A DNA stretch of 63,296 nucleotides, the filler included. It is 11 parts of 11 records of this genome, joined end to end, with 100 filler letters (N's around TTAATTAATTAA, not from the genome) between each part and the next. Parts side by side here need not be neighbours in the genome. Positions count along the whole stretch, not along the records: positions 58,296 to 63,296 come from SRR31147125_125519; 10 more parts are not named here. One strand, 5' to 3'. The first letter of the stretch is position 1. Each line of letters opens with the position of its first letter. A program made the translations under genes and the position numbers. The notes beneath the pieces were generated by a model that ran no database searches, had not been told where the DNA came from, and was given only the letters and a program-made list of their open reading frames with translations. Shown piece after piece: positions 1 through 63,296 of the stretch.

Positions 1-45
1 CAAAGTTGCACGCTGAAAGGGGTCAATTTTCAACGCTGATTGACA
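1..45. mobile_element. Probable terminal inverted repeat of an IS21-family element (element lies off the contig edge)
   Basis: GGGGTCAATTTTCAACGCTGATTGACA ending in TGACA, with a repeated ACGCTGA sub-motif, resembles IS21-type ends; no transposase visible. Confidence 0.5.
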
Positions 46-148
46 GTTTAGCGGCTCATATCCCGAAAGCTGGCTTCCCAACTCCTCTCGTTTACTTTCA
101 ACCGTATCCCCGTACTGGACTGTGATCAGTTTCCCATCTTTCCTGAAG

Positions 149-445
149 CTATGGGGTCCTTTGGCGAGTCTTCTGAATGCAGTCGAGGTGATCTTCATTA
201 ATCCTGTTGCTCTTAGACCAACCCGCTACCTGACGGAAGAATTGATCCAACACAACGACCAGGTACAACCATCTTTCGTTCGCCCAGATATAGTTTAAGT
301 CAAAGTAATCAACGTGGTCAGCTTCTGAGGCTTCAACGTTCCTTTCCAGTGTGTTCGGTGCCACCGATACTGTCACCCTGAATGTAACAGTCAGGAATTG
401 ATCTATTTTGTAATCCCAGACAAAAGTTACAGTTTTGTGATGCAC
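149..445 (-). pseudogene. Degenerate IS3-family transposase (integrase core) fragment
   Basis: YIWANERWLYLVVVLDQFFRQVAGWS resembles the IS3 core DITYI..WLYLAVVLDLFSRxVVGWS; truncated and decayed. Confidence 0.7.
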
Positions 446-620
446 CCTTGCTGAAATTACAAAAATGAATGGAGTGAGTGGTGGATGTTTCCTTTGAGCG
501 TATGGGCGAGCACATTATCTGTTAATTTGTCCAGGAACAATTATATAAAACACCCTCATTTCAAACCCATAGTTAATTTTCCTCCCAAAAACACTTCGAT
601 CAGGTGTGATCAGGTCATAG

Positions 621-636
621 TGGCATGCTTCTTGGT
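621..636 (+). promoter_or_regulatory. Possible sigma54 (-24/-12) promoter upstream of ureD
   Basis: TGGCATGCTTCTTGGT vs consensus TGGCAC-N5-TTGCW; the -12 element is GG rather than GC. Confidence 0.3.
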
Positions 637-788
637 AGTTATTCCGAGGTTTCACATTGATCCGTGAGTGTTGTTCCGGGTATGGGCTCTATCTGGGACC
701 AATGAGCTGACGATGTAAGCGCTTCTGAACTTCTAATCATTGAGAAGTCGAATTTGGGCCAAAAGATCATTTTTCAAGGTAGCCTTAC

Positions 789-1628
789 ATGTTAGGTACC
801 ATCCCCACAAGTGCTGATGAGAAATGGCTCGCATCACTTGATTTTCAGATTTGTCGGAGGGCGGGGAAAAGTGTGGTAAGCAGATCCAGACAGGACGGGC
901 CGCTTACGATTCAATCCCCATTTTATCCGGAGGGTGATGTCTGCCATATTTACCTGCTTCATCCACCATCGGGGATTGTCGGTGGAGACTACCTGAAACT
1001 CGATGTTTCCCTTGTCGATAAGGGTGCCGCCCTTATCACTACTCCAGGGGCGACAAAGTTTTATCGTACAAACGGCCGGGTTGCACATCAACAGCAGGTG
1101 TTCAGCATAGAAAGTGATGCGTCACTGGAGTGGCTCCCACAGGAAACAATCTATTTCCCGGACGCTTATGCTCAGCTGAATACTGCAGTCCACCTTGAAG
1201 ACGGCGCACGGTTCCTGGGATGGGATATTCACTGTCTTGGGCTACCGGCGAATGATCTTGATTTTGGCGGGGGAAACGCACGAATCGGGTTGCAGATCTA
1301 TCGCGGAAAAGCCCCGGTTTTTATTGATGTGATGTATATATCTGAAGAAAAAAGAATCCGTGATTCCGCGTTATTGCGTGACTATCCGGTTACCGCCACA
1401 CTGGTCGCTACCGATGCTGACTCGAAACTGCTGGAGGGGCTCCGTGAGACGCTATCGTCTGGCCAGGAGGGGCTTTGGGCTGCAACTCTGATAGATGACC
1501 TGCTGGTTCTTCGGTATCTCGGAGCAAGTACCATCGAGGTACGAAAACTCTTTATCATGGCGTGGCGGTATTTGAGGCCGCATATTCTGGGACGGTGTGC
1601 AACCCTGCCGAGAATATGGGCAACCTAG
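789..1628 (+). CDS. ureD: Urease accessory protein UreD/UreH
   Basis: GPLTIQSPFYPE, YLLHPPSGIVGGD, TTPGATKFYR, LEWLPQETI, C-terminal PRIWAT; first gene of the urease cluster. Confidence 0.95.
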   Translation: MLGTIPTSADEKWLASLDFQICRRAGKSVVSRSRQDGPLTIQSPFYPEGDVCHIYLLHPPSGIVGGDYLKLDVSLVDKGAALITTPGATKFYRTNGRVAHQQQVFSIESDASLEWLPQETIYFPDAYAQLNTAVHLEDGARFLGWDIHCLGLPANDLDFGGGNARIGLQIYRGKAPVFIDVMYISEEKRIRDSALLRDYPVTATLVATDADSKLLEGLRETLSSGQEGLWAATLIDDLLVLRYLGASTIEVRKLFIMAWRYLRPHILGRCATLPRIWAT

Positions 1629-1700
1629 TGTTGTGGCTTCCCGGGAAGAGGCTGGAGGCTGTATTGGAAATCAGATTGGTTACAGGAGCTGGAGAAAGCA

Positions 1701-2003
1701 ATGAATTTAACGCCCAGGGAAAAAGATAAACTTTTATTGTTTACGGCGGCAATGCTGGCTGAAAGACGATTGGAGCGGGGAGTGAAGTTGAATCACCCTG
1801 AAGCCGTGGCTCTCATCAGTGGTACGATTCTCGAAGGTGCCCGTGATGGAAAGAGTGTTGAAGAACTCATGCATGAAGGACGTCAGGTTCTCACCAGGGA
1901 ACAGGTGATGGAAGGTGTGCCCGAAATGATTCATGACGTTCAGGTGGAGGCGACGTTTCCGGATGGAACCAAGCTTGTAACGGTTCACAATCCGATTGTA
2001 TAG
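1701..2003 (+). CDS. ureA: Urease gamma subunit
   Basis: [12 protein letters not shown]...[19 protein letters not shown], 100 aa. Confidence 0.98.
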
Positions 2004-2023
2004 ACTGGTAAAAGGAGAGTGAC

Positions 2024-2335
2024 ATGATACCAGGAGAAATTATCTGTAAAGATGGGGAGATAGAGCTGAACAGCGGAAGGGAAACCGTGAACGTACGGGT
2101 TGCCAACACCGGGGACCGGCCGATACAGATTGGCTCCCATTTCCATTTTTACGAGGTCAACGAAGCACTGAGGTTTAATCGGGACACGGCAAAGGGATTT
2201 CGCCTGAATATCCCCGCGGGAACTGCCGTGCGGTTTGAACCAGGCCAGGAGCGCGAGGTTGAACTCGTCGCCTATGCGGGTAATCGCAGGGTGTTTGGTT
2301 TTAACGGAAAAGTAATGGGTCCTCTGGAGGGGTAG
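2024..2335 (+). CDS. ureB: Urease beta subunit
   Basis: [47 protein letters not shown]. Confidence 0.98.
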
Positions 2336-2336
2336 T

Positions 2337-4040
2337 ATGGCGACTATTTCAAGACAGGCCTATGCTGAAATGTTCGGCCCCACCACCGGAGACAAGGTGC
2401 GGCTTGGTGATACAGAACTTTTTGCTGAGGTCGAGAGAGATTATACCGTATACGGTGATGAGGTTAAGTTCGGCGGCGGTAAGGTTATCCGTGACGGTAT
2501 GGGGCAATGTCAGGAGTGTGGGGATAAGGTTGTGGATGTGGTGGTTACCAACGCGACCATTATCGATCATAGCGGCATAATAAAAGCCGATATCGGCATC
2601 AAGGGCGGCCGTATTGTAGGAATCGGCAAGGCCGGCAACCCCGATGTGCAGCCGGATGTGGATATTCTCGTCGGTCCCGGCACCGAAGCAATCGCCGGTG
2701 AGGGTGCAATAGTTACAGCCGGCGGGATCGATTCGCATATTCATTTCATTTGTCCGCAGCAGATTGATGACGCGCTCATGTCCGGTGTTACGACCATGCT
2801 CGGCGGTGGTACCGGCCCTGCAACCGGGACAAACGCGACGACCTGCACCCCGGGGGCGTGGAATATCCATCGAATGCTGCAGGCTTCCGATGAACTGCCG
2901 ATGAATCTCGGCTATCTGGCCAAGGGGAATGGCTCTCTGACACCGGCGCTGGACGAACAGATTCTTGCAGGGGCAATGGGGCTGAAGCTTCATGAGGACT
3001 GGGGCACCACTCCTGCAGCCATAGACGCCTGCCTGAAAGTTGCGGATAATCGCGATGTGCAGGTCGCTATCCATACTGATACGCTCAATGAGTCCGGCTT
3101 TGTCGAAAATACCATCGAAGCGATCGCGGGGCGTACGATCCATACGTATCATACAGAAGGGGCCGGTGGGGGACATGCTCCGGATATTATAAAAGCCTGC
3201 GGTCTTGCCAACGTGCTGCCTTCCTCCACAAATCCGACCCGTCCCTACACCGTCAACACCGTCGCTGAGCATCTTGACATGTTGATGGTCTGCCATCATC
3301 TCGATTCCAAGATTGCGGAAGATGTGGCCTTTGCCGAATCGCGTATCCGCCGTGAGACTATTGCAGCGGAAGACATCCTCCATGATCTCGGCGCGTTTTC
3401 GATGATCGCTTCGGATTCCCAGGCCATGGGCCGGGTGGGGGAAGTGGTGATCAGAACCTGGCAGACAGCGCATAAAATGAAAGTGCAGCGGGGTGCGCTT
3501 ACCGAAGAGTCAGGTGAAAATGACAACCTTCGGATTCGCCGCTATATCGCTAAATACACGATAAATCCGGCAATCGCGCACGGTATTTCCCATGAAGTCG
3601 GTTCCGTTGAAGTAGGGAAACTTGCTGATCTGGTACTCTGGAAACCACAGTTTTTTGGTGCCAAACCGGACCTTGTCATTAAAGGGGGGATGATTGTTGC
3701 CGCCCCGATGGGGGATCCGAACGCTTCGATTCCTACTCCGCAGCCGGTACACTACCGTCCGATGTTCGGAGCATTTGGAGGAAGCCGTCATGCAACAAGC
3801 ATGACATTTGTTTCCAAGGCCGCTCTTGCCGCGGATATTGGGGCCCAACTCAGTCTCAGAAGTATGATCGGAGTGGCCAAAGGGTGTCGCTCTGTATGCA
3901 AGAAGGATATGATTTTAAATGATTATCAGCCGGTGATAGATGTGGATCCTCAAACCTATGAGGTGCGCGCGGACGGACAGTTGCTGGTCTGCGAGCCTGC
4001 CGAGGTACTGCCACTGGCCCAGCGCTATTTTCTGTTCTAG
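2337..4040 (+). CDS. ureC: Urease alpha (catalytic) subunit
   Basis: [59 protein letters not shown]; all Ni-ligand motifs intact. Confidence 0.99.
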
Positions 4041-4062
4041 ATCATAGGTGTGAGGGAGAGAG

Positions 4063-4524
4063 ATGATTGAGTTGACGGCAAAGACTGACCCAGGTTCTCA
4101 TGTCATTTTTACAACGTTGACCCTTCCGCTTGATTTACGACAGAAAAGCAGGCAGCGGGTAGAGCTGGATAATGGTGACGAGGCTGCGGTGATACTCAAG
4201 CGCGGAACGGTTCTTAACCATAATGACCTGCTGGTGTCGGCGGATGAGACGGTTGTACAGGTGAAGGCCGCCCCTGAACAGTTGTCGCTGGTTGAATGCA
4301 GGGAGCCGCTGCTGTTTGCCCGGGTCTGCTATCATCTTGGCAACCGGCATATTTCCCTGCAGATTGAGGATGGAAGACTGCACTATCTGCACGACCATGT
4401 TCTGGATGATCTGCTGCGTGGATTTGGCCTTGAAGTGACGGTTGTATCAGCACCTTTTGAGCCGGAACCGGGAGCATATGGCGGGCATGCAGACAGTGCA
4501 CGAAGTGGGCAGCATGGCCACTAG
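4063..4524 (+). CDS. ureE: Urease Ni chaperone UreE
   Basis: CYHLGNRH and PFEPEPGAYG motifs, short His-containing tail. Confidence 0.95.
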   Translation: MIELTAKTDPGSHVIFTTLTLPLDLRQKSRQRVELDNGDEAAVILKRGTVLNHNDLLVSADETVVQVKAAPEQLSLVECREPLLFARVCYHLGNRHISLQIEDGRLHYLHDHVLDDLLRGFGLEVTVVSAPFEPEPGAYGGHADSARSGQHGH

Positions 4525-5129
4525 CGACACTGGCAACCTTGTTGCGATGAGGCTGTTTCAGCTCGTCAGCCCCTCTTTGCCGACCGGTGCCTTTACCTAC
4601 TCACAGGGGCTTGAGTGGGCTATTGAGTGCGGCTGGATCAGGGACGACCGGAGCCTGCTTACATGGCTGGATTCACTTCTTTATTCGTCCTTTTCCGAGC
4701 TGGAACTACCTGTTCTTAAACGTCTTTATGAGGCGGTTGAGACAGACGATGTGGCAGATTTCACTTACTGGAGCAGCTATATTTGTGCCTGTCGCGAAAC
4801 ACGGGAGCTTCGCAGTGAGGAATGCAATCGAGGGCGGGCAATGGTGAAAATCATCAGGCAGCTGAATATCGCATTCGATGATGAGTGGCTGAGCCCTATG
4901 CAGAATTGCCAGCTTGCGGGATTTGTACTCGCGGCTTCCAAGTGGAACATTCCCTTAAAGAAAGCTGCACTTGGCTATGTCTGGAGTTGGCTTGAAAATA
5001 TGGTGATGGCGGCAGTGAAAACGATCCCGCTTGGACAATCGGCCGGGCAGCAGATCCTGGCGGAGCTGAGTGAAACGAGTGTCGATGCTGCTCTTGCCGG
5101 TATGAGCAGAACCGACAACGAGCTGGGGG
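4514..5129 (+). CDS. ureF: Urease accessory protein UreF (3' truncated by contig end)
   Basis: QLVSPSLPTGAFTYSQGLE, AAVKTIPLGQSAGQ; ATG at 4514 overlaps the ureE end. Confidence 0.93.
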
Positions 5130-5229
5130 NNNNNNNNNNNNNNNNNNNNNNNNNNNNNNNNNNNNNNNNNNNNTTAATTAATTAANNNNNNNNNNNNNNN
5201 NNNNNNNNNNNNNNNNNNNNNNNNNNNNN
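5130..5229. other. Artificial 100-bp contig spacer (N44-TTAATTAATTAA-N44); identical spacers at 12015-12114, 17772-17871, 23269-23368, 28604-28703, 35334-35433, 40911-41010, 46945-47044, 52802-52901, 58196-58295
   Basis: Identical N runs around a six-frame-stop linker; composition changes across spacers. Confidence 0.99.
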
Positions 5230-7434
5230 GAAGCCGCCGGCCGGGCCCTGCTCCTGCCTTCTTCCACTCTTCGCAAGCGGCAGCCCCTGTGGATGACGCG
5301 GCAGCGCTCCCGGGCCCTGATGGAAGCGGTGGCCGGTTATTCGGATTTTCCCATCATGGCCGAAGTATGGCGCACCTGCCTGGATGACGAATCTGACATG
5401 GAGGCCCTGGACGGCTTCCTCGCCGGGCTTCGGGATGGAGATATCGCCATCAGTGCCGTCCGCACTCCCGCTCCCAGCCCGTTCACTTCCGGGGTTGTCA
5501 GGCGGCGGCTGGGCCAGAGGATGACGGCGAATATGAGAGACCAGGCCGATTCCAGGCTGCGAAGCAGTCTGGAGGACAGGGAGATCCGGCGGCTGAGCCG
5601 GGCCGGCAGCCTGCGTCCCCGCATTCCCGCCGAACTGTCCACCCGGCTGGATGGCCGACGGCGACGGGTGGAAGCCGGCTACGCTCCGGGAAGCTTGGGC
5701 GCCCTGAAAGCCTGGATCGCCGAACGGGAAGCCTTCGATGAAGCCGACTGGAGGCAGACCCTGGAGGCGGCCGCCACCGAAACAGGCCGCCCTGTCGAGG
5801 AACTGGAGAACGCGGTATCGAACGCGGTCCGGACCGCCCTGGTGGGTCCGGGGAGCGCCTCCTGGCGGATCGCGGCGGAGGCCGCAGACGAATGGATCCG
5901 GGCCTTCGCTGCCGATAACGGAGAAATGCCATCCGACGCCGGCCTGGAAAATCCGGCGGCGGCCGCCGAACTGGCGGCTTTCTGGCTGGCCGGACGCGGG
6001 CCTGTACCGGTGACGACCCTGGTCCGGCGATTCGGCCTGAACGGATTTGAGACCGCCGCCGGGGACTTCCTCGCCGCCCTGGGCGACCTGGAGGACCGGG
6101 TGACGGTGGATGAAATCAGCGACAGCGGAACTCTCGAAGCCTGCGATGTCGAAGGCCTGGAGATACTTCTGCGATGGCGGCGGCGACGGCAGCGAAACGC
6201 CGACGAACCGCTGCCCATAATGAGTCTGGCGGGATTCCTGGCAGCCAGGCAGGGCCTGAACAGCGACGCTTCGGGAGAAGACGCCGTGTTGGAAGCCCTT
6301 GCCCGGCTGGAAGGCTACTCGCTGCCCGCCGCGGCATGGGAGCAGTCGGTCCTGCCGGTCCGGCTGGCGTCCTATCATCCCCGGGAACTGGATGCCCTGG
6401 CAGGACGCGAGGAGCTGATCTGGATCGGCAGCGGCAAGGGACAGACCTCCTGGTTGAGCGCCGAAGGAGGATGGCGATATCCGGCTCCTGAAACAGCCTG
6501 TTCCGGAGACAGCGCCGGGCCGACGGTTGAAGGTCCCTTTCCCGGTCCCGGCGATCCTCCGAAAGACTTCTGGTCGATTGCCGATGCTCTGGGGGGAGAC
6601 AGCGCTGAGGCCACCGAAGCCGTCTGGGCACGGGCCTGGTCGGGACAACTCACGACTTCGGACACGGCGGTGCTCCGCCGGGGTATCTCGGCGGGATTCA
6701 AGGCGTCGCCAACGGTGCGCTCCGGGCGCAGGATTCCCGGCGGCATCCGGGGTTGGGCAGCCGGACGTCCGATATCGGGACGCTGGTACACGCCTTCCTA
6801 CGCAGATCCTCCGGATGATCCAATGGCGTCGGACCTGCTGATGCGCGAAAGGGTGCGACTGCTGGCGGCACGATTCGGCATTCTCTCCCGGCCGCTTCTG
6901 GAACGGGAGATCCCACCCTGGCGTTGGGGAGCCCTCTCCCGGATCCTGGGGCTGATGGAACTGGGGGATGAGCTGATCGGCGGGCGATGGTTTGAAGAGT
7001 TGCCGATGCCGCAGTTCATGTTGCCCGAAGCCCTGCCGCTCTGGAAGGAAGGGGCGGTTCCCGGCAGGCCCTGGTGCCACGAGGCGATAGATCCTTCGTC
7101 AATCTGCGGTATAGCCGGCGGTCGGGAAATTCCGGATCGTCGGGCGGGCACCTGGCTGGGATGGGATACCGACGGACGACTCGAATGGGTGTATCGGCCC
7201 TCGGGAAAGAAACTGGAGTGGTTCGGCGGCGGAACCCCGGATTCGCTGCCCCTGATGTGCCGGATTCTTACCGGACGGGCCGTGGATCCCGGCAAGCGCC
7301 TGGTGGTATCCACCATTAACGGCGACGATCCGGAATCAAGCGGTTCTGAGGAGGTGCTGGAGGCCGCCGGATTCAGCCCCGCAGGGAACGGCGACTGGAT
7401 TCACCGAGCAGGTCCGGTGGGCATGAGGAACTGA
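5230..7434 (+). CDS. lhr: Lhr-family (large helicase-related) protein, C-terminal part (5' truncated)
   Basis: Frame open from the contig edge: EAAGRALLLP..RKRQPLWMTRQRS..DFPIMAEVWRTCL, TPAPSPF, WEQSVLPVRLASY, LLAARFGILSR, GRWFEELPMPQF are typical of the long Lhr C-terminal region. Confidence 0.85.
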   Translation, partial: EAAGRALLLPSSTLRKRQPLWMTRQRSRALMEAVAGYSDFPIMAEVWRTCLDDESDMEALDGFLAGLRDGDIAISAVRTPAPSPFTSGVVRRRLGQRMTANMRDQADSRLRSSLEDREIRRLSRAGSLRPRIPAELSTRLDGRRRRVEAGYAPGSLGALKAWIAEREAFDEADWRQTLEAAATETGRPVEELENAVSNAVRTALVGPGSASWRIAAEAADEWIRAFAADNGEMPSDAGLENPAAAAELAAFWLAGRGPVPVTTLVRRFGLNGFETAAGDFLAALGDLEDRVTVDEISDSGTLEACDVEGLEILLRWRRRRQRNADEPLPIMSLAGFLAARQGLNSDASGEDAVLEALARLEGYSLPAAAWEQSVLPVRLASYHPRELDALAGREELIWIGSGKGQTSWLSAEGGWRYPAPETACSGDSAGPTVEGPFPGPGDPPKDFWSIADALGGDSAEATEAVWARAWSGQLTTSDTAVLRRGISAGFKASPTVRSGRRIPGGIRGWAAGRPISGRWYTPSYADPPDDPMASDLLMRERVRLLAARFGILSRPLLEREIPPWRWGALSRILGLMELGDELIGGRWFEELPMPQFMLPEALPLWKEGAVPGRPWCHEAIDPSSICGIAGGREIPDRRAGTWLGWDTDGRLEWVYRPSGKKLEWFGGGTPDSLPLMCRILTGRAVDPGKRLVVSTINGDDPESSGSEEVLEAAGFSPAGNGDWIHRAGPVGMRN

Positions 7435-7465
7435 AGAAACCGGTGTGGTTGACGACGCTTGCGGA

Positions 7466-8890
7466 CTATTTCTCTTCTTTGGCCAGCCGGCGACTGACGG
7501 TCGCCTGATTCACGCCCAGCAGCCTGGAGGCCAGCGACTGATTCCCGTCGGCTTTGGCCAGGGCGGCATCGAAGACGATGTCGGTGACTTCCCTGACCGT
7601 GGGGAAATGGCCGAAGATTCGAACCAGTCCGTCGTAGTCCATGGAGAAATCCCCTGGAGCATTCTCGCTGACGACCGGCAGCTCGCCGCCGCTGCCGACG
7701 AGGTCCCGGAAGGGCGCCAGATTCAGAACGTTTCCGGTACTGCGGCTCAGGGCATCGAATACCAGGGAATGGAGCTCCCGGACATTGCCGGGAAACTCAT
7801 ACAGGTTCAGCATGGCTCTCATTTCATCTGGTATCCGGGGAAGACTCCGACCGAGTTCTTCGGCGGCTTCTTCCACGAAAGCCTCGGTGAGGAGCATCAG
7901 GTCCTCACGGCGTTCCCTTAAAGGAGGCAGCTGCACATGGTGGGCCATCAGGCGGAAGAACAGATCCCGCCGGAAGCTGCCGTCTTCAATCCTGGCAGAG
8001 AGGTCCACGCAGGTGGCGGCGATAATGCGGGCGTCGGTTGTCTCGGGCTCGTCGGCTCCCAGTGGAAGGTATTCCTTTTCCTGCAGCAGCCTGAGGAGCT
8101 TCACCTGCGACGACGGCGCCAGATCGCCGATTTCATCGAGGAACAGGGTGCCTCCCGCCGCTTTGTCCACAAGACCGGCCCGGTCGGTGGCTGCGTCGGT
8201 GAACGCTCCCTTTCGGTGACCGAACAGGGTATCGGAGAACAGGGCATCGTCCAGACCGGCGGCGTTCACGGTCACCAGTGATCCGCCGCGGCCGCTGGCA
8301 GTGTGGATCGCCCTGGCCAGGAGTTCCTTGCCGGTACCGCTCTCACCGGTCACCAGCACGGGCCGGTTGGTGGGAGCCACCGCTTCCACGTACTGAAAGA
8401 CGGAAATCATCGAATCCGAAGCCGTCACCAGTGCCGAGAAAGCCTCGGCATTCTCCAGGGAGTCCCGATGAAGAACCCGGTCCCCGAGGGCCGTCAGTTC
8501 GCTGTTGAGTTCCCGCCACTCAAGGGCCCTGCTGACCGCGGTGACCAGTCGGGTCTGATTGACCGGTTTGTTCAGGTAGTCGTAGGCCCCGGTCTTCATG
8601 CACCGGACGACGGTCTGAAGGTCGTCATCGCCGGAAATCATGATGATCGGCAATCCGGGATGGGATTCTACAGTCTGCTCCAGTACTTCCAGCCCGCCCA
8701 TACCGGGCATCACGATGTCTAGAAGCATCAGGCTGACGTTGTTGTCCTTCAGGAGATCAGCGACAAGACGACCGTCCTCGGATACGATCACCCGGCCTAT
8801 GTCGGCGTCGTTGAGTATGGTTTCATAGAGAGTCAGGGCAACCGGATCATCGTCAACGATCAGAATGCACTCCTGGTCCGTTTTCTTCAT
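7466..8890 (-). CDS. Sigma54-dependent NtrC/AtoC-family response regulator
   Basis: Receiver (ILIVDDD, LLDIVMPG), AAA+ (GESGTGKE, GAFTDA, LFLDEIGD, FPGNVREL), Fis HTH; start moved to ATG 8890 with GGAG RBS. Confidence 0.93.
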   Translation of the reverse strand: MKKTDQECILIVDDDPVALTLYETILNDADIGRVIVSEDGRLVADLLKDNNVSLMLLDIVMPGMGGLEVLEQTVESHPGLPIIMISGDDDLQTVVRCMKTGAYDYLNKPVNQTRLVTAVSRALEWRELNSELTALGDRVLHRDSLENAEAFSALVTASDSMISVFQYVEAVAPTNRPVLVTGESGTGKELLARAIHTASGRGGSLVTVNAAGLDDALFSDTLFGHRKGAFTDAATDRAGLVDKAAGGTLFLDEIGDLAPSSQVKLLRLLQEKEYLPLGADEPETTDARIIAATCVDLSARIEDGSFRRDLFFRLMAHHVQLPPLRERREDLMLLTEAFVEEAAEELGRSLPRIPDEMRAMLNLYEFPGNVRELHSLVFDALSRSTGNVLNLAPFRDLVGSGGELPVVSENAPGDFSMDYDGLVRIFGHFPTVREVTDIVFDAALAKADGNQSLASRLLGVNQATVSRRLAKEEK

Positions 8891-8960
8891 TGGAGTCTCC
8901 CGTTTCATTATCGGCAATTTCAATTGACCTCTGAGCCCGACAGTCGTCATCATGCGAACT

Positions 8961-10004
8961 ATGATCGATTTGCGTTCCGATACCGTAACCCGTCCATCGC
9001 CGGCCATGCGCCGGGCCATGGCCGAAGCCGAAGTGGGCGACGATGTCCTCCGTGAAGACCCCACCCTCATCGCCCTTGAAGAACGAGCCGCGAAACTCAC
9101 CGGCAAGGAATCGGCGCTGTTCACTCCCTCGGGCACCTTCGCCAACCAGCTGGCCCTGTTCACCTGGGCTCCCGGAGGCGGCGAGGTATACCTGAACGAA
9201 TCCTCCCATATCGTCCAGCATGAGGCAGGAGCCTCGGCGCATATCGGCGGCGCGTTCCTTCGTCCCTTCGTCCCCACCGAAACACCCTGGATCGAGTGGC
9301 CGGACGTATCGGCCAGGCTGAGGCCTGCCGAACGGGATCAGCATTTTCCGATACCATCGCTGGTCTGCCTGGAGAACGCCCTTTCGGACGGAACCGTCCA
9401 GCCGGTGGACAGCATGGCCCGGGTGAAAAAGGGCGCCGGTGAAGCGGGACTTCCGGTCCATACCGACGGCGCCCGAATCTTCAACGCCGCGGCGTCGCTG
9501 GGCAGGGATGTCCGGGACCTGACCGCTCAGACTGATTCGCTGATGTTCTGCCTGTCCAAGGGACTGGGAGCCCCGGTGGGCAGCCTTCTCTGCGGCCCGA
9601 AGGATTTCATCAATGAAGCGTTCTACAAGAGGAAAATCATGGGCGGTGGAATGAGGCAGGCCGGAATACTGGCCGCCGCCGGTCTGGTGGCCCTCGATGA
9701 AGAGCTGCCGAGACTCGCCGAAGATCACGAAAAAGCCGGTCAATTGGCCGCGGCCTTCGCATCGATGCCGGAAGTCTTCGATGTAATGACCCTGGAACCG
9801 GAGATCAACATGGTGTTCCTGAAGCTCAAGGACGGAGGAGCGGACCGTGAGGAGCTCTTCCTGACACTTCTGGCCGATGAGGATATCCTCACCTACGGCG
9901 CCGAAGGCGGCGTATTCCGCTTCGTCACCCACCGGGATGTGACCGGCGACGACGTGGACCGGATTGTCCTGGCCGTTCCCCGGATTGCGGAGAAACTCCG
10001 ATGA
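8961..10004 (+). CDS. ltaE: Low-specificity L-threonine aldolase
   Basis: IDLRSDTVTRP, VGDDV..EDPT, PSGTFANQ, HTDGARIFNA, CLSKGLGAPVGS, GGGMRQAG. Confidence 0.95.
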   Translation: MIDLRSDTVTRPSPAMRRAMAEAEVGDDVLREDPTLIALEERAAKLTGKESALFTPSGTFANQLALFTWAPGGGEVYLNESSHIVQHEAGASAHIGGAFLRPFVPTETPWIEWPDVSARLRPAERDQHFPIPSLVCLENALSDGTVQPVDSMARVKKGAGEAGLPVHTDGARIFNAAASLGRDVRDLTAQTDSLMFCLSKGLGAPVGSLLCGPKDFINEAFYKRKIMGGGMRQAGILAAAGLVALDEELPRLAEDHEKAGQLAAAFASMPEVFDVMTLEPEINMVFLKLKDGGADREELFLTLLADEDILTYGAEGGVFRFVTHRDVTGDDVDRIVLAVPRIAEKLR

Positions 10005-10513
10005 TTCCGATGGACATGTACCAGCTGTTTGTTGATCTCGACGGTGTCCTGGCGGATTTCGATACCGGCGTCCGTAGGGCTACGGGAAAAGATCCGGCGG
10101 AACTGCACCCCCGGAGCATGTGGCCCGTCCTGGCCCGTACTCCCGGATTCTATGACGCCCTGGACTGGATGCCCGACGGCAGGTCGCTCTGGGACTATGT
10201 CAGCGGCTTCTCGCCGGTGATCCTCACCGGGCTGCCGATGGGAAAATGGGCGGAACCGCAGAAACGGTCCTGGTGCGCGAGAGAGCTGGGGGCCGACATA
10301 CCGGTCATCACGGGGATGTCACGAAAGAAGGCGCAGCTGGCCGCTGAATGGCTCGAAGAACGGAACATGGACGAACGGATCCCTCTGCTGATCGACGACA
10401 GGTTGAAGCTGAAGGAAGCCTGGGAGGCCGAGGGCGGCGTATTCATCCTGCATCTGGATACCTCTGCCACCCTGGAACGACTGGCCGAGGAAGGTTTCCC
10501 CGCCCGTAACTAG
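10001..10513 (+). CDS. HAD-superfamily 5'(3')-nucleotidase-like protein
   Basis: DLDGVLADF motif I, ILTG motif II, LIDD motif IV; ATGA overlap with ltaE. Confidence 0.8.
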   Translation: MIPMDMYQLFVDLDGVLADFDTGVRRATGKDPAELHPRSMWPVLARTPGFYDALDWMPDGRSLWDYVSGFSPVILTGLPMGKWAEPQKRSWCARELGADIPVITGMSRKKAQLAAEWLEERNMDERIPLLIDDRLKLKEAWEAEGGVFILHLDTSATLERLAEEGFPARN

Positions 10514-11205
10514 GCGATACCGAGTATCGAGAATAGCCCATCCCAGTCACGAACCTCCCAGGTGGGACTGATATCCGTGGGGTTCGCCTTCCCTTCGGGA
10601 TTGTACCAGCAGGTGTCGATACCGTAGCCGTTACCGCCGGCGATATCGGAACTCAGTGAATCGCCGATGACAATCATCCGGGATGTATCGCAGAAACCGA
10701 TGCGCTCAACCATGTGGTCGAAGAATCCGGCAGCCGGCTTGGCCACACCGGCCTCCTCGGAAATGACGATCTGATCGAACATGCCGGTAATGCCGGCGTC
10801 ATTCAACCGGCCATACTGGGTATCCTTGATACCGTTGGTGATGATCACCTTTTTCCTGTCGGCGGGCAGAGCTTCGAGCATCTCACGGGCGCCGTCCATC
10901 ATATGACCGCTGCGTCCGAGTTCCTTCAGGTACCGGCTGCTGAATTCAAGGGCATCCATCGTCCAGCCGTATTCGTCGGCCAGCACGTCGAATCTCCGTA
11001 CTCTCAGTTCGGCGGAGGTGATTTCACCTTTCTCCAGCATGGCCCAGAAACCGGAGTTGATCCGATGGTAATCCGCACGGATTCTGTCGCTGATGTCATA
11101 ACCGAAGGATTCCACCGCTTTCTGCAGGGCGCTGTGTTCGGCGGCGACGTAGTCCAACAGCGTACCGTCGGCATCGAAGAGAAGCCATTCGTAGGTATTG
11201 CTCAT
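10510..11205 (-). CDS. yjjG: YjjG-family noncanonical pyrimidine nucleotidase (HAD)
   Basis: LLFDADGTLLD, IITNG, SEEAGVAKP, IGDSLSSDIAGG..GIDTCWYNP. Confidence 0.85.
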   Translation of the reverse strand: MSNTYEWLLFDADGTLLDYVAAEHSALQKAVESFGYDISDRIRADYHRINSGFWAMLEKGEITSAELRVRRFDVLADEYGWTMDALEFSSRYLKELGRSGHMMDGAREMLEALPADRKKVIITNGIKDTQYGRLNDAGITGMFDQIVISEEAGVAKPAAGFFDHMVERIGFCDTSRMIVIGDSLSSDIAGGNGYGIDTCWYNPEGKANPTDISPTWEVRDWDGLFSILGIA

Positions 11206-11415
11206 GAAAGGATTCTATCCCCTATCGCAGCGGCGATGCCACGCCGGCGGGTACGCATCCGTTTCCGTTCATCCAGTCAGCTTCTCGTGATAAAAGGATA
11301 TCCAGACCAACGGTGAGTGGGGATTCGGGAAATCGGGCTCCTCTCTGCCGAGGAGCAGGGCCTGCCGTCCTGCTGCGGGAATCATCTCTGGTTATAGAGA
11401 ATAGGCCGGGGCGTA

Positions 11416-12014
11416 TCAGTAGCCGGAGGTGAAATCCACGATATCCAGCGGCTTTCCGGTCTCTATCAGAGCGATGATATTGCGGACCGTTCCGGCCATC
11501 TGACCGCCCTTCCCTTCCGGGGCATGACTACCGGCATGAGGTGAGAGCACCACGTTTTCCAACTCATGGAAGGGATACTCTGACGGCAGCCTGTCGGTAT
11601 GGAAAGGTTCGGGATATCGGTGCCAGACATCCAGGGCGGCACCGGCGATTTCTCCGCGCTTCAATGACTCATACAGCGCCTTCTCGTCAACGATGGGTCC
11701 CCGGGCCACGTTGACCAGCCGGCTTGATTCAAGAAGAGAGAGTTCCTTCGGACCGATCAGCCCCCGGGTGTCTTCAGTGAGCGGAAGGGCGATGAAGCAG
11801 ATATCGCATTCAGCCAGAGCTTCGGCGAGGGATTCGGCTGTTCCGTCGAAGCCCTCCGGAAGACCGGATTCCGGCTGTCGCCGCCAGCCGACGATACGGC
11901 AGCCGAAGGGCCGAAGCAGAGCGGCGATGCCCCGGCCGATGGCACCGGTGCCGAGAACCAGAATGTTCTTTCCCTGCAGGGATTCCCAGAACTGGAAGGA
12001 TTCTCCTGTCCGTG
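11416..12014 (-). CDS. D-isomer-specific 2-hydroxyacid dehydrogenase (5' truncated)
   Basis: Frame open to the contig edge: LQGKNILVLGTGAIG, ALPLTEDTRGLIG, LVNVARGPIVDE, AALDVW, VVLSPHAG. Confidence 0.9.
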
Positions 12015-12159
12015 NNNNNNNNNNNNNNNNNNNNNNNNNNNNNNNNNNNNNNNNNNNNTTAATTAATTAANNNNNNNNNNNNNNNNNNNNNNNNNNNNNN
12101 NNNNNNNNNNNNNNTTTTTGGTCGAAATCTTCCATCCGATAAAAAAGGAGTCCAACCCC

Positions 12160-13770
12160 ATGATCGATCGAAGCAGACGCATTGAACGGGAGCTGGTACC
12201 GCTGGAGCAGTTGCAGGCCCTCAAAGGCAAACAAATAGCGTTTGAGAGCATTTCCGAGATGCTGGTGGCCCGTGCCGGTGAAGTGCCGGACACACCGCTG
12301 GCATTCTATTACGACGAGGTGGTTACCTACGCCCAAACCAACCGGCGGGCCAACCGGGTGGCCAATTTTCTCAAAGAGAAGGGGGTCGCAAAGGGCGATA
12401 TCGTCTCCACCATGGTGCTCAACGCGCCCGAGATTTTCTACACCATGTTCGGCACCCAGAAGCTGGGGGCCATTGCCGGAGCGATCAATTACATGCTCAA
12501 AGGCCCTGAAATCGCTTACGTCCTCGATGATTCCAAACCCAAGGTGGTCTTTGTGGGCAGCGACTACATGGCCGACTTTGCGGTGGGCATCGGCATGTCC
12601 GAGCACCAACCGATAGTGGTCGAGGTGGTGACCGAGGTCGAGCACCAAGCCGACATTGCCCAATGCACTTTGGAAGAAATTCTCAACCGCTACTCGGCGG
12701 ATGAGTGCCTGGTGCCCCAGTCACTCGACGAACCCACCATGCTGCTCTACTCGTCGGGCACCACCGGTATGCCCAAGGGGATCTTGCTCTCCAGCCGCAA
12801 CGAACTGGCCGTCTGCAAAGGCAAGGCGGTGCTTGGGGTCAGCGAGCCGGAGGATGTGATGATGATCATTCTCCCCATGTTTCACACCAACCCCCTGTGC
12901 GTCTGGACCTATTCCACGATCTTCATGGGATCGACCCTCTGCATTCGCAGTAAATTTTCACCCGACGACTTCTGGCCCTCGATCATGCGCTACGGCGTCA
13001 CCACGGTCCAGGGGGTGCCGGCCATGTATGACTATGTATACCGGGCGGCCGATCCCGATACCATCGATTACAGTCGGCTGAAGCTTAGATTGGCCTATAC
13101 TGGGGCGGCACCGATGCCTGTCAGTTTGATCAACGCCTTCAAAGATAAGTTCAATGTCGAGGTGATCGACGGCTACGGCTTGACCGAAGGGTGCGGCGTC
13201 TCCGTTACCGGTTCCACTGTTCCGCGCAAAGAGGGCAGTATCGGCATACCCTTTCCGGGATTGCAGATCGAGATCATGGATGGCGACAACAACATCCTGC
13301 CCTACGGAGAGAAGGGGGAGATCTGCGTTCGCGGCGACGCCGTCATGCTCGGCTATCTGAACAAGCCCGAGGCAACGGCCGAAAGCCTCAAGGAGGGCTG
13401 GCTGCACACCGGAGACGTGGGCTACATGGACGAGGAGGGCTATGTTTATATCTCGGGCCGCATCAAAGAGATGATCAACCGCGGGGGAGAGAATATCTAC
13501 CCGCGCGAGATCGAGATCCCCCTGGAGAAGCACCCCAAAATCGCCGAGGTGGCGGTGGTGGGAATGCCTGATCCGGCATTGGGCGAGCGGGTGCGGGCGT
13601 GCATCGTCCTCAATGAGCCGGGCAGCATGACAGCAGAGGAGGTAACCGGCTATCTGCAGGACAAATTGGCAAAGTACAAAATTCCCGAGAAGGTCGATTT
13701 CATGGCGGATTTTCCCCGCAATCCGACCGGTAAGATTTTGAAACATCAATTGAAAGCAGTGGAGAATTGA
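12160..13770 (+). CDS. Long-chain acyl-CoA synthetase / AMP-binding enzyme
   Basis: YSSGTTGMPKG, GYGLTE, WLHTGD, GRIKEMINRGGENIYP, PRNPTGKILK; AAGGAG RBS before ATG 12160. Confidence 0.93.
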   Translation: MIDRSRRIERELVPLEQLQALKGKQIAFESISEMLVARAGEVPDTPLAFYYDEVVTYAQTNRRANRVANFLKEKGVAKGDIVSTMVLNAPEIFYTMFGTQKLGAIAGAINYMLKGPEIAYVLDDSKPKVVFVGSDYMADFAVGIGMSEHQPIVVEVVTEVEHQADIAQCTLEEILNRYSADECLVPQSLDEPTMLLYSSGTTGMPKGILLSSRNELAVCKGKAVLGVSEPEDVMMIILPMFHTNPLCVWTYSTIFMGSTLCIRSKFSPDDFWPSIMRYGVTTVQGVPAMYDYVYRAADPDTIDYSRLKLRLAYTGAAPMPVSLINAFKDKFNVEVIDGYGLTEGCGVSVTGSTVPRKEGSIGIPFPGLQIEIMDGDNNILPYGEKGEICVRGDAVMLGYLNKPEATAESLKEGWLHTGDVGYMDEEGYVYISGRIKEMINRGGENIYPREIEIPLEKHPKIAEVAVVGMPDPALGERVRACIVLNEPGSMTAEEVTGYLQDKLAKYKIPEKVDFMADFPRNPTGKILKHQLKAVEN

Positions 13771-13798
13771 AATTGCCCATTGTTCATTTGGAGAAGAC

Positions 13799-14341
13799 GT
13801 GAGAACTTTTGACCCGTTCAGCGATCGTTTGGCACGTGATCTTCGCAACGATCTCTCCTCGGCCCTCGTAGAGCAGTTGACGGGGAAAGACTCCGATGCC
13901 ATCACCCGTCAGACGGAACTTTGGCGGGCAAAAGGCCTGGCATCGGTATACGCGACGTTCATGGACCAGCGTTTGAAATCATACCGGGCCGTACAGGCAG
14001 AGATAGAGCGCGCCGGACACACCGACCCAAGGCATCAGGCCGTCATTTTGTGGAATGCGGGCCTCTTCTTTGAGCTGCATGAGCTGCTCGAAACCATCTG
14101 GCACCGAGCGAAGGGCCCTGAGCGGACAGCCCTGAAAGGGATGATTCAGGCGGCCGGCGCCTTCGTCCACAACCTGCGTGGAAAATCGAAGGCGGCCGGC
14201 GGCTTGGCGCAAAGGGCACGACAACACTTGCAAGAGGGGGCCGATGCCCTCGGATACATTGCCAACCTCGATCGGCTTATCGATGATTTGGAGCAGTTAC
14301 CCCATGAGCCGACTCGACTCATCCTCAATCTCGCTTGTTGA
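13799..14341 (+). CDS. DUF309-like putative metal-dependent hydrolase
   Basis: LWNAGLFFELHELLETIW...LKGMIQAAGAFVH motif. Confidence 0.8.
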   Translation: MRTFDPFSDRLARDLRNDLSSALVEQLTGKDSDAITRQTELWRAKGLASVYATFMDQRLKSYRAVQAEIERAGHTDPRHQAVILWNAGLFFELHELLETIWHRAKGPERTALKGMIQAAGAFVHNLRGKSKAAGGLAQRARQHLQEGADALGYIANLDRLIDDLEQLPHEPTRLILNLAC

Positions 14342-14401
14342 AGTGGGGGTGCAGCCGGCATGGCGAACGTATCAGCCAAAACAGACCATAGGAGGCGCAC
14401 C

Positions 14402-14617
14402 ATGACAGACCGGACGGTTATTTACGGAAAGGCTGGGTGACCTTACACATCCAAGGCCCGTGAGGCACTCAAAGACCATGACTATGTCGATGTGCGACAG
14501 AATTCGAGCAATATGGAGAAGATGCTCGAGGCCTCGAACGGAGCGCGCAAGGTTCCGGTGATCGTACAGGACGGCAAGGTGACCATCGGATTCGGCGGAG
14601 GCTCCTGAGGGGTTTAG
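14402..14617 (+). CDS. Glutaredoxin-like selenoprotein with two Sec (UXX-star type), missed by the ORF track
   Basis: GGAGG RBS at 14391; translates MTDRTVIYGKAG-U-PYTSKAREALKDHDYVDVRQNSSNMEKMLEASNGARKVPVIVQDGKVTIGFGGGS-U-GV*; TGA at 14438 and 14606; Grx features UPYT, VP and IGF. Confidence 0.88.
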
Positions 14618-15174
14618 CGTCGGCCGGTCAGGTCGACATTGGGTTTGCGATCGATTCGGCGGTTGCGAAAGGGGAATTCTCTTTTGGCGCGATCGTTGAA
14701 ATAGTATCGCAGCGTCTTTTCGATGGCGCGAAACGCGATGGCATCCCAGGGGATCTCATCTTCGGCGAAGAGTGCCACCTCGGAACTCTCGTAGGTGGTG
14801 TGAAACCGGGGGGCTTTCATTCGTGCCCTGAACATCAGGTATATTTGACCGATGTATACGATATCGATCATCAGGTAGGTGTGCAGATCGGTGACCGTGG
14901 CGCCGGACTCTTCGAAGGTCTCTCGGATGGCACCGTCCTTGACGCTCTCTCCGTTTTCAAGAAAGCCGGCCGGCAAGGTCCATAGCCCTTTCTGGGGCTC
15001 GATGTCCCGGCGGCACAGCAGAATTTTATCCTCCCACTCGGGAATGCAGCCGACCACCATCTTGGGGTTCTCATAGTGGATGCGGCCGCAGGCATCGCAT
15101 CCATATCGTTGCCGGTCATCGCCTTCAGGGACCCTCAGCGTCAGCGGTGCGCCACAATTCGAGCAGAAGTTCAT
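14614..15174 (-). CDS. Nudix hydrolase with N-terminal zinc ribbon
   Basis: FCSNCG..CDACG..HYENP; Nudix box PAGFLENGESVKDGAIRETFEESG. Confidence 0.92.
   Translation of the reverse strand: MNFCSNCGAPLTLRVPEGDDRQRYGCDACGRIHYENPKMVVGCIPEWEDKILLCRRDIEPQKGLWTLPAGFLENGESVKDGAIRETFEESGATVTDLHTYLMIDIVYIGQIYLMFRARMKAPRFHTTYESSEVALFAEDEIPWDAIAFRAIEKTLRYYFNDRAKREFPFRNRRIDRKPNVDLTGRR
14619..14637 (+). promoter_or_regulatory. SECIS-like hairpin for the second UGA (14606)
   Basis: GTCGGCC-GGTCA-GGTCGAC: 7-bp stem (one G-U) starting at +11 after UGA, GGU loop as in the E. coli fdhF-type SECIS. Confidence 0.6.
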
Positions 15175-15177
15175 CGG

Positions 15178-15864
15178 TCATATCTCCATACGCGTAATCG
15201 AAATCCGGCCGCCAAAGCAGATATCGACGTCACTGCCCGCACTTCGCGGCCGGTCGTGGATGACGCCCTCATAGTGATAGCTGTCCTTCTCTTTGCGATA
15301 ACGGTAGTTGTGCGGGTGTTTGTCCAGGGGACAGAACCGGTGCGCCACACTGCGGCCGACGGCGATGGAACTGGGTAGATTGATGTTCCAGAATTGTCCC
15401 TCCTTCAAAGGCTTGTTCAGGACGATAGGCAGTATCCTTGAAACATGTTCTGCCGTGGCCTGCCAGTCAAGGACCTGTTCCGGTCCGATATATTGCGAGA
15501 CGGCAACCGCTTTGACGCCCAAAATGGCAGCCTCCCTGGCAGCGGCGACAGTGCCGGACTGGTAAACATCCGAACCCAGGTTGGCGCCGGGATTCACGCC
15601 GGCCAGAACCCAGTCCGTATTGGGAACCAGTGACTTGATCGCCAGCCGGGCACAGTCCGCCGGTGCTCCGTTGACGACAAAATGGTTTGCATCCGCACCG
15701 ATAGACACCTGGAGCGGTGTTTTCATGGTGACCTGGTGGCCGATTCCTGATTGCGGCGTGTCAGGGGCAACGATGGCCACTTGCCCCACCTCCCGGACCG
15801 CATCGGCAAGCACTGCCAGTCCCGGCTCTCCATAACCGTCATCGTTGGTAATGACAAAGTGCAA
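15178..15864 (-). CDS. surE: 5'/3'-nucleotidase SurE
   Basis: ITNDDG, VAP..QSG.GH, GAPADC, GVNPGANLG..VYQSGTVAAAREA. Confidence 0.93.
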   Translation of the reverse strand: MHFVITNDDGYGEPGLAVLADAVREVGQVAIVAPDTPQSGIGHQVTMKTPLQVSIGADANHFVVNGAPADCARLAIKSLVPNTDWVLAGVNPGANLGSDVYQSGTVAAAREAAILGVKAVAVSQYIGPEQVLDWQATAEHVSRILPIVLNKPLKEGQFWNINLPSSIAVGRSVAHRFCPLDKHPHNYRYRKEKDSYHYEGVIHDRPRSAGSDVDICFGGRISITRMEI

Positions 15865-16119
15865 TCCGTGTCCCTATGCTCCCCTATTCGATTTGACTTC
15901 AAAATGAGCGTTCGGCAAAAGATCTTCTTATAAAACAATCGGATTTATAAATGCAACCGGTGTGCGGAGGTGGTCGTAGCCGGTTCATTCGTTTCGATTG
16001 CGCTTGACGAAGCCGGGTACAAATAGGAATATGAGCCTGCTTTTTCAATAGAGTGGTAAATGCCTATCATTTAAACAGATATGGCGTCGCCCGATGCCTG
16101 CTCCCGGAGATCCAATTTT

Positions 16120-17007
16120 ATGAACTGGGCCAAATCGTGTTTCGTTTTCAGCAATGTTGTCTTCATCGCTTTTGTGTTGGTTGCAGCGCCCTGCGCCTTT
16201 GCATTCGAGCTGACCGTCGAGGAGGAGCGCCTATGGGTGTCCGCTGAGCGGGTGCCGCTGCGGGAGCTTTTATACCGTCTTTCAGACTTTGGCATTGTCA
16301 TTCGTATCGATCCGGCCATCAACCCTTACGTTACGGCCTCTTTCAAAAACAAGGATCTTGAAGAGGGGATCAAATCGATTTTGAGGCCGATGAATTCAGT
16401 CTTTATATGGCAACCCGCCCCAGCGGCGGATGACCGTCAGGCGACACCCAGTTACAGACTGGCCGCCGTTCAGATCTTCAAACCGGGGGAAAAGGACCGC
16501 ATGGTCGATCTGGACCGGGATAAGGACGAGGCTACCGAGCAGTTTCCGGAAGTTACCGAAGAGGGCGAGCGCGGCAGTGAGACCAGAGTAGTGATCAAAG
16601 GCAGCCGCATCTTCGTGCCGGTTGTGCTTGACAGTGGCGGGCGGAGGGTCGAGACTACCCTGCTGTTCGATACCGGTGCCAGTACGATCGTGTTGCACCA
16701 GAATGTGGCCGAAAATTTGGGGATCGACGACTATGTGCAGGCCAAAGGGCATGGTGTCGGCGGCGTCGAGATCGATGCCAAAGTGTCGCGCTTAAGCTCC
16801 GTTCGTGTCGGCCCCTATGAAAAGAAGGATTTGCGAGTGGCCATCGTCGAATACACAGGGCCGCCGGATATCCAATACAACGGCCTGCTGGGCATGAACT
16901 TCTTATGGGGCCTGAAGTACGAGATCGACGTTGACGATCAGGTGATTCGATGGGGCGGTTCCCCCGTCAACACGTCCCAAAAGCCAACCCCAAGCCAATC
17001 TCAATAG
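16120..17007 (+). CDS. Exported retropepsin-like aspartyl protease with N-terminal STN/secretin-N-like domain
   Basis: Signal peptide (..APCAFA), LLFDTGAS and GLLGMNFL clan AA motifs; start could be 16081. Confidence 0.8.
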   Translation: MNWAKSCFVFSNVVFIAFVLVAAPCAFAFELTVEEERLWVSAERVPLRELLYRLSDFGIVIRIDPAINPYVTASFKNKDLEEGIKSILRPMNSVFIWQPAPAADDRQATPSYRLAAVQIFKPGEKDRMVDLDRDKDEATEQFPEVTEEGERGSETRVVIKGSRIFVPVVLDSGGRRVETTLLFDTGASTIVLHQNVAENLGIDDYVQAKGHGVGGVEIDAKVSRLSSVRVGPYEKKDLRVAIVEYTGPPDIQYNGLLGMNFLWGLKYEIDVDDQVIRWGGSPVNTSQKPTPSQSQ

Positions 17008-17120
17008 GGCATCACACAAGCAAAATAGCAGGCCGGCTATTAGCAAGTATTCGAAATGATCGCCATCCCGACTCGTATCTGTATGTAGATATGGTGACCC
17101 GAAAGTTCAGGTCGTAATCC

Positions 17121-17312
17121 TTATTGGCTGTCGACGCCAAACAGCGCCATGGTCTCTTTAACGATCTCCACGGCGCATGCCTGATCACCTTCCCAGCCAA
17201 TGCGCCCACCCTCGAGCGAGAAGCGAACGCCGCAGTCGTATTTATTGGCCACACTGTTGAGTATTTTCCGCCAGATCTCTCCATTCCAAGTGGTGGTGTG
17301 TGTTGCGATCAT
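17121..17312 (-). CDS. Small hypothetical protein (63 aa)
   Basis: GAGG RBS, sigma54-like promoter just upstream, protein-like composition. Confidence 0.55.
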   Translation of the reverse strand: MIATHTTTWNGEIWRKILNSVANKYDCGVRFSLEGGRIGWEGDQACAVEIVKETMALFGVDSQ

Positions 17313-17357
17313 TTTTCAACCTCGTTCGTAATTTGTATTTAATCTGGTCCATATGAT

Positions 17358-17373
17358 ATCAAATTGTATGCCA
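17358..17373 (-). promoter_or_regulatory. Possible sigma54 promoter for the 63-aa ORF
   Basis: Minus strand TGGCATACAATTTGAT (-12 element GA rather than GC). Confidence 0.4.
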
Positions 17374-17741
17374 ACAACTCATTATTTTGTTAATGGTTCG
17401 TTATTTATATAGATTTTATTTTTAAAGGATTCGGTCGTGGAGGGTTAAAAATACAAAAAAGTATGAAACTGCTTTGTTGTAGACAATTTTGTATTATTGG
17501 GTGCGCGTTTCCTGCCGATCTCATCGATACTCTTCCCCGATTGCAGGGAAACGGTTCGTCACGGTGCCGGGAGATTCTCCCATGGACCTTTTCTATAAAG
17601 CCCTATTTCAATCACTTCTTAGTGAAGGCTAATGCATGTTTTTCTAAGGGGTACTTGTGCTTAGCCGGTGATATCACTATACTGATAGAAGTATTGCGTA
17701 ATATATTGATAATTCATGAAAGTATAAAAAAGAAAGGTATT

Positions 17742-17771
17742 ATGGCAGAAATCAAGAGCACACTGGACCTG
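17742..17771 (+). CDS. 5' end of a DUF6657-like protein (truncated)
   Basis: MAEIKSTLDL after AAAGGT RBS; only 10 codons visible. Confidence 0.4.
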
Positions 17772-17871
17772 NNNNNNNNNNNNNNNNNNNNNNNNNNNNN
17801 NNNNNNNNNNNNNNNTTAATTAATTAANNNNNNNNNNNNNNNNNNNNNNNNNNNNNNNNNNNNNNNNNNNN

Positions 17872-18016
17872 GACAAGTATCAACACACAACCGACAACCA
17901 TCCAGGCAACGGGTTTTATCAATCTGTCCATTTTCCGTATCAGTTGCCCCGGTCGGGCAGATAAACAGACAGACACAATCTTTGGAACATAATCGAATAT
18001 TTCTTGCTGCAAACAC
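17872..18016 (-). CDS. 4Fe-4S ferredoxin-domain protein (3' truncated)
   Basis: GGAGGT RBS plus GTG; RNIRLCSKDCVCLFICPTGATD...CLDGCRLCVDTC. Confidence 0.8.
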
Positions 18017-18027
18017 TTCGGCACCTC

Positions 18028-18465
18028 CTAGGATATTCCCGAAAATCGATGTTTCGGCGCTTTGCAAATGGGACAAATATCGGGGGCATCGGAACCAAGG
18101 AAGACGAATCCGCAGGCTTCACACAGATATACGCCCTTGCCATCCAGCAGTTTCTCACCCTGCATGATGTAGCGGTCTACCAGCGATTTCTGAATAGCCG
18201 TCACTTTCTTCCCCCAAGTCACAGCTCTAAGAGCACCTCTGTCACCCTGCTGTTTGGCTATACTCTCAACAGCCGGATATCCATTTCCGATATCATCAGT
18301 TATTAACTCTTTCACATCGGCAAACGATTGCGATCCGCTGCCTGTTTCGTACAGTTCCTGAGCCAATGTGTTCAACTGTTCAGATTCAACACCTCTCAGC
18401 TGTTTTTCTGAAGCTTTTGCCAGATTTGATAATACGACGGCATCCGTATGCTCTGGTATTCGCAT
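18028..18465 (-). CDS. Rubrerythrin-like helical domain plus C-terminal rubredoxin-like domain
   Basis: C-terminal YLCEACGFV..APDICPICKAPK..F; GGAGG RBS. Confidence 0.8.
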   Translation of the reverse strand: MRIPEHTDAVVLSNLAKASEKQLRGVESEQLNTLAQELYETGSGSQSFADVKELITDDIGNGYPAVESIAKQQGDRGALRAVTWGKKVTAIQKSLVDRYIMQGEKLLDGKGVYLCEACGFVFLGSDAPDICPICKAPKHRFSGIS

Positions 18466-18622
18466 ATATCCTCCTCATCCAGTTGATCTATCCTGAATAC
18501 TTGGTAGTATACATCAATTTTTGACTAAAATTCCCGTCACACCCGCAAAAAAACCAATTATTCATGTTATGATGTCATGGTGAATCAAGTATTTGATTAC
18601 TATATCCGGGAGGTTGAAACGC

Positions 18623-19945
18623 ATGAGCGGCAATGAACCACAGAAAACTAGCATGAAAGGTTACTATTCCATAACATTTCTCATAGGACTCGGTTTTTTC
18701 ACGATGGGGCTGATGGACCCGCTTTACGATACCTATGTTCCGATTTTTCTCAGCAAGTTCATAGATTCAAAAGGGGTCATCGGATTAATAATGACCTTGG
18801 ATAATATCTTTGCGATATTTTTAATCCCTATCGTTTCGGCAATTTCAGACCGTACCAGAACAAGAATCGGACGTCGAATGCCATTTATCATCACCACCCT
18901 CCCACTTACAGCTATAGCTTTCGGTATTATTCCGTTCACCGCGCTTAACACCCTGGCAGCTCTGGTCGTTTCAATCTTTCTCCTGAATGTCTTCAAACAG
19001 GCCGCACGAGGACCTGTTGTGGCCCTTATGCCGGATATCATTCCCGGCGAACTGCGGTCGGAAGCCAATGGAGTCATAAACACTATGGGCGGCATAGCCT
19101 CCATAGTCGGGACAATTGGACTGGCCCAGCTGATGAATGTGGCAATCAATCTGCCTGGACGCGGTCCGACAAAAGACATACTGGCCTTTCCTATTGCCGG
19201 TGTTCTGGTACTGCTCTCCACTCTGCTGCTGTTTCTTTTTGTTAAGGAGAAACGGGGAAAACCGGCCGATAAAGAGGATGAGAAAAAGGTGAAAATCGGT
19301 GAATCCCTGCGCATGATAGCCGGATCAACCGACAAAAGCGCCCTCTGGATTCTGCTGTCACTGCTCTTCTGGTTCATCGGCTATCAGGGTGTACTGCCGT
19401 TTATCGGCCTCTATTCGACGAACATACTGGAAACATCGTCCGGTACAGCCGCACTGGCCGCCGGTATGGTTGGTATCGCGTATGCCATTTTCGCTATTCC
19501 TTCGGGTATTGTTGCTCATAAGCGGGGACGGAAACTGACTATACGAACCGCGCTTCTGCTGCTTACCGGAATTCTGATTCTGGTATTTCTGCACGATCCA
19601 ATTACACAAGCTCTCGGATTCAGCGTATTCATGCGTCAGATTTCGTTCTGGATTCTCATGTTCTTCTTCGGAATGTTCTGGGTATCGATCATCACCAATT
19701 CATTCCCCATGTTGTGGCAGATGGCGACTTACAGCGATATGGGAATATATACCGGACTCTACTACTTTTTCTCACAGCTGGCATCCATCATTGCTCCGCC
19801 GATTACGGGCGGTATAATTGACTTGATGGGATTCCGCTCCATATTCCTGTTCGCGGCAATATGTATGGTTATCGCCTACTTCTTTATGGGCCGTGTGAAA
19901 CGCGGAGAAGCAGATGAAACACAAAAAGAGAGTGTTACGGAGTGA
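18623..19945 (+). CDS. MFS sugar (maltose/sucrose GPH-like) transporter
   Basis: About 12 hydrophobic segments, SDRTRTRIGRRMPFI, ALMPDI; GGAGG RBS before ATG 18623. Confidence 0.9.
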   Translation: MSGNEPQKTSMKGYYSITFLIGLGFFTMGLMDPLYDTYVPIFLSKFIDSKGVIGLIMTLDNIFAIFLIPIVSAISDRTRTRIGRRMPFIITTLPLTAIAFGIIPFTALNTLAALVVSIFLLNVFKQAARGPVVALMPDIIPGELRSEANGVINTMGGIASIVGTIGLAQLMNVAINLPGRGPTKDILAFPIAGVLVLLSTLLLFLFVKEKRGKPADKEDEKKVKIGESLRMIAGSTDKSALWILLSLLFWFIGYQGVLPFIGLYSTNILETSSGTAALAAGMVGIAYAIFAIPSGIVAHKRGRKLTIRTALLLLTGILILVFLHDPITQALGFSVFMRQISFWILMFFFGMFWVSIITNSFPMLWQMATYSDMGIYTGLYYFFSQLASIIAPPITGGIIDLMGFRSIFLFAAICMVIAYFFMGRVKRGEADETQKESVTE

Positions 19946-20016
19946 CAATCAGGCGTTTTATAGAGAAAAAACAGTTTTTCATGGAACAAGAACGTGTTTT
20001 GATTTAATATAGATAT

Positions 20017-21303
20017 ATGGCGACCGGCGGACGATCATTCAAGCATATTCTCTTTCCAGAAAGTAAACTCCAGACTAAACGGGAGTTCCTCAGCTCTCTG
20101 CTCGGAATTCTCATTGAAGTTGTGGTACTGAACGGAGCTATATTTGCGTTCTACTTTTTCATGCCGGAGATACAAAACCGTTTTCTTGAAATGAACATTC
20201 ACCCGCTGGTAGTTATTACGGCAGCTATCGGAATGCGGCACGGGTATCTTGCGGGGCTTACTGCGGCTATTTTTGCCTCTATTGTCTATCTTGCAGTCTA
20301 TCTTATAGACGGTTATGACATCGTGCTCTTTTTTCGTACATTCGACTACTACAAATATCTTATTATGTTTTTCGTAACCGGATATACCATGGGTCGGGTC
20401 CGGGATACCTATACACGTAATGTTCGAACCATGCGCACAGCCAATAATGAAATCCTGGAAGAATATACCAGTCTGGAAGAGGATTATCGTCGCACAGTCT
20501 ACATGTACAATGAACTGAAAGAACAGATAGTCGGTTCGGAATACAGTATCTTTTCTCTATATGAAATCGCAACCTCGCTGCAGACCACAAATCCTGAAAA
20601 AGTGTATACAGAATCTATCGGCCTGCTGCACAAGTTTATTAAAGCCAATACGATATCGATCTACACATTGGAAAGCGGCGGCTTCCTGCGGCTCAAGCTT
20701 ATATATGGTGATTATTCCAAAAAGCGCAGTTCAATTCGTTTTATTGATGAGCCCAAATATGTGAGATTGGTGGAATCGCGCAAACCGGTTCGCTGGACTA
20801 AGGTAGAAAATGAGGATTTCCCGCTGTTCAGTGCCCCGATTTTTGATGACAAGACCGTTATCGGTATCGTCAATATTGATTCGGTGGAATTTGAACATAT
20901 CACGGAATACAGTTTCAGTATTTTCTGTGTAATCATGGAATGGATTAATAAAGCACTTTCGCAGGCCATCGACATTGACCGCAAGTACAATGTGACCGGT
21001 GTCAGCTGGTCCAATCTGCTCAAAAAGAAGCAGTTTGATATGCAGCTTCAGGAGGAAGAGACCCGTCTTCAGAAATATGGGCTGCCCTACTGTTATGGAA
21101 AATTTAAAATTCTTAGTAATGATATCGAGGCCGTGGTATTCGGTATACGTAAAGTGCTGAGAAGCGTTGATTTTGTTTGTCATAACGAACAGGAGAACGT
21201 AATGGAAATACTGCTCCCGGCTACCGGGAAAGGCAATTACCCGTTTGTCACCGAGCGCATCAAAAATGCTCTCGGTGATATTATTGAGAAATTGAATGAT
21301 TAA
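20017..21303 (+). CDS. PelD-like protein (TM helices, coiled coil, GAF, degenerate GGDEF)
   Basis: N-terminal TMs with HPL..AIGMRHG..G, coiled coil, GAF-like region, C-terminal LRSVD (RxxD) and ILLPAT, no GGDEF motif. Confidence 0.7.
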   Translation: MATGGRSFKHILFPESKLQTKREFLSSLLGILIEVVVLNGAIFAFYFFMPEIQNRFLEMNIHPLVVITAAIGMRHGYLAGLTAAIFASIVYLAVYLIDGYDIVLFFRTFDYYKYLIMFFVTGYTMGRVRDTYTRNVRTMRTANNEILEEYTSLEEDYRRTVYMYNELKEQIVGSEYSIFSLYEIATSLQTTNPEKVYTESIGLLHKFIKANTISIYTLESGGFLRLKLIYGDYSKKRSSIRFIDEPKYVRLVESRKPVRWTKVENEDFPLFSAPIFDDKTVIGIVNIDSVEFEHITEYSFSIFCVIMEWINKALSQAIDIDRKYNVTGVSWSNLLKKKQFDMQLQEEETRLQKYGLPYCYGKFKILSNDIEAVVFGIRKVLRSVDFVCHNEQENVMEILLPATGKGNYPFVTERIKNALGDIIEKLND

Positions 21304-23202
21304 AATCCGATTTCTGGTTGTAGTTCTCATTATTCTGATTACCGGCATTATCCTGCAGGCTTTCAATGTCATTAACGTAGAAAACTTATTCAGAAGAAAC
21401 AGTGCTTTAGTGCATCAGGACGAACTGCCCGCGTTACTCTCATCTTCTGTCATACCTGAGACCTTTGACCGCATAATTATTCTTTTTGAAAAAGACAGTG
21501 CCGACGAGGACCCCATAGCTGATCATCTGCGGCAGACCCTGCAGAATAGTCGCATGCAGTATACAGAAGCCGACATAGGATCCGAAGAATGCTCTAAATT
21601 ACTATCAGATGTTCGGTCTTCCGACTCTCTGGTGCTGACCACTGCATCCATTCAGGATTTTTCGGATTCTGACTTCTCCTCTCTTACAGAAGCAGTAACC
21701 AATGGCACAAGTCTTACCATTCTGGCTGCGGTTGTACATCCAGTCATATCGAAGCTGGCCGGTATCGAGCAGGTTGTCAGTCGAAAAGCGGTAGTATCTG
21801 AAGGTTTGACATTTGTCGAAGAATTCTTTCCCTTATGGATGAAATTGATTCCGAATCTGAAATATTTACCTATGAAAGTTTACAGATGGCAACATCTGAT
21901 GGAATTCAGCCTATCGCAATTTCAGCCGAAAAAGACCCGCTGATCTGGCAGTTCCGGCCTGCGGAGACTGATTATGGCGGGACTGTCCTGTATACCAACA
22001 GTTCCCTATTTATCGAAAAGGTGAATAGAGGGTTGATGCTGCAGCTGATACACTACAATACGGATTACGCTCTATCGTATATAACAGCTGGAAAACTGCT
22101 CAGTCTGGATGCGTTCCCTGCTCCACTTCCTTCCGGAAAAGCAGAAATCATCTATTCTGATTACCAGCGCGATAACATAAAGTTCTTCAAAGAGATCTGG
22201 TGGACGGATCTGCAGAATATCCAGAACAGACAGGGTATAGGGCTTACCGGTTTTGCCCAAAGCAAACTGCAGACCTCGACAACATTACCGCTGGCACCAA
22301 TAACGGAAGATGAGCGTGAAACCATCTCTCTGTTTGGTGAGCTGCTGGGTGAATCAGATGCTGAACTCGGAATTCTGGGATACAATGGGGTGCCTCTGCT
22401 GCTGAAAGAGGAGATCACCGCTCCCCACTCTCAAATTACTGCTGAAGATTTCTGGCCCTCGCAGCATACCGTCGCAGCCGGGCTGCAGGATCTTCGTGAT
22501 CTGATGGAGTCTATTTACGGCGATCTGAGCTTTATCAGTTACGCGGCACCGGATGGGGCCATTGGAGCAACCGGCAAAGACGCAATTCTTGATATGTTTC
22601 CAGACATCAGAATTTTATCAGGAATATATACCGAATATGCGTCTTCTTCACAACTTGGCAATTTCATTCAGGAGTTTGGACCAGATCCAGAAATAGAGGA
22701 TGTTTACAGCATCCCCCGCTTCAGTTACGGCTATAAAGATGACACGGAAACTCTGTGGCCGATTCTGAACGGTATAGCTGAGCTGGGGCTGTTTAACCAC
22801 TCTATCCATTCTTTGGATTTATTGAACCAGACTCCCGAGGATATGCCTCTGGATGATGATGAACAGGGTGAGTGGGAGCCGCGCCGCTGGGATAAGCTGC
22901 TGCGGGATCTGGAAGAGATTCTCTCAATACTGCCCCGAGAATTTCCATACCTTAACGGCATGACCTACACCGATATCTACAACTCCCGGATAAGGAATGA
23001 AAAACTGGAAATCTATACCCAACGATCGGAATCGACCATCACTATGAATCTGATCAATGCCTATCTGCCGCTCAAACTCTACCTGCGATGTGATACATCC
23101 ATATCCAATGTAAAAGGTGGTATTTTAAGGACTTTAAGTTCAGACAATCTGTATGTGCTTGAGGTCAGGAAACCGGACGTTACCCTGCAGCTGAGGAAAT
23201 AA
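21296..23202 (+). CDS. DUF2194/PelA-deacetylase-like exported protein, split by a frameshift near 21830
   Basis: Overlapping ORFs 21296-21943 and 21835-23202 join as ..VEEFFP/MDEIDSES with one added base; DAFPAPLPSG, FFKEIWWTD, ELGILGYN, PRFSYGY, HSIHSLD resemble the DUF2194 pattern. Confidence 0.6.
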
Positions 23203-23368
23203 CCGTACCCGTTATACTGCCGTATAAACAATAATCTATTTTATAAACTTGTAATGTTTCCGTAAAAANNNNNNNNNNNNNNNNNNNNNNNNNNNNNNNN
23301 NNNNNNNNNNNNTTAATTAATTAANNNNNNNNNNNNNNNNNNNNNNNNNNNNNNNNNNNNNNNNNNNN

Positions 23369-23785
23369 GGGGTTGATCCCGTTGGCTACATAGGCTTCGA
23401 TTTGATGGTCGACAACCATGCCGCCAATCTCTGTGGCAATTGCTGTTCCCGATCGGGCAATAATGATAAAGGCTGTCAGGATCGGTCCGAGTTCCCTGGT
23501 TATAACGGCGATCAGGATTGTGTAAACAACATCGTCCGATAGGAATTGGGTGAGCATCGACATGCCCTGGATGATAATAACAGCTCCCAGGGCTACGGCG
23601 ATAAGGGAGATAACTCCCAGAGCCTCGAAACCTGTGAAGAGGATCTGCATCGTAAGGACTTTGTAGCTGATTCGCCTTTTACGGAAAAATTCAGGGACAC
23701 TTTTCAGGACTTCCATAAAGAAACCTGTCCCGTATAGTAGAGAATTCCACCTTTGTCTGACCGAACTTCCAATTGCTGCTAACAT
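23369..23785 (-). CDS. mlaE: MlaE-family ABC permease (3' truncated)
   Basis: QILFTG, RELGPILTAFIIIARSGTAIATEIGGM..QIEA..GINP. Confidence 0.88.
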
Positions 23786-23925
23786 GATTAACCTCAGAAT
23801 ACTACTGATAATCCGATCATACTCTAAATGCAGTGACGATTCAACACAATTATTTTTTGCCATATTGGTATCGCTTCTATTTTGGCGATTTATATATGGT
23901 AGTTTCAGTGTTGAAGGGGCAGCTC

Positions 23926-24768
23926 TTAAACATTTTGTGCAAGTTTGCCAAGGAAGTCGGCGTAGTGATCAGGAATGCCGGAGCCCCAGACCGTCCGTCC
24001 CAATTTAATTTTAGGCCTGTTTCTTCCATGAAAATCGGAGCCTCCGGAACAGACCAGTCCGTATTTTTCCGCCAATTCCTCAAGCCTCTTCATTTTTGTT
24101 CTTTTTGCCGACGGATGAACAGTTTCCAGCCCTTGGACCCCCGTTTCCTTCCATTCGGCTACACTCTTCTCCAAATCGATCCAGTTAAGCTGGGTCGAAA
24201 GGGGATGGGCAACCACAGGAATCCCACCGGCTCCAAGAATCAGATCGACGGCCGGTTTCAAATCCAGTTTTTTCTTGGGGATGTAGAAGGCCCCGCCCCT
24301 ACGGAGGTAGAGGGCAAAAGCTTCCTTAATGCTGCGGCAGGCTTCAATATTGACAAGATGGACCGCCAGGTGCGGTCGGCCGAGAACATCTCCCCCGGCG
24401 ATTTTTTCAATATCTTTCAGGGTCGTGGGGTATCCGCTGTCGTTCATCTTTTCGATAATTTTCAGGTTTCGATTCTGCCTGTCCCGGCGCAGGGTGACCA
24501 GCACTTTTTCAAGTTCCTCGGGATTTTTATCAAGTCCCAGTCCCAGTAGATGAAGCTCTCCTTTTGGGAAATTGATAGAAAGTTCTACACCCCGTATGAA
24601 TTGGATTCCAGCTTCGGAAGCGGCTTTTTCTCCCTCTTTGAGCCCGTCGAGGGTGTCGTGATCGGTCAATGCCAGGGTGTGGATCTTCTTTCCAGCGGCA
24701 GATTTTACAAGTTCTGCAAGGGTAAAGGTTCCGTCCGAAAAAGTGGAGTGGGTGTGTAAGTCGATCAT
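23926..24768 (-). CDS. PHP-domain phosphoesterase (TrpH/YciV-like)
   Basis: DLHTHSTFSDG, ALTDHD, GVELS, GRPH, VAHP, GGSDFHG. Confidence 0.93.
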   Translation of the reverse strand: MIDLHTHSTFSDGTFTLAELVKSAAGKKIHTLALTDHDTLDGLKEGEKAASEAGIQFIRGVELSINFPKGELHLLGLGLDKNPEELEKVLVTLRRDRQNRNLKIIEKMNDSGYPTTLKDIEKIAGGDVLGRPHLAVHLVNIEACRSIKEAFALYLRRGGAFYIPKKKLDLKPAVDLILGAGGIPVVAHPLSTQLNWIDLEKSVAEWKETGVQGLETVHPSAKRTKMKRLEELAEKYGLVCSGGSDFHGRNRPKIKLGRTVWGSGIPDHYADFLGKLAQNV

Positions 24769-24929
24769 AAGGATAAAATAGCAAAAGGATAATGAAATGG
24801 CAATCGGCCTCTCCTGGAAAGAAAACTCTCTCTTTTACTTGCCTTTTCCCGGAACAAAGCCGATATATTAGTTGACAAGAAGTTTATCTGGGATTTACAA
24901 TTTTTACATCGGAGAATTTGGAGACATTA

Positions 24930-25946
24930 ATGCCTAAGTCTGTGCAATATAAGGCGAATTCCATCGTTTACTTCAGGGGTGATACGAATGAAAACGTATA
25001 TATCCTGAAGTCTGGACGGGTTGCCCTGAAATATAACGATATCGAAACGGGTCAGGAGATCAATGATCTCATTCAGACTGGTGAATTCTTTTCTGTTAAA
25101 TCTTCATTAGGAAAGTATCCAAAGGAAGAAACAGCCGTTGTTCTCCAGGATGCACAGCTGATCGTCTTTTCGGTTCCCGAATTTGAGCAGCTGGCGATGG
25201 CCAACACCAGAATCATAATGAAGATGCTCAGGGTATTCTCCAATCAGCTGCGCCGGATTCATAAGCAGGTACAGAATCTGCTCTCTTCCGGAGTTCAGCA
25301 GAAACCTGAATCCGGACTCTTTTCCATCGGTGATTACTATCTGAAATCCAGAAAACTGCCTCAGGCTTTATACGCCTTCCGCCGTTACCTTACCTACTAT
25401 CCTGCGGGTCAGTTTGCCGCCGAGGCAACCGATAATATCCAGAGAATTGAGGCTCAGCTGCAGTCCGGTGGATACAGTGCTCCCAGTACCGGCGGATCCG
25501 AAAGTTCCGGCGGCGCCGCCGGATTTCAGGCGTCCTCCTCCGGAGGAGCGTCCAGTTCCGGCCTTTCGGATGTGGCGAAAAGCTATTACAACGCGGTCAG
25601 TCTGTTCAGTCAGCAGAAATATGGTGAGGCTCTTATTGAGTTTCGAAAGATTTCCCAGGACGGCGGCGATCAGGAGTATCTGGCTAAATCCCTCTTTGAG
25701 ATGGGTCGCTGTTTCTTTTCCCTGAATGATTTCGACAAGTGTATCAATCATTACACCGGTATGATTCAGAAATACCCCAAACATCCGGATATTGTGGAGG
25801 CCCTCTATTACGTCGGCGCATCCTACGAAAAGAAGGATATCAAGGATAAAGCATCAGGATTTTATAAAAAAATACTTTCTATGGCCGAGGACGGATCTCC
25901 TATTCAGCGAAAAGCCAAGCGTGCTCTGAAAGGGCTGGAGGGGTAG
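24930..25946 (+). CDS. cNMP-binding (Crp-like) domain plus TPR repeats
   Basis: YFRGD..VYILKSGRV..GEFF; Gly/Ser linker; TPR helices (YYNAVSLF..YGEAL..F, ALYYVGASY). Confidence 0.85.
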   Translation: MPKSVQYKANSIVYFRGDTNENVYILKSGRVALKYNDIETGQEINDLIQTGEFFSVKSSLGKYPKEETAVVLQDAQLIVFSVPEFEQLAMANTRIIMKMLRVFSNQLRRIHKQVQNLLSSGVQQKPESGLFSIGDYYLKSRKLPQALYAFRRYLTYYPAGQFAAEATDNIQRIEAQLQSGGYSAPSTGGSESSGGAAGFQASSSGGASSSGLSDVAKSYYNAVSLFSQQKYGEALIEFRKISQDGGDQEYLAKSLFEMGRCFFSLNDFDKCINHYTGMIQKYPKHPDIVEALYYVGASYEKKDIKDKASGFYKKILSMAEDGSPIQRKAKRALKGLEG

Positions 25947-25947
25947 T

Positions 25948-26601
25948 ATGTCACTTAATTTGTCAATGTTCGAAAGATTCGCTAAAACCTTCAGAAAAAG
26001 CGATATAATTTTCTGCGAGCATGAACCGGGGGATAATTTTTACCTTATCCAGTCCGGCCGGGTGCAGATCGTAAAAATCATGGATAACATCGAAAAAATC
26101 ATCGATATCCTCCAGCCCGGAGAGATTTTCGGTGAAATGGCCATACTTGAGGAAGCTCCCCGTTCGGCGACAGCCATCGCTCTTGATGATGTGAAGGCCC
26201 TTGAGTTCAACCGGGAGAACTTTGAAGTTCTTATGCAGGGGAACCCGCAGATCGCCTTCAAGCTTCTGAAACTCTTCACCAAGAGGATTTACGATCAGAA
26301 GCGGAGATTCATGATTCTGACCCTGGATGATGTTCAGGCCCGGGTGGCCGATGTTTTTCTTATGCTTTCGGAAACACAGGGAACGACCAGTGCGCCGGAG
26401 ACCGATCATCTTGTTTTTAATACAACTGTTGATGATGTCGCTCACTGGGCCGGAATGGGGCCCGAAGAGTGCCGTAAAATTCTGAACCATTTTGCCAGCC
26501 AGCGTCGTGTTGAGATTTATACCGATCGTATCGAGGTCCGGAATATCAACGATTTTGTAAGGTTTGTCGGCAGCCGCAGGAAACATCAGAAGACCGACTG
26601 A
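25948..26601 (+). CDS. Crp/Fnr-family transcriptional regulator
   Basis: FYLIQSGRV, PGEIFGEMAILEEAPRSATA cNMP pocket, C-terminal wHTH-like region. Confidence 0.9.
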   Translation: MSLNLSMFERFAKTFRKSDIIFCEHEPGDNFYLIQSGRVQIVKIMDNIEKIIDILQPGEIFGEMAILEEAPRSATAIALDDVKALEFNRENFEVLMQGNPQIAFKLLKLFTKRIYDQKRRFMILTLDDVQARVADVFLMLSETQGTTSAPETDHLVFNTTVDDVAHWAGMGPEECRKILNHFASQRRVEIYTDRIEVRNINDFVRFVGSRRKHQKTD

Positions 26602-26688
26602 GCCGAAAACCGCCACCGGCAGACTTTTCGCAAATTCATTGAAATCTCACAAAATTGTTGATAGACTATTTAAAAAGTGAGGTATGTG

Positions 26689-27048
26689 ATGCTGTATGAA
26701 ATTGAAAATCCCCGGCAGATTGACGGGGAAGGCCGCCGCAGGTGGTTCACCGATGACAATGCCGATCTTATCGTCTGGTATACCGAGGATGGCGTTCTGG
26801 ACGGCTTTGAGTATTGCTATGATAAAAACCACAAGGAACGCTGTTTGATCTGGAAGAGATCCGGGAGCTACACCCATGCGGGAGTCGACGACGGCGAGAT
26901 TTACGGTCAGAACAAGATGAGCCCTGTCCTTATCTCGGACGGTCAATTTGATAAATGGACAATTGCCGAGAATTTCAAGAATACAGCTGGAAAAATTGAT
27001 CAGACTATTTCAACATTTGTCTATAGAAAAATGGTTGAGTACAGCTGA
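26689..27048 (+). CDS. Hypothetical protein
   Basis: GAGGT RBS; RQIDGEGRRRWFTD..DLIVW pattern; no function recognised. Confidence 0.6.
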   Translation: MLYEIENPRQIDGEGRRRWFTDDNADLIVWYTEDGVLDGFEYCYDKNHKERCLIWKRSGSYTHAGVDDGEIYGQNKMSPVLISDGQFDKWTIAENFKNTAGKIDQTISTFVYRKMVEYS

Positions 27049-27099
27049 ACAGCCTTTAAAGCCGTTCTGATGGCCCACACTTTTTTCAATCTGTGTCGT

Positions 27100-27606
27100 T
27101 CAATCCCTGTCGTTGTTGCGAAAATTGATACAAAGAAGCACAAGGTTCCCGACTTTAGCCGTATTAATTTCCAGAAGCCGGTCGCCGACACTCAAGTCGA
27201 AATTCCCTTCTCGATAGGCCGTTGCCTGGGCGATTCCCTTGCCCGTTAAAAAAGTTGCCATGACAGCATTTTTTATACGGCATCCGGTGCAGTTCGGGTG
27301 CTCTCCGCAGAGGGCACCTTCACTTGCATTGAGGCATCCAAAGACCTCTCCATGCCTTTTTCCCCTGATATCAGCCGCCCGTTTCTTTAATAAAGCACAA
27401 CCAAGATTGTTCACAGACTGAATTATCATTTTCTCATTTATTGTGTAGGCCGGGACCTTCAGGGTTTCCAGAAATTCGGGAGGTGCCTCAAAATGAAACC
27501 GTTCCGCACAGGGAAGGCATAAACCGTAGGAGACAATTTCCGGATTATTCAATTCAATCGGGATCGGATCCAGCACCTTACTGCATTTAGAACAGACTCT
27601 TTTCAT
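27100..27606 (-). CDS. Cys-rich hypothetical protein (zinc ribbon plus PAS-like domain)
   Basis: CSKC...CLPC, then a PAS-like segment with GEVFGC..CGEHPNCTGC; GGAGG RBS 9 nt before ATG 27606. Confidence 0.6.
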   Translation of the reverse strand: MKRVCSKCSKVLDPIPIELNNPEIVSYGLCLPCAERFHFEAPPEFLETLKVPAYTINEKMIIQSVNNLGCALLKKRAADIRGKRHGEVFGCLNASEGALCGEHPNCTGCRIKNAVMATFLTGKGIAQATAYREGNFDLSVGDRLLEINTAKVGNLVLLCINFRNNDRD

Positions 27607-27903
27607 TTCAACCATCCTCCTGCAAGATAATTCAATTCAAGTTCCTCATGAAGGTTTTATTGAAACTACTTATTAATTTTAGAGTTAAATAATGACTAAT
27701 TTGGTAATAAAATTCTTAAATCATTAGAACTTATCTCATATTCCCCTAAAAATCCATATTTTAAAGAAAAAATGTGTGGTTTCTGTGAAGATTTTAAATT
27801 CAAGGTACAGATCGAAGCCGAATGTGGGACTTCTGCTGCTCCGTCGGCAGGGACAGAAAAAAGCTGACCTCCCAATCCTCCCGGTTAGGAAATACAGGAG
27901 TTT

Positions 27904-27945
27904 TTGACAACTGGAAAATTCTCTGTTACACTTCTGGTAATACCA
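27904..27945 (+). promoter_or_regulatory. Sigma70 promoter with overlapping FadR-type operator
   Basis: TTGACA (27904)-17 nt-TACACT (27927) with extended TG; palindrome TGGTAATACCA at 27935-27945 matches FadR-type TGGT-N3-ACCA. Confidence 0.7.
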
Positions 27946-27961
27946 AATACCGGAGGGCCAG

Positions 27962-28603
27962 TTGATGTTATCTTTGCTCGAGCCGATCCAGGCCGATAGT
28001 CTTATCACCATTTTTGTTCAGAAATTCGAAAATCTTATACTATCGGGACAAATTCAAATAGGAGAAAAGCTTCCCTCCGAAAGGGATTTGGCCGGGCGTA
28101 TGGGTGTGAGCCGGCAGATCGTCCATGAGGGATTGCTGGATCTTGAAACAAAAGGGTTGGTTTCCCTGAAATCCCGATCCGGGTGGGTTGTCAATGATTA
28201 CCGCCGGAGCGGTTCTCTTCTCCTGTTAAACTCCCTCTTTGAATATGGCGAGGGGAGTCTGGACCGGGAGGTTGTCGAATCTCTCTTTCGGGCGAGAATA
28301 TTGATCGAATCGGATGCGGCATCCCTGGCGGCAAAAAACCGGAGTCCGTCTGATTTGAACAATCTGGAGGAGATTGTCAAAAAGGAGAGGGCTGTAATAG
28401 GAGATGAGGCGGAGCGGAAGGTAGAGCTGGATTTTGAGTTTCATCTTGCCATGGCCGCGGCCTCGGGAAATCTCGTATACCCTCTGCTGCTTAATTCCTG
28501 TCGGGCGCTCTATACAAATCTTACCGGCCTGTTTTTCAGGAATAATAATCTATACAAAGTGATAATCGAGGCTCATGAGGGGATCTGTGCGGCCGTCAGG
28601 GGG
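27962..28603 (+). CDS. GntR/FadR-family regulator (3' truncated)
   Basis: GEKLPSERDLA..GVSR wHTH; FCD domain (R..IE..AA, D.EFH..ASGN). Confidence 0.92.
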
Positions 28604-28703
28604 NNNNNNNNNNNNNNNNNNNNNNNNNNNNNNNNNNNNNNNNNNNNTTAATTAATTAANNNNNNNNNNNNNNNNNNNNNNNNNNNNNNNNNNNNNNNNN
28701 NNN

Positions 28704-28729
28704 TGCTCCCAAATAATTATTTGGGAGCA
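28704..28729 (-). terminator. Hairpin downstream of pckG
   Basis: Perfect palindrome TGCTCCCAAATAATTATTTGGGAGCA; any U-tract is cut off by the contig edge. Confidence 0.55.
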
Positions 28730-28769
28730 AGAAAATCAACAAATAAGCTTTTAACGAATCTGCTTAATT

Positions 28770-30560
28770 CTACTTTGCATCAATTAATCTTTTTTCGAGG
28801 TTTGCCAGTTGTTGCTTCAAGCCCTCAGGTAGTTTAGCGCCAAATTGTAGGTAATGTTCCCTGATCTGTTCAACATTTTCCAGCCACTGTTGGATATCAA
28901 CCTTGAGGAGCTCATCCATTTCTTTATCTGTCACATCCAGACCTTCCGTATCAATAGCATCCTTCTCCGGTAAATAACCAATTGGCGTCTTGACAGCATT
29001 ATCAGATTCGTTACAACGTTCAAATATCCATTTCAGAACCCGGCAATTTTCGCCGTATCCAGGCCAGAGCCATTTTCCATTCTCATCTTTTCTAAACCAG
29101 TTGACATAGAATATTTCAGGTAATTTATCAGCATCCTGTGTTTCACCGATTGACAGCCAGTAAGCAAAATAATCAGCCATATTATATCCACAAAATGGCA
29201 GCATGGCAAATGGATCGCGTCTTACTATTCCAACTTTACCAGCCGCAGCAGCCGTCTTTTCTGAGGAGACAATTGAACCGAGGAACGTACCATGGCTCCA
29301 GTCAAAAGCCTGATGCACAAGTGGTACAACTGATTGACGTCGCCCACCAAACAGGATTGCAGAAATAGGTACACCTTTTGGATCTTCCCATGCGGGATCA
29401 ATCACCGGACATTGCCCGGCAGGGGCTGTAAACCGTGCATTTGGATGAGAGGATACCTTTTCCGAATCCGGAGTCCACTCTTCTCCAATCCAACTTGTCA
29501 GACGCTCTGGTTTTTCGCTGGTCATTTCTTCCCACCACACATCGCCATCTGGTGTCAAAGCGACATTCGTGAATATGGAATTTTTTGTCAAACTAAGCAT
29601 GGCATTTGGATTCGATTCCATCGATGTTCCAGGCGCTACACCAAAGAAACCATATTCCGGATTAATAGCATACAGTCTGCCATCCTCACCGAATTTCATC
29701 CATGCAATATCATCACCAATACATTCCACTTTCCAGCCCGGGATAGTTGGAATAAGCATGGCAAGATTTGTTTTACCACACGCACTGGGAAAAGCGGCGG
29801 CGATATATTTTTTCTCACCTGCTGGCGATGTTAATCCTAAAATAAGCATATGTTCGGCTAACCAACCCTCTTCGCGCGCCATAACGGAAGCGATCCTAAG
29901 GGCGAAACACTTTTTGCCTAATAATGCATTACCACCGTACCCGCTTCCGAATGACCAGATCATTTTATCCTCGGGAAAGTGGACAATATATTTGTTTTCA
30001 GCATTACAAGGCCATGGGACATCTTTTTGTCCTATTTCAAGAGGCGCACCAACAGAGTGAAGGCAAGGAACAAATTCACCATCGCCTAATGTATCAAGAA
30101 CCTTTTGTCCCATTCGTGTCATTATTCTCATATTGCAAACAACATAAGGTGAATCTGTCAATTCGATACCTATATGTGAAATATTAGATCCAATGGGTCC
30201 CATGCTAAAAGGAATTACGTACATGGTACGACCCTTCATACAGCCATTATAGAGTCCCCGAAGAAGTTCTTTCATTTCATCAGGATCTTTCCAATTATTT
30301 GTCGGACCCGCATCCTCCTCTTTTTTGGAGCAAATAAAAGTTCTATCTTCAACCCGGGCTACATCTTTTGGGTCTGATAAACAGAGATAACTCCCAGGCC
30401 TTTTGCCCTCGTTTAGCTTTATAAAAGTACCTGTTTTTACCATCAGATCACATAGTTCATCGTACTCTTGTTGAGATCCGTCACACCATCGAATGTGGTC
30501 GGGCTGGCACATCTCAGCCATTTCTTGAACCCACTCCTGCAGTTTCTTATTTGAGGTCAT
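28770..30560 (-). CDS. pckG: GTP-dependent phosphoenolpyruvate carboxykinase
   Basis: [59 protein letters not shown]. Confidence 0.98.
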
Positions 30561-31358
30561 ATTAACTCCTTTGTTATTTCTCCAAATTAAATGCTACAAA
30601 AGTTTTATATCATTGTCAAGATTTATGCAATGAATAACATTTTATTTTCTGTTCTTATCATAATTTTTTATGGTAAGCCAAAGAAATCACATTTAATGAA
30701 CGTATCAAATAAAATAATCTAAAATGTATTTATATGCTAATATTCAAGTGCGTTATAATTAACACATCTATACCATTTCATAAGTAAACAATAGTAAAAT
30801 TAAATTTTATCCATAAATTTCCTACACCCGAACTTATTAATTTAAAATTATAAACATTAAATCCTAATATTTTATCATTTATTTGCACATTTTCTTTATA
30901 ATATAACGTATTTTTCACATGTTATTAAATATTTAAACATAAAGATGGCTCAGAGAATTTCGACTTTTAAAAATACTCTGATTTTCAAAACAATTCCGAA
31001 AGGATGGGAAAATTACCTTAATCTGATACAATTGCGGCCTAAATGACTCATCTTTGTTCAATATTATGGTCCAAATAGATTTCACAAAAACATTTCATCA
31101 GAAAAAAAATGTCCGGATTCATGTTTTATTTATCTGTTTTTATTATAGATATTTTTCATGATACCGCGTAACCTAAAAAAATAGTCGGACAAAGCACCAT
31201 GGCACAAAAGTTGTTAAAATAAAATTGAATTTGACAATTATTTGAGTTTCATCACAATGTCAGGTAATGCTGGGAATAATCATAAGCATTAGGACAGTTG
31301 TATGATCCTAATTGATTTTCATTAGGTTTATTCTTACAATCATTCAGCGGAGGAAGAA

Positions 31359-32048
31359 ATGAAAAAGGGGAAAAATAAATTACTTGGCAGTGTTTTTATC
31401 TCTTTATTTATCATAACATTATTCACAATATTCCTGGCACACTCAGGATTATTAAAAAGTTCTTCACCAGTTTTCGATCAGTTAGCAAAAAACCTGACTG
31501 CTAATAAACAATTGATTTACATTGACCTGGATAGAAGAACAAGTGTTAAAAAAATAAAAACCATTATTTCACGATATAATAAATCCATGACGGAATCTAA
31601 TAAATCTGAGATTGCTCATGAAATCTATATTATGAGTGAGAAATATCCGCATATTAATGTCGATTTTGTCTGTGCAACAATTACACATGAGAGTGCCAAG
31701 ACATGGGATCCCAAAGTCGTCTCTAAAGTGGGTGCAATGGGTCTTATGCAGATCATGCCTACAACAGGTGCCTTTTTAGCTGCTGAAGAAGGAATGGATT
31801 GGTCCAATCCGGAAGATGTTTTGTTTGATCCAATTAAAAATATCCGCCTGGGATGCAAATATTTAAACAATCTGGTTGGCATGTATGAAAAAGAAGGAGG
31901 TCTGGCAGCCTATAATGGTGGACCTCAACGGGCAGAAATGTGGCTGGCTGCTAACCGAAATTATGATATCCTTTACCGCGAAACAAGAGATTATATACCA
32001 GCAGTACTGAAACTTTACAATCAGTTTCGTTCAGAATCGGTATTATAA
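31359..32048 (+). CDS. Lytic transglycosylase (SLT domain), membrane-anchored
   Basis: N-terminal TM; HES, GAMGLMQIMP, LAAYNGGP, ETRDY motifs. Confidence 0.92.
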   Translation: MKKGKNKLLGSVFISLFIITLFTIFLAHSGLLKSSSPVFDQLAKNLTANKQLIYIDLDRRTSVKKIKTIISRYNKSMTESNKSEIAHEIYIMSEKYPHINVDFVCATITHESAKTWDPKVVSKVGAMGLMQIMPTTGAFLAAEEGMDWSNPEDVLFDPIKNIRLGCKYLNNLVGMYEKEGGLAAYNGGPQRAEMWLAANRNYDILYRETRDYIPAVLKLYNQFRSESVL

Positions 32049-32196
32049 ACACGCATCTTTTCTTTTCCCTTTTACCATTATTGTTTTCATTTTATATCTA
32101 CCTCATTTACCTGCAAATCAAAAGATAAGACTTGCTCTTTTATGCTAACCTCATTTTAACCATACCTGTAATGACGTTACTACACGGAAAAACAAG

Positions 32197-32225
32197 TTGA
32201 TTATTTTTTAAAATTTTAGTATAAT
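32197..32225 (+). promoter_or_regulatory. Sigma70 promoter of hutH-guaB
   Basis: TTGATT-17 nt-TATAAT shortly upstream of the hutH ATG. Confidence 0.6.
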
Positions 32226-32253
32226 AAAGTTTGAAAAAGGGATTGACCTCAAT

Positions 32254-35263
<3,010 letters not shown>

Positions 35264-35433
35264 GTCGATTTCCAGTTTCATATAAGCAATAAAAAAGCCG
35301 GGCCTGATTCTCACAAAAATTTCAAAAATAAAANNNNNNNNNNNNNNNNNNNNNNNNNNNNNNNNNNNNNNNNNNNNTTAATTAATTAANNNNNNNNNNN
35401 NNNNNNNNNNNNNNNNNNNNNNNNNNNNNNNNN

Positions 35434-35524
35434 CGGCATCCAGAAAGCATTGAAAAAGACTGGGTTCCGGCCTACGCCGGAACGACGGGAAAAGCGCTTT
35501 CGGGGTTTCTTACGAATTCATCAA
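35434..35524. repeat. REP-like palindromic element (partial)
   Basis: GTTCCGGC-CTAC-GCCGGAAC hairpin (35464-35483) followed by ..TTACGAATTCATCAA, resembling intergenic repeats I associate with Desulfobacterales; single copy in this window. Confidence 0.45.
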
Positions 35525-35676
35525 AGTTAAGGATGAAAGGTTCATATCTGCTCTGATTTCCGCCCTCACTCTTCTAAAAGAGGGCCAACATAGCAATATG
35601 GAGTGGTTTTTTACAAGCTGGTTTTTAGCTTGTCTGGAAAAGCAGTGATAAGCGCTACTCCTTATAGGAAGCATGA

Positions 35677-35703
35677 AGGGCGCCCCTTTGTCGGGGGCGC
35701 CCT
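35677..35703 (-). terminator. GC-rich hairpin downstream of the ALDH-ADH fusion
   Basis: AGGGCGCCCC-TTTGTCG-GGGGCGCCCT, 36 nt past the stop codon. Confidence 0.6.
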
Positions 35704-35739
35704 GTTTTCGTTTTGGTGAGAAGTATTTTACTTCGCTGC

Positions 35740-38400
35740 CTAAAACACCTGCTTGTACAATTCCGCAATATCGTTGGGATCAGAGACCGGACGGGCGTTG
35801 AAGAGAGTGGGGGTGTCGGCGATGGCGTGGAAGGGCGCCATGGCCAGTGCCTCTTCGGTGACGCCCATTTCGCTCAGGCGCATCGGGTGACCGTTCTCCT
35901 TCATCAGCTTCTCCACCGCATCGGCGGCGGCGGTGGCGGCATCTTTCTTGTCCAGGCTGCCGATGCTCACGCCCAACGCCTGGGCGACCAGGGCCAGTTT
36001 GTCGGTGGCGAAGTCCACATTGTAGCGCATGACGGCCGGCAAAACGATGCCGCAGGCTGCGCCGTGGGGCACGTTGGCGAGCATGCCCACAGTGTGGGCC
36101 ATGGAGTGGGCCAGGCCCACCTGGGCGATGCCGAAGGCCCAGCCGGCCGTGGTAGCGGCGATCTGCAGGTTGGTGCGCGCCTGTTCGTCATTGCCGTTGG
36201 CGATGGCCTTGGGCAGGTTCTCGCCGATCAGGCGGATGGCCTGCAGGGCGTGGCCGTCGCAGATGGGGTTGGACATGGTGCTGGTGAGCGCTTCCACCGC
36301 ATGGGTCATGGCGTCCATGGCCGTGGTGGCGGTCAGGCCGGGAGGCAGGGTCATGGTGAACTGGGGATCCAGGATCGCCGTGTTGGGGGTGATGAAGGCG
36401 TCGACGATATAGACCTTGCGGCCGGCGCTGCCGCTCTTGATGACGGCCACATTGGTCACCTCGCTACCGGTACCTGATGTCGTCGGGATGACGATGTGGG
36501 GAATCTGGGGTTCGGTCAGGCGCATGAGGGCCACATGGTCGTCGGCCTTGCCGCCGTTTTTCAGGGTGACGCAGACCGCTTTGGCCGTGTCGATGACGCT
36601 GCCGCCTCCGACGCTCACTATGAGATCGGCGCCCTTTTCACGGGCGAATGCCACGGCGCGGTCAACGATGGCAAGGTCGGTATCCTGGGCGATGTCATCA
36701 AAGACACCGACGCAGAATTCACCCAGTGCCTCCTTCACGCGGTCGACCAGGCCGGCCTTCTGCACGCCGGGGTCGGTGAGGATCAATGCCCGGCTGCCTT
36801 CCAGGCGAACCACCTCGCGGTAGATCGACGAGAGGCTGCCGTGGCCGGCCAGGATCAGCGTCGGGGTCATGTACTGCACAAAGGGGATTTTGGGGTCGTC
36901 GGAGAAGAGCTTCATGGTGAAGTTGCTGGCATGGTCGGCGCTGGCCGGCACATGGATGCGTTTGACCTGGGTGTATTCGGCCAGCCCCTCGTGTCCCAGT
37001 TCGCGTCCCACGCCCGATTGCTTGTAACCGCCGAACGGGCAGAAGTCTCCGAACGAGTGGTAGTTGTTGACCCACATGGTGCCGGTCTTGATTTGATCGG
37101 CGATGCGCTGGGCCCGTGCGTTGCTGCGGGAGAAGACGCCGCCGGCCAGTCCATAGATCGAGTCGTTGGCCAGATCGATGGCTTCTTCTTCGCTGTCGTA
37201 CTTGAGGACACACACCACCGGACCGAAGATCTCCTCCTGGGCGATGCGCATGCTGTTTTTGACACTGGCGAAGATGGTGGGTTTGTAGTAAAAGCCGCCG
37301 TCCAGACCTTCCACCTGGGCTCTCTGGCCGCCGGTGATCAGTTCGGCGCCCTCCTCCTGGCCGAGTTTTACGTAGCGTTCCACCGTGGCCAGTTGGGTGG
37401 CGTTGACCAGCGGCCCCTGCTGGGAGGTGGGTTCCAGTTGATAGCCGATCCTGAGCTGTTCGGCGCGCGTTTTCATTTTGTCCATGAACTCGCCGTAAAT
37501 TTTGGAGGAGACCAGCACGCGGGTGCCGGATTCGCACACCTGGCCCTGGTGGAAGAAGGTGCCGAAGAGGGCCCCCTCGACGGCCAGGTCGATGTCGGCG
37601 TCCTCGCAGATGATGTTGGCCGATTTGCCGCCCAGTTCGAGGGTCACCTTTTTCACCGTATCGGCGGCCATCTTCATGATCATGCGGCCCACTTCGGTGC
37701 TGCCGGTAAAGGCGATCTTGTCCACCGCAGTGTGGGTACAGAGGGTCTTGCCCAGTTCGCCGCCCGGACCGGCGATCACGTTGACCACACCGTCGGGAAT
37801 GCCGGCGGCCTTGGCCGCTTCGGCGATGATCAGGGCGCCCAGGGGGGTCGAGGTGGCCGGTTTGAGGACGATGGTGTTGCCCATGGCGATGGCCTGGCCG
37901 ATCTTCCAGAAGGCCATGCTCATGGGAAAGTTCCAGGGGATGATGCCCACGCAGACGCCGATCGGCTCGCGGCGGATAAAGTCGCGGCCCGGAGCGAAGA
38001 CGTTGCCCGCATAGGGGATCTCCTCTTTCCAGGGGAACTTGGTGGCCGCATAGTGGGCGTAGTTGCGCAGGAGCTGCGAGCCGAGCAGGCCCCAGTATTT
38101 GGCCAGGCCGATGATCTGCCCCGAGTCCATCGATTCGGTCAAGGCCATGCGCAGCGCCTGCTGGGTGATCTGGTCGGCAAAGGCGTTCATTTTTTCGGAC
38201 CGCTGGGCCGGCGTCAACCCGCTCCAGGCGCCGCTGTCGAAGGCCCGTCGGGCGGCATCGATGGCCGCCTCGGCGTCGGCTGCCCCGGCTTTGGCCACCT
38301 GGGCGATGGGCGCACCCGTACCCGGATCGATCGATTCGAAGGTCTCCCCGCCGGCGGCATCGACAAATTCGCCGTTAATAAAAAGCTTGTACTGTTCCAT
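35740..38400 (-). CDS. Fusion of non-acylating aldehyde dehydrogenase and iron-containing alcohol dehydrogenase
   Basis: ALDH: IIPWNFP, FTGSTEVG, TLELGGKS, GQVCESG, EEIFGPV, FGGYKQSG. Fe-ADH: GGGSVIDTAK, PTTSGTGSE, DAMTHAVE, HSMAH, PHG. AAGGAG RBS before ATG 38400. Confidence 0.93.
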   Translation of the reverse strand: MEQYKLFINGEFVDAAGGETFESIDPGTGAPIAQVAKAGAADAEAAIDAARRAFDSGAWSGLTPAQRSEKMNAFADQITQQALRMALTESMDSGQIIGLAKYWGLLGSQLLRNYAHYAATKFPWKEEIPYAGNVFAPGRDFIRREPIGVCVGIIPWNFPMSMAFWKIGQAIAMGNTIVLKPATSTPLGALIIAEAAKAAGIPDGVVNVIAGPGGELGKTLCTHTAVDKIAFTGSTEVGRMIMKMAADTVKKVTLELGGKSANIICEDADIDLAVEGALFGTFFHQGQVCESGTRVLVSSKIYGEFMDKMKTRAEQLRIGYQLEPTSQQGPLVNATQLATVERYVKLGQEEGAELITGGQRAQVEGLDGGFYYKPTIFASVKNSMRIAQEEIFGPVVCVLKYDSEEEAIDLANDSIYGLAGGVFSRSNARAQRIADQIKTGTMWVNNYHSFGDFCPFGGYKQSGVGRELGHEGLAEYTQVKRIHVPASADHASNFTMKLFSDDPKIPFVQYMTPTLILAGHGSLSSIYREVVRLEGSRALILTDPGVQKAGLVDRVKEALGEFCVGVFDDIAQDTDLAIVDRAVAFAREKGADLIVSVGGGSVIDTAKAVCVTLKNGGKADDHVALMRLTEPQIPHIVIPTTSGTGSEVTNVAVIKSGSAGRKVYIVDAFITPNTAILDPQFTMTLPPGLTATTAMDAMTHAVEALTSTMSNPICDGHALQAIRLIGENLPKAIANGNDEQARTNLQIAATTAGWAFGIAQVGLAHSMAHTVGMLANVPHGAACGIVLPAVMRYNVDFATDKLALVAQALGVSIGSLDKKDAATAAADAVEKLMKENGHPMRLSEMGVTEEALAMAPFHAIADTPTLFNARPVSDPNDIAELYKQVF

Positions 38401-38764
38401 GGTGTCTCTCCTTTGTTTGTGAAGCCCGCCATATCGATAGGTATAGGTGGCGCAAGACAAATCGATTGAGATAGGCCGCTTCGAGTTGTGCTGCTCTGTA
38501 TCCGTTTTTTATAAAGCGTGTGGATCAGCGGTAACGATTCGAGCTGGTAGGTGACGCTTGCCCCGGTATCTCCCGGCAACCTCGCGTCATTGTCGCTATT
38601 CATCCTACGATCTGATGATCCTAATCCGTGATTGAAACAAATGTCAAATATTTGGTGTGTTTCAGAAAAATTATCGTTTTACACTAAAACATTGCATTGT
38701 TTTTACCGTTATTTTAAGAAAAGAGAGTTCGGCTATATGAAACACCCTTTTGGAGGTGAGTGCG

Positions 38765-40910
38765 ATGCCCAAAACGACAGATGCCTTGTCCGCCCTCCTG
38801 GCCGTCTTTCCGACACCGGCCGGTTACCGGCAATTTTCAGAGGGCAGCGATAACGCCCAGGCCCTTGAGACGATCGTTGCCTTTGCCTATCGAAATGGGG
38901 TCATCGACGCAGCCGAGCCGTCCTTTTTAGAAAATTTCATCAGCGAGAATGAGCGATCGGAGGAGGTTTGCACCCCGCCAAGCCAGATGACCTTCGAGTC
39001 CTTTTTCGATCAAAAGGAGAAGGTGCTCGAACTCAATCTTTCCGCGCGGGCATTGACCGATCGCATCAACGCCCTGCTGGCTGAGCATGGCATCGAGCTG
39101 CCCAAAGTGAGCAACTCCATGCTGTCGCGCCTGAAGAAGGAGAAGGCCGACACACCACACAAGCAAAATGTGCTCAGGAGCTTTGCCTTCTGGCTCGGTC
39201 ACGACCGGGCGCAACTGGGTCCCCGGTGGAATTTCGAGACGCTCTGCAAACTTTGTCAGGGCGGGCGGCAGCAGGTGGACTACAAGGAGGGGGTGAGGAT
39301 CGGTTTCGCCCTATACAGCCGCGGCGATGTCATCGATCATGACATTGTCGGCTGGCTCAAGAAAGAGCTCAAGACCTATATCGAGCAGTCCATCGGCCGT
39401 TTCGCCTACGGTCGCTGGGGAAAGGTGCGCGCCCACGACATCACTACCCTCTATGTGGATTTTCCCAAAGAGGAGCAGGTCGGCAATCCGTTCGCCTACC
39501 GCCAGTGCCTGCGAAGTGCGCTGTCGCTGGCCCATCAGATGGCCATCCGCTGGGCGCTGTCCGACTCCTATTCCCAGAACCGGTTTCTCTCCATCGGCAT
39601 TGCAGCCGGCAACTTCACCAGTATAGACAACCATCTGCTGCCCATTCTCAATGCCAAGCTTCCCGGAGACCCGGTAATCCGCATGACCGACTATGCCCGG
39701 CAGTGTGTCCTGATCAACGATATTCGTGCCCTGCTCAGCCCGCACCCGGCGGAAACCACCCTCTTCAATGACGAGACATTGACCATCTGGTGGATGGTGG
39801 GGGTCTGGAGCACCCTCTACTTCGATTTTATTCCCGATCTGCTGCGGGACACCGCGCTTCAAAACGATATCGCTTCAACCACCCGCTTTGCCGGCATCGT
39901 GTGGCCCTCACTGGTGGATTCCGTGCCCGATGATCACGATGATCAGGACAATCCACCCAACGCCGTCTCGACGTTCCTTCGGGTTCCGCACAACTCCCTG
40001 TTGGGTTTGGAGATTGCCAAGACGCTTTACTACCGGAGAAGGTTCTGGGATGCGATCGAGATTCTCCGGATTGTATTGAGCCTGGACCCGACCCATCTGA
40101 ACGCCCGGACATTGCGTATGGTCCTGCTGCGCAACCTGGCCGTCGATGCCCCCTCCTATGCCGCCTCCGATGGACTGTTCGAGCAGGCGCACAAAGAGGC
40201 ATCTTTCATTCAGCACAACTGCGACTTTCAATCCGAAGACTTCTATTGCGAACATGCCGTGGTATATCTGGCCCAGGCGATGTCCACCTTGAGATATTTA
40301 CGCAAGGGAAACGGAACCATCGATGGGGAAACTGATTCCGAACAGTTCAAACATCGAATCTTTGACGGGCTGGATCAGGCGGATACGATTTTCGGCAACG
40401 GCATCTCGGTCTCGCCCACCGGGATACGGGCCAACTATCTGCTCAATACGGTCAAGGTGCTCAAGAGCATCCTGAGGAGTGAGGACGCGCTCTTTATGGA
40501 TACGGGGCGCCCCATCGACGCCCGCCCGGCCGTTATTCGCAAACCACTTCATGCGATACAATGGCAAATGGGGTATCTGCGCGACGATCTCCCCCAATCC
40601 AGGCCGCTGGAACTGATGGAGAAGATCTTCAAGCTCTATACGACTATTCATGACGACTCGATTTCACTGCAGGCCTATCGGCCCACCACCTATTATTGTA
40701 CGGCCGTGTCTTGGTGGATCTGTTTCCGGAGCGCACCGTGGCCACTGCCCGGCGAACGATTCAGGTGCTGAAGGGGGCTGCGGAGATTGCCGCGAAGATG
40801 GAAAAAGGGGGTTTGCATATACTCTTTTACGCGAACCTATGGTGAAATGCTGCCCGTCCCGGAGTTTGTCGAACATATGGAGCGCTGCATACAGATGGTT
40901 CGAGACACCG
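38765..40910 (+). CDS. Large putative regulator (HTH-like, degenerate class III cyclase-like, TPR); two apparent frameshifts near 40717 and 40805; 3' truncated
   Basis: GGAGG RBS; VSNSMLSRLK HTH-like; FLSIGIAAG and LPGDPVIRMTD cyclase-fold-like; TPR (DAIEILRIVLSLDPTH); coding-like reading continues in shifted frames (DLFPERTVATARR..; CIYSFTRTYGEM..). Confidence 0.65.
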
Positions 40911-41010
40911 NNNNNNNNNNNNNNNNNNNNNNNNNNNNNNNNNNNNNNNNNNNNTTAATTAATTAANNNNNNNNNNNNNNNNNNNNNNNNNNNNNNNNNN
41001 NNNNNNNNNN

Positions 41011-41780
41011 GAGAACTGGGAAGGTGTGCTCCAGGAGCCCGTAGTATTATTCATATAGTAAAGGGCCCCCGAATTTGTATAAAATGCAATATGCAAATTA
41101 CCATCGCTATCGGATATGATCGAGGGATGGCCGCCTTCGGACAAACTGTCCATGGCAGTCCAGCTTGAACCATTATATTTTGAAAGCCAGATATTGCCGT
41201 CATGTGAACCGAGAAAAAAGAGAGAATCATCCGGTGTTATTGCTGTGGCAAAATATTGTGATGTCAGTGTATTTGCGATCCTGTTTCCGGCATCATTTGT
41301 TTGGTAATAAACATAGGAGCCATTATTATCTTCCTGGGCGCAAACATGCAAGCCGTTTTCACTGTCAATCTCAACGGCACATTCGTGATAATGGTCCCAG
41401 CCCATTCCGACGCTTTTTGTCCAGGATACTGATGTGCTTTCGATATTATCGTAGGTATAGATATTGTGTCCATTGGACCAATTATAATAGCGTGCGGCAA
41501 TAGCTGTGAATCCGTATTTATTGACAGCCAATGTGGGCACATAAATTTGCTCTTCATTTGCAATACGGATCTGTTCAGCCCAGTCGCCACTTTGGTTTGT
41601 GACGTATTGCAGATCCTCGTCGTCGGTTGTAAAGGCAATATGAAGATAACCCATGGAATCGGAAGCAACGACAGGACGATCAGCATTGGTTCCATAACCC
41701 ACAGTTGTATAGGTCCAGCTTGCTGCAGATAATAGAAGGATACTTTGAAGACAAATAAACAGGAACTTGATCCGTTTCAT
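41011..41780 (-). CDS. Exported beta-repeat (propeller/BNR-like) protein (3' truncated)
   Basis: Signal peptide; repeats such as SDSMGYLHIAF, DSENGLHV, SDSDGNLHIAFY..YMNNTTGSWS. Confidence 0.7.
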
Positions 41781-41813
41781 GGGACACACTCCTGGAGTAT
41801 TATTTAACGCAGA

Positions 41814-43007
41814 TCAAAATGCCGATGTTAATCCAAGTATGAACATATTATTTGTGTTCTCGATATCGTAGATATACTCTCCGACAAGCCTCAGATTTCT
41901 GGCTAGCAAATAGGTGCCGCTAAAAGCAATGGTATGGTAATCGCTTGCATCCCATCCTGAATCGATATAGTTGTATAAGAGCGTCCAATAAGTATTTGAT
42001 CGATCATATTTTGGAGCGAATACAAGCTCTGCAACAATAGCTTGAGTTTGCACACCGAATGCGCTTTCTACACCACCGGTAAGAAATTCAGGATTACTAT
42101 CGATACGTTTTAAATACTGCCCCGTAAAGGCAAATTTACCAAGATTGATCACAAGGTCCGGACCATAATAGGTTACTGTGTTGGATAGCCCCGGCGTCAG
42201 CACCTCATCCACGACCTTATCTTCTTTACCGCGATAATAAAACCCACCGATGCTGATGTGTTCACCGATACCCTGAGCGATCCTTAGCATGAAGTTTTTG
42301 TAAGGATCGGCATCAAAACGCTTATCGACACCGGCTTCCGGGATGCCGTTACCGGTTGTGATCGTTGCAATGATATCGGTACCGGTTTTGTCGATGCCAT
42401 ATGCCAGGGCAATACCCCGGTCATAGGCAAGATTGATATTTGAATCTCCGATCTTGACTTTGTAGGCATGATAATCTTCGTAGGTCAAGCGAAGCTCACG
42501 TTTCATAAGAGGGTCGCAGGTTTGGAACTGGCCGACTAAAATGTCCAGATTAGATTTAAATACATTATCAAAATGAATGTATGCGTCTTCCAAGCCAGCT
42601 ACTTCGCCACGCTCAAAGAGATAAAAATACATGTAATAGCCGATATTTTTATACAGCGTTCCACCACTGAGGAGCTTGACGCCATAGGGTGCCTGTAGAT
42701 CCAGTTTTACATCACCCCCGGTTTCGGCCAGTCCATAGACATCAAATCTAACCGCAAAGGGAAATACTTTGTTTAACCACAATTTATCATCACCCGCCGA
42801 GATATAATCACGAGGTTTTTCTTCCTCGGGCTCAATAAAGCCATTACCGGCAAATTCATCACCATAATCCTTTAATCTTGGGAAGGGATCGTGACAGGTG
42901 CTACAGGAATATTTGTAGCGTCGCGCGAATGCGGGAACAGCAAATGCGGTTTGTGCAATAAGTATAAAGACAATACAGATCAATAACACTCGGGTCATTC
43001 GTTTCAT
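41814..43007 (-). CDS. Cyc2-like monoheme cytochrome-porin fusion
   Basis: Signal peptide then VPAFARRYKYSCSTCHDPFPRLKDYGDEFAGNGF; amphipathic beta strands; C-terminal Phe (LTSAF); AAGGAG RBS before ATG 43007. Confidence 0.8.
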   Translation of the reverse strand: MKRMTRVLLICIVFILIAQTAFAVPAFARRYKYSCSTCHDPFPRLKDYGDEFAGNGFIEPEEEKPRDYISAGDDKLWLNKVFPFAVRFDVYGLAETGGDVKLDLQAPYGVKLLSGGTLYKNIGYYMYFYLFERGEVAGLEDAYIHFDNVFKSNLDILVGQFQTCDPLMKRELRLTYEDYHAYKVKIGDSNINLAYDRGIALAYGIDKTGTDIIATITTGNGIPEAGVDKRFDADPYKNFMLRIAQGIGEHISIGGFYYRGKEDKVVDEVLTPGLSNTVTYYGPDLVINLGKFAFTGQYLKRIDSNPEFLTGGVESAFGVQTQAIVAELVFAPKYDRSNTYWTLLYNYIDSGWDASDYHTIAFSGTYLLARNLRLVGEYIYDIENTNNMFILGLTSAF

Positions 43008-43017
43008 GACAGTCTCC

Positions 43018-44355
43018 TTAATCATAGACTTCAATAGTCGTTGATGCTTCATTTATCAAAACCAATTCACTTTCATCTTCTGGGGCATTCAGAAAATCAG
43101 CCACCGGTTTCACTAATCGCTGATAGTAAAGTTTTGCTGTTATCGTTACGTCACCGAAGGCAATATCATCAGGCATTTCCCAGGTGAAATGTTCCAACTT
43201 GGTTTCCCTCGGCCCAATTCGGTAATCCACACCGAAAGAACGCGTATTCCATTGTTGAATGGTCATGATGCCATTTTCATCAAAATAGGGCATGCGGAAA
43301 ATACGATTACCAAGAGGAACGCCATCTCTTTGCACACCTTTAAAATTTTCAATGCCCAGTGGGAAACCCATATCCACATAAGCCAATTCATCGGAAGCAA
43401 CCGTATATTCCTCACCCTCGAATCCTTTCAGGTCTACAGGAAGATGGTATTCCTGACCATCGGCATCAACAGCTCGGACATCCAGCCACAAGATACGGTC
43501 TTCCACAGAACCGGAGGGGATCTTGTGCCCCGCTTTGGCATTGAAAAGCTCAACTTGAAACACGACCGCGCCGTCATATGGTATTTCGCTTTCGTCGGCA
43601 TGAATGGATACTTCAATAGCGCTTTTCAATTTTGCTTCATTGTGTGCGCCAAGAAATACATGCTGGGCAACCATACCTTCTTCTGCCATGGGAGCGCTTC
43701 GTCCCGGAGCTTTGGGCATATGGCAGACAAAACAGGGCACACCTTGTTCACCATAAGGTCCTTCAGCCCACTCGATCTGTGTGGATTTCACATAAAGACC
43801 GAAGGGATTTTGCTCATTGTGGCATGATCCGCAGTAATCGGCAATTGTGTAAACATCGTTGAATTCAGTAATGTGGTGGGGTGATTCAAGTCCTTCTTTC
43901 GCACCGTACTTGGTTCTGCCGGGCTCAGAGACCCAATTGAAATTTACCGGATCACCATTTATGCCGGTAATGCTGTGACAGAGATCACAACTGACGCTTT
44001 CATTGGCTCTGGAATTTTCTGATGGTCGAGGTGGAGGAACATCACCTGCAAGATAAGCAAGAGGTGCGTGACAACCGTTACATCCATCTGCCGCCGCCTT
44101 GAACTGGGGATCTTTTTCACCATGAGGAACAGCCAATTCCCAGTATTCGATCTCATCCCAGTGATGAGTGTAGGCCTTGGACATCATGGCTTGTGACCAT
44201 TGTTGATATATGCGTGTATGGCAGCTTTTGCAACTTTCAGGTTTTTCAAAATCGGAGTATTTGCGAGTGCCCATAGCATGTTCACCGCTTGCATTTTCTG
44301 CGGCAAAACAAAGAATGAATGCAAAACACATGATTAGCGATCGTGCAAGTTTCAT
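43018..44355 (-). CDS. Periplasmic pentaheme c-type cytochrome (c554-like N-terminus)
   Basis: Signal peptide; CKSCH, CNGCH, CDLCH, CGSCH, CFVCH; C-terminal GHKIPSG..LWL domain. Confidence 0.9.
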   Translation of the reverse strand: MKLARSLIMCFAFILCFAAENASGEHAMGTRKYSDFEKPESCKSCHTRIYQQWSQAMMSKAYTHHWDEIEYWELAVPHGEKDPQFKAAADGCNGCHAPLAYLAGDVPPPRPSENSRANESVSCDLCHSITGINGDPVNFNWVSEPGRTKYGAKEGLESPHHITEFNDVYTIADYCGSCHNEQNPFGLYVKSTQIEWAEGPYGEQGVPCFVCHMPKAPGRSAPMAEEGMVAQHVFLGAHNEAKLKSAIEVSIHADESEIPYDGAVVFQVELFNAKAGHKIPSGSVEDRILWLDVRAVDADGQEYHLPVDLKGFEGEEYTVASDELAYVDMGFPLGIENFKGVQRDGVPLGNRIFRMPYFDENGIMTIQQWNTRSFGVDYRIGPRETKLEHFTWEMPDDIAFGDVTITAKLYYQRLVKPVADFLNAPEDESELVLINEASTTIEVYD

Positions 44356-44499
44356 AGGATGACTCCCGAACAGTAATAATTATTATTTAATTGAATATAA
44401 GAGATATGAACTTGATTTACAAGAAATCGTAGGATTTGAGATATGCAGAACAAACAGCTTTGCTTCGTTAAATTATGTTTTTCGGAATCTTATTTCTGA

Positions 44500-45249
44500 T
44501 CAAGTATAACTATGCAATCCGCTCAAAATATAGGAGACGCCCCAATAGGTAAATGCAACGGTTAGAACTGCAATGATCAGGATCCATGCTTTTTTGCGTG
44601 CAGTGGGTGTTTTAAGATGAAAAACAAAAGACAGAGTTAAAATATTGATCAATGCCCAGGTTTCCTTGGGGTCCCATGACCAGTAATTTCCCCAGGAGAC
44701 GTAGGCCCAGACCGCTCCGGTGATCAGTCCGACATTTAGAAAGAAAAACGATATCTTCAGCTCTTCATCCAAGCGCTTTGAATCCTGTAGATCATTGGTT
44801 TTTTTCACCAGGATCATGATGGCATATACCATTGCAGCGATCAGCGCCATGTAGGCAAAGAAATACGAAGGAACATGAATATACATCCAAATGCTGTTCA
44901 GTGCGGGCATAAGTGGTTTTGGGATTTTGATCGCTTGCGGTAAGATCAGCGCCACTGTTAAAAATGCAGAGGCGACAAAAGTCATGATCGTTCCATAATT
45001 CCCCTCATGACGCTTTGGCCAAAGTAACATGCGCAGGCAAACAAGGAATGGCAAGAGAAGAAAGGTCTCATAAATATTGGTAAAAGGTGGGTGCTTGGCG
45101 ATAAGTGAACGAGTGATCAATAAGCCAAAATGCGACAAAGCGGCAAGCAACAGGAGCCATGAGGAGACCTTCTTTTCAGGCAGAAGCAATCGAAGGATGG
45201 CAGAAGCAAGGTATAGAACAAGGGCAATGACAAGAAATATTGTTTCCAT
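44500..45249 (-). CDS. ccsA: Cytochrome c biogenesis protein CcsA (system II)
   Basis: HPPFTNIYE, LMPALNS.W..IHV, TGAVWAYVSWGNYWSWDPKETW (WWD domain), GLHSY. Confidence 0.93.
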   Translation of the reverse strand: METIFLVIALVLYLASAILRLLLPEKKVSSWLLLLAALSHFGLLITRSLIAKHPPFTNIYETFLLLPFLVCLRMLLWPKRHEGNYGTIMTFVASAFLTVALILPQAIKIPKPLMPALNSIWMYIHVPSYFFAYMALIAAMVYAIMILVKKTNDLQDSKRLDEELKISFFFLNVGLITGAVWAYVSWGNYWSWDPKETWALINILTLSFVFHLKTPTARKKAWILIIAVLTVAFTYWGVSYILSGLHSYT

Positions 45250-46118
45250 TATTTTTCCTCCCTTGCTTTTGCGGGCTTCCAGAAACCCAAGGCCATAACA
45301 ATAAGATAAATGATCCCCGCGACCAACAACCATATCAAGCCCCTGACTTCAACCACCTCTATTACTGAGCTGTAGCGTTCTTCAATGGGCTCGATCTTCC
45401 AGTTGATATCACCAATCATGATCACTTTGTTCGTTGGAAGCCACTGGGTTTCATCCTCAAGCGATAACTTGAAATGTCTGATCCGATCATCGTAATCTTC
45501 CAGAACGATCTTGCCAACAGAGCTTTTTATGCTGTCGCCAAAAGTCAGTTCAAACTCTTCATCTCCAATTTTAAGGGAGAAAAAATAATTCTGTTCAAAG
45601 GCAGATTGGTATAAACGATATTTACCAATGGCCAGCGGTTTGTTGACTTCCAGAACCGCTGCTTGATCGCCATTCAAAGTTAGGTATGAGCGATAAGCTT
45701 TGGGTGTTTCCTCATCACCATGCAGATCGATCTCAAAGCGATCAAGATGAATGGTTTTTTCATATGCGTCATTTTGATTTTCTACATGTTCATTAAGATT
45801 GGCGGATTTACCTTCGCTTATTGTGATGAAAAATCGCTCATTGTTTGATTTATCGATAATGAACAATACAATGATCACTGCCAGTGCAAGATGAAGGATC
45901 TTCTGCCGGCTTGAACGAATTCCTTTGAAGAACACAGCCAAAACCATGATCAGCGCCAGTAATATCCAGAGCACGAGATTTATAGGAGAATTATAAAAAT
46001 TGTGCAAATACAGAAATCCGGGATCCGAGCTGAGCGGCATAAAGGTCGAGAGTGCCAAAAAGCCCAGCAGGAGGATAGCTAAAATTTTAAATGATATGAG
46101 CAATGTGTTTTTTGTCAT
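45249..46118 (-). CDS. Short ResB/Ccs1-like cytochrome c biogenesis protein
   Basis: Three N-terminal TMs with His, LDRFEI..PKAYRS.L, EVNKPL..YRLYQS, C-terminal TM; coupled to ccsA. Confidence 0.75.
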   Translation of the reverse strand: MTKNTLLISFKILAILLLGFLALSTFMPLSSDPGFLYLHNFYNSPINLVLWILLALIMVLAVFFKGIRSSRQKILHLALAVIIVLFIIDKSNNERFFITISEGKSANLNEHVENQNDAYEKTIHLDRFEIDLHGDEETPKAYRSYLTLNGDQAAVLEVNKPLAIGKYRLYQSAFEQNYFFSLKIGDEEFELTFGDSIKSSVGKIVLEDYDDRIRHFKLSLEDETQWLPTNKVIMIGDINWKIEPIEERYSSVIEVVEVRGLIWLLVAGIIYLIVMALGFWKPAKAREEK

Positions 46119-46259
46119 GCTTCAATTTATAACAAAATTATTGATTTTCAAAATCAATCAAAATATAGGCTAAATCCCCGGCCTCCTCAGGGCAGAATAC
46201 GAGGACATTCAAATTAATAGATCTAAGAAAAATAAATATGGAGAAGGCAATGCCGACTG

Positions 46260-46944
46260 TTAAGTTGCATTAATACCTTTCTTGAAAACTGATTTTACAA
46301 GATTCCCCCCGAACATTGCGATCATGTCATCCAATTCTTTAACATCACAAATAAGAATATCTGCTTGTTTACCTTCCTCAAGAGAGCCGATGATTTTATC
46401 GCGGGAAATAGCTTTTGCGGCATTGAGAGTGACAGCCTTTAGCGCTTCTTGGGGAGTAAAGCCCATGTGCATGACCGCCAGAGACATCATCATGGGAATA
46501 CTCAGCGAGGGACAGGTACCGGGATTATAATCCGTGGCAAGTGCGACGGGCATGCCGGCATCCAGCCAGGGACGGGCATTGGGATAGTCCGTTTTCAGGT
46601 AGTAGGAACAGCCGGGTAAAAATACAGGAACGGTTCCGGATCTCAACATGGCATTAAATTCGGCGTCACTGACCTTATCCAGATGATCAGCGGATACGGC
46701 TTTCATATCAGCGGCTAGTCCTGTAGCGCCGAGTACTTCAAATTGTCCGGAGTGGATCTTTAAGGGAATATTTTTGGACATGGCCGCCTTTAGGAATTTC
46801 TCAGTATCTTCAAAGGAGTAGGCGCCGATATCACAATAGATGTCCACAAATTCGGCCTGTTCTTTTGCAAGCTCAAGTCCCTCGTTCAATAACCAGTCAA
46901 GATAGGCTTCGGGTTCCTGATCTTGCGGGTAAACATGCGGACCC
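46260..46944 (-). CDS. hutI: Imidazolonepropionase (5' truncated)
   Basis: VDIYCD.GA, KIHSGQF, SADHL, ALATDYNPG..P, GSLEEGKQAD. Confidence 0.9.
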
Positions 46945-47044
46945 NNNNNNNNNNNNNNNNNNNNNNNNNNNNNNNNNNNNNNNNNNNNTTAATTAATTAA
47001 NNNNNNNNNNNNNNNNNNNNNNNNNNNNNNNNNNNNNNNNNNNN

Positions 47045-47538
47045 TCCTCAATTTTTATTTTTGCCTCTTCAAGCGTCTTCTTTATGTTGATGCGATAGGT
47101 AATATCCTGGGTTATCCCGATTAAACGGACAACATCTCCCCTGTCGTTAAAGATCAATTTTGCTTTATTTCTTATCCATTTAGTTTTTCCGTCCACCAGA
47201 ATACGATGCTCAACATCATAGGATTTGCCTGTAAGTGTATTCTGCCAATTCTGAATCAAAGACGCTCTGTCATCCGGATGCACCATGTCTAAAACCATTT
47301 CGTTGGTAATTTTCGTACCCACGGGTATGCCAAAGGTTTTATAATTCTGCGGCGTCCAAAAAATAGTTTCATTCTCGACATCGTATTCCCAGGTGCTTAA
47401 CCTTCCGATTTTCTGTGCCTGATCAAGATAATACATTTCTTTATCAGAATCCTGCCGGGATTTTTCCTGCCTCTTTAATTGAAATTCCAGCAGTGTCAAG
47501 CGTTTCTGTAATTCTTCATATGTTGGTTTTTTATTCAT
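47045..47538 (-). CDS. PAS/PAC-domain sensor protein, N-terminal part (3' truncated)
   Basis: MNKKPTYEELQKR leader; AQKIGRLSTWEYD, VHPDDR, WIR..GITQDIT. Confidence 0.85.
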
Positions 47539-47756
47539 CCGATATCCCCATGAAATTTTGCCATAAATTATAGATGGGTGATCTTTTATTCTCGTCGATC
47601 ATGGCGGTTCTCCGAAGACAGGCAGAAGGGCCTCTTATTGTGGCCTTTCACAAAAATTACATAAAATTGTTGTATCCCACAAGTAGAATTTGAAAATCCC
47701 GCAACCGCATTACCCCCAATCTCCAAACCTTCTGAAATCAAATGAGAATCAAACTT

Positions 47757-47772
47757 TGGCCTGATCTTTGCG
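47757..47772 (+). promoter_or_regulatory. Sigma54 promoter of the DUF169-radical SAM pair
   Basis: TGGCCTGATCTTTGCG: GG-N10-GC with TTGC, about 70 nt upstream of the ATG. Confidence 0.65.
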
Positions 47773-47843
47773 TTAATCTGTCAAATAGGTGACGCGGGAC
47801 CAGGCGCCCGCACCTGAAACGAACACGACTTACAGGAGGAACC

Positions 47844-48584
47844 ATGAAACCAGATCCCGCGAATCTGCTCAGCAGTTTAAACATGTCAAATCCCCTTATA
47901 GGCTTTTATGATATCCCGGAAAAACATATGTTTGAGCCGTTTACAACAGCACGGCAGTGTATTTTTTCCTGCTATCCGGATTGGATGCAAGGTGAAAGCA
48001 CATACCTGTCCGAACAAAACATTGAGGCCATTGAATGTCCCGGGGCCGGGTATTGGAACTGCAATGTGGCAACCGTGCCGAAAAAACACGTCGCACACTT
48101 TCTTGCCGTGGAGCAAGGGCTCAAGGCATCACCGGATTTAATGTGTCAATGGCTCGGGGATCAAGCGCCTTACAAAAAGGAACATGATTATATTGTGATC
48201 GGGCCGCTCCGCATGGCCCAATATGAGCATCTTAAAACCGTAACATTCTATGCAAATCCTGATCAGATCAGCGTATTGATCACAGGTGCTGAATATCACA
48301 ATGCATCAACATCCTATCATCCCGTAAGCGTGGGATACGGAACGGGCTGCGGGCAACTTGCCGCAGTATTTGATGATTTTGATACCCCCCAGGCCATGAT
48401 CGGCGGAACAGATATCGCCATGAGACCTTATCTACCCGGCAACACCCTTGCCTTCACAGTGACAAAGCCCATGTTTGAACAACTCTGCCGGCTGGATGAA
48501 AAGAGCTTTCTTCATAAAGCGTTCTGGAACAATGTAAAACAGGCAAGAATAAAGCCGGGCAATGCATACACCCATGGGGGATAA
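47844..48584 (+). CDS. DUF169-like Cys-containing protein
   Basis: CPGAGYW, VIGPL, VTFYANPDQIS, GTGCG, IGGTDIAMR, FTVTKPMF; AGGAGG RBS. Confidence 0.75.
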   Translation: MKPDPANLLSSLNMSNPLIGFYDIPEKHMFEPFTTARQCIFSCYPDWMQGESTYLSEQNIEAIECPGAGYWNCNVATVPKKHVAHFLAVEQGLKASPDLMCQWLGDQAPYKKEHDYIVIGPLRMAQYEHLKTVTFYANPDQISVLITGAEYHNASTSYHPVSVGYGTGCGQLAAVFDDFDTPQAMIGGTDIAMRPYLPGNTLAFTVTKPMFEQLCRLDEKSFLHKAFWNNVKQARIKPGNAYTHGG

Positions 48585-48588
48585 AAAA

Positions 48589-49383
48589 ATGAACATCAAA
48601 CCGTGTGATCACCGGGCAATCCTGAATCCCTGCACGCTGGAGGGGCGGAATTACCAGATTGATCCGTATATCGGATGTGCGCATTATTGTTATTATTGCT
48701 ACGCGCTCAACCAGGCTGAAACAGATTGGACCAAAGAAGTCCTCATTCATCGGGACATTGCCGGCCGGTTGGAATCTGAACTGGATGGCATTGCACCCCA
48801 AACCATATACATGGGCTGGCAGACGGATTCGTATCAGCCATGTGAGGCGGAATACCGGCAAACACGCCAGGTGCTTGAATTGCTTCTGGAGAAAGGCTTT
48901 TCAGCAAGTATCCTGACAAAGTCCGACTTGGTATTGCGTGATACGGATCTGCTACAAAAAATGGAAGCGGCATCCGTCAGTGTTTCTGTTGCATTCAATG
49001 ATAATCCAACACGCCGCCTGTTCGAGGCCAATACCATGGATACCGAAAAAAGAATTGAAGCCCTCGGTCAATTAAAAAAAGCAGGGGTGAAGACCGGCGC
49101 ATTGCTCTGTCCGGTTATCCCTTATATTACGGATGCCATTCAATTGATTGGTATGCTGGCACCATGCACTGACCTAATCTGGGTATACGGCCTTGGTATT
49201 AATGATCCTTCAAATCAAAATTGGTTGAATATGAAAAAGATTCTAAGCCGTGACTTCCCTGATTTGCTGAAGCATATTGAGCCGGCAATCTTCTCAAAAG
49301 AACATATTTATTGGGCACGGCTTAGAGATGATTTGGCGGCACTCAAAGAGAATCGCCGCTTGAATTTGAACATCCGTTTGTAG
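48589..49383 (+). CDS. Radical SAM protein, spore-photoproduct-lyase-like (Rv2578c/SplB-related)
   Basis: IDPYIGCAHYCYYCYA (CxxxCxxC), TDSYQPCE, ILTKSDLVLRD, PVIPYITD. Confidence 0.88.
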   Translation: MNIKPCDHRAILNPCTLEGRNYQIDPYIGCAHYCYYCYALNQAETDWTKEVLIHRDIAGRLESELDGIAPQTIYMGWQTDSYQPCEAEYRQTRQVLELLLEKGFSASILTKSDLVLRDTDLLQKMEAASVSVSVAFNDNPTRRLFEANTMDTEKRIEALGQLKKAGVKTGALLCPVIPYITDAIQLIGMLAPCTDLIWVYGLGINDPSNQNWLNMKKILSRDFPDLLKHIEPAIFSKEHIYWARLRDDLAALKENRRLNLNIRL

Positions 49384-49500
49384 GGTTTTATACGTATTGC
49401 ACGCCCTGTCCCGGGCCGCACCAGGTTGACTTGCCCGGACAAACCGTCGTATGATTGTTTTGGTTTGCATCTTTTAGGAAAGGGGCCTCAGGCAATCTCC

Positions 49501-50126
49501 ATGGGCGATACACACACTCTGGGACGGGCGCACAATTTAAGACTTCTCACGGTTTCGGATTTTATCGACCAGGATCTGACCCGGAAGGTGGAAAATAAAA
49601 CACTTCCCCCCGTGGACCTGATCCTCTCCTGCGGGGACATGGCGCCGGAGTATCTTTCTTTTTTAAGGGATCGCCTGGACGCCCCCCTCTTCTACGTCAA
49701 GGGAAACCACGACATCCGGTATACCCCGTCCAACCCAATGGGATGCGAAAACATCCACGGCCGTGTGGTTTCAGCCGGCCCTGTGAACATCCTGGGACTT
49801 GAAGGGTCCATGTGGTACAATGGGGGCCCCAATCAATACACCGAAGCCATGATGAGGAAAACAATATTCTGGACTGGATTTAAAATCTGGCGGAAAAAAC
49901 CCATCCACATGGTGATCACCCATGCCCCCCCCGGCATATCCATGACCGGGAGGATCTCTGCCACATGGGATTTGACTGCTTTAACCGGCTCATGGCCAGG
50001 CTGGCCCCGGCCTATTTCATCCACGGGCACATCCACAGGGCGTTTGATCGATTTGAAGACCGGGTGACCCGGGTCAACAGCACACAGGTGATCAACACCT
50101 GCGGTTATACCATTATCGAGGTTTGA
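49501..50126 (+). CDS. Calcineurin-like metallophosphoesterase, frameshift in the C8 run at 49925-49932
   Basis: VSD, SCGD, VKGNHD, THAPP; one extra C restores RHIHDREDLCHMGF..FIHGHIH..INTCGYTIIEV*. Confidence 0.85.
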
Positions 50127-50131
50127 GTATC

Positions 50132-51216
50132 ATGAATTTTTTCAAATATCTCTTTGGCAGGACCGGCTCCAGGGGGACGACGACCATGTATCGTCCTTTA
50201 ATGAACAGCAGGCCCAGGAAGAGGATGTGGAGTTTATTGATCACGGTACCCAGGTGATCCCCCTGGAACGGATCACAGGAAGCGTTGGTAAATACCATGA
50301 TTTTGATTCCAGGTTCAGGCCCAAAAAACATGTCTCAGGCAAGCGGTTCAGCGATATCAAGCGAACCATGCGGGAAGGGGGAAATCTGCCTCCGGTCAAC
50401 CTCTACCAGATCCGCAACGATTATTATGTCCTGGACGGCAACCACCGGGTGGCTGCGGCCAAGGAACTGGGATGGACAGATATCAAGGCCAAGGTGATTG
50501 AGCTGCTCTCGGGCAGAAACACCATGGAAAACCTTATCTATATTGAAAAGAAAAAATTCTTTGAAAAAACCGGGATTAAGGGAAAAATCGACCTCACCGA
50601 GGTGGGAAAGTACAATTTCCTTGAAACCCAGATCAAAAAGCACCAGCTCTACCTGGCCGCCCAGTCCGGAAGGGACTGCGACCGCCAGAAAGCGGCTAAG
50701 GACTGGTATAATACCATTTTTATTCCCATGACCGCCATCATCAAGAGCGGGGGGCTGCTCAAATATTTTCCGGGCAGATCCATTGCCGACCTTTACGCCT
50801 ATATTTCATTTCACCACTGGACAAGGAGCGCAGGGAGACGCTACGGCATCGGCATTGACCAGGTGATTCCCAAAAACATGGAGGAATTCCGCAAATCCAT
50901 GCTGGAGAAGACCACCCCGGAATACCCGGAGATGAAGCGGACCATTACCGCCTTTGTCTTTATCAATATAGACGCGTCAACGGAAATGCAGATCATTGAC
51001 AAATTATACGCCCTGGACGAAATCCAGGAAGTCCACTCGGTCCACGGCAGCATTGATATCCTGGTCAAAATGGTGCTGAAACGTGATTTTCTGGCTTCGG
51101 ATGCCGAAACCATTGCGGAATTCGTGGACCAGAATATCCGGCGCATCGAAGGGATCAACCGGACCCAGACCATTATCCCGGGAATTTCCAGGGTCAAAAA
51201 CCTGTTCATGGCTTAA
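50132..51216 (+). CDS. ParB/Sulfiredoxin-like domain, DUF4032-like region and C-terminal Lrp/AsnC ligand-binding domain; probable frameshift in the G run at about 50172
   Basis: ITGSVGKYHDFD..F.P, LPPVNLY..YYVLDGNHRVAAA; C-terminal AFVFINI..EVHSVHGSIDILVK..IRRIEGINRTQT. ATG 50132 follows the upstream stop; the in-frame GTG is at 50227. Confidence 0.8.
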
Positions 51217-51296
51217 CGGGATTCAGCCGGACCTGGAGATTAAGCTCTCCTTTGGCCCGGCTGATTGATCCAACCCGCGTATCCCGGTCCTGGGGC

Positions 51297-52801
51297 TTAC
51301 AACGGGGTATTGGGCACCAGATCCCAGATCCCGCAGGGGCAGGCCCCTTTACAGAACCCGCACCCGATGCATTTATCCGGATCTGCCTTATATTCAAATC
51401 CCGTCTTGGTTTCCACCCGGGAAATGGCGACTTCAGGGCAGACGGCCACGCAGATGCCGCAGTCCCGGCAATTGCCGCAGGAGGCGCATTCCTGGCCGCA
51501 CCCGTCCAGGCCGTCCCTGTTCCTGTCCATATCTTTTCTGGGATCGTAATAGGTCAGGGAAACCCGTGCCTTGTCGATCACCGGGGGCAGTCCGCCTTTA
51601 TCCGGGACTTTGCCGTCAATGATCCGGTCAATGGATTCAGCCGCCCGCTTGCCGGCGCCGATGGCATCGGTAAGCAGGCCGACACCCACGGCATCGCCGA
51701 TGGCAAAGACCCGGGAATCCGAGGTTCTGCCCGTACCGTCCACACGAATGAATCCGTTGTCCAGGGCCAGTTCGTCCCCGAGGAAGCCAAGGTCCGGCAT
51801 ATCCCCGATGGAGAGCACCACGGTATCCGCCGGCAGCAGCTCCCCGTTCTCCAGGACCACCCCTTTTTTGGTGATCTCCCGGGTAAAGACAGGCCACCGG
51901 AATTTTGCCCCGCATTCCTGGGCATCCTCTTTTTCCTTGCCGAATGCCGCAGGCTTCTGGACATCAATGAGGGTGATATCCCGGGCGCCCAGGCGGTGGG
52001 CTTCCGTGGCCACGTCGCATCCCACATTTCCGGCGCCGATAATCACCATGGTCTTGCCGGGTTTAACCTTGCCCGATTTGGCGGTTTCCAGAAAATCATT
52101 GGCATAAACCGCCAGTTCAATGCCCTTTACCGGCAGGGTGCGGGGCTTTTTGGCCCCGGCCGCCACAATGGTAAAATCATAATCATTCTTAATTTTATAG
52201 AACCGGTCCGCATCAATGGTCTCTTCCGTGCGGATATCACCGATAAAAGACCTCACCCGGTCAAGTTCCGCCTTCAAGGTATCTGCCGGCACCCTGGATT
52301 CGGGAATCACCGATGCCATTTTCCCGCCCACGGCCTTGCCCGTCTCAAATACCGTGGGGGTATGGCCTTTGAGGGTCAGGTGCCAGGCTGCGGAAATCCC
52401 GCCGGCCCCGGCCCCGATCACCGCCACTTTTTTCCGGCTCTTTTTTGCGGGCTTGGGGGGTTTGACATCCTGGCCGGCCCGGCCCAGGAGGCGCACGTCA
52501 ATGGGGCTCATATAGGAAAGGTGCCGGGTGCAGGAGGCCATGCAGGGAGAGGGGCATAAATGCCCGCAGACCGTGGCCGGAAACGGGGTATAGTTCAGGC
52601 CCATGGCAACGGCCTCCTCGATATTTTCCGCCCGGACCATGGCCCAGCGCTCCTGGACCGGAATCCCCGTGGGGCAGGCTGCCTGGCAGGGAGAGATATA
52701 TTTTCCCTGCTCCCATACCGGTACATAGCGGCGGTACTCTCCCTTGGTGATAAGGGGGACGATCTCTTTTTCAGTCTCCTGGAGATCACCGATGAGCCCC
52801 C
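51297..52801 (-). CDS. GltD-like FAD/NAD(P) oxidoreductase with C-terminal 2x[4Fe-4S] (5' truncated)
   Basis: Frame open to the contig edge; SPCQAACP, VCGHLCPSPC, VIGAGAGG, IIGAGNVGCD, FAIGD, CRDCGICVAVCP, CIGCGFCKGACP. Confidence 0.9.
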
Positions 52802-52901
52802 NNNNNNNNNNNNNNNNNNNNNNNNNNNNNNNNNNNNNNNNNNNNTTAATTAATTAANNNNNNNNNNNNNNNNNNNNNNNNNNNNNNNNNNNNNNNNNNN
52901 N

Positions 52902-55035
52902 GGGGACGCTTGTCGGCGCTCCATTGCAGGCTCCGGCGTTGTGGTCTCCCTCTGAATGCCGTCGTTCATGGAGAACCAGGGGCGTTCCAACTGGGGGTAG
53001 ATTCCCACCCGCAGGGCATGAACGGCATAGGGCAGCCCGATAAAGAGCAGCACCAGAACGGTGATGCTCTGGTAGCTTTTCACTGCTTTTCTGAATCTCC
53101 CTTTTTCCGGTAAATATTTGAGCAGCGCAAAGCCGGCCAGAAGATAAAGCCAGATGAACCGGGGCGCCATGGGATCGTGCCAGATCAGCACCAGGGTGAT
53201 GAAGCCGATGGCTGCCAGAGGGCGGGAGTAGAGTTTGGCAACGGCAATGGTGAAGATCAGCACAATGAAAAAATCAAGCAGACTCCAGCGTTTCAGCCAG
53301 GTTTGCGGAATATTGTCGATACCGGCGGCATGGATCAATTTCCACCCCGGCGGCAGAAGAAGCCGGCCTTTGACTTCCTGAAACTCATGCTGCCATCCCG
53401 TGGCCGGGACACGGCTGATTTGTCCCATGAACCTTCCTTCCGCCACAAGATCCAGAATGCCTCTGCGAAGGGCCACACCGGGGGCGGCGCTCTTTTCCCT
53501 CCGGGTGATGAGTTGCTCTTTGCCATCCACGCTCACCTTGCCCGGCGACATGGACGGTGCCATTTCCAGCCGCCAGTCGCTGTTTTTCTTTCCGGTGATT
53601 TTGTCTTGAATGGTGTAGCCGGAGCCGTCGAAATGGAGCCACAAGGTACGGCTCAATGAGAGCTGATCCGGTGCCGGGACAGGATCGCCCCGTTTGATCT
53701 CTTTGAACGTCAGGGCTTCTCCCGGAACCATTCTAAAGGCTGGATAGTTGTGCCACGCCTTAGGAAGAGAGGTCTGGCGGGGATCGATGGGCATGCCGCC
53801 GTGGATTTCGACGATCCTCAGATCGGAATGGCGGTTGACAACCCAGATTTCATGATCCGGCCAATGAAATTGGGGGAGCGTATTTGACGACGTTCTTCTC
53901 TGTGGTTTGCGGTGCTGTTTGGGTAAAGGGGGGATGGGGGGGATGAGGTGGTGGAAGATAAGGAAACGGTTGTAAGGGGACCAAGGTGCCGAAGTTTGAC
54001 TGTGATGGTGTAGCGGCCGGGTTTGGCCCGGACCCGCAATGTGCCGTCGGACTTCAGTTGGGCAGGCAGGGGACTGTTGATGGACATGGGAATCAGCTCC
54101 TCCGGAGAGAACATGGGGCCGAATAGCATTTCCCGGGCCGATCCGGCCACATCCAAGGCCACTTGAATTGTCATTTCAGCCGGGATGCTGTCCTCGATCA
54201 GACGAAAAACTTGAAGTTTCAGGCGATCGATCTCTTTTTCAGCCGGCTTTTCCTTGGGTGATTTTTTCAGCCATAACCGGCCTTGCGGATCCAAGTTGGG
54301 AAACGGCTGTGTCTCGCCGTTGAGCTGAAGCGATAAAATGGCGGAGCGCTCGGGAATTTGGAGAAATTCGGGCTGTTTTTTCCAGGCAAAGCGACCGGAT
54401 ACGGTGAGGGGGGTCAGCGGTTTATCCTCCCACGCTCTTACCGCTGGGATATTGGTTTCAGGGGGATGATTGTGAATGGTTGCTTCCGGTTTCGGTCGAT
54501 ATAGTTGCGTCTGTTTCAGCATGGCGACCGGCCGTCCGTTTTGTAAGGTGACACCCGTTGGAGTGCCGTCGATGGTGACGTCAATGGGCCACTGTTTTTC
54601 ATTGCCGGGCAGTGGAATGGTGAGGCTGTAACCGACCTGCCAGATTTGTGTGAAGCGTCCGCCCCGGGAGTCGAGATCCAGGTCCAGACGGGAGGGCCAG
54701 AGGCACTCCATTTGGCGATTGTCATTGTACCTGGGGATGCACCAAAGTTCCCTTTCCTTTCCATGAAGGACCCATCCTGTCCAGGGTTTCAGTGCGTTGG
54801 GGATTTTGTTTGATAAATTTGCATCCGGAGAGTCCGTATCGGGACAGGTGGGGAGAGCAAAAGTATGAGGGGGAAGGGGAGACAATTGTGCCTTCTCAAA
54901 ACTATGGGCCTCTGTTTCTACCACATTGAGGCAAAAAAGTTGAAAAGAGAGTAGAAGTAAAACCATGATGACGCGTGACAAAAAAATTGAGTGGGTCGAT
55001 TGGACATTTACTTGGTCGGTTTGAAAAATTGCCAT
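52902..55035 (-). CDS. Large exported/membrane hypothetical protein, frameshifted near 53875, 3' truncated
   Basis: IPNALKPWTGWVL, CLWPSRLDLD; shifted frame FHWPDHEIW..DLRIVEIHGG joins MPIDPRQTSLP; TM helices WSLLDFFIVL. Confidence 0.7.
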
Positions 55036-55489
55036 TTCATTTCTCCCGTGGTGAATATCTGACATGTGATGCTGTGGTCGGGTCTGATTTTTCCAGGGCC
55101 ATTAACCCTATGTTAACTCCCATTGTAATAAGAATTCACCACAAACGCAAAAGACAAAATGTTGCCTTGGACGGGGAGATGATTTTTTTTAATCAAATTG
55201 ACAACCATGAGGGAGTATTGAAGGATGAAAACTGCATTACTAAAAGGACACCGGCTCAAAACATGTGTGCTCTGCTTAACGGTTTGGCTGCCGATTGTCG
55301 CATACTCAGGAACACTTTTTTGAGGGGCAAACTGTCGTGGGAGCAATTTTTGGCCGCCTTTGTCACGCTTGAATTGTCTTCATCACAATGATATTGAAGC
55401 ATGGTACACGAAAAAGGTGGGAACGGATTTTAAATCTGTGCCCAAAGCATGAAAAAAGACCCTTCAACCTGTTACCCCAAGGAGTTGTC

Positions 55490-55984
55490 ATGCAGGAAAA
55501 AAGATATGTGATCACCATGCTGGTGGATAACGAACCGGGTGTGACGGCCCGGATCACCGGTTTGTTTGCCGGCCGCGGATATAACATTGAAACCATCTGC
55601 GGCGCCCCCACAGCCGATTCTGAACTCTCCCGGATCACCATTACCACCATTGCGGCACCGGCCCAGTTTGCTCAATGCATGAAGCAGATTCAGCGGCTTA
55701 CCAATGTCATCAAACTTCGGGACATGACCGGAGAAGAGGCGGTAAAACGGGAAATGGCTTTGATTTGCGTTACGGCAGAACCTGATCAGCGGAAAGGCAT
55801 TCTGGAGATTGTGGAGGTGTATCGGGGGAAAATCATCGATATCGGATCCGCCACCCTCACCATGGAAGTGACGGCCAAAGAGAACGAGATCGATGAATTG
55901 CTTGCCAAACTTCACCCCTTCGGTATCGTGAAACTGGCCCGTTCCGGTGTGCTGGCCCTTTACCGGGAAGCCGACGCCCATTGA
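55490..55984 (+). CDS. ilvN: Acetolactate synthase small (regulatory) subunit
   Basis: LVDNEPGVTARITGLFAGRGYNIETI, SRITI, REMAL, GIVKLARSG; AAGGAG RBS. Confidence 0.92.
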   Translation: MQEKRYVITMLVDNEPGVTARITGLFAGRGYNIETICGAPTADSELSRITITTIAAPAQFAQCMKQIQRLTNVIKLRDMTGEEAVKREMALICVTAEPDQRKGILEIVEVYRGKIIDIGSATLTMEVTAKENEIDELLAKLHPFGIVKLARSGVLALYREADAH

Positions 55985-56268
55985 GGTAATCCAAGCCTGC
56001 ACGCCGATTATTAGAAGTGGGTTCGTAATGACTTTCCCACTTCGGGAGGGGGACGGATTTAAAATCCGTTCCCAAAAGCAGACAAATGGGCAAACGATTC
56101 AAGACCGCTTCCATAGAATGATTTTTTCTTGCTTGATTTGACCGCCCTGCCGTCACACGATGCCCCTTCCCATCTCCAGTGAGCGGGCGGATGCAAGGCA
56201 TTAATGACTTTTTCCATTCCCCATTTAAGCCCATCTCCCGTGAGCAGGCGGATGAAAGGGAAACGTGT

Positions 56269-56826
56269 TCAATACCGATCATATTCGATGGTGAGCTGAT
56301 GATATTCACGCTGTTTCAAGGAGATTTCTCTTTCCTTTTCCGTAATCTTCCGCTCCAATCTACCGATTTCCCGTTGATTCTCTTTGATTTCATTCAACAA
56401 TCGTCTGCGATCGCCTTCTGATTGATCGGCGGCGATCAGGGCATCTTCGCAGTCCTTGACCTCACCTTTAAGATCATCCACCTTTCTTTTTGCTGTACGG
56501 ACGGATCGTTTCAGTTTGTCGATGTCACTGGAGACGGCATAAAACCGACGTCCGATGGTATAACCGGAAAGAAAGGCCTCCTCCAGATCCGGAGGGCAAA
56601 CGCCATTGTAGCTCCTTCCCTTTTTACCGGCTAGAAATCCGTTGGGCTCGGTGCAGTATTGGCGGGTGCCGTTGGTATGGCCTTTTATGTATGCATCCAG
56701 GTTCGGTACAATATCGTACTTTGCACATGCTTTGCGATGATTGCTCACATAGGACGGCAGCCGCCCTTCCCCGCCGTCTTCGAATCCGATGAGTTCCCAA
56801 TCCGCATTTCGGCACTCTGTGGCCAT
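56269..56826 (-). CDS. DUF2799-like protein with C-terminal coiled coil (no signal peptide seen)
   Basis: EC..ADW..IG.EDG..G, C, Y..G...G...YC....GF..G..G..Y.GVCP...E.AF..GY..G pattern. Confidence 0.7.
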   Translation of the reverse strand: MATECRNADWELIGFEDGGEGRLPSYVSNHRKACAKYDIVPNLDAYIKGHTNGTRQYCTEPNGFLAGKKGRSYNGVCPPDLEEAFLSGYTIGRRFYAVSSDIDKLKRSVRTAKRKVDDLKGEVKDCEDALIAADQSEGDRRRLLNEIKENQREIGRLERKITEKEREISLKQREYHQLTIEYDRY

Positions 56827-57130
56827 ATGGGATAGTAAAAAATGAGTCTGATTTGACTGGGCGGCATTGATTTTTAAGACAAAGCCTTGTAAGGGTTAAA
56901 ACGACTGCGGGGCCCCCGCAGCCATGTACCTTTTCTTAAAGATTTGGTTTTTTATACAAGAATTGAGGGGTAAGGTAATAAAATAGATAAATATCAAAAC
57001 GACTCAAGAGTCGTAAGCTCTCTTCCCTATCACCATATATTGTATTTTTTGATCCCATGAGGAATATTATCGGGTAGCGGTCGTTTAGAGAACTTATGAC
57101 TGAAGAGTCAAAACCAAAATGGAGTGATGA

Positions 57131-57820
57131 ATGCAGTTACGCGGCTCCGGTTTGCACCTAACCTATCCGGGAAACGGGGCAGCCGTGATCGACAATCTCA
57201 ATTTTACCATGACCCCGGGGTTCAATGCGGTCTTCGGCCCCTCCGGCGTCGGAAAAACAACCTTTGCAAAGATGATTACCAAGGTCCGGCCGCCGACCCG
57301 CGGGACTTTGGAGACCCGTCAGATCGACCATATTCTCTATACCTACAATCTTGAGCGGCTTCCGGGGTGGTCCGGCGTTGGAAACCACCTGGACAAAGTG
57401 ACACCGGATGGAAAGACGGGCCTGAAGGAACGATTGATCGAGAGTTTCGGGCTTCAGGATCTATTGAATCAGCGTTTTTTTCAGCTTTCCATGGGCCAGC
57501 AGAATCGTATCAATTTGATTCGTTACCTGCTTCAGCAATTCGATCTTCTGGTGATGGACGAAAGTCTTGCCAATGTGGATGAATCCTTGAGAGAAGAGAT
57601 CATTCTCACCATCAAAGCCCTGTTTCCGGACAAGATGTTTATCTACATCTCCCATCATCTCATGGAGGTCTCGAAATTCTGCAATCAGATTCTCGTGTTC
57701 GCCAATCCCTCCACCCAAAGACGCTACTCCCTTTTGACCGGGCAAAATTATCGAAAAGGCGAACCCCTCGATAAAGCAAAGCTCGATGCCACCATGTTGG
57801 AGATCATGAATGCTTTTTAG
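57131..57820 (+). CDS. ABC transporter ATP-binding protein (TauB/SsuB-like, divergent)
   Basis: GPSGVGKT, LSMGQQNR, LVMDE, ISH. Confidence 0.88.
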   Translation: MQLRGSGLHLTYPGNGAAVIDNLNFTMTPGFNAVFGPSGVGKTTFAKMITKVRPPTRGTLETRQIDHILYTYNLERLPGWSGVGNHLDKVTPDGKTGLKERLIESFGLQDLLNQRFFQLSMGQQNRINLIRYLLQQFDLLVMDESLANVDESLREEIILTIKALFPDKMFIYISHHLMEVSKFCNQILVFANPSTQRRYSLLTGQNYRKGEPLDKAKLDATMLEIMNAF

Positions 57821-58195
57821 ACGAATCTTTCAGTTCATCATTGTCTACGTTGTCGGGGTGTTGTTTCTGTTTTTTGTCAAATATGCCCTCTCCCTATCCG
57901 ACTATGTGATTCCGGGATTGCCTGAGCTGGCCACAACCGCCCAGACCTATTTCAAAAGTTTTTTTTTCGATGTGATGGATACCCTTGAGGTGACGGTGCT
58001 GGGTCAGGTAATCTCCATCGTGATGGCCTTTACCGTGGGAATCTCAGGTCGAAAGTCTTCCTGGATCGGTTCTTTTATCAAGGTAACGGCGTACAATATC
58101 CAGGCGTTTCCCATTGTGGCGCTGGCACCCATTATCTTTATTTTGCTGGGAGACGGCTTTCTCTCCAGGCTGCTCATCGCCTCCATGATCTGCTA
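57810..58195 (+). CDS. ABC transporter permease (TauC/SsuC-like, 3' truncated)
   Basis: TM helices, YVIP, QAFPIVALAP; overlaps the ATPase. Confidence 0.8.
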
Positions 58196-58295
58196 NNNNN
58201 NNNNNNNNNNNNNNNNNNNNNNNNNNNNNNNNNNNNNNNTTAATTAATTAANNNNNNNNNNNNNNNNNNNNNNNNNNNNNNNNNNNNNNNNNNNN

Positions 58296-58406
58296 CCCAC
58301 CCATCAGGGAAATCGACGGCCAACCGTGTTGAAACTCAGCATACGCTGAAACAGCCAGACTCAATAAACAGACAAGGAGCACACAATATCGCATCAGGAT
58401 TTTCAT
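58296..58406 (-). CDS. 5' end of an exported protein (truncated)
   Basis: MKILMRYCVLLVCLLSLAVSAYA signal-peptide-like start running into the gap. Confidence 0.45.
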
Positions 58407-58532
58407 GGTCACTCTCATAACTGTAGAGGGAGAAGGTTCGGTCATATGGCGAACACAAAGCTCAACGGAGCTAAAGTGAGCAAACTCCATGCCGCTGCAA
58501 TCATTCTAGAATTGTTAAACAGAGATTACGAC

Positions 58533-58562
58533 AAAAAAAACGGGCCCGGAAAACCGGGCCCG
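58533..58562 (-). terminator. Rho-independent terminator of the multiheme cytochrome gene
   Basis: Minus strand CGGGCCCGG-TTTT-CCGGGCCCG followed by T8. Confidence 0.85.
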
Positions 58563-58588
58563 AATGTATTGCATCTTATGCAAGGTGT

Positions 58589-61500
58589 TTATGGAATATC
58601 ATCTGTTACTGTGAAGGTAAATGACGCTGTTCCCAAAATAACAGTCTCAGTCGTCGGGTTACCCCACATATCAGTTCCTTCGATAACATCTTCTGCACGG
58701 ACGATAATGTTGTACTCATAGTTACCACCGTTCAGATACATGTCATAGGCACGGAACTGATGTGTAGCACCTTGTGCCGTCAGGTTGGTACTGGCGTTGG
58801 TGACAACTTCGCGATCTCCGTCACCCCAGATGATATAGAGTTGATCAGCTTGGCCATCAACCTCATCACCTGTTGGCAGGTTATTAAAGACGACATATTG
58901 AGCAGTCGAAACGCCTGTACCTTCTTCAGTATCCGGTACAAAGCCTATGGCCTCTGAAATTGCCGGTGTAACCACAACGTCTTGATGGACTTGGGCCAGC
59001 TGGCCTTCCTCATCAATAACCTTGAGAGTCACTGTCCAGGTTCCGACAGCATCAAAGGTTTTGGCAACTGTCGCGCCTTCAAGCGTCTCATCAGCTGTGT
59101 CGTTGCAGATCCAGCCGTAAGAAACGGTACCAGCGTTGACAGTTTCGTCAGCAATCAGATCAACCGTGCTACCAACTTCAACAGTTGCAGGAACACTTGA
59201 AATGGTTGCTACTGGAGGCTGACCAATACCGAAATCGGCCGGTGTCAGTGCTTCCAGAGGACCTGCATCATCAGGATCGACGAACAGAGTATTCAGATAG
59301 TCAACCCACTCATCACGCGTGTTGAATTCACCGTCGAAGCCAGGGTTACCTAATTCGTACTCAGATTCGTAAATCGCTGTCCATGGGTTAGACTTATAAG
59401 CCATGGAAACCAGCTTCAGAGGTCCAGCGGCACTCAGAGGATGCAGACGAATGGTGTAACCTGTGTCTGCAGTAAAGGTGATACCACCGGAACCATTATC
59501 AGAAATGGTGAATTCAAAATCGGTGGCGAAAGTACCCAGGTTAGCGAGCAGGCCTGGAATACCATCGTTGGTTGTCAGTGCATCACCATCATCAACCGGG
59601 ATGTTAGCACTGAACTTCTTTGTCCGAGTAATAACATCAGTACCGTCATTAACTTGAACCTTGATGAACCATACGCGCTCATCACCACCCAGACCAATCA
59701 CATCAGAACTGGTGAAGGTTGTTCCGAAGTCAGCACTTGTCATGAAGGTATCTTCATAAACAGTTTTGGCGATTGGCAGTTCTTCTGTTGTCTTGTATGG
59801 AATTTCAGCTGTAGCTGCATCATTATCGTGGTCGTAAGTGATCGCTGAATCAGCTGTTATTACTTGAGAAGCCAGGGAACGCTTAGCAAAACGGTCCTTG
59901 ACATTCGGATGCATATCAGTCGCCTGGGTCATACCGTTGACCTTGGTAAAGGCAACGACGTCATTATCCCAGTAGATTGTGGTTGCATCACCAGTCGTCT
60001 TGATCGAGCCATTCCAGAAGTTTGACGCACTGGAGTGACAATCGAGACATGGGTTAGCGTTAACAACAGCACCTTCCGGATCGTTCCCACGACCGGAACC
60101 CCAAGCCATAGCGGCTGGAGAAACACCATGCTGATCTTTAAAGGCAACATGCATCATGGACAGCTTGACATCAGAAGTCGGATCGCCCGCTTGTGGTCCA
60201 GCAACTCCGTAAACCCAGGTATCGAGAACAGTGTTCAGTGCATCGATCCGTGCATTGATGAGGGCAGGAGTGATAACAGCGGTACCCAACTGATCGTCAT
60301 AATTATCACCAGTCAGGGATGTCCAGCCATTGTCTTCGTTCATCTTGTTGACCTGGGTCATCAAGATCGCGTCCATACCGGCACCGCGGCCGTCTCTGTT
60401 CGCGTCAAAGGTGGTGTTGCCACCGTTATCACGGAAGAACATGGTGTTCAGGTAGCTGGCACGGATCAGTTTGCCACCAACCCAGGACAGACCCGAATTA
60501 TCAGTCATGTCTTCTTTAATAACCGCGTCACCTTCATGGTCAGTCAAACGACCGGCAAGGTCATTACCGGAGGCATCAACCATCGGGTTCCCGTTGTTGT
60601 GCCAGGTACCGTCATCCACTTTACGGCTGTGACAGGTGCTACAAGCCATCAGGTCGATGTGGCTGATCGAAGGAGTTCCGTCAAGAGCAACACCGTCGCC
60701 CTTAACAGCCTGAACGATATTGGCAGTCAAACCGTAAGCAGCGTGAGCAGCGTTCGGGTTTGGTGCACCGTAGGCTTGGCCTGTTTCTACATAAGTGTCC
60801 GGCTCAAGATCGCCATCGGTATCAACGTACTCACCAAAACCAGTTCCGTTAATATGACAGTCGGCGCAGGATTTGAATGCGGCCTTGTCATTGGCATTGT
60901 AGAGACTGCTGAACGGTGCAGCGCCCTTGGCAGGATCATGACCGAGGAGGCCGGAACCTTGCGTTGCGTAACCATCGGCTCCGAGATAATCGTAACCACC
61001 CGGTTGAGCTGCGGTCGGCTTACGCTCGTGACAGCCCATGCAACCGAGGCTGACGTGAACTTCGTACTGACCATCCACCGGAATCACTTCTGTGTGAGTT
61101 ACGTTACCATCCGCATCCGCATGGCTGTCGCTTGGATCGTAGTATTTTTGCGTGTAAGTTCCAGGCCAGTTATCACCACGCTTCTTCCAGTCAACAGCAG
61201 GCTTGCTCATGTGACAGAAGGCGCAGTTTTCAGATGCCGGCAGGCCGGCGATGTTGTCGTTAAACCACTCGCCAGGAATTGCATAGGTACCGGTATAGTC
61301 ATAAGTCAGCCCAGTATGACCAGAGGTATAAACGATATCTGTAGCTAACATGCTTGGATCATCGGTAATGTAGTTAACGGTTGTTCCGTAACCTGCTGGG
61401 GCTGCGTCAAAAGTAGTTCCAGCAGCATTATCGATTGTCGCGTTCCAAGTCAAATCGTTCTCAGTTGCAAAACCGGCGGCAACGGCGCGGGTCGCGTCGA

Positions 61501-62386
61501 TCTTGGCACGACGAAGCAGGTAAGTCCGCTCGCCATAGTTGTAGCCTGGCAGGTGACAGAGCAGACAGTCCATCTCCATAACACCGGTATTGGCGTAGTC
61601 GATGTACATGGCTTCCTGCTCGTTCCCATCGCGGTCAACATCATAGGTGTCGATAAAGAAGTTAAATGCGGTCATGTCATCAACAGACACGGCACCTTGC
61701 GTATTTCCAAGACCCTGCGCAGCAGCATCAGGACCGGTGGTCAGGTTACGCAGAGGAGTTCTGGCATCCAGGTTGGAGAATGGCACGTATTCCATACCAC
61801 CGCCACCAACGTGACATTCACCACAATCCATGATAACGCCGGCAACAGAGATGTCGACTTTTTCACGGAAGGTCACAACATCAACGTCAGTCGTGGAGAT
61901 GTCTGCGTAATCGTAAATTGTCCAACTATTTGAATTAACTTCAGTGTACTGTGCATTCAAGGCATCATAAGAGCTCATGCCGCTCGGACCGTTGAAAAGT
62001 CTCGCCAACTGGCGAGCCGAAGGCGGTCACCACTTACCCAAGTGGCCGGGGCTCTGAACCCAGTTCTTACCCTTAGCAGCGACGCCGCTCTTAAAGCTGT
62101 TTGGGGAGTCCGGGTTGAAGGGGTTCCAACCGAAGAACTGGTTGGCACCAATCTGTGCATGGTAAGAGTGTTTCTCAATCGAATCGTAAGTGTGGCAGCT
62201 ACCACAGGTGTTTTTTGCACTGTAGGCAATGTTACTACCTGCAGGAATTGGATTATCATTGGCATCCATCAATTGCACTGGCGGATGGTGATCGGCAGCA
62301 AAAGTGCTACCAACAAAACCGACCGTAAACAAACAGGCCAGCAGTGCTGTTAGCAATAAGTGCCCTTTAAATTTCATCGTTCTCAT
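58589..62386 (-). CDS. Secreted octaheme c-type cytochrome selenoprotein (~1265 aa, Sec at codon 120) with C-terminal PKD-like domains
   Basis: ORFs 62027-62515 and 58589-62008 are in the same frame, separated only by TGA 62029-62027 (..SPGHLGKW-U-PPSARQLARLF..). AGGAG RBS and signal peptide; CGSCH, CGECH, CLLCH, CAFCH, CMGCH, CADCH, CSTCH, CLDCH; PKD-like motifs GTWTVTLKV and WGDG. Confidence 0.88.
62001..62016 (-). promoter_or_regulatory. SECIS-like hairpin after the in-frame UGA
   Basis: mRNA: UGA-CCGCCUUCGG-CUCGCC-AGUU-GGCGAG; perfect stem starting at +11 with GU in the apical loop. Confidence 0.7.
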
Positions 62387-62578
62387 TTCAATTTTCTCCT
62401 TTAATATAAAACTCTCAAAATAATCTTTTCTCTCAAGAAGCAAATTGACCTTATGGAACCTCCTTGTTTCTTTTGCGTTGTTTGTCTTTTTGTCGTCCTT
62501 GCGTGTTGGGGGCACGATTTAAGTTCGACAAAACGACAGGTGGTAAAAAGACAGAAAGAGCCACTGGCCTGAACAATG

Positions 62579-62594
62579 TGCAGTGACTGTGCCT
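62579..62594 (-). promoter_or_regulatory. Possible sigma54 promoter of the cytochrome gene
   Basis: Minus strand AGGCACAGTCACTGCA (GG-N10-GC), about 190 nt upstream of the ATG; IHF-like AT-rich site near 62635-62647. Confidence 0.4.
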
Positions 62595-62893
62595 ATGCAC
62601 AGTCTGAGCCTGTCATTTTATTTAATGAGTCCATAACATACTGAATTATAGACAGAAATTTACGATTAAACTGGCTTTATGATGAAGGTCTAAATAAAAT
62701 CCTATCAAAGTAAGAAGGGTCCAATGGTGTTTCGCCCGAATAAATAATGGGGGTGGGCATTTCCCCTCATTAGAGAAAAATCGGCATCCCATCACCCTTC
62801 CTTATAGCCCGGCATTTTATCTGGATTTAGTTTGTGCCGGAGAGATATTGAGTAACCGTGCCCCTCTAAAATTCTTGATAATTGGACAAAACC

Positions 62894-63296
62894 GACGGGT
62901 CTCGTCCCGTCACACGAGTTACTTTTCTGGTCGATCCAGAAAAGTAACCAAAAGAGATCGCCCCGATGTCCGCGTCTGCTGTCGCAGACTCCTTCCACTC
63001 CGCCTATCGGCAACGCGCGAGCAAAACTCGCCTGCGGCTCAAACATTCTTCGCTTTTTCCGTTGCCGATAAGCTGCGTTCCAGCGCTGACATAAGGGGGT
63101 GGGTTTCTCACAGACTCAGAACTAGACAAGCAGACCACAAAAACATTTCATCGATATTCGTTAGTTCACCCCTGTGAGCGAAGCGAGGTCGGGACCTTTT
63201 GGTTTCTGCTAAGAAAAGGGAGGAGATGTTTTTCTGGACCTTCGTGGAATCGAAGCACCGACTCCAGCGACAGAAATAGAAGCCGATTTTTGCATC
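62894..63296. repeat. Multi-hairpin non-coding (MITE/REP-like) element
   Basis: Stems GACGGG/CCCGTC (62894-62911), 13-bp GTTACTTTTCTGG/CCAGAAAAGTAAC (62918-62948), GTCTGC/GCAGAC (62974-62989), 11-bp TATCGGCAACG/CGTTGCCGATA (63005-63070). Confidence 0.55.

Follow-up and report, generated by a model that had tools for sequence, protein, structure and literature searches.

A predicted selenocysteine-containing octaheme cytochrome, distantly related to octaheme tetrathionate reductase and split in two by gene callers

Two open reading frames (ORFs) on the minus strand of the window, the 63,296-nucleotide stretch of DNA analyzed here, raise the question of whether they are two genes or a single selenoprotein gene, and of what such a protein would do. 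The upstream ORF (62027..62515, with an ATG at 62386) and the downstream ORF of 1139 amino acids (58589..62008) share a frame and are separated by a single TGA at 62029-62027, as the earlier note had described. Read through this TGA, 62386..58589 is a single frame of 1265 codons plus a TAA stop with one internal TGA, and its product carries U120 within ...WVQSPGHLGKW-U-PPSARQLARLF...; the claimed length of 1265 residues and the eight CxxCH motifs were both recounted and agreed. A Shine-Dalgarno-like AGGAG (62396..62400, minus strand) lies 9 nt ahead of the ATG, and the start MRTMKFKGH is common to the window gene and locus L012. Residues 1-30 (62297..62386) were recognized by eye as a signal peptide with putative cleavage after TFA, and A31 and H34, which belong to the candidate A-x-A/HP cleavage site, are invariant in alignment A2. 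A terminator-like hairpin of nine G-C pairs followed by T8 (58541..58562, minus strand) stands directly past the stop, and a second terminator-like site (62912-62893) lies upstream of the gene; having such sites on both sides suggests that the gene is a stand-alone transcription unit. Homologues are collinear over the full length and agree with the proposal of a single gene split by gene callers. On this comparative evidence, 58589..62386 is one gene, predicted to specify a secreted octaheme c-type cytochrome whose mature form has ~1235 residues.

Judged by its conservation, the TGA at 62029-62027 (codon 120) almost certainly encodes selenocysteine (Sec). The stop at this column was TGA in all 82 distinct homologous DNA segments and TAA or TAG in none, and coding conservation continued on both sides of it (alignment A2). 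Within one order the gene was present in 11 of 233 genomes, with exactly one TGA, at the same column, in 15 of 17 matches; in a sample of the phylum it was present in 15 of 401 genomes, and 16 of 19 matches had one TGA. A metagenome scan recovered 174 relatives, with TGA in 71 of 77 loci and in one further locus found by tblastn. Cluster representatives reaching the Sec column stopped exactly at ...G.W in 24 of 31 cases. Cys occupied the column in P0058, P0105, P0127, P0157, L102 (TGT) and L113, and minority or distant homologues had Asp, Ser, His, Gly or Asn. The proposal of Sec at an in-frame UGA is thus borne out by comparison, TGA being conserved at the homologous column and Cys appearing in rare homologues. 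TGA closes 9 of the window's 32 long ORFs, which points to a standard genetic code. The residue falls within a conserved loop (residues 107-126; 62009..62068, minus strand) of the form K107-x-W-x-Q-x2-G-H115-x-G-x-W-U120-P-P-S-x-R-Q (alignments A2 and A3), in which H115 is replaced by Met in a second subfamily. Among five relatives' genomes that carry the gene, selA exceeded its cut-off in five, selB in four and selD in four, and tRNA-Sec was found in all three that were searched. One cultured carrier, Malonomonas rubra DSM 5091, has three Sec copies of the gene in its genome.

A hairpin, CUCGCC-AGUU-GGCGAG (62001..62016, minus strand), begins at the 11th nucleotide past the UGA, exactly as claimed, with a 6-bp stem (62016-62011 with 62006-62001) and the loop AGUU (62010-62007). 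A bacterial selenocysteine insertion sequence (SECIS) is a hairpin located close 3' of the UGA whose apical loop contains a G, and the putative element is in keeping with this, its stem starting at +11 and its loop being AGUU or AGGU with an invariant G. The UGA and the following 42 nt fold at -18.4 kcal/mol (z = -2.62), a stability equaled by 4 of 200 shuffles. Across homologues, 91.9% of cells were paired, 42 cells had double changes, and the covariation score was 0.245 against 0.089 in shuffled alignments, a value that none of 500 shuffles reached. Synonymous sites were frozen as well: the Gln codon was CAG in 82 of 82 (background in the same genes, 82%), Leu was UUG in 66 of 66 (10%), Ala was GCG in 73 of 76 (15%) and Arg was CGC in 71 of 82 (37%), although binomial p-values for this codon use ignore sequence relatedness; the four codons 5' of the hairpin varied freely. 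In L102, the sole Cys form with DNA available, Gln is CAA and the loop is AACA. The stem core CGCC/GGCG is also dictated by the conserved residues R-Q-x-A, and L028, a copy bearing Asp, keeps the 6-bp hairpin with the loop AGCU, so the hairpin alone is not proof of Sec. Rfam at gathering thresholds returned no SECIS or other RNA at this site. Covariation and the frozen synonymous codons nonetheless support the reading of the hairpin as a SECIS selected at the RNA level and conserved among homologues, as had been proposed.

The predicted protein consists of a heme domain (60035..62206, minus strand) followed by a long C-terminal extension. The CxxCH motifs start at residues 61 (62206-62192), 188 (61825-61811), 274 (61567-61553), 388 (61225-61211), 449 (61042-61028), 507 (60868-60854), 582 (60643-60629) and 780 (60049-60035), and eight conserved His outside the motifs (alignments A2 and A3) are enough for bis-His ligation of all hemes. 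Two PKD-like C-terminal domains had been claimed, of which one was recovered: residues 1056-1138 (58973..59221) matched Pfam PF18911 and PF00801 with an E-value of 2.5e-9 when scanned alone (33.6-37.5 bits against a cut-off of 27), and this region matched collagenase PKD domains in the PDB at E 0.005. The second, corresponding to the last 127 residues (58592..58972), had no Pfam match at E<=1 and no family match, and it holds a WGDGD motif that we take to resemble a PKD signature. Several DxDxDG-like motifs had likewise been listed; two are strict (DVDRDG at 249 and DANRDG at 661) and two are looser. An AF2 model of residues 31-640 reached a pLDDT of 74.6 and a pTM of 0.82, with poor confidence near the Sec (pLDDT <50 at model residues 91-94); an earlier model built from 17 sequences was unusable (pLDDT 37.7).

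The heme core had been likened to octaheme tetrathionate reductase (OTR; TIGR04315, PDB 1sp3), and this likeness stood up as distant homology. Aligning A2 to the OTR family with hhalign gave a probability of 97.3% (E 2e-11) over 121 columns covering hemes 4-7 (residues 381-613), and in a fold search of 48,161 chains the only one at a Z of at least 2 was OTR 1sp3_A, a weak match (Z 4.3; rmsd 4.5 Angstrom over 240 aligned residues). Foldseek of the model against the PDB gave no match (best E 2.7), and the A2 profile searched against PDB sequences gave nothing significant and recovered neither OTR nor MccSep. The TIGR04315 HMM (cut-off 375 bits) did not match the window protein at E<=0.1, nor did NF040886 at the same threshold; the family fits no NCBIfam model, and no Sec-cytochrome locus stood among the TIGR04315 matches listed. 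Both families have eight collinear CxxCH motifs, the heme-2 motif CxxCHVG.G, and Sec and Cys forms. They differ in that the heme domain spans ~800 residues here and ~440 in OTR, and in the ~450 additional C-terminal residues here, including the PKD domain. In OTR the Cys/Sec (NNF-C/U-xSI) comes 10 residues ahead of heme 2; the Sec here comes 68 residues ahead of it, in a loop for which no OTR equivalent was detected. The OTR column aligns weakly to the invariant D148, not to U120 (probability 37% over 21 columns). OTR genes are also far commoner: in the order where 11 of 233 genomes have the Sec cytochrome gene, 123 of 233 have OTR. By these comparisons the heme core is distantly related to OTR, much enlarged and rich in insertions, with homology but without TIGR04315 membership.

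Our preferred reading, which we consider probable, is that the gene specifies one secreted, OTR-related Sec octaheme cytochrome that would act as a Sec-dependent reductase on sulfur or selenium compounds. SelB and tRNA-Sec would read UGA 120 with the aid of the 6-bp AGUU hairpin 11 nt downstream. Sec120 would sit on the invariant loop, five residues past a His (Met in the sister subfamily) that resembles a distal heme ligand, which may bring a highly nucleophilic selenolate next to heme 1 or heme 2. The selenolate could attack S-S or Se-O bonds in polysulfide or S0-derived sulfur, tetrathionate or selenite, after which the heme chain would re-reduce the Sec; the logic would be that of MccSep and OTR, on another scaffold and at another site. 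By analogy with relatives, electrons may be supplied by an outer-membrane cytochrome/beta-barrel module. The heme core would be followed by beta-rich C-terminal parts, of which the PKD part may fix the enzyme to the cell surface or to a solid substrate. The more specific version, in which a cell-surface or extracellular OTR-derived octaheme, fed by a conduit and anchored by PKD, uses its N-terminal-loop Sec to reduce insoluble or extracellular S0, polysulfide or selenite, is conceivable but doubtful.

The genomic setting of relatives bears on this proposal and on its most serious competitor. All four genome loci that were examined share a cluster of cytochromes, NHL lipoproteins and a ~670-aa barrel-like protein, and in 14 of the 35 metagenome loci whose flanks were long enough, the gene directly upstream specifies a cytochrome of at least eight hemes; relatives' genes thus often lie downstream of an outer-membrane cytochrome/beta-barrel cluster. 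No such cluster precedes the gene analyzed here in the 0.9 kb that the window contains upstream of it. The conduit-like clusters, together with the PKD domain, would also suit a selenoprotein that is no enzyme, namely an electron-transfer cytochrome of extracellular electron transfer in which Sec120 serves as an axial ligand or low-potential redox tuner. U, C, H, D and S, all potentially metal-ligating, occur at the Sec column among near and distant homologues, and MtrC/MtrF domain II-IV and cytochrome c7 are matched weakly. The eight conserved His, however, can already supply the distal ligands, the core shares homology with the catalytic OTR family, and Sec is costly and is usually reserved for catalysis in selenoproteins. 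Like the MtrC/OmcA-type outer-surface decahemes, the protein is a large secreted multiheme cytochrome encoded, in relatives, beside porin-cytochrome modules; the shared family matches are below cut-off (PF22113 at 25.1 against the Pfam cut-off of 30 bits, TIGR03507 at 15.5 against 209 bits), and a lipobox is not conserved here (A2). We know of no selenoproteins among MtrC/OmcA-type cytochromes. We regard a purely electron-transferring role as unlikely.

Far less credible is the literal annotation, in which translation ends at the UGA to give a ~12-kDa monoheme protein and TTG 62008 is the start of a separate heptaheme protein of 1139 aa. Standard gene callers give exactly such a split in most database entries, and the N-terminal segment was found in 4 of 110 protein homologues, with Cys (two) or Asp (two) at the Sec column; the remaining 106 yielded no N-terminal G.W column. 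These fused Cys and Asp homologues themselves speak for one protein, however, and the called starts vary between entries. As the earlier note had observed, the downstream ORF has no obvious ribosome-binding site: read from the sequence, no Shine-Dalgarno-like sequence accompanies a start codon ahead of TTG 62008, and no start is conserved past the stop. The downstream part would have no signal peptide, yet it bears seven heme motifs that require export. The exclusive use of TGA at the column and the selection on the hairpin at the RNA level also count against two genes.

Membership of the family in a described selenoprotein cytochrome group, as a long form of ExtKL/MccSep (GSU2937-2936; NF040886), is more improbable again. 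MccSep is a Sec-dependent pentaheme polysulfide reductase that is periplasmic and tetrameric (PMC13510729). Both proteins are secreted multiheme c-type cytochromes of sulfur- and metal-reducing Desulfobacterota, each has a single Sec encoded by UGA and closely followed by a SECIS (PMC13510729 for MccSep), and gene callers split both. Their likeness in sequence is local to the Sec (GH-x5-U-P-T-P-x-R in MccSep against GH-x4-U-P-P-S-x-R here, giving U-P-x-x-x-R from the Sec onward in both), with no detectable homology otherwise. NF040886 gave no match, the best BLASTP hit to a true ExtKL homologue (E 0.024) came from CxxCH motifs, and true ExtKL genes occupy separate loci in genomes G189 and G091, consistent with the claim that this protein is distinct from the smaller pentaheme. 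Heme number (five there, eight here), Sec position and domain order all differ: the Sec of MccSep is described as C-terminal in an Ig-like domain, whereas here it is N-terminal, between hemes 1 and 2. MccSep also has an extra heme-ligating Cys (C239), and residues 31-640 here contain no conserved extra Cys of this kind; given this and the ample distal His, a MccSep-type Sec/Cys pair is unsupported.

The Sec octaheme would therefore be a second Sec-cytochrome family, unrelated to MccSep and much larger. Multiheme selenoprotein cytochromes have only just been shown to perform sulfur respiration (MccSep, 2026; PMC13510729), and that work leaves the handling of extracellular sulfur open (PMC13510729). 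If the surface reading is true, the Sec octaheme would supply the extracellular step missing from the periplasmic MccSep model of sulfur respiration. In the literature searched, we found no description of the family as a selenoprotein. If correct, ours would be the first published member of a widespread selenoprotein family that is consistently mis-annotated; most database entries split the protein, so its signal peptide, heme 1 and Sec are missing from annotations, cytochrome censuses and selenoproteome counts. The gene also offers a clean example of a SECIS overlapping a conserved peptide, and the family is a test case for whether the OTR superfamily recruited Sec twice, at separate sites and independently.

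An error of sequencing or assembly, or a recent nonsense mutation in a pseudogene, is a negligible explanation for the TGA, as 82 distinct sequences drawn from many genomes and metagenomes share the codon. A contig of run X1 that was assembled separately (word depth 23) also retains it: the contig differs at 16 other bases but agrees with the window at 62027-62029 and throughout the hairpin. X1 is probably the source sample, so this agreement is not independent support. No tRNA gene occurs in the window, and when the window was searched for further genes interrupted by TGA, no other selenoprotein emerged; the strongest candidate (40959-43052) is two genes. Urease alpha carried no useful signal for placing the organism. 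The surroundings of the gene are Desulfobacterales-like, yet its closest homologues are from Desulfuromonadales.

The cytochrome gene on the minus strand (58589..62386) comprises an upstream ORF, from ATG 62386 to a TGA at 62029-62027, and a 1139-aa ORF (58589..62008) in the same frame; the sequence AGGAG can be read 9 nt 5' of the ATG. ORF and motif analysis bore out the claim of the earlier note that a single TGA separates two parts of a 1265-residue protein with eight CxxCH motifs (residues 61, 188, 274, 388, 449, 507, 582 and 780). The read-through frame ends in TAA and places U120 within WVQSPGHLGKW-U-PPSARQLARLF. One of the C-terminal PKD-like domains is backed by Pfam (residues 1056-1138) and the second is not, while the "several" DxDxDG-like motifs are reduced to two under a strict pattern. 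Because terminator-like hairpins occur just 3' of the stop (strong, minus strand) and upstream at 62912-62893, the gene looks like a stand-alone transcription unit. Among the window's 32 long ORFs, nine end in TGA, and thus the genetic code is ordinary.

Comparison with homologues shows the two ORFs to be one gene in which the UGA behaves as a Sec codon. A protein search found 110 homologues, only four of which contain the N-terminal segment; at the UGA column P0007 and P0008 have Asp, whereas P0058 and P0105 have Cys. A search of the remaining 106 gave no N-terminal G.W column; a large share of them start just past the stop, typically at ...ARLF, and RefSeq homologues start after the UGA under the name "PKD domain-containing protein". 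At the DNA level, matches occurred in 11 of 233 genomes of the order of Malonomonas rubra, and 15 of the 17 matches have exactly one TGA, at the same column; the two TGA-less matches are an Asp-bearing paralogue and one spanning only residues 172-255, downstream of the column. An even sample of the phylum gave matches in 15 of 401 genomes, with one TGA in 16 of 19. Among 77 metagenome loci kept, the column was TGA in 71 and TGT in one, and five did not fit the pattern; by tblastn these five have a stop (codon not checked by tblastn), Ser, Cys, His and an absent region, one each. The 89 pooled stop-bearing sites represent 82 distinct 57-nt segments, all 82 with TGA. Both forms that the earlier note had raised for this column, TGA and Cys, are found in homologues. 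When residues 31-119 were used as a phmmer query against 1.84 billion cluster representatives, 31 of 57 matches reached the W119 column; 24 terminate exactly there, and seven continue with Cys (three), Asp, Ser-Ser-Asp, Gly or Asn (one each). Five distant N-terminal fragments (P0134, P0148, P0151, P0154 and P0160; …DDYF.DGR.W..S.GMYGKW) also end exactly at W, so that other families of cytochromes may likewise begin with the Sec module. The module of P0135, a protein with 16 hemes, is internal and has Gly at the column.

The perfect hairpin noticed earlier, CUCGCC-AGUU-GGCGAG (62016-62001, minus strand), begins at the 11th nt past the UGA and was upheld as a candidate SECIS by fold energy (-18.4 kcal/mol for the UGA plus 42 nt, z = -2.62) and covariation. 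Across the 82 sequences, 91.9% of cells in the 6-bp stem are paired, with double (compensatory) changes in 42 cells at three of six stem pairs. The covariation score was 0.245 versus 0.089 for shuffles, of which 0 of 500 reached 0.245, and slid registers scored at most 0.154; a set of 16 sequences from genomes agreed. In the few RQFAR variants, the hairpin is kept in a shifted register, as judged by eye from metagenome loci. Since the conserved peptide R-Q-L/V-A by itself also imposes the inner stem, synonymous sites were examined. Within the hairpin, Gln is CAG in 82/82 (81.8% elsewhere in those genes), Leu is UUG in 66/66 (10.4%), Ala is GCG in 73/76 (15.4%), Arg is CGC in 71/82 (37.1%) and Val is GUG in 11/11 (23.7%); binomial p-values exaggerate the significance because the sequences are related, but the contrast between hairpin and gene is itself plain. 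Every synonymous form is used in the four codons directly 5' of the hairpin (for Ser, TCG 18, TCC 27, TCT 22 and TCA 14). The only Cys form with DNA at hand (L102) has Gln CAA, loop AACA and a weakened stem. Counter to the SECIS reading, an Asp copy (L028) retains a 6-bp hairpin with loop AGCU.

Sec machinery was sought in relatives' genomes. tRNA-Sec scored above cut-off in all three genomes searched (G001, the M. rubra genome, G002 and G003); with G189 and G144 added, selA was found in 5/5, selB in 4/5 and selD in 4/5, and selD itself contains one TGA. As to a base-call error at 62027-62029, a 40,469-nt contig from DNA run X1 (word depth 23) spans 61500-62450 with 16 substitutions and four single-base indels but leaves the TGA and hairpin unchanged; X1 probably comes from the source sample itself and is hence not independent support. 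Within 61904-61973 (70 nt, residues ~139-161), a linker variable between strains, this contig has 14 substitutions and two compensating single-base indel pairs.

In NCBIfam the family matches none of the models for ExtKL (NF040886), GSU2204 (NF041027) and OTR (TIGR04315), which are tabled as cytochrome-type families in a 2026 selenoproteome review (PMC13188914). ExtKL membership was rejected, as a true ExtKL homologue from G189 (…GHAIPDGUPTPNR…) has no significant similarity (best E 0.024). The OTR-like fold suggested earlier held as a distant kinship: comparison of family profiles gave a probability of 97.3% (E 2e-11), with hemes 4-7 mapping onto OTR hemes 4-7, and heme 2 (CxxCHVG.G), heme 3 (DCLxCH) and heme 8 (CLDCH) resemble OTR by eye. 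An AF2 model of residues 31-640 from a deeper alignment of 133 rows was usable (pLDDT 74.6, pTM 0.82). Foldseek with this model returned no match, and in a VIA search of 48,161 chains the sole chain at Z>=2 was Shewanella octaheme tetrathionate reductase, 1sp3_A (Z 4.3, rmsd 4.5 Angstrom, 240 residues aligned, 20% identity), a match that is weak by the tool's notes. Comparison thus shows an OTR-related octaheme core, and the profile alignment and VIA match, with no TIGR04315 match, indicate a distant, greatly expanded OTR relative and not an OTR member.

In OTR-family proteins a Cys stands 10 residues ahead of the heme-2 motif, and in a Malonomonas OTR-family (TIGR04315) gene (L126, G001:C33:14700-17000) an in-frame TGA places a predicted Sec at this conserved Cys (GKVNALNNF-U-VSI…). 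About 10 more OTR-family matches in the order have one TGA each in open frames of 700-840 aa. Because the OTR Cys/Sec column pairs with invariant D148 and not with U120 in the N-terminal profile alignment (weak, probability 37%, 21 columns), the predicted Sec site of the octaheme family is by this alignment its own. Conserved at 95-100% nearby are K107, W109, Q111, G114, H115, G117, W119, P121-P122-S123, R125 and Q126. In the sister subfamily, Met replaces H115 (…AMYGKW-U-SPSLRQVANF…); distal heme ligands typically show such a His/Met exchange, making H115 a putative one. The conserved non-motif His (H34, H73, H76, H115, H444, H548, H576 and H617) would be enough for bis-His ligation, and the family alignments have no conserved extra Cys within residues 31-640. 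The first heme motif varies in three alignments (A2, A3, A6), being CX2CH in most members and CX3CH to CX8CH in many (e.g. CFGPAGTTGCH), which hints that heme 1 is special.

By analogy with MccSep, described as using U325, which lies by a His/Cys heme, to reduce polysulfide and selenite (PMC13510729), and from the kinship with OTR, Sec120 adjoining the putative distal ligand would be the nucleophile in reducing S-S or Se-O bonds and would be re-reduced via the heme chain. The main rival is an electron-transfer cytochrome with Sec as heme ligand or potential tuner, which fits the U/C/H/D/S variation at the Sec column. The signal peptide, PKD domain and conduit neighbours in relatives point to a surface or extracellular location. 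We rate the octaheme family, from its sequences, as a further candidate Sec-containing multiheme cytochrome family. Literature searches on Sec multiheme or c-type cytochromes and PKD selenoproteins found only work on ExtKL/MccSep besides unrelated papers, although supplementary tables may list the family; selenocysteine, PKD and stop codons are unmentioned in the main text of a 2024 Desulfuromonadia cytochrome census and likewise in the body of a 2025 paper on electron-transfer pathways.

In four genomes (G189, G001, G223 and G091), the gene comes after one conserved cluster, in which two cytochromes (of 12-13 and of 4 hemes), an NHL-repeat lipoprotein and a lipoprotein with 5 hemes are encoded together with a ~670-aa protein that lacks a Pfam match and has a beta-barrel-like C-terminus, another NHL protein and a cytochrome of 10-11 hemes. 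Nearby are a PAS/HisKA_3 kinase, a LuxR-type regulator and often a second-subfamily Sec cytochrome. Malonomonas rubra, described as fermentative (PMC11492766), has three tandem Sec copies and one Asp copy; within the same ~28 kb of L030/L031 (G001:C19:230000-268000) it also has a Sec copy of the second subfamily and a cytochrome with 23 hemes, adjoining the conduit-like cluster. Of 35 metagenome loci whose upstream flank is 2.2 kb or longer, 14 have a same-strand gene with at least eight CxxCH directly upstream. In the window the gene is alone, with 0.9 kb of upstream sequence and an ABC transporter downstream on the opposite strand. The window's SurE has 36-47% identity to that of Desulfuromonadales carriers and 60-63% to Desulfosarcina and Desulfatitalea entries, whereas, among the collected genomes, those with the homologues closest to the cytochrome are a Desulfuromusa sp. 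and another Deltaproteobacteria MAG (54-57% in the best segment, 61-69% over the N-terminal 260 residues), which may reflect patchy distribution or horizontal transfer.

A three-gene stretch 14 kb from the cytochrome gene (40959-44355, minus) resembles a small porin-cytochrome module. It encodes a multiheme cytochrome of 445 aa (43018-44355, minus; Pfam c554/c7, with MtrC II-IV under cut-off), then a protein of 412 aa that has a single CxxCH near its N-terminus and ends like an outer-membrane barrel in ...TSAF (41814-43052, minus), and then a signal-peptide protein running into masked N. Opposite an ORF without a Pfam match (51252-52559) lies an equally long gene (51297-52640, minus) for a pyridine-nucleotide disulfide oxidoreductase of 447 aa, which carries a 4Fe-4S dicluster domain at its C-terminus. 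An Rfam 5' ureB sRNA match (2490-2772, minus; 77 bits), antisense in the urease alpha gene (2337-4040, plus), probably reflects urease coding conservation and not a real sRNA. Two N stretches lie at ~58.2-58.3 kb and ~40.96 kb, and G+C in 3-kb windows is lowest at 30-33 kb (36%) and highest at 6-9 kb (63%).
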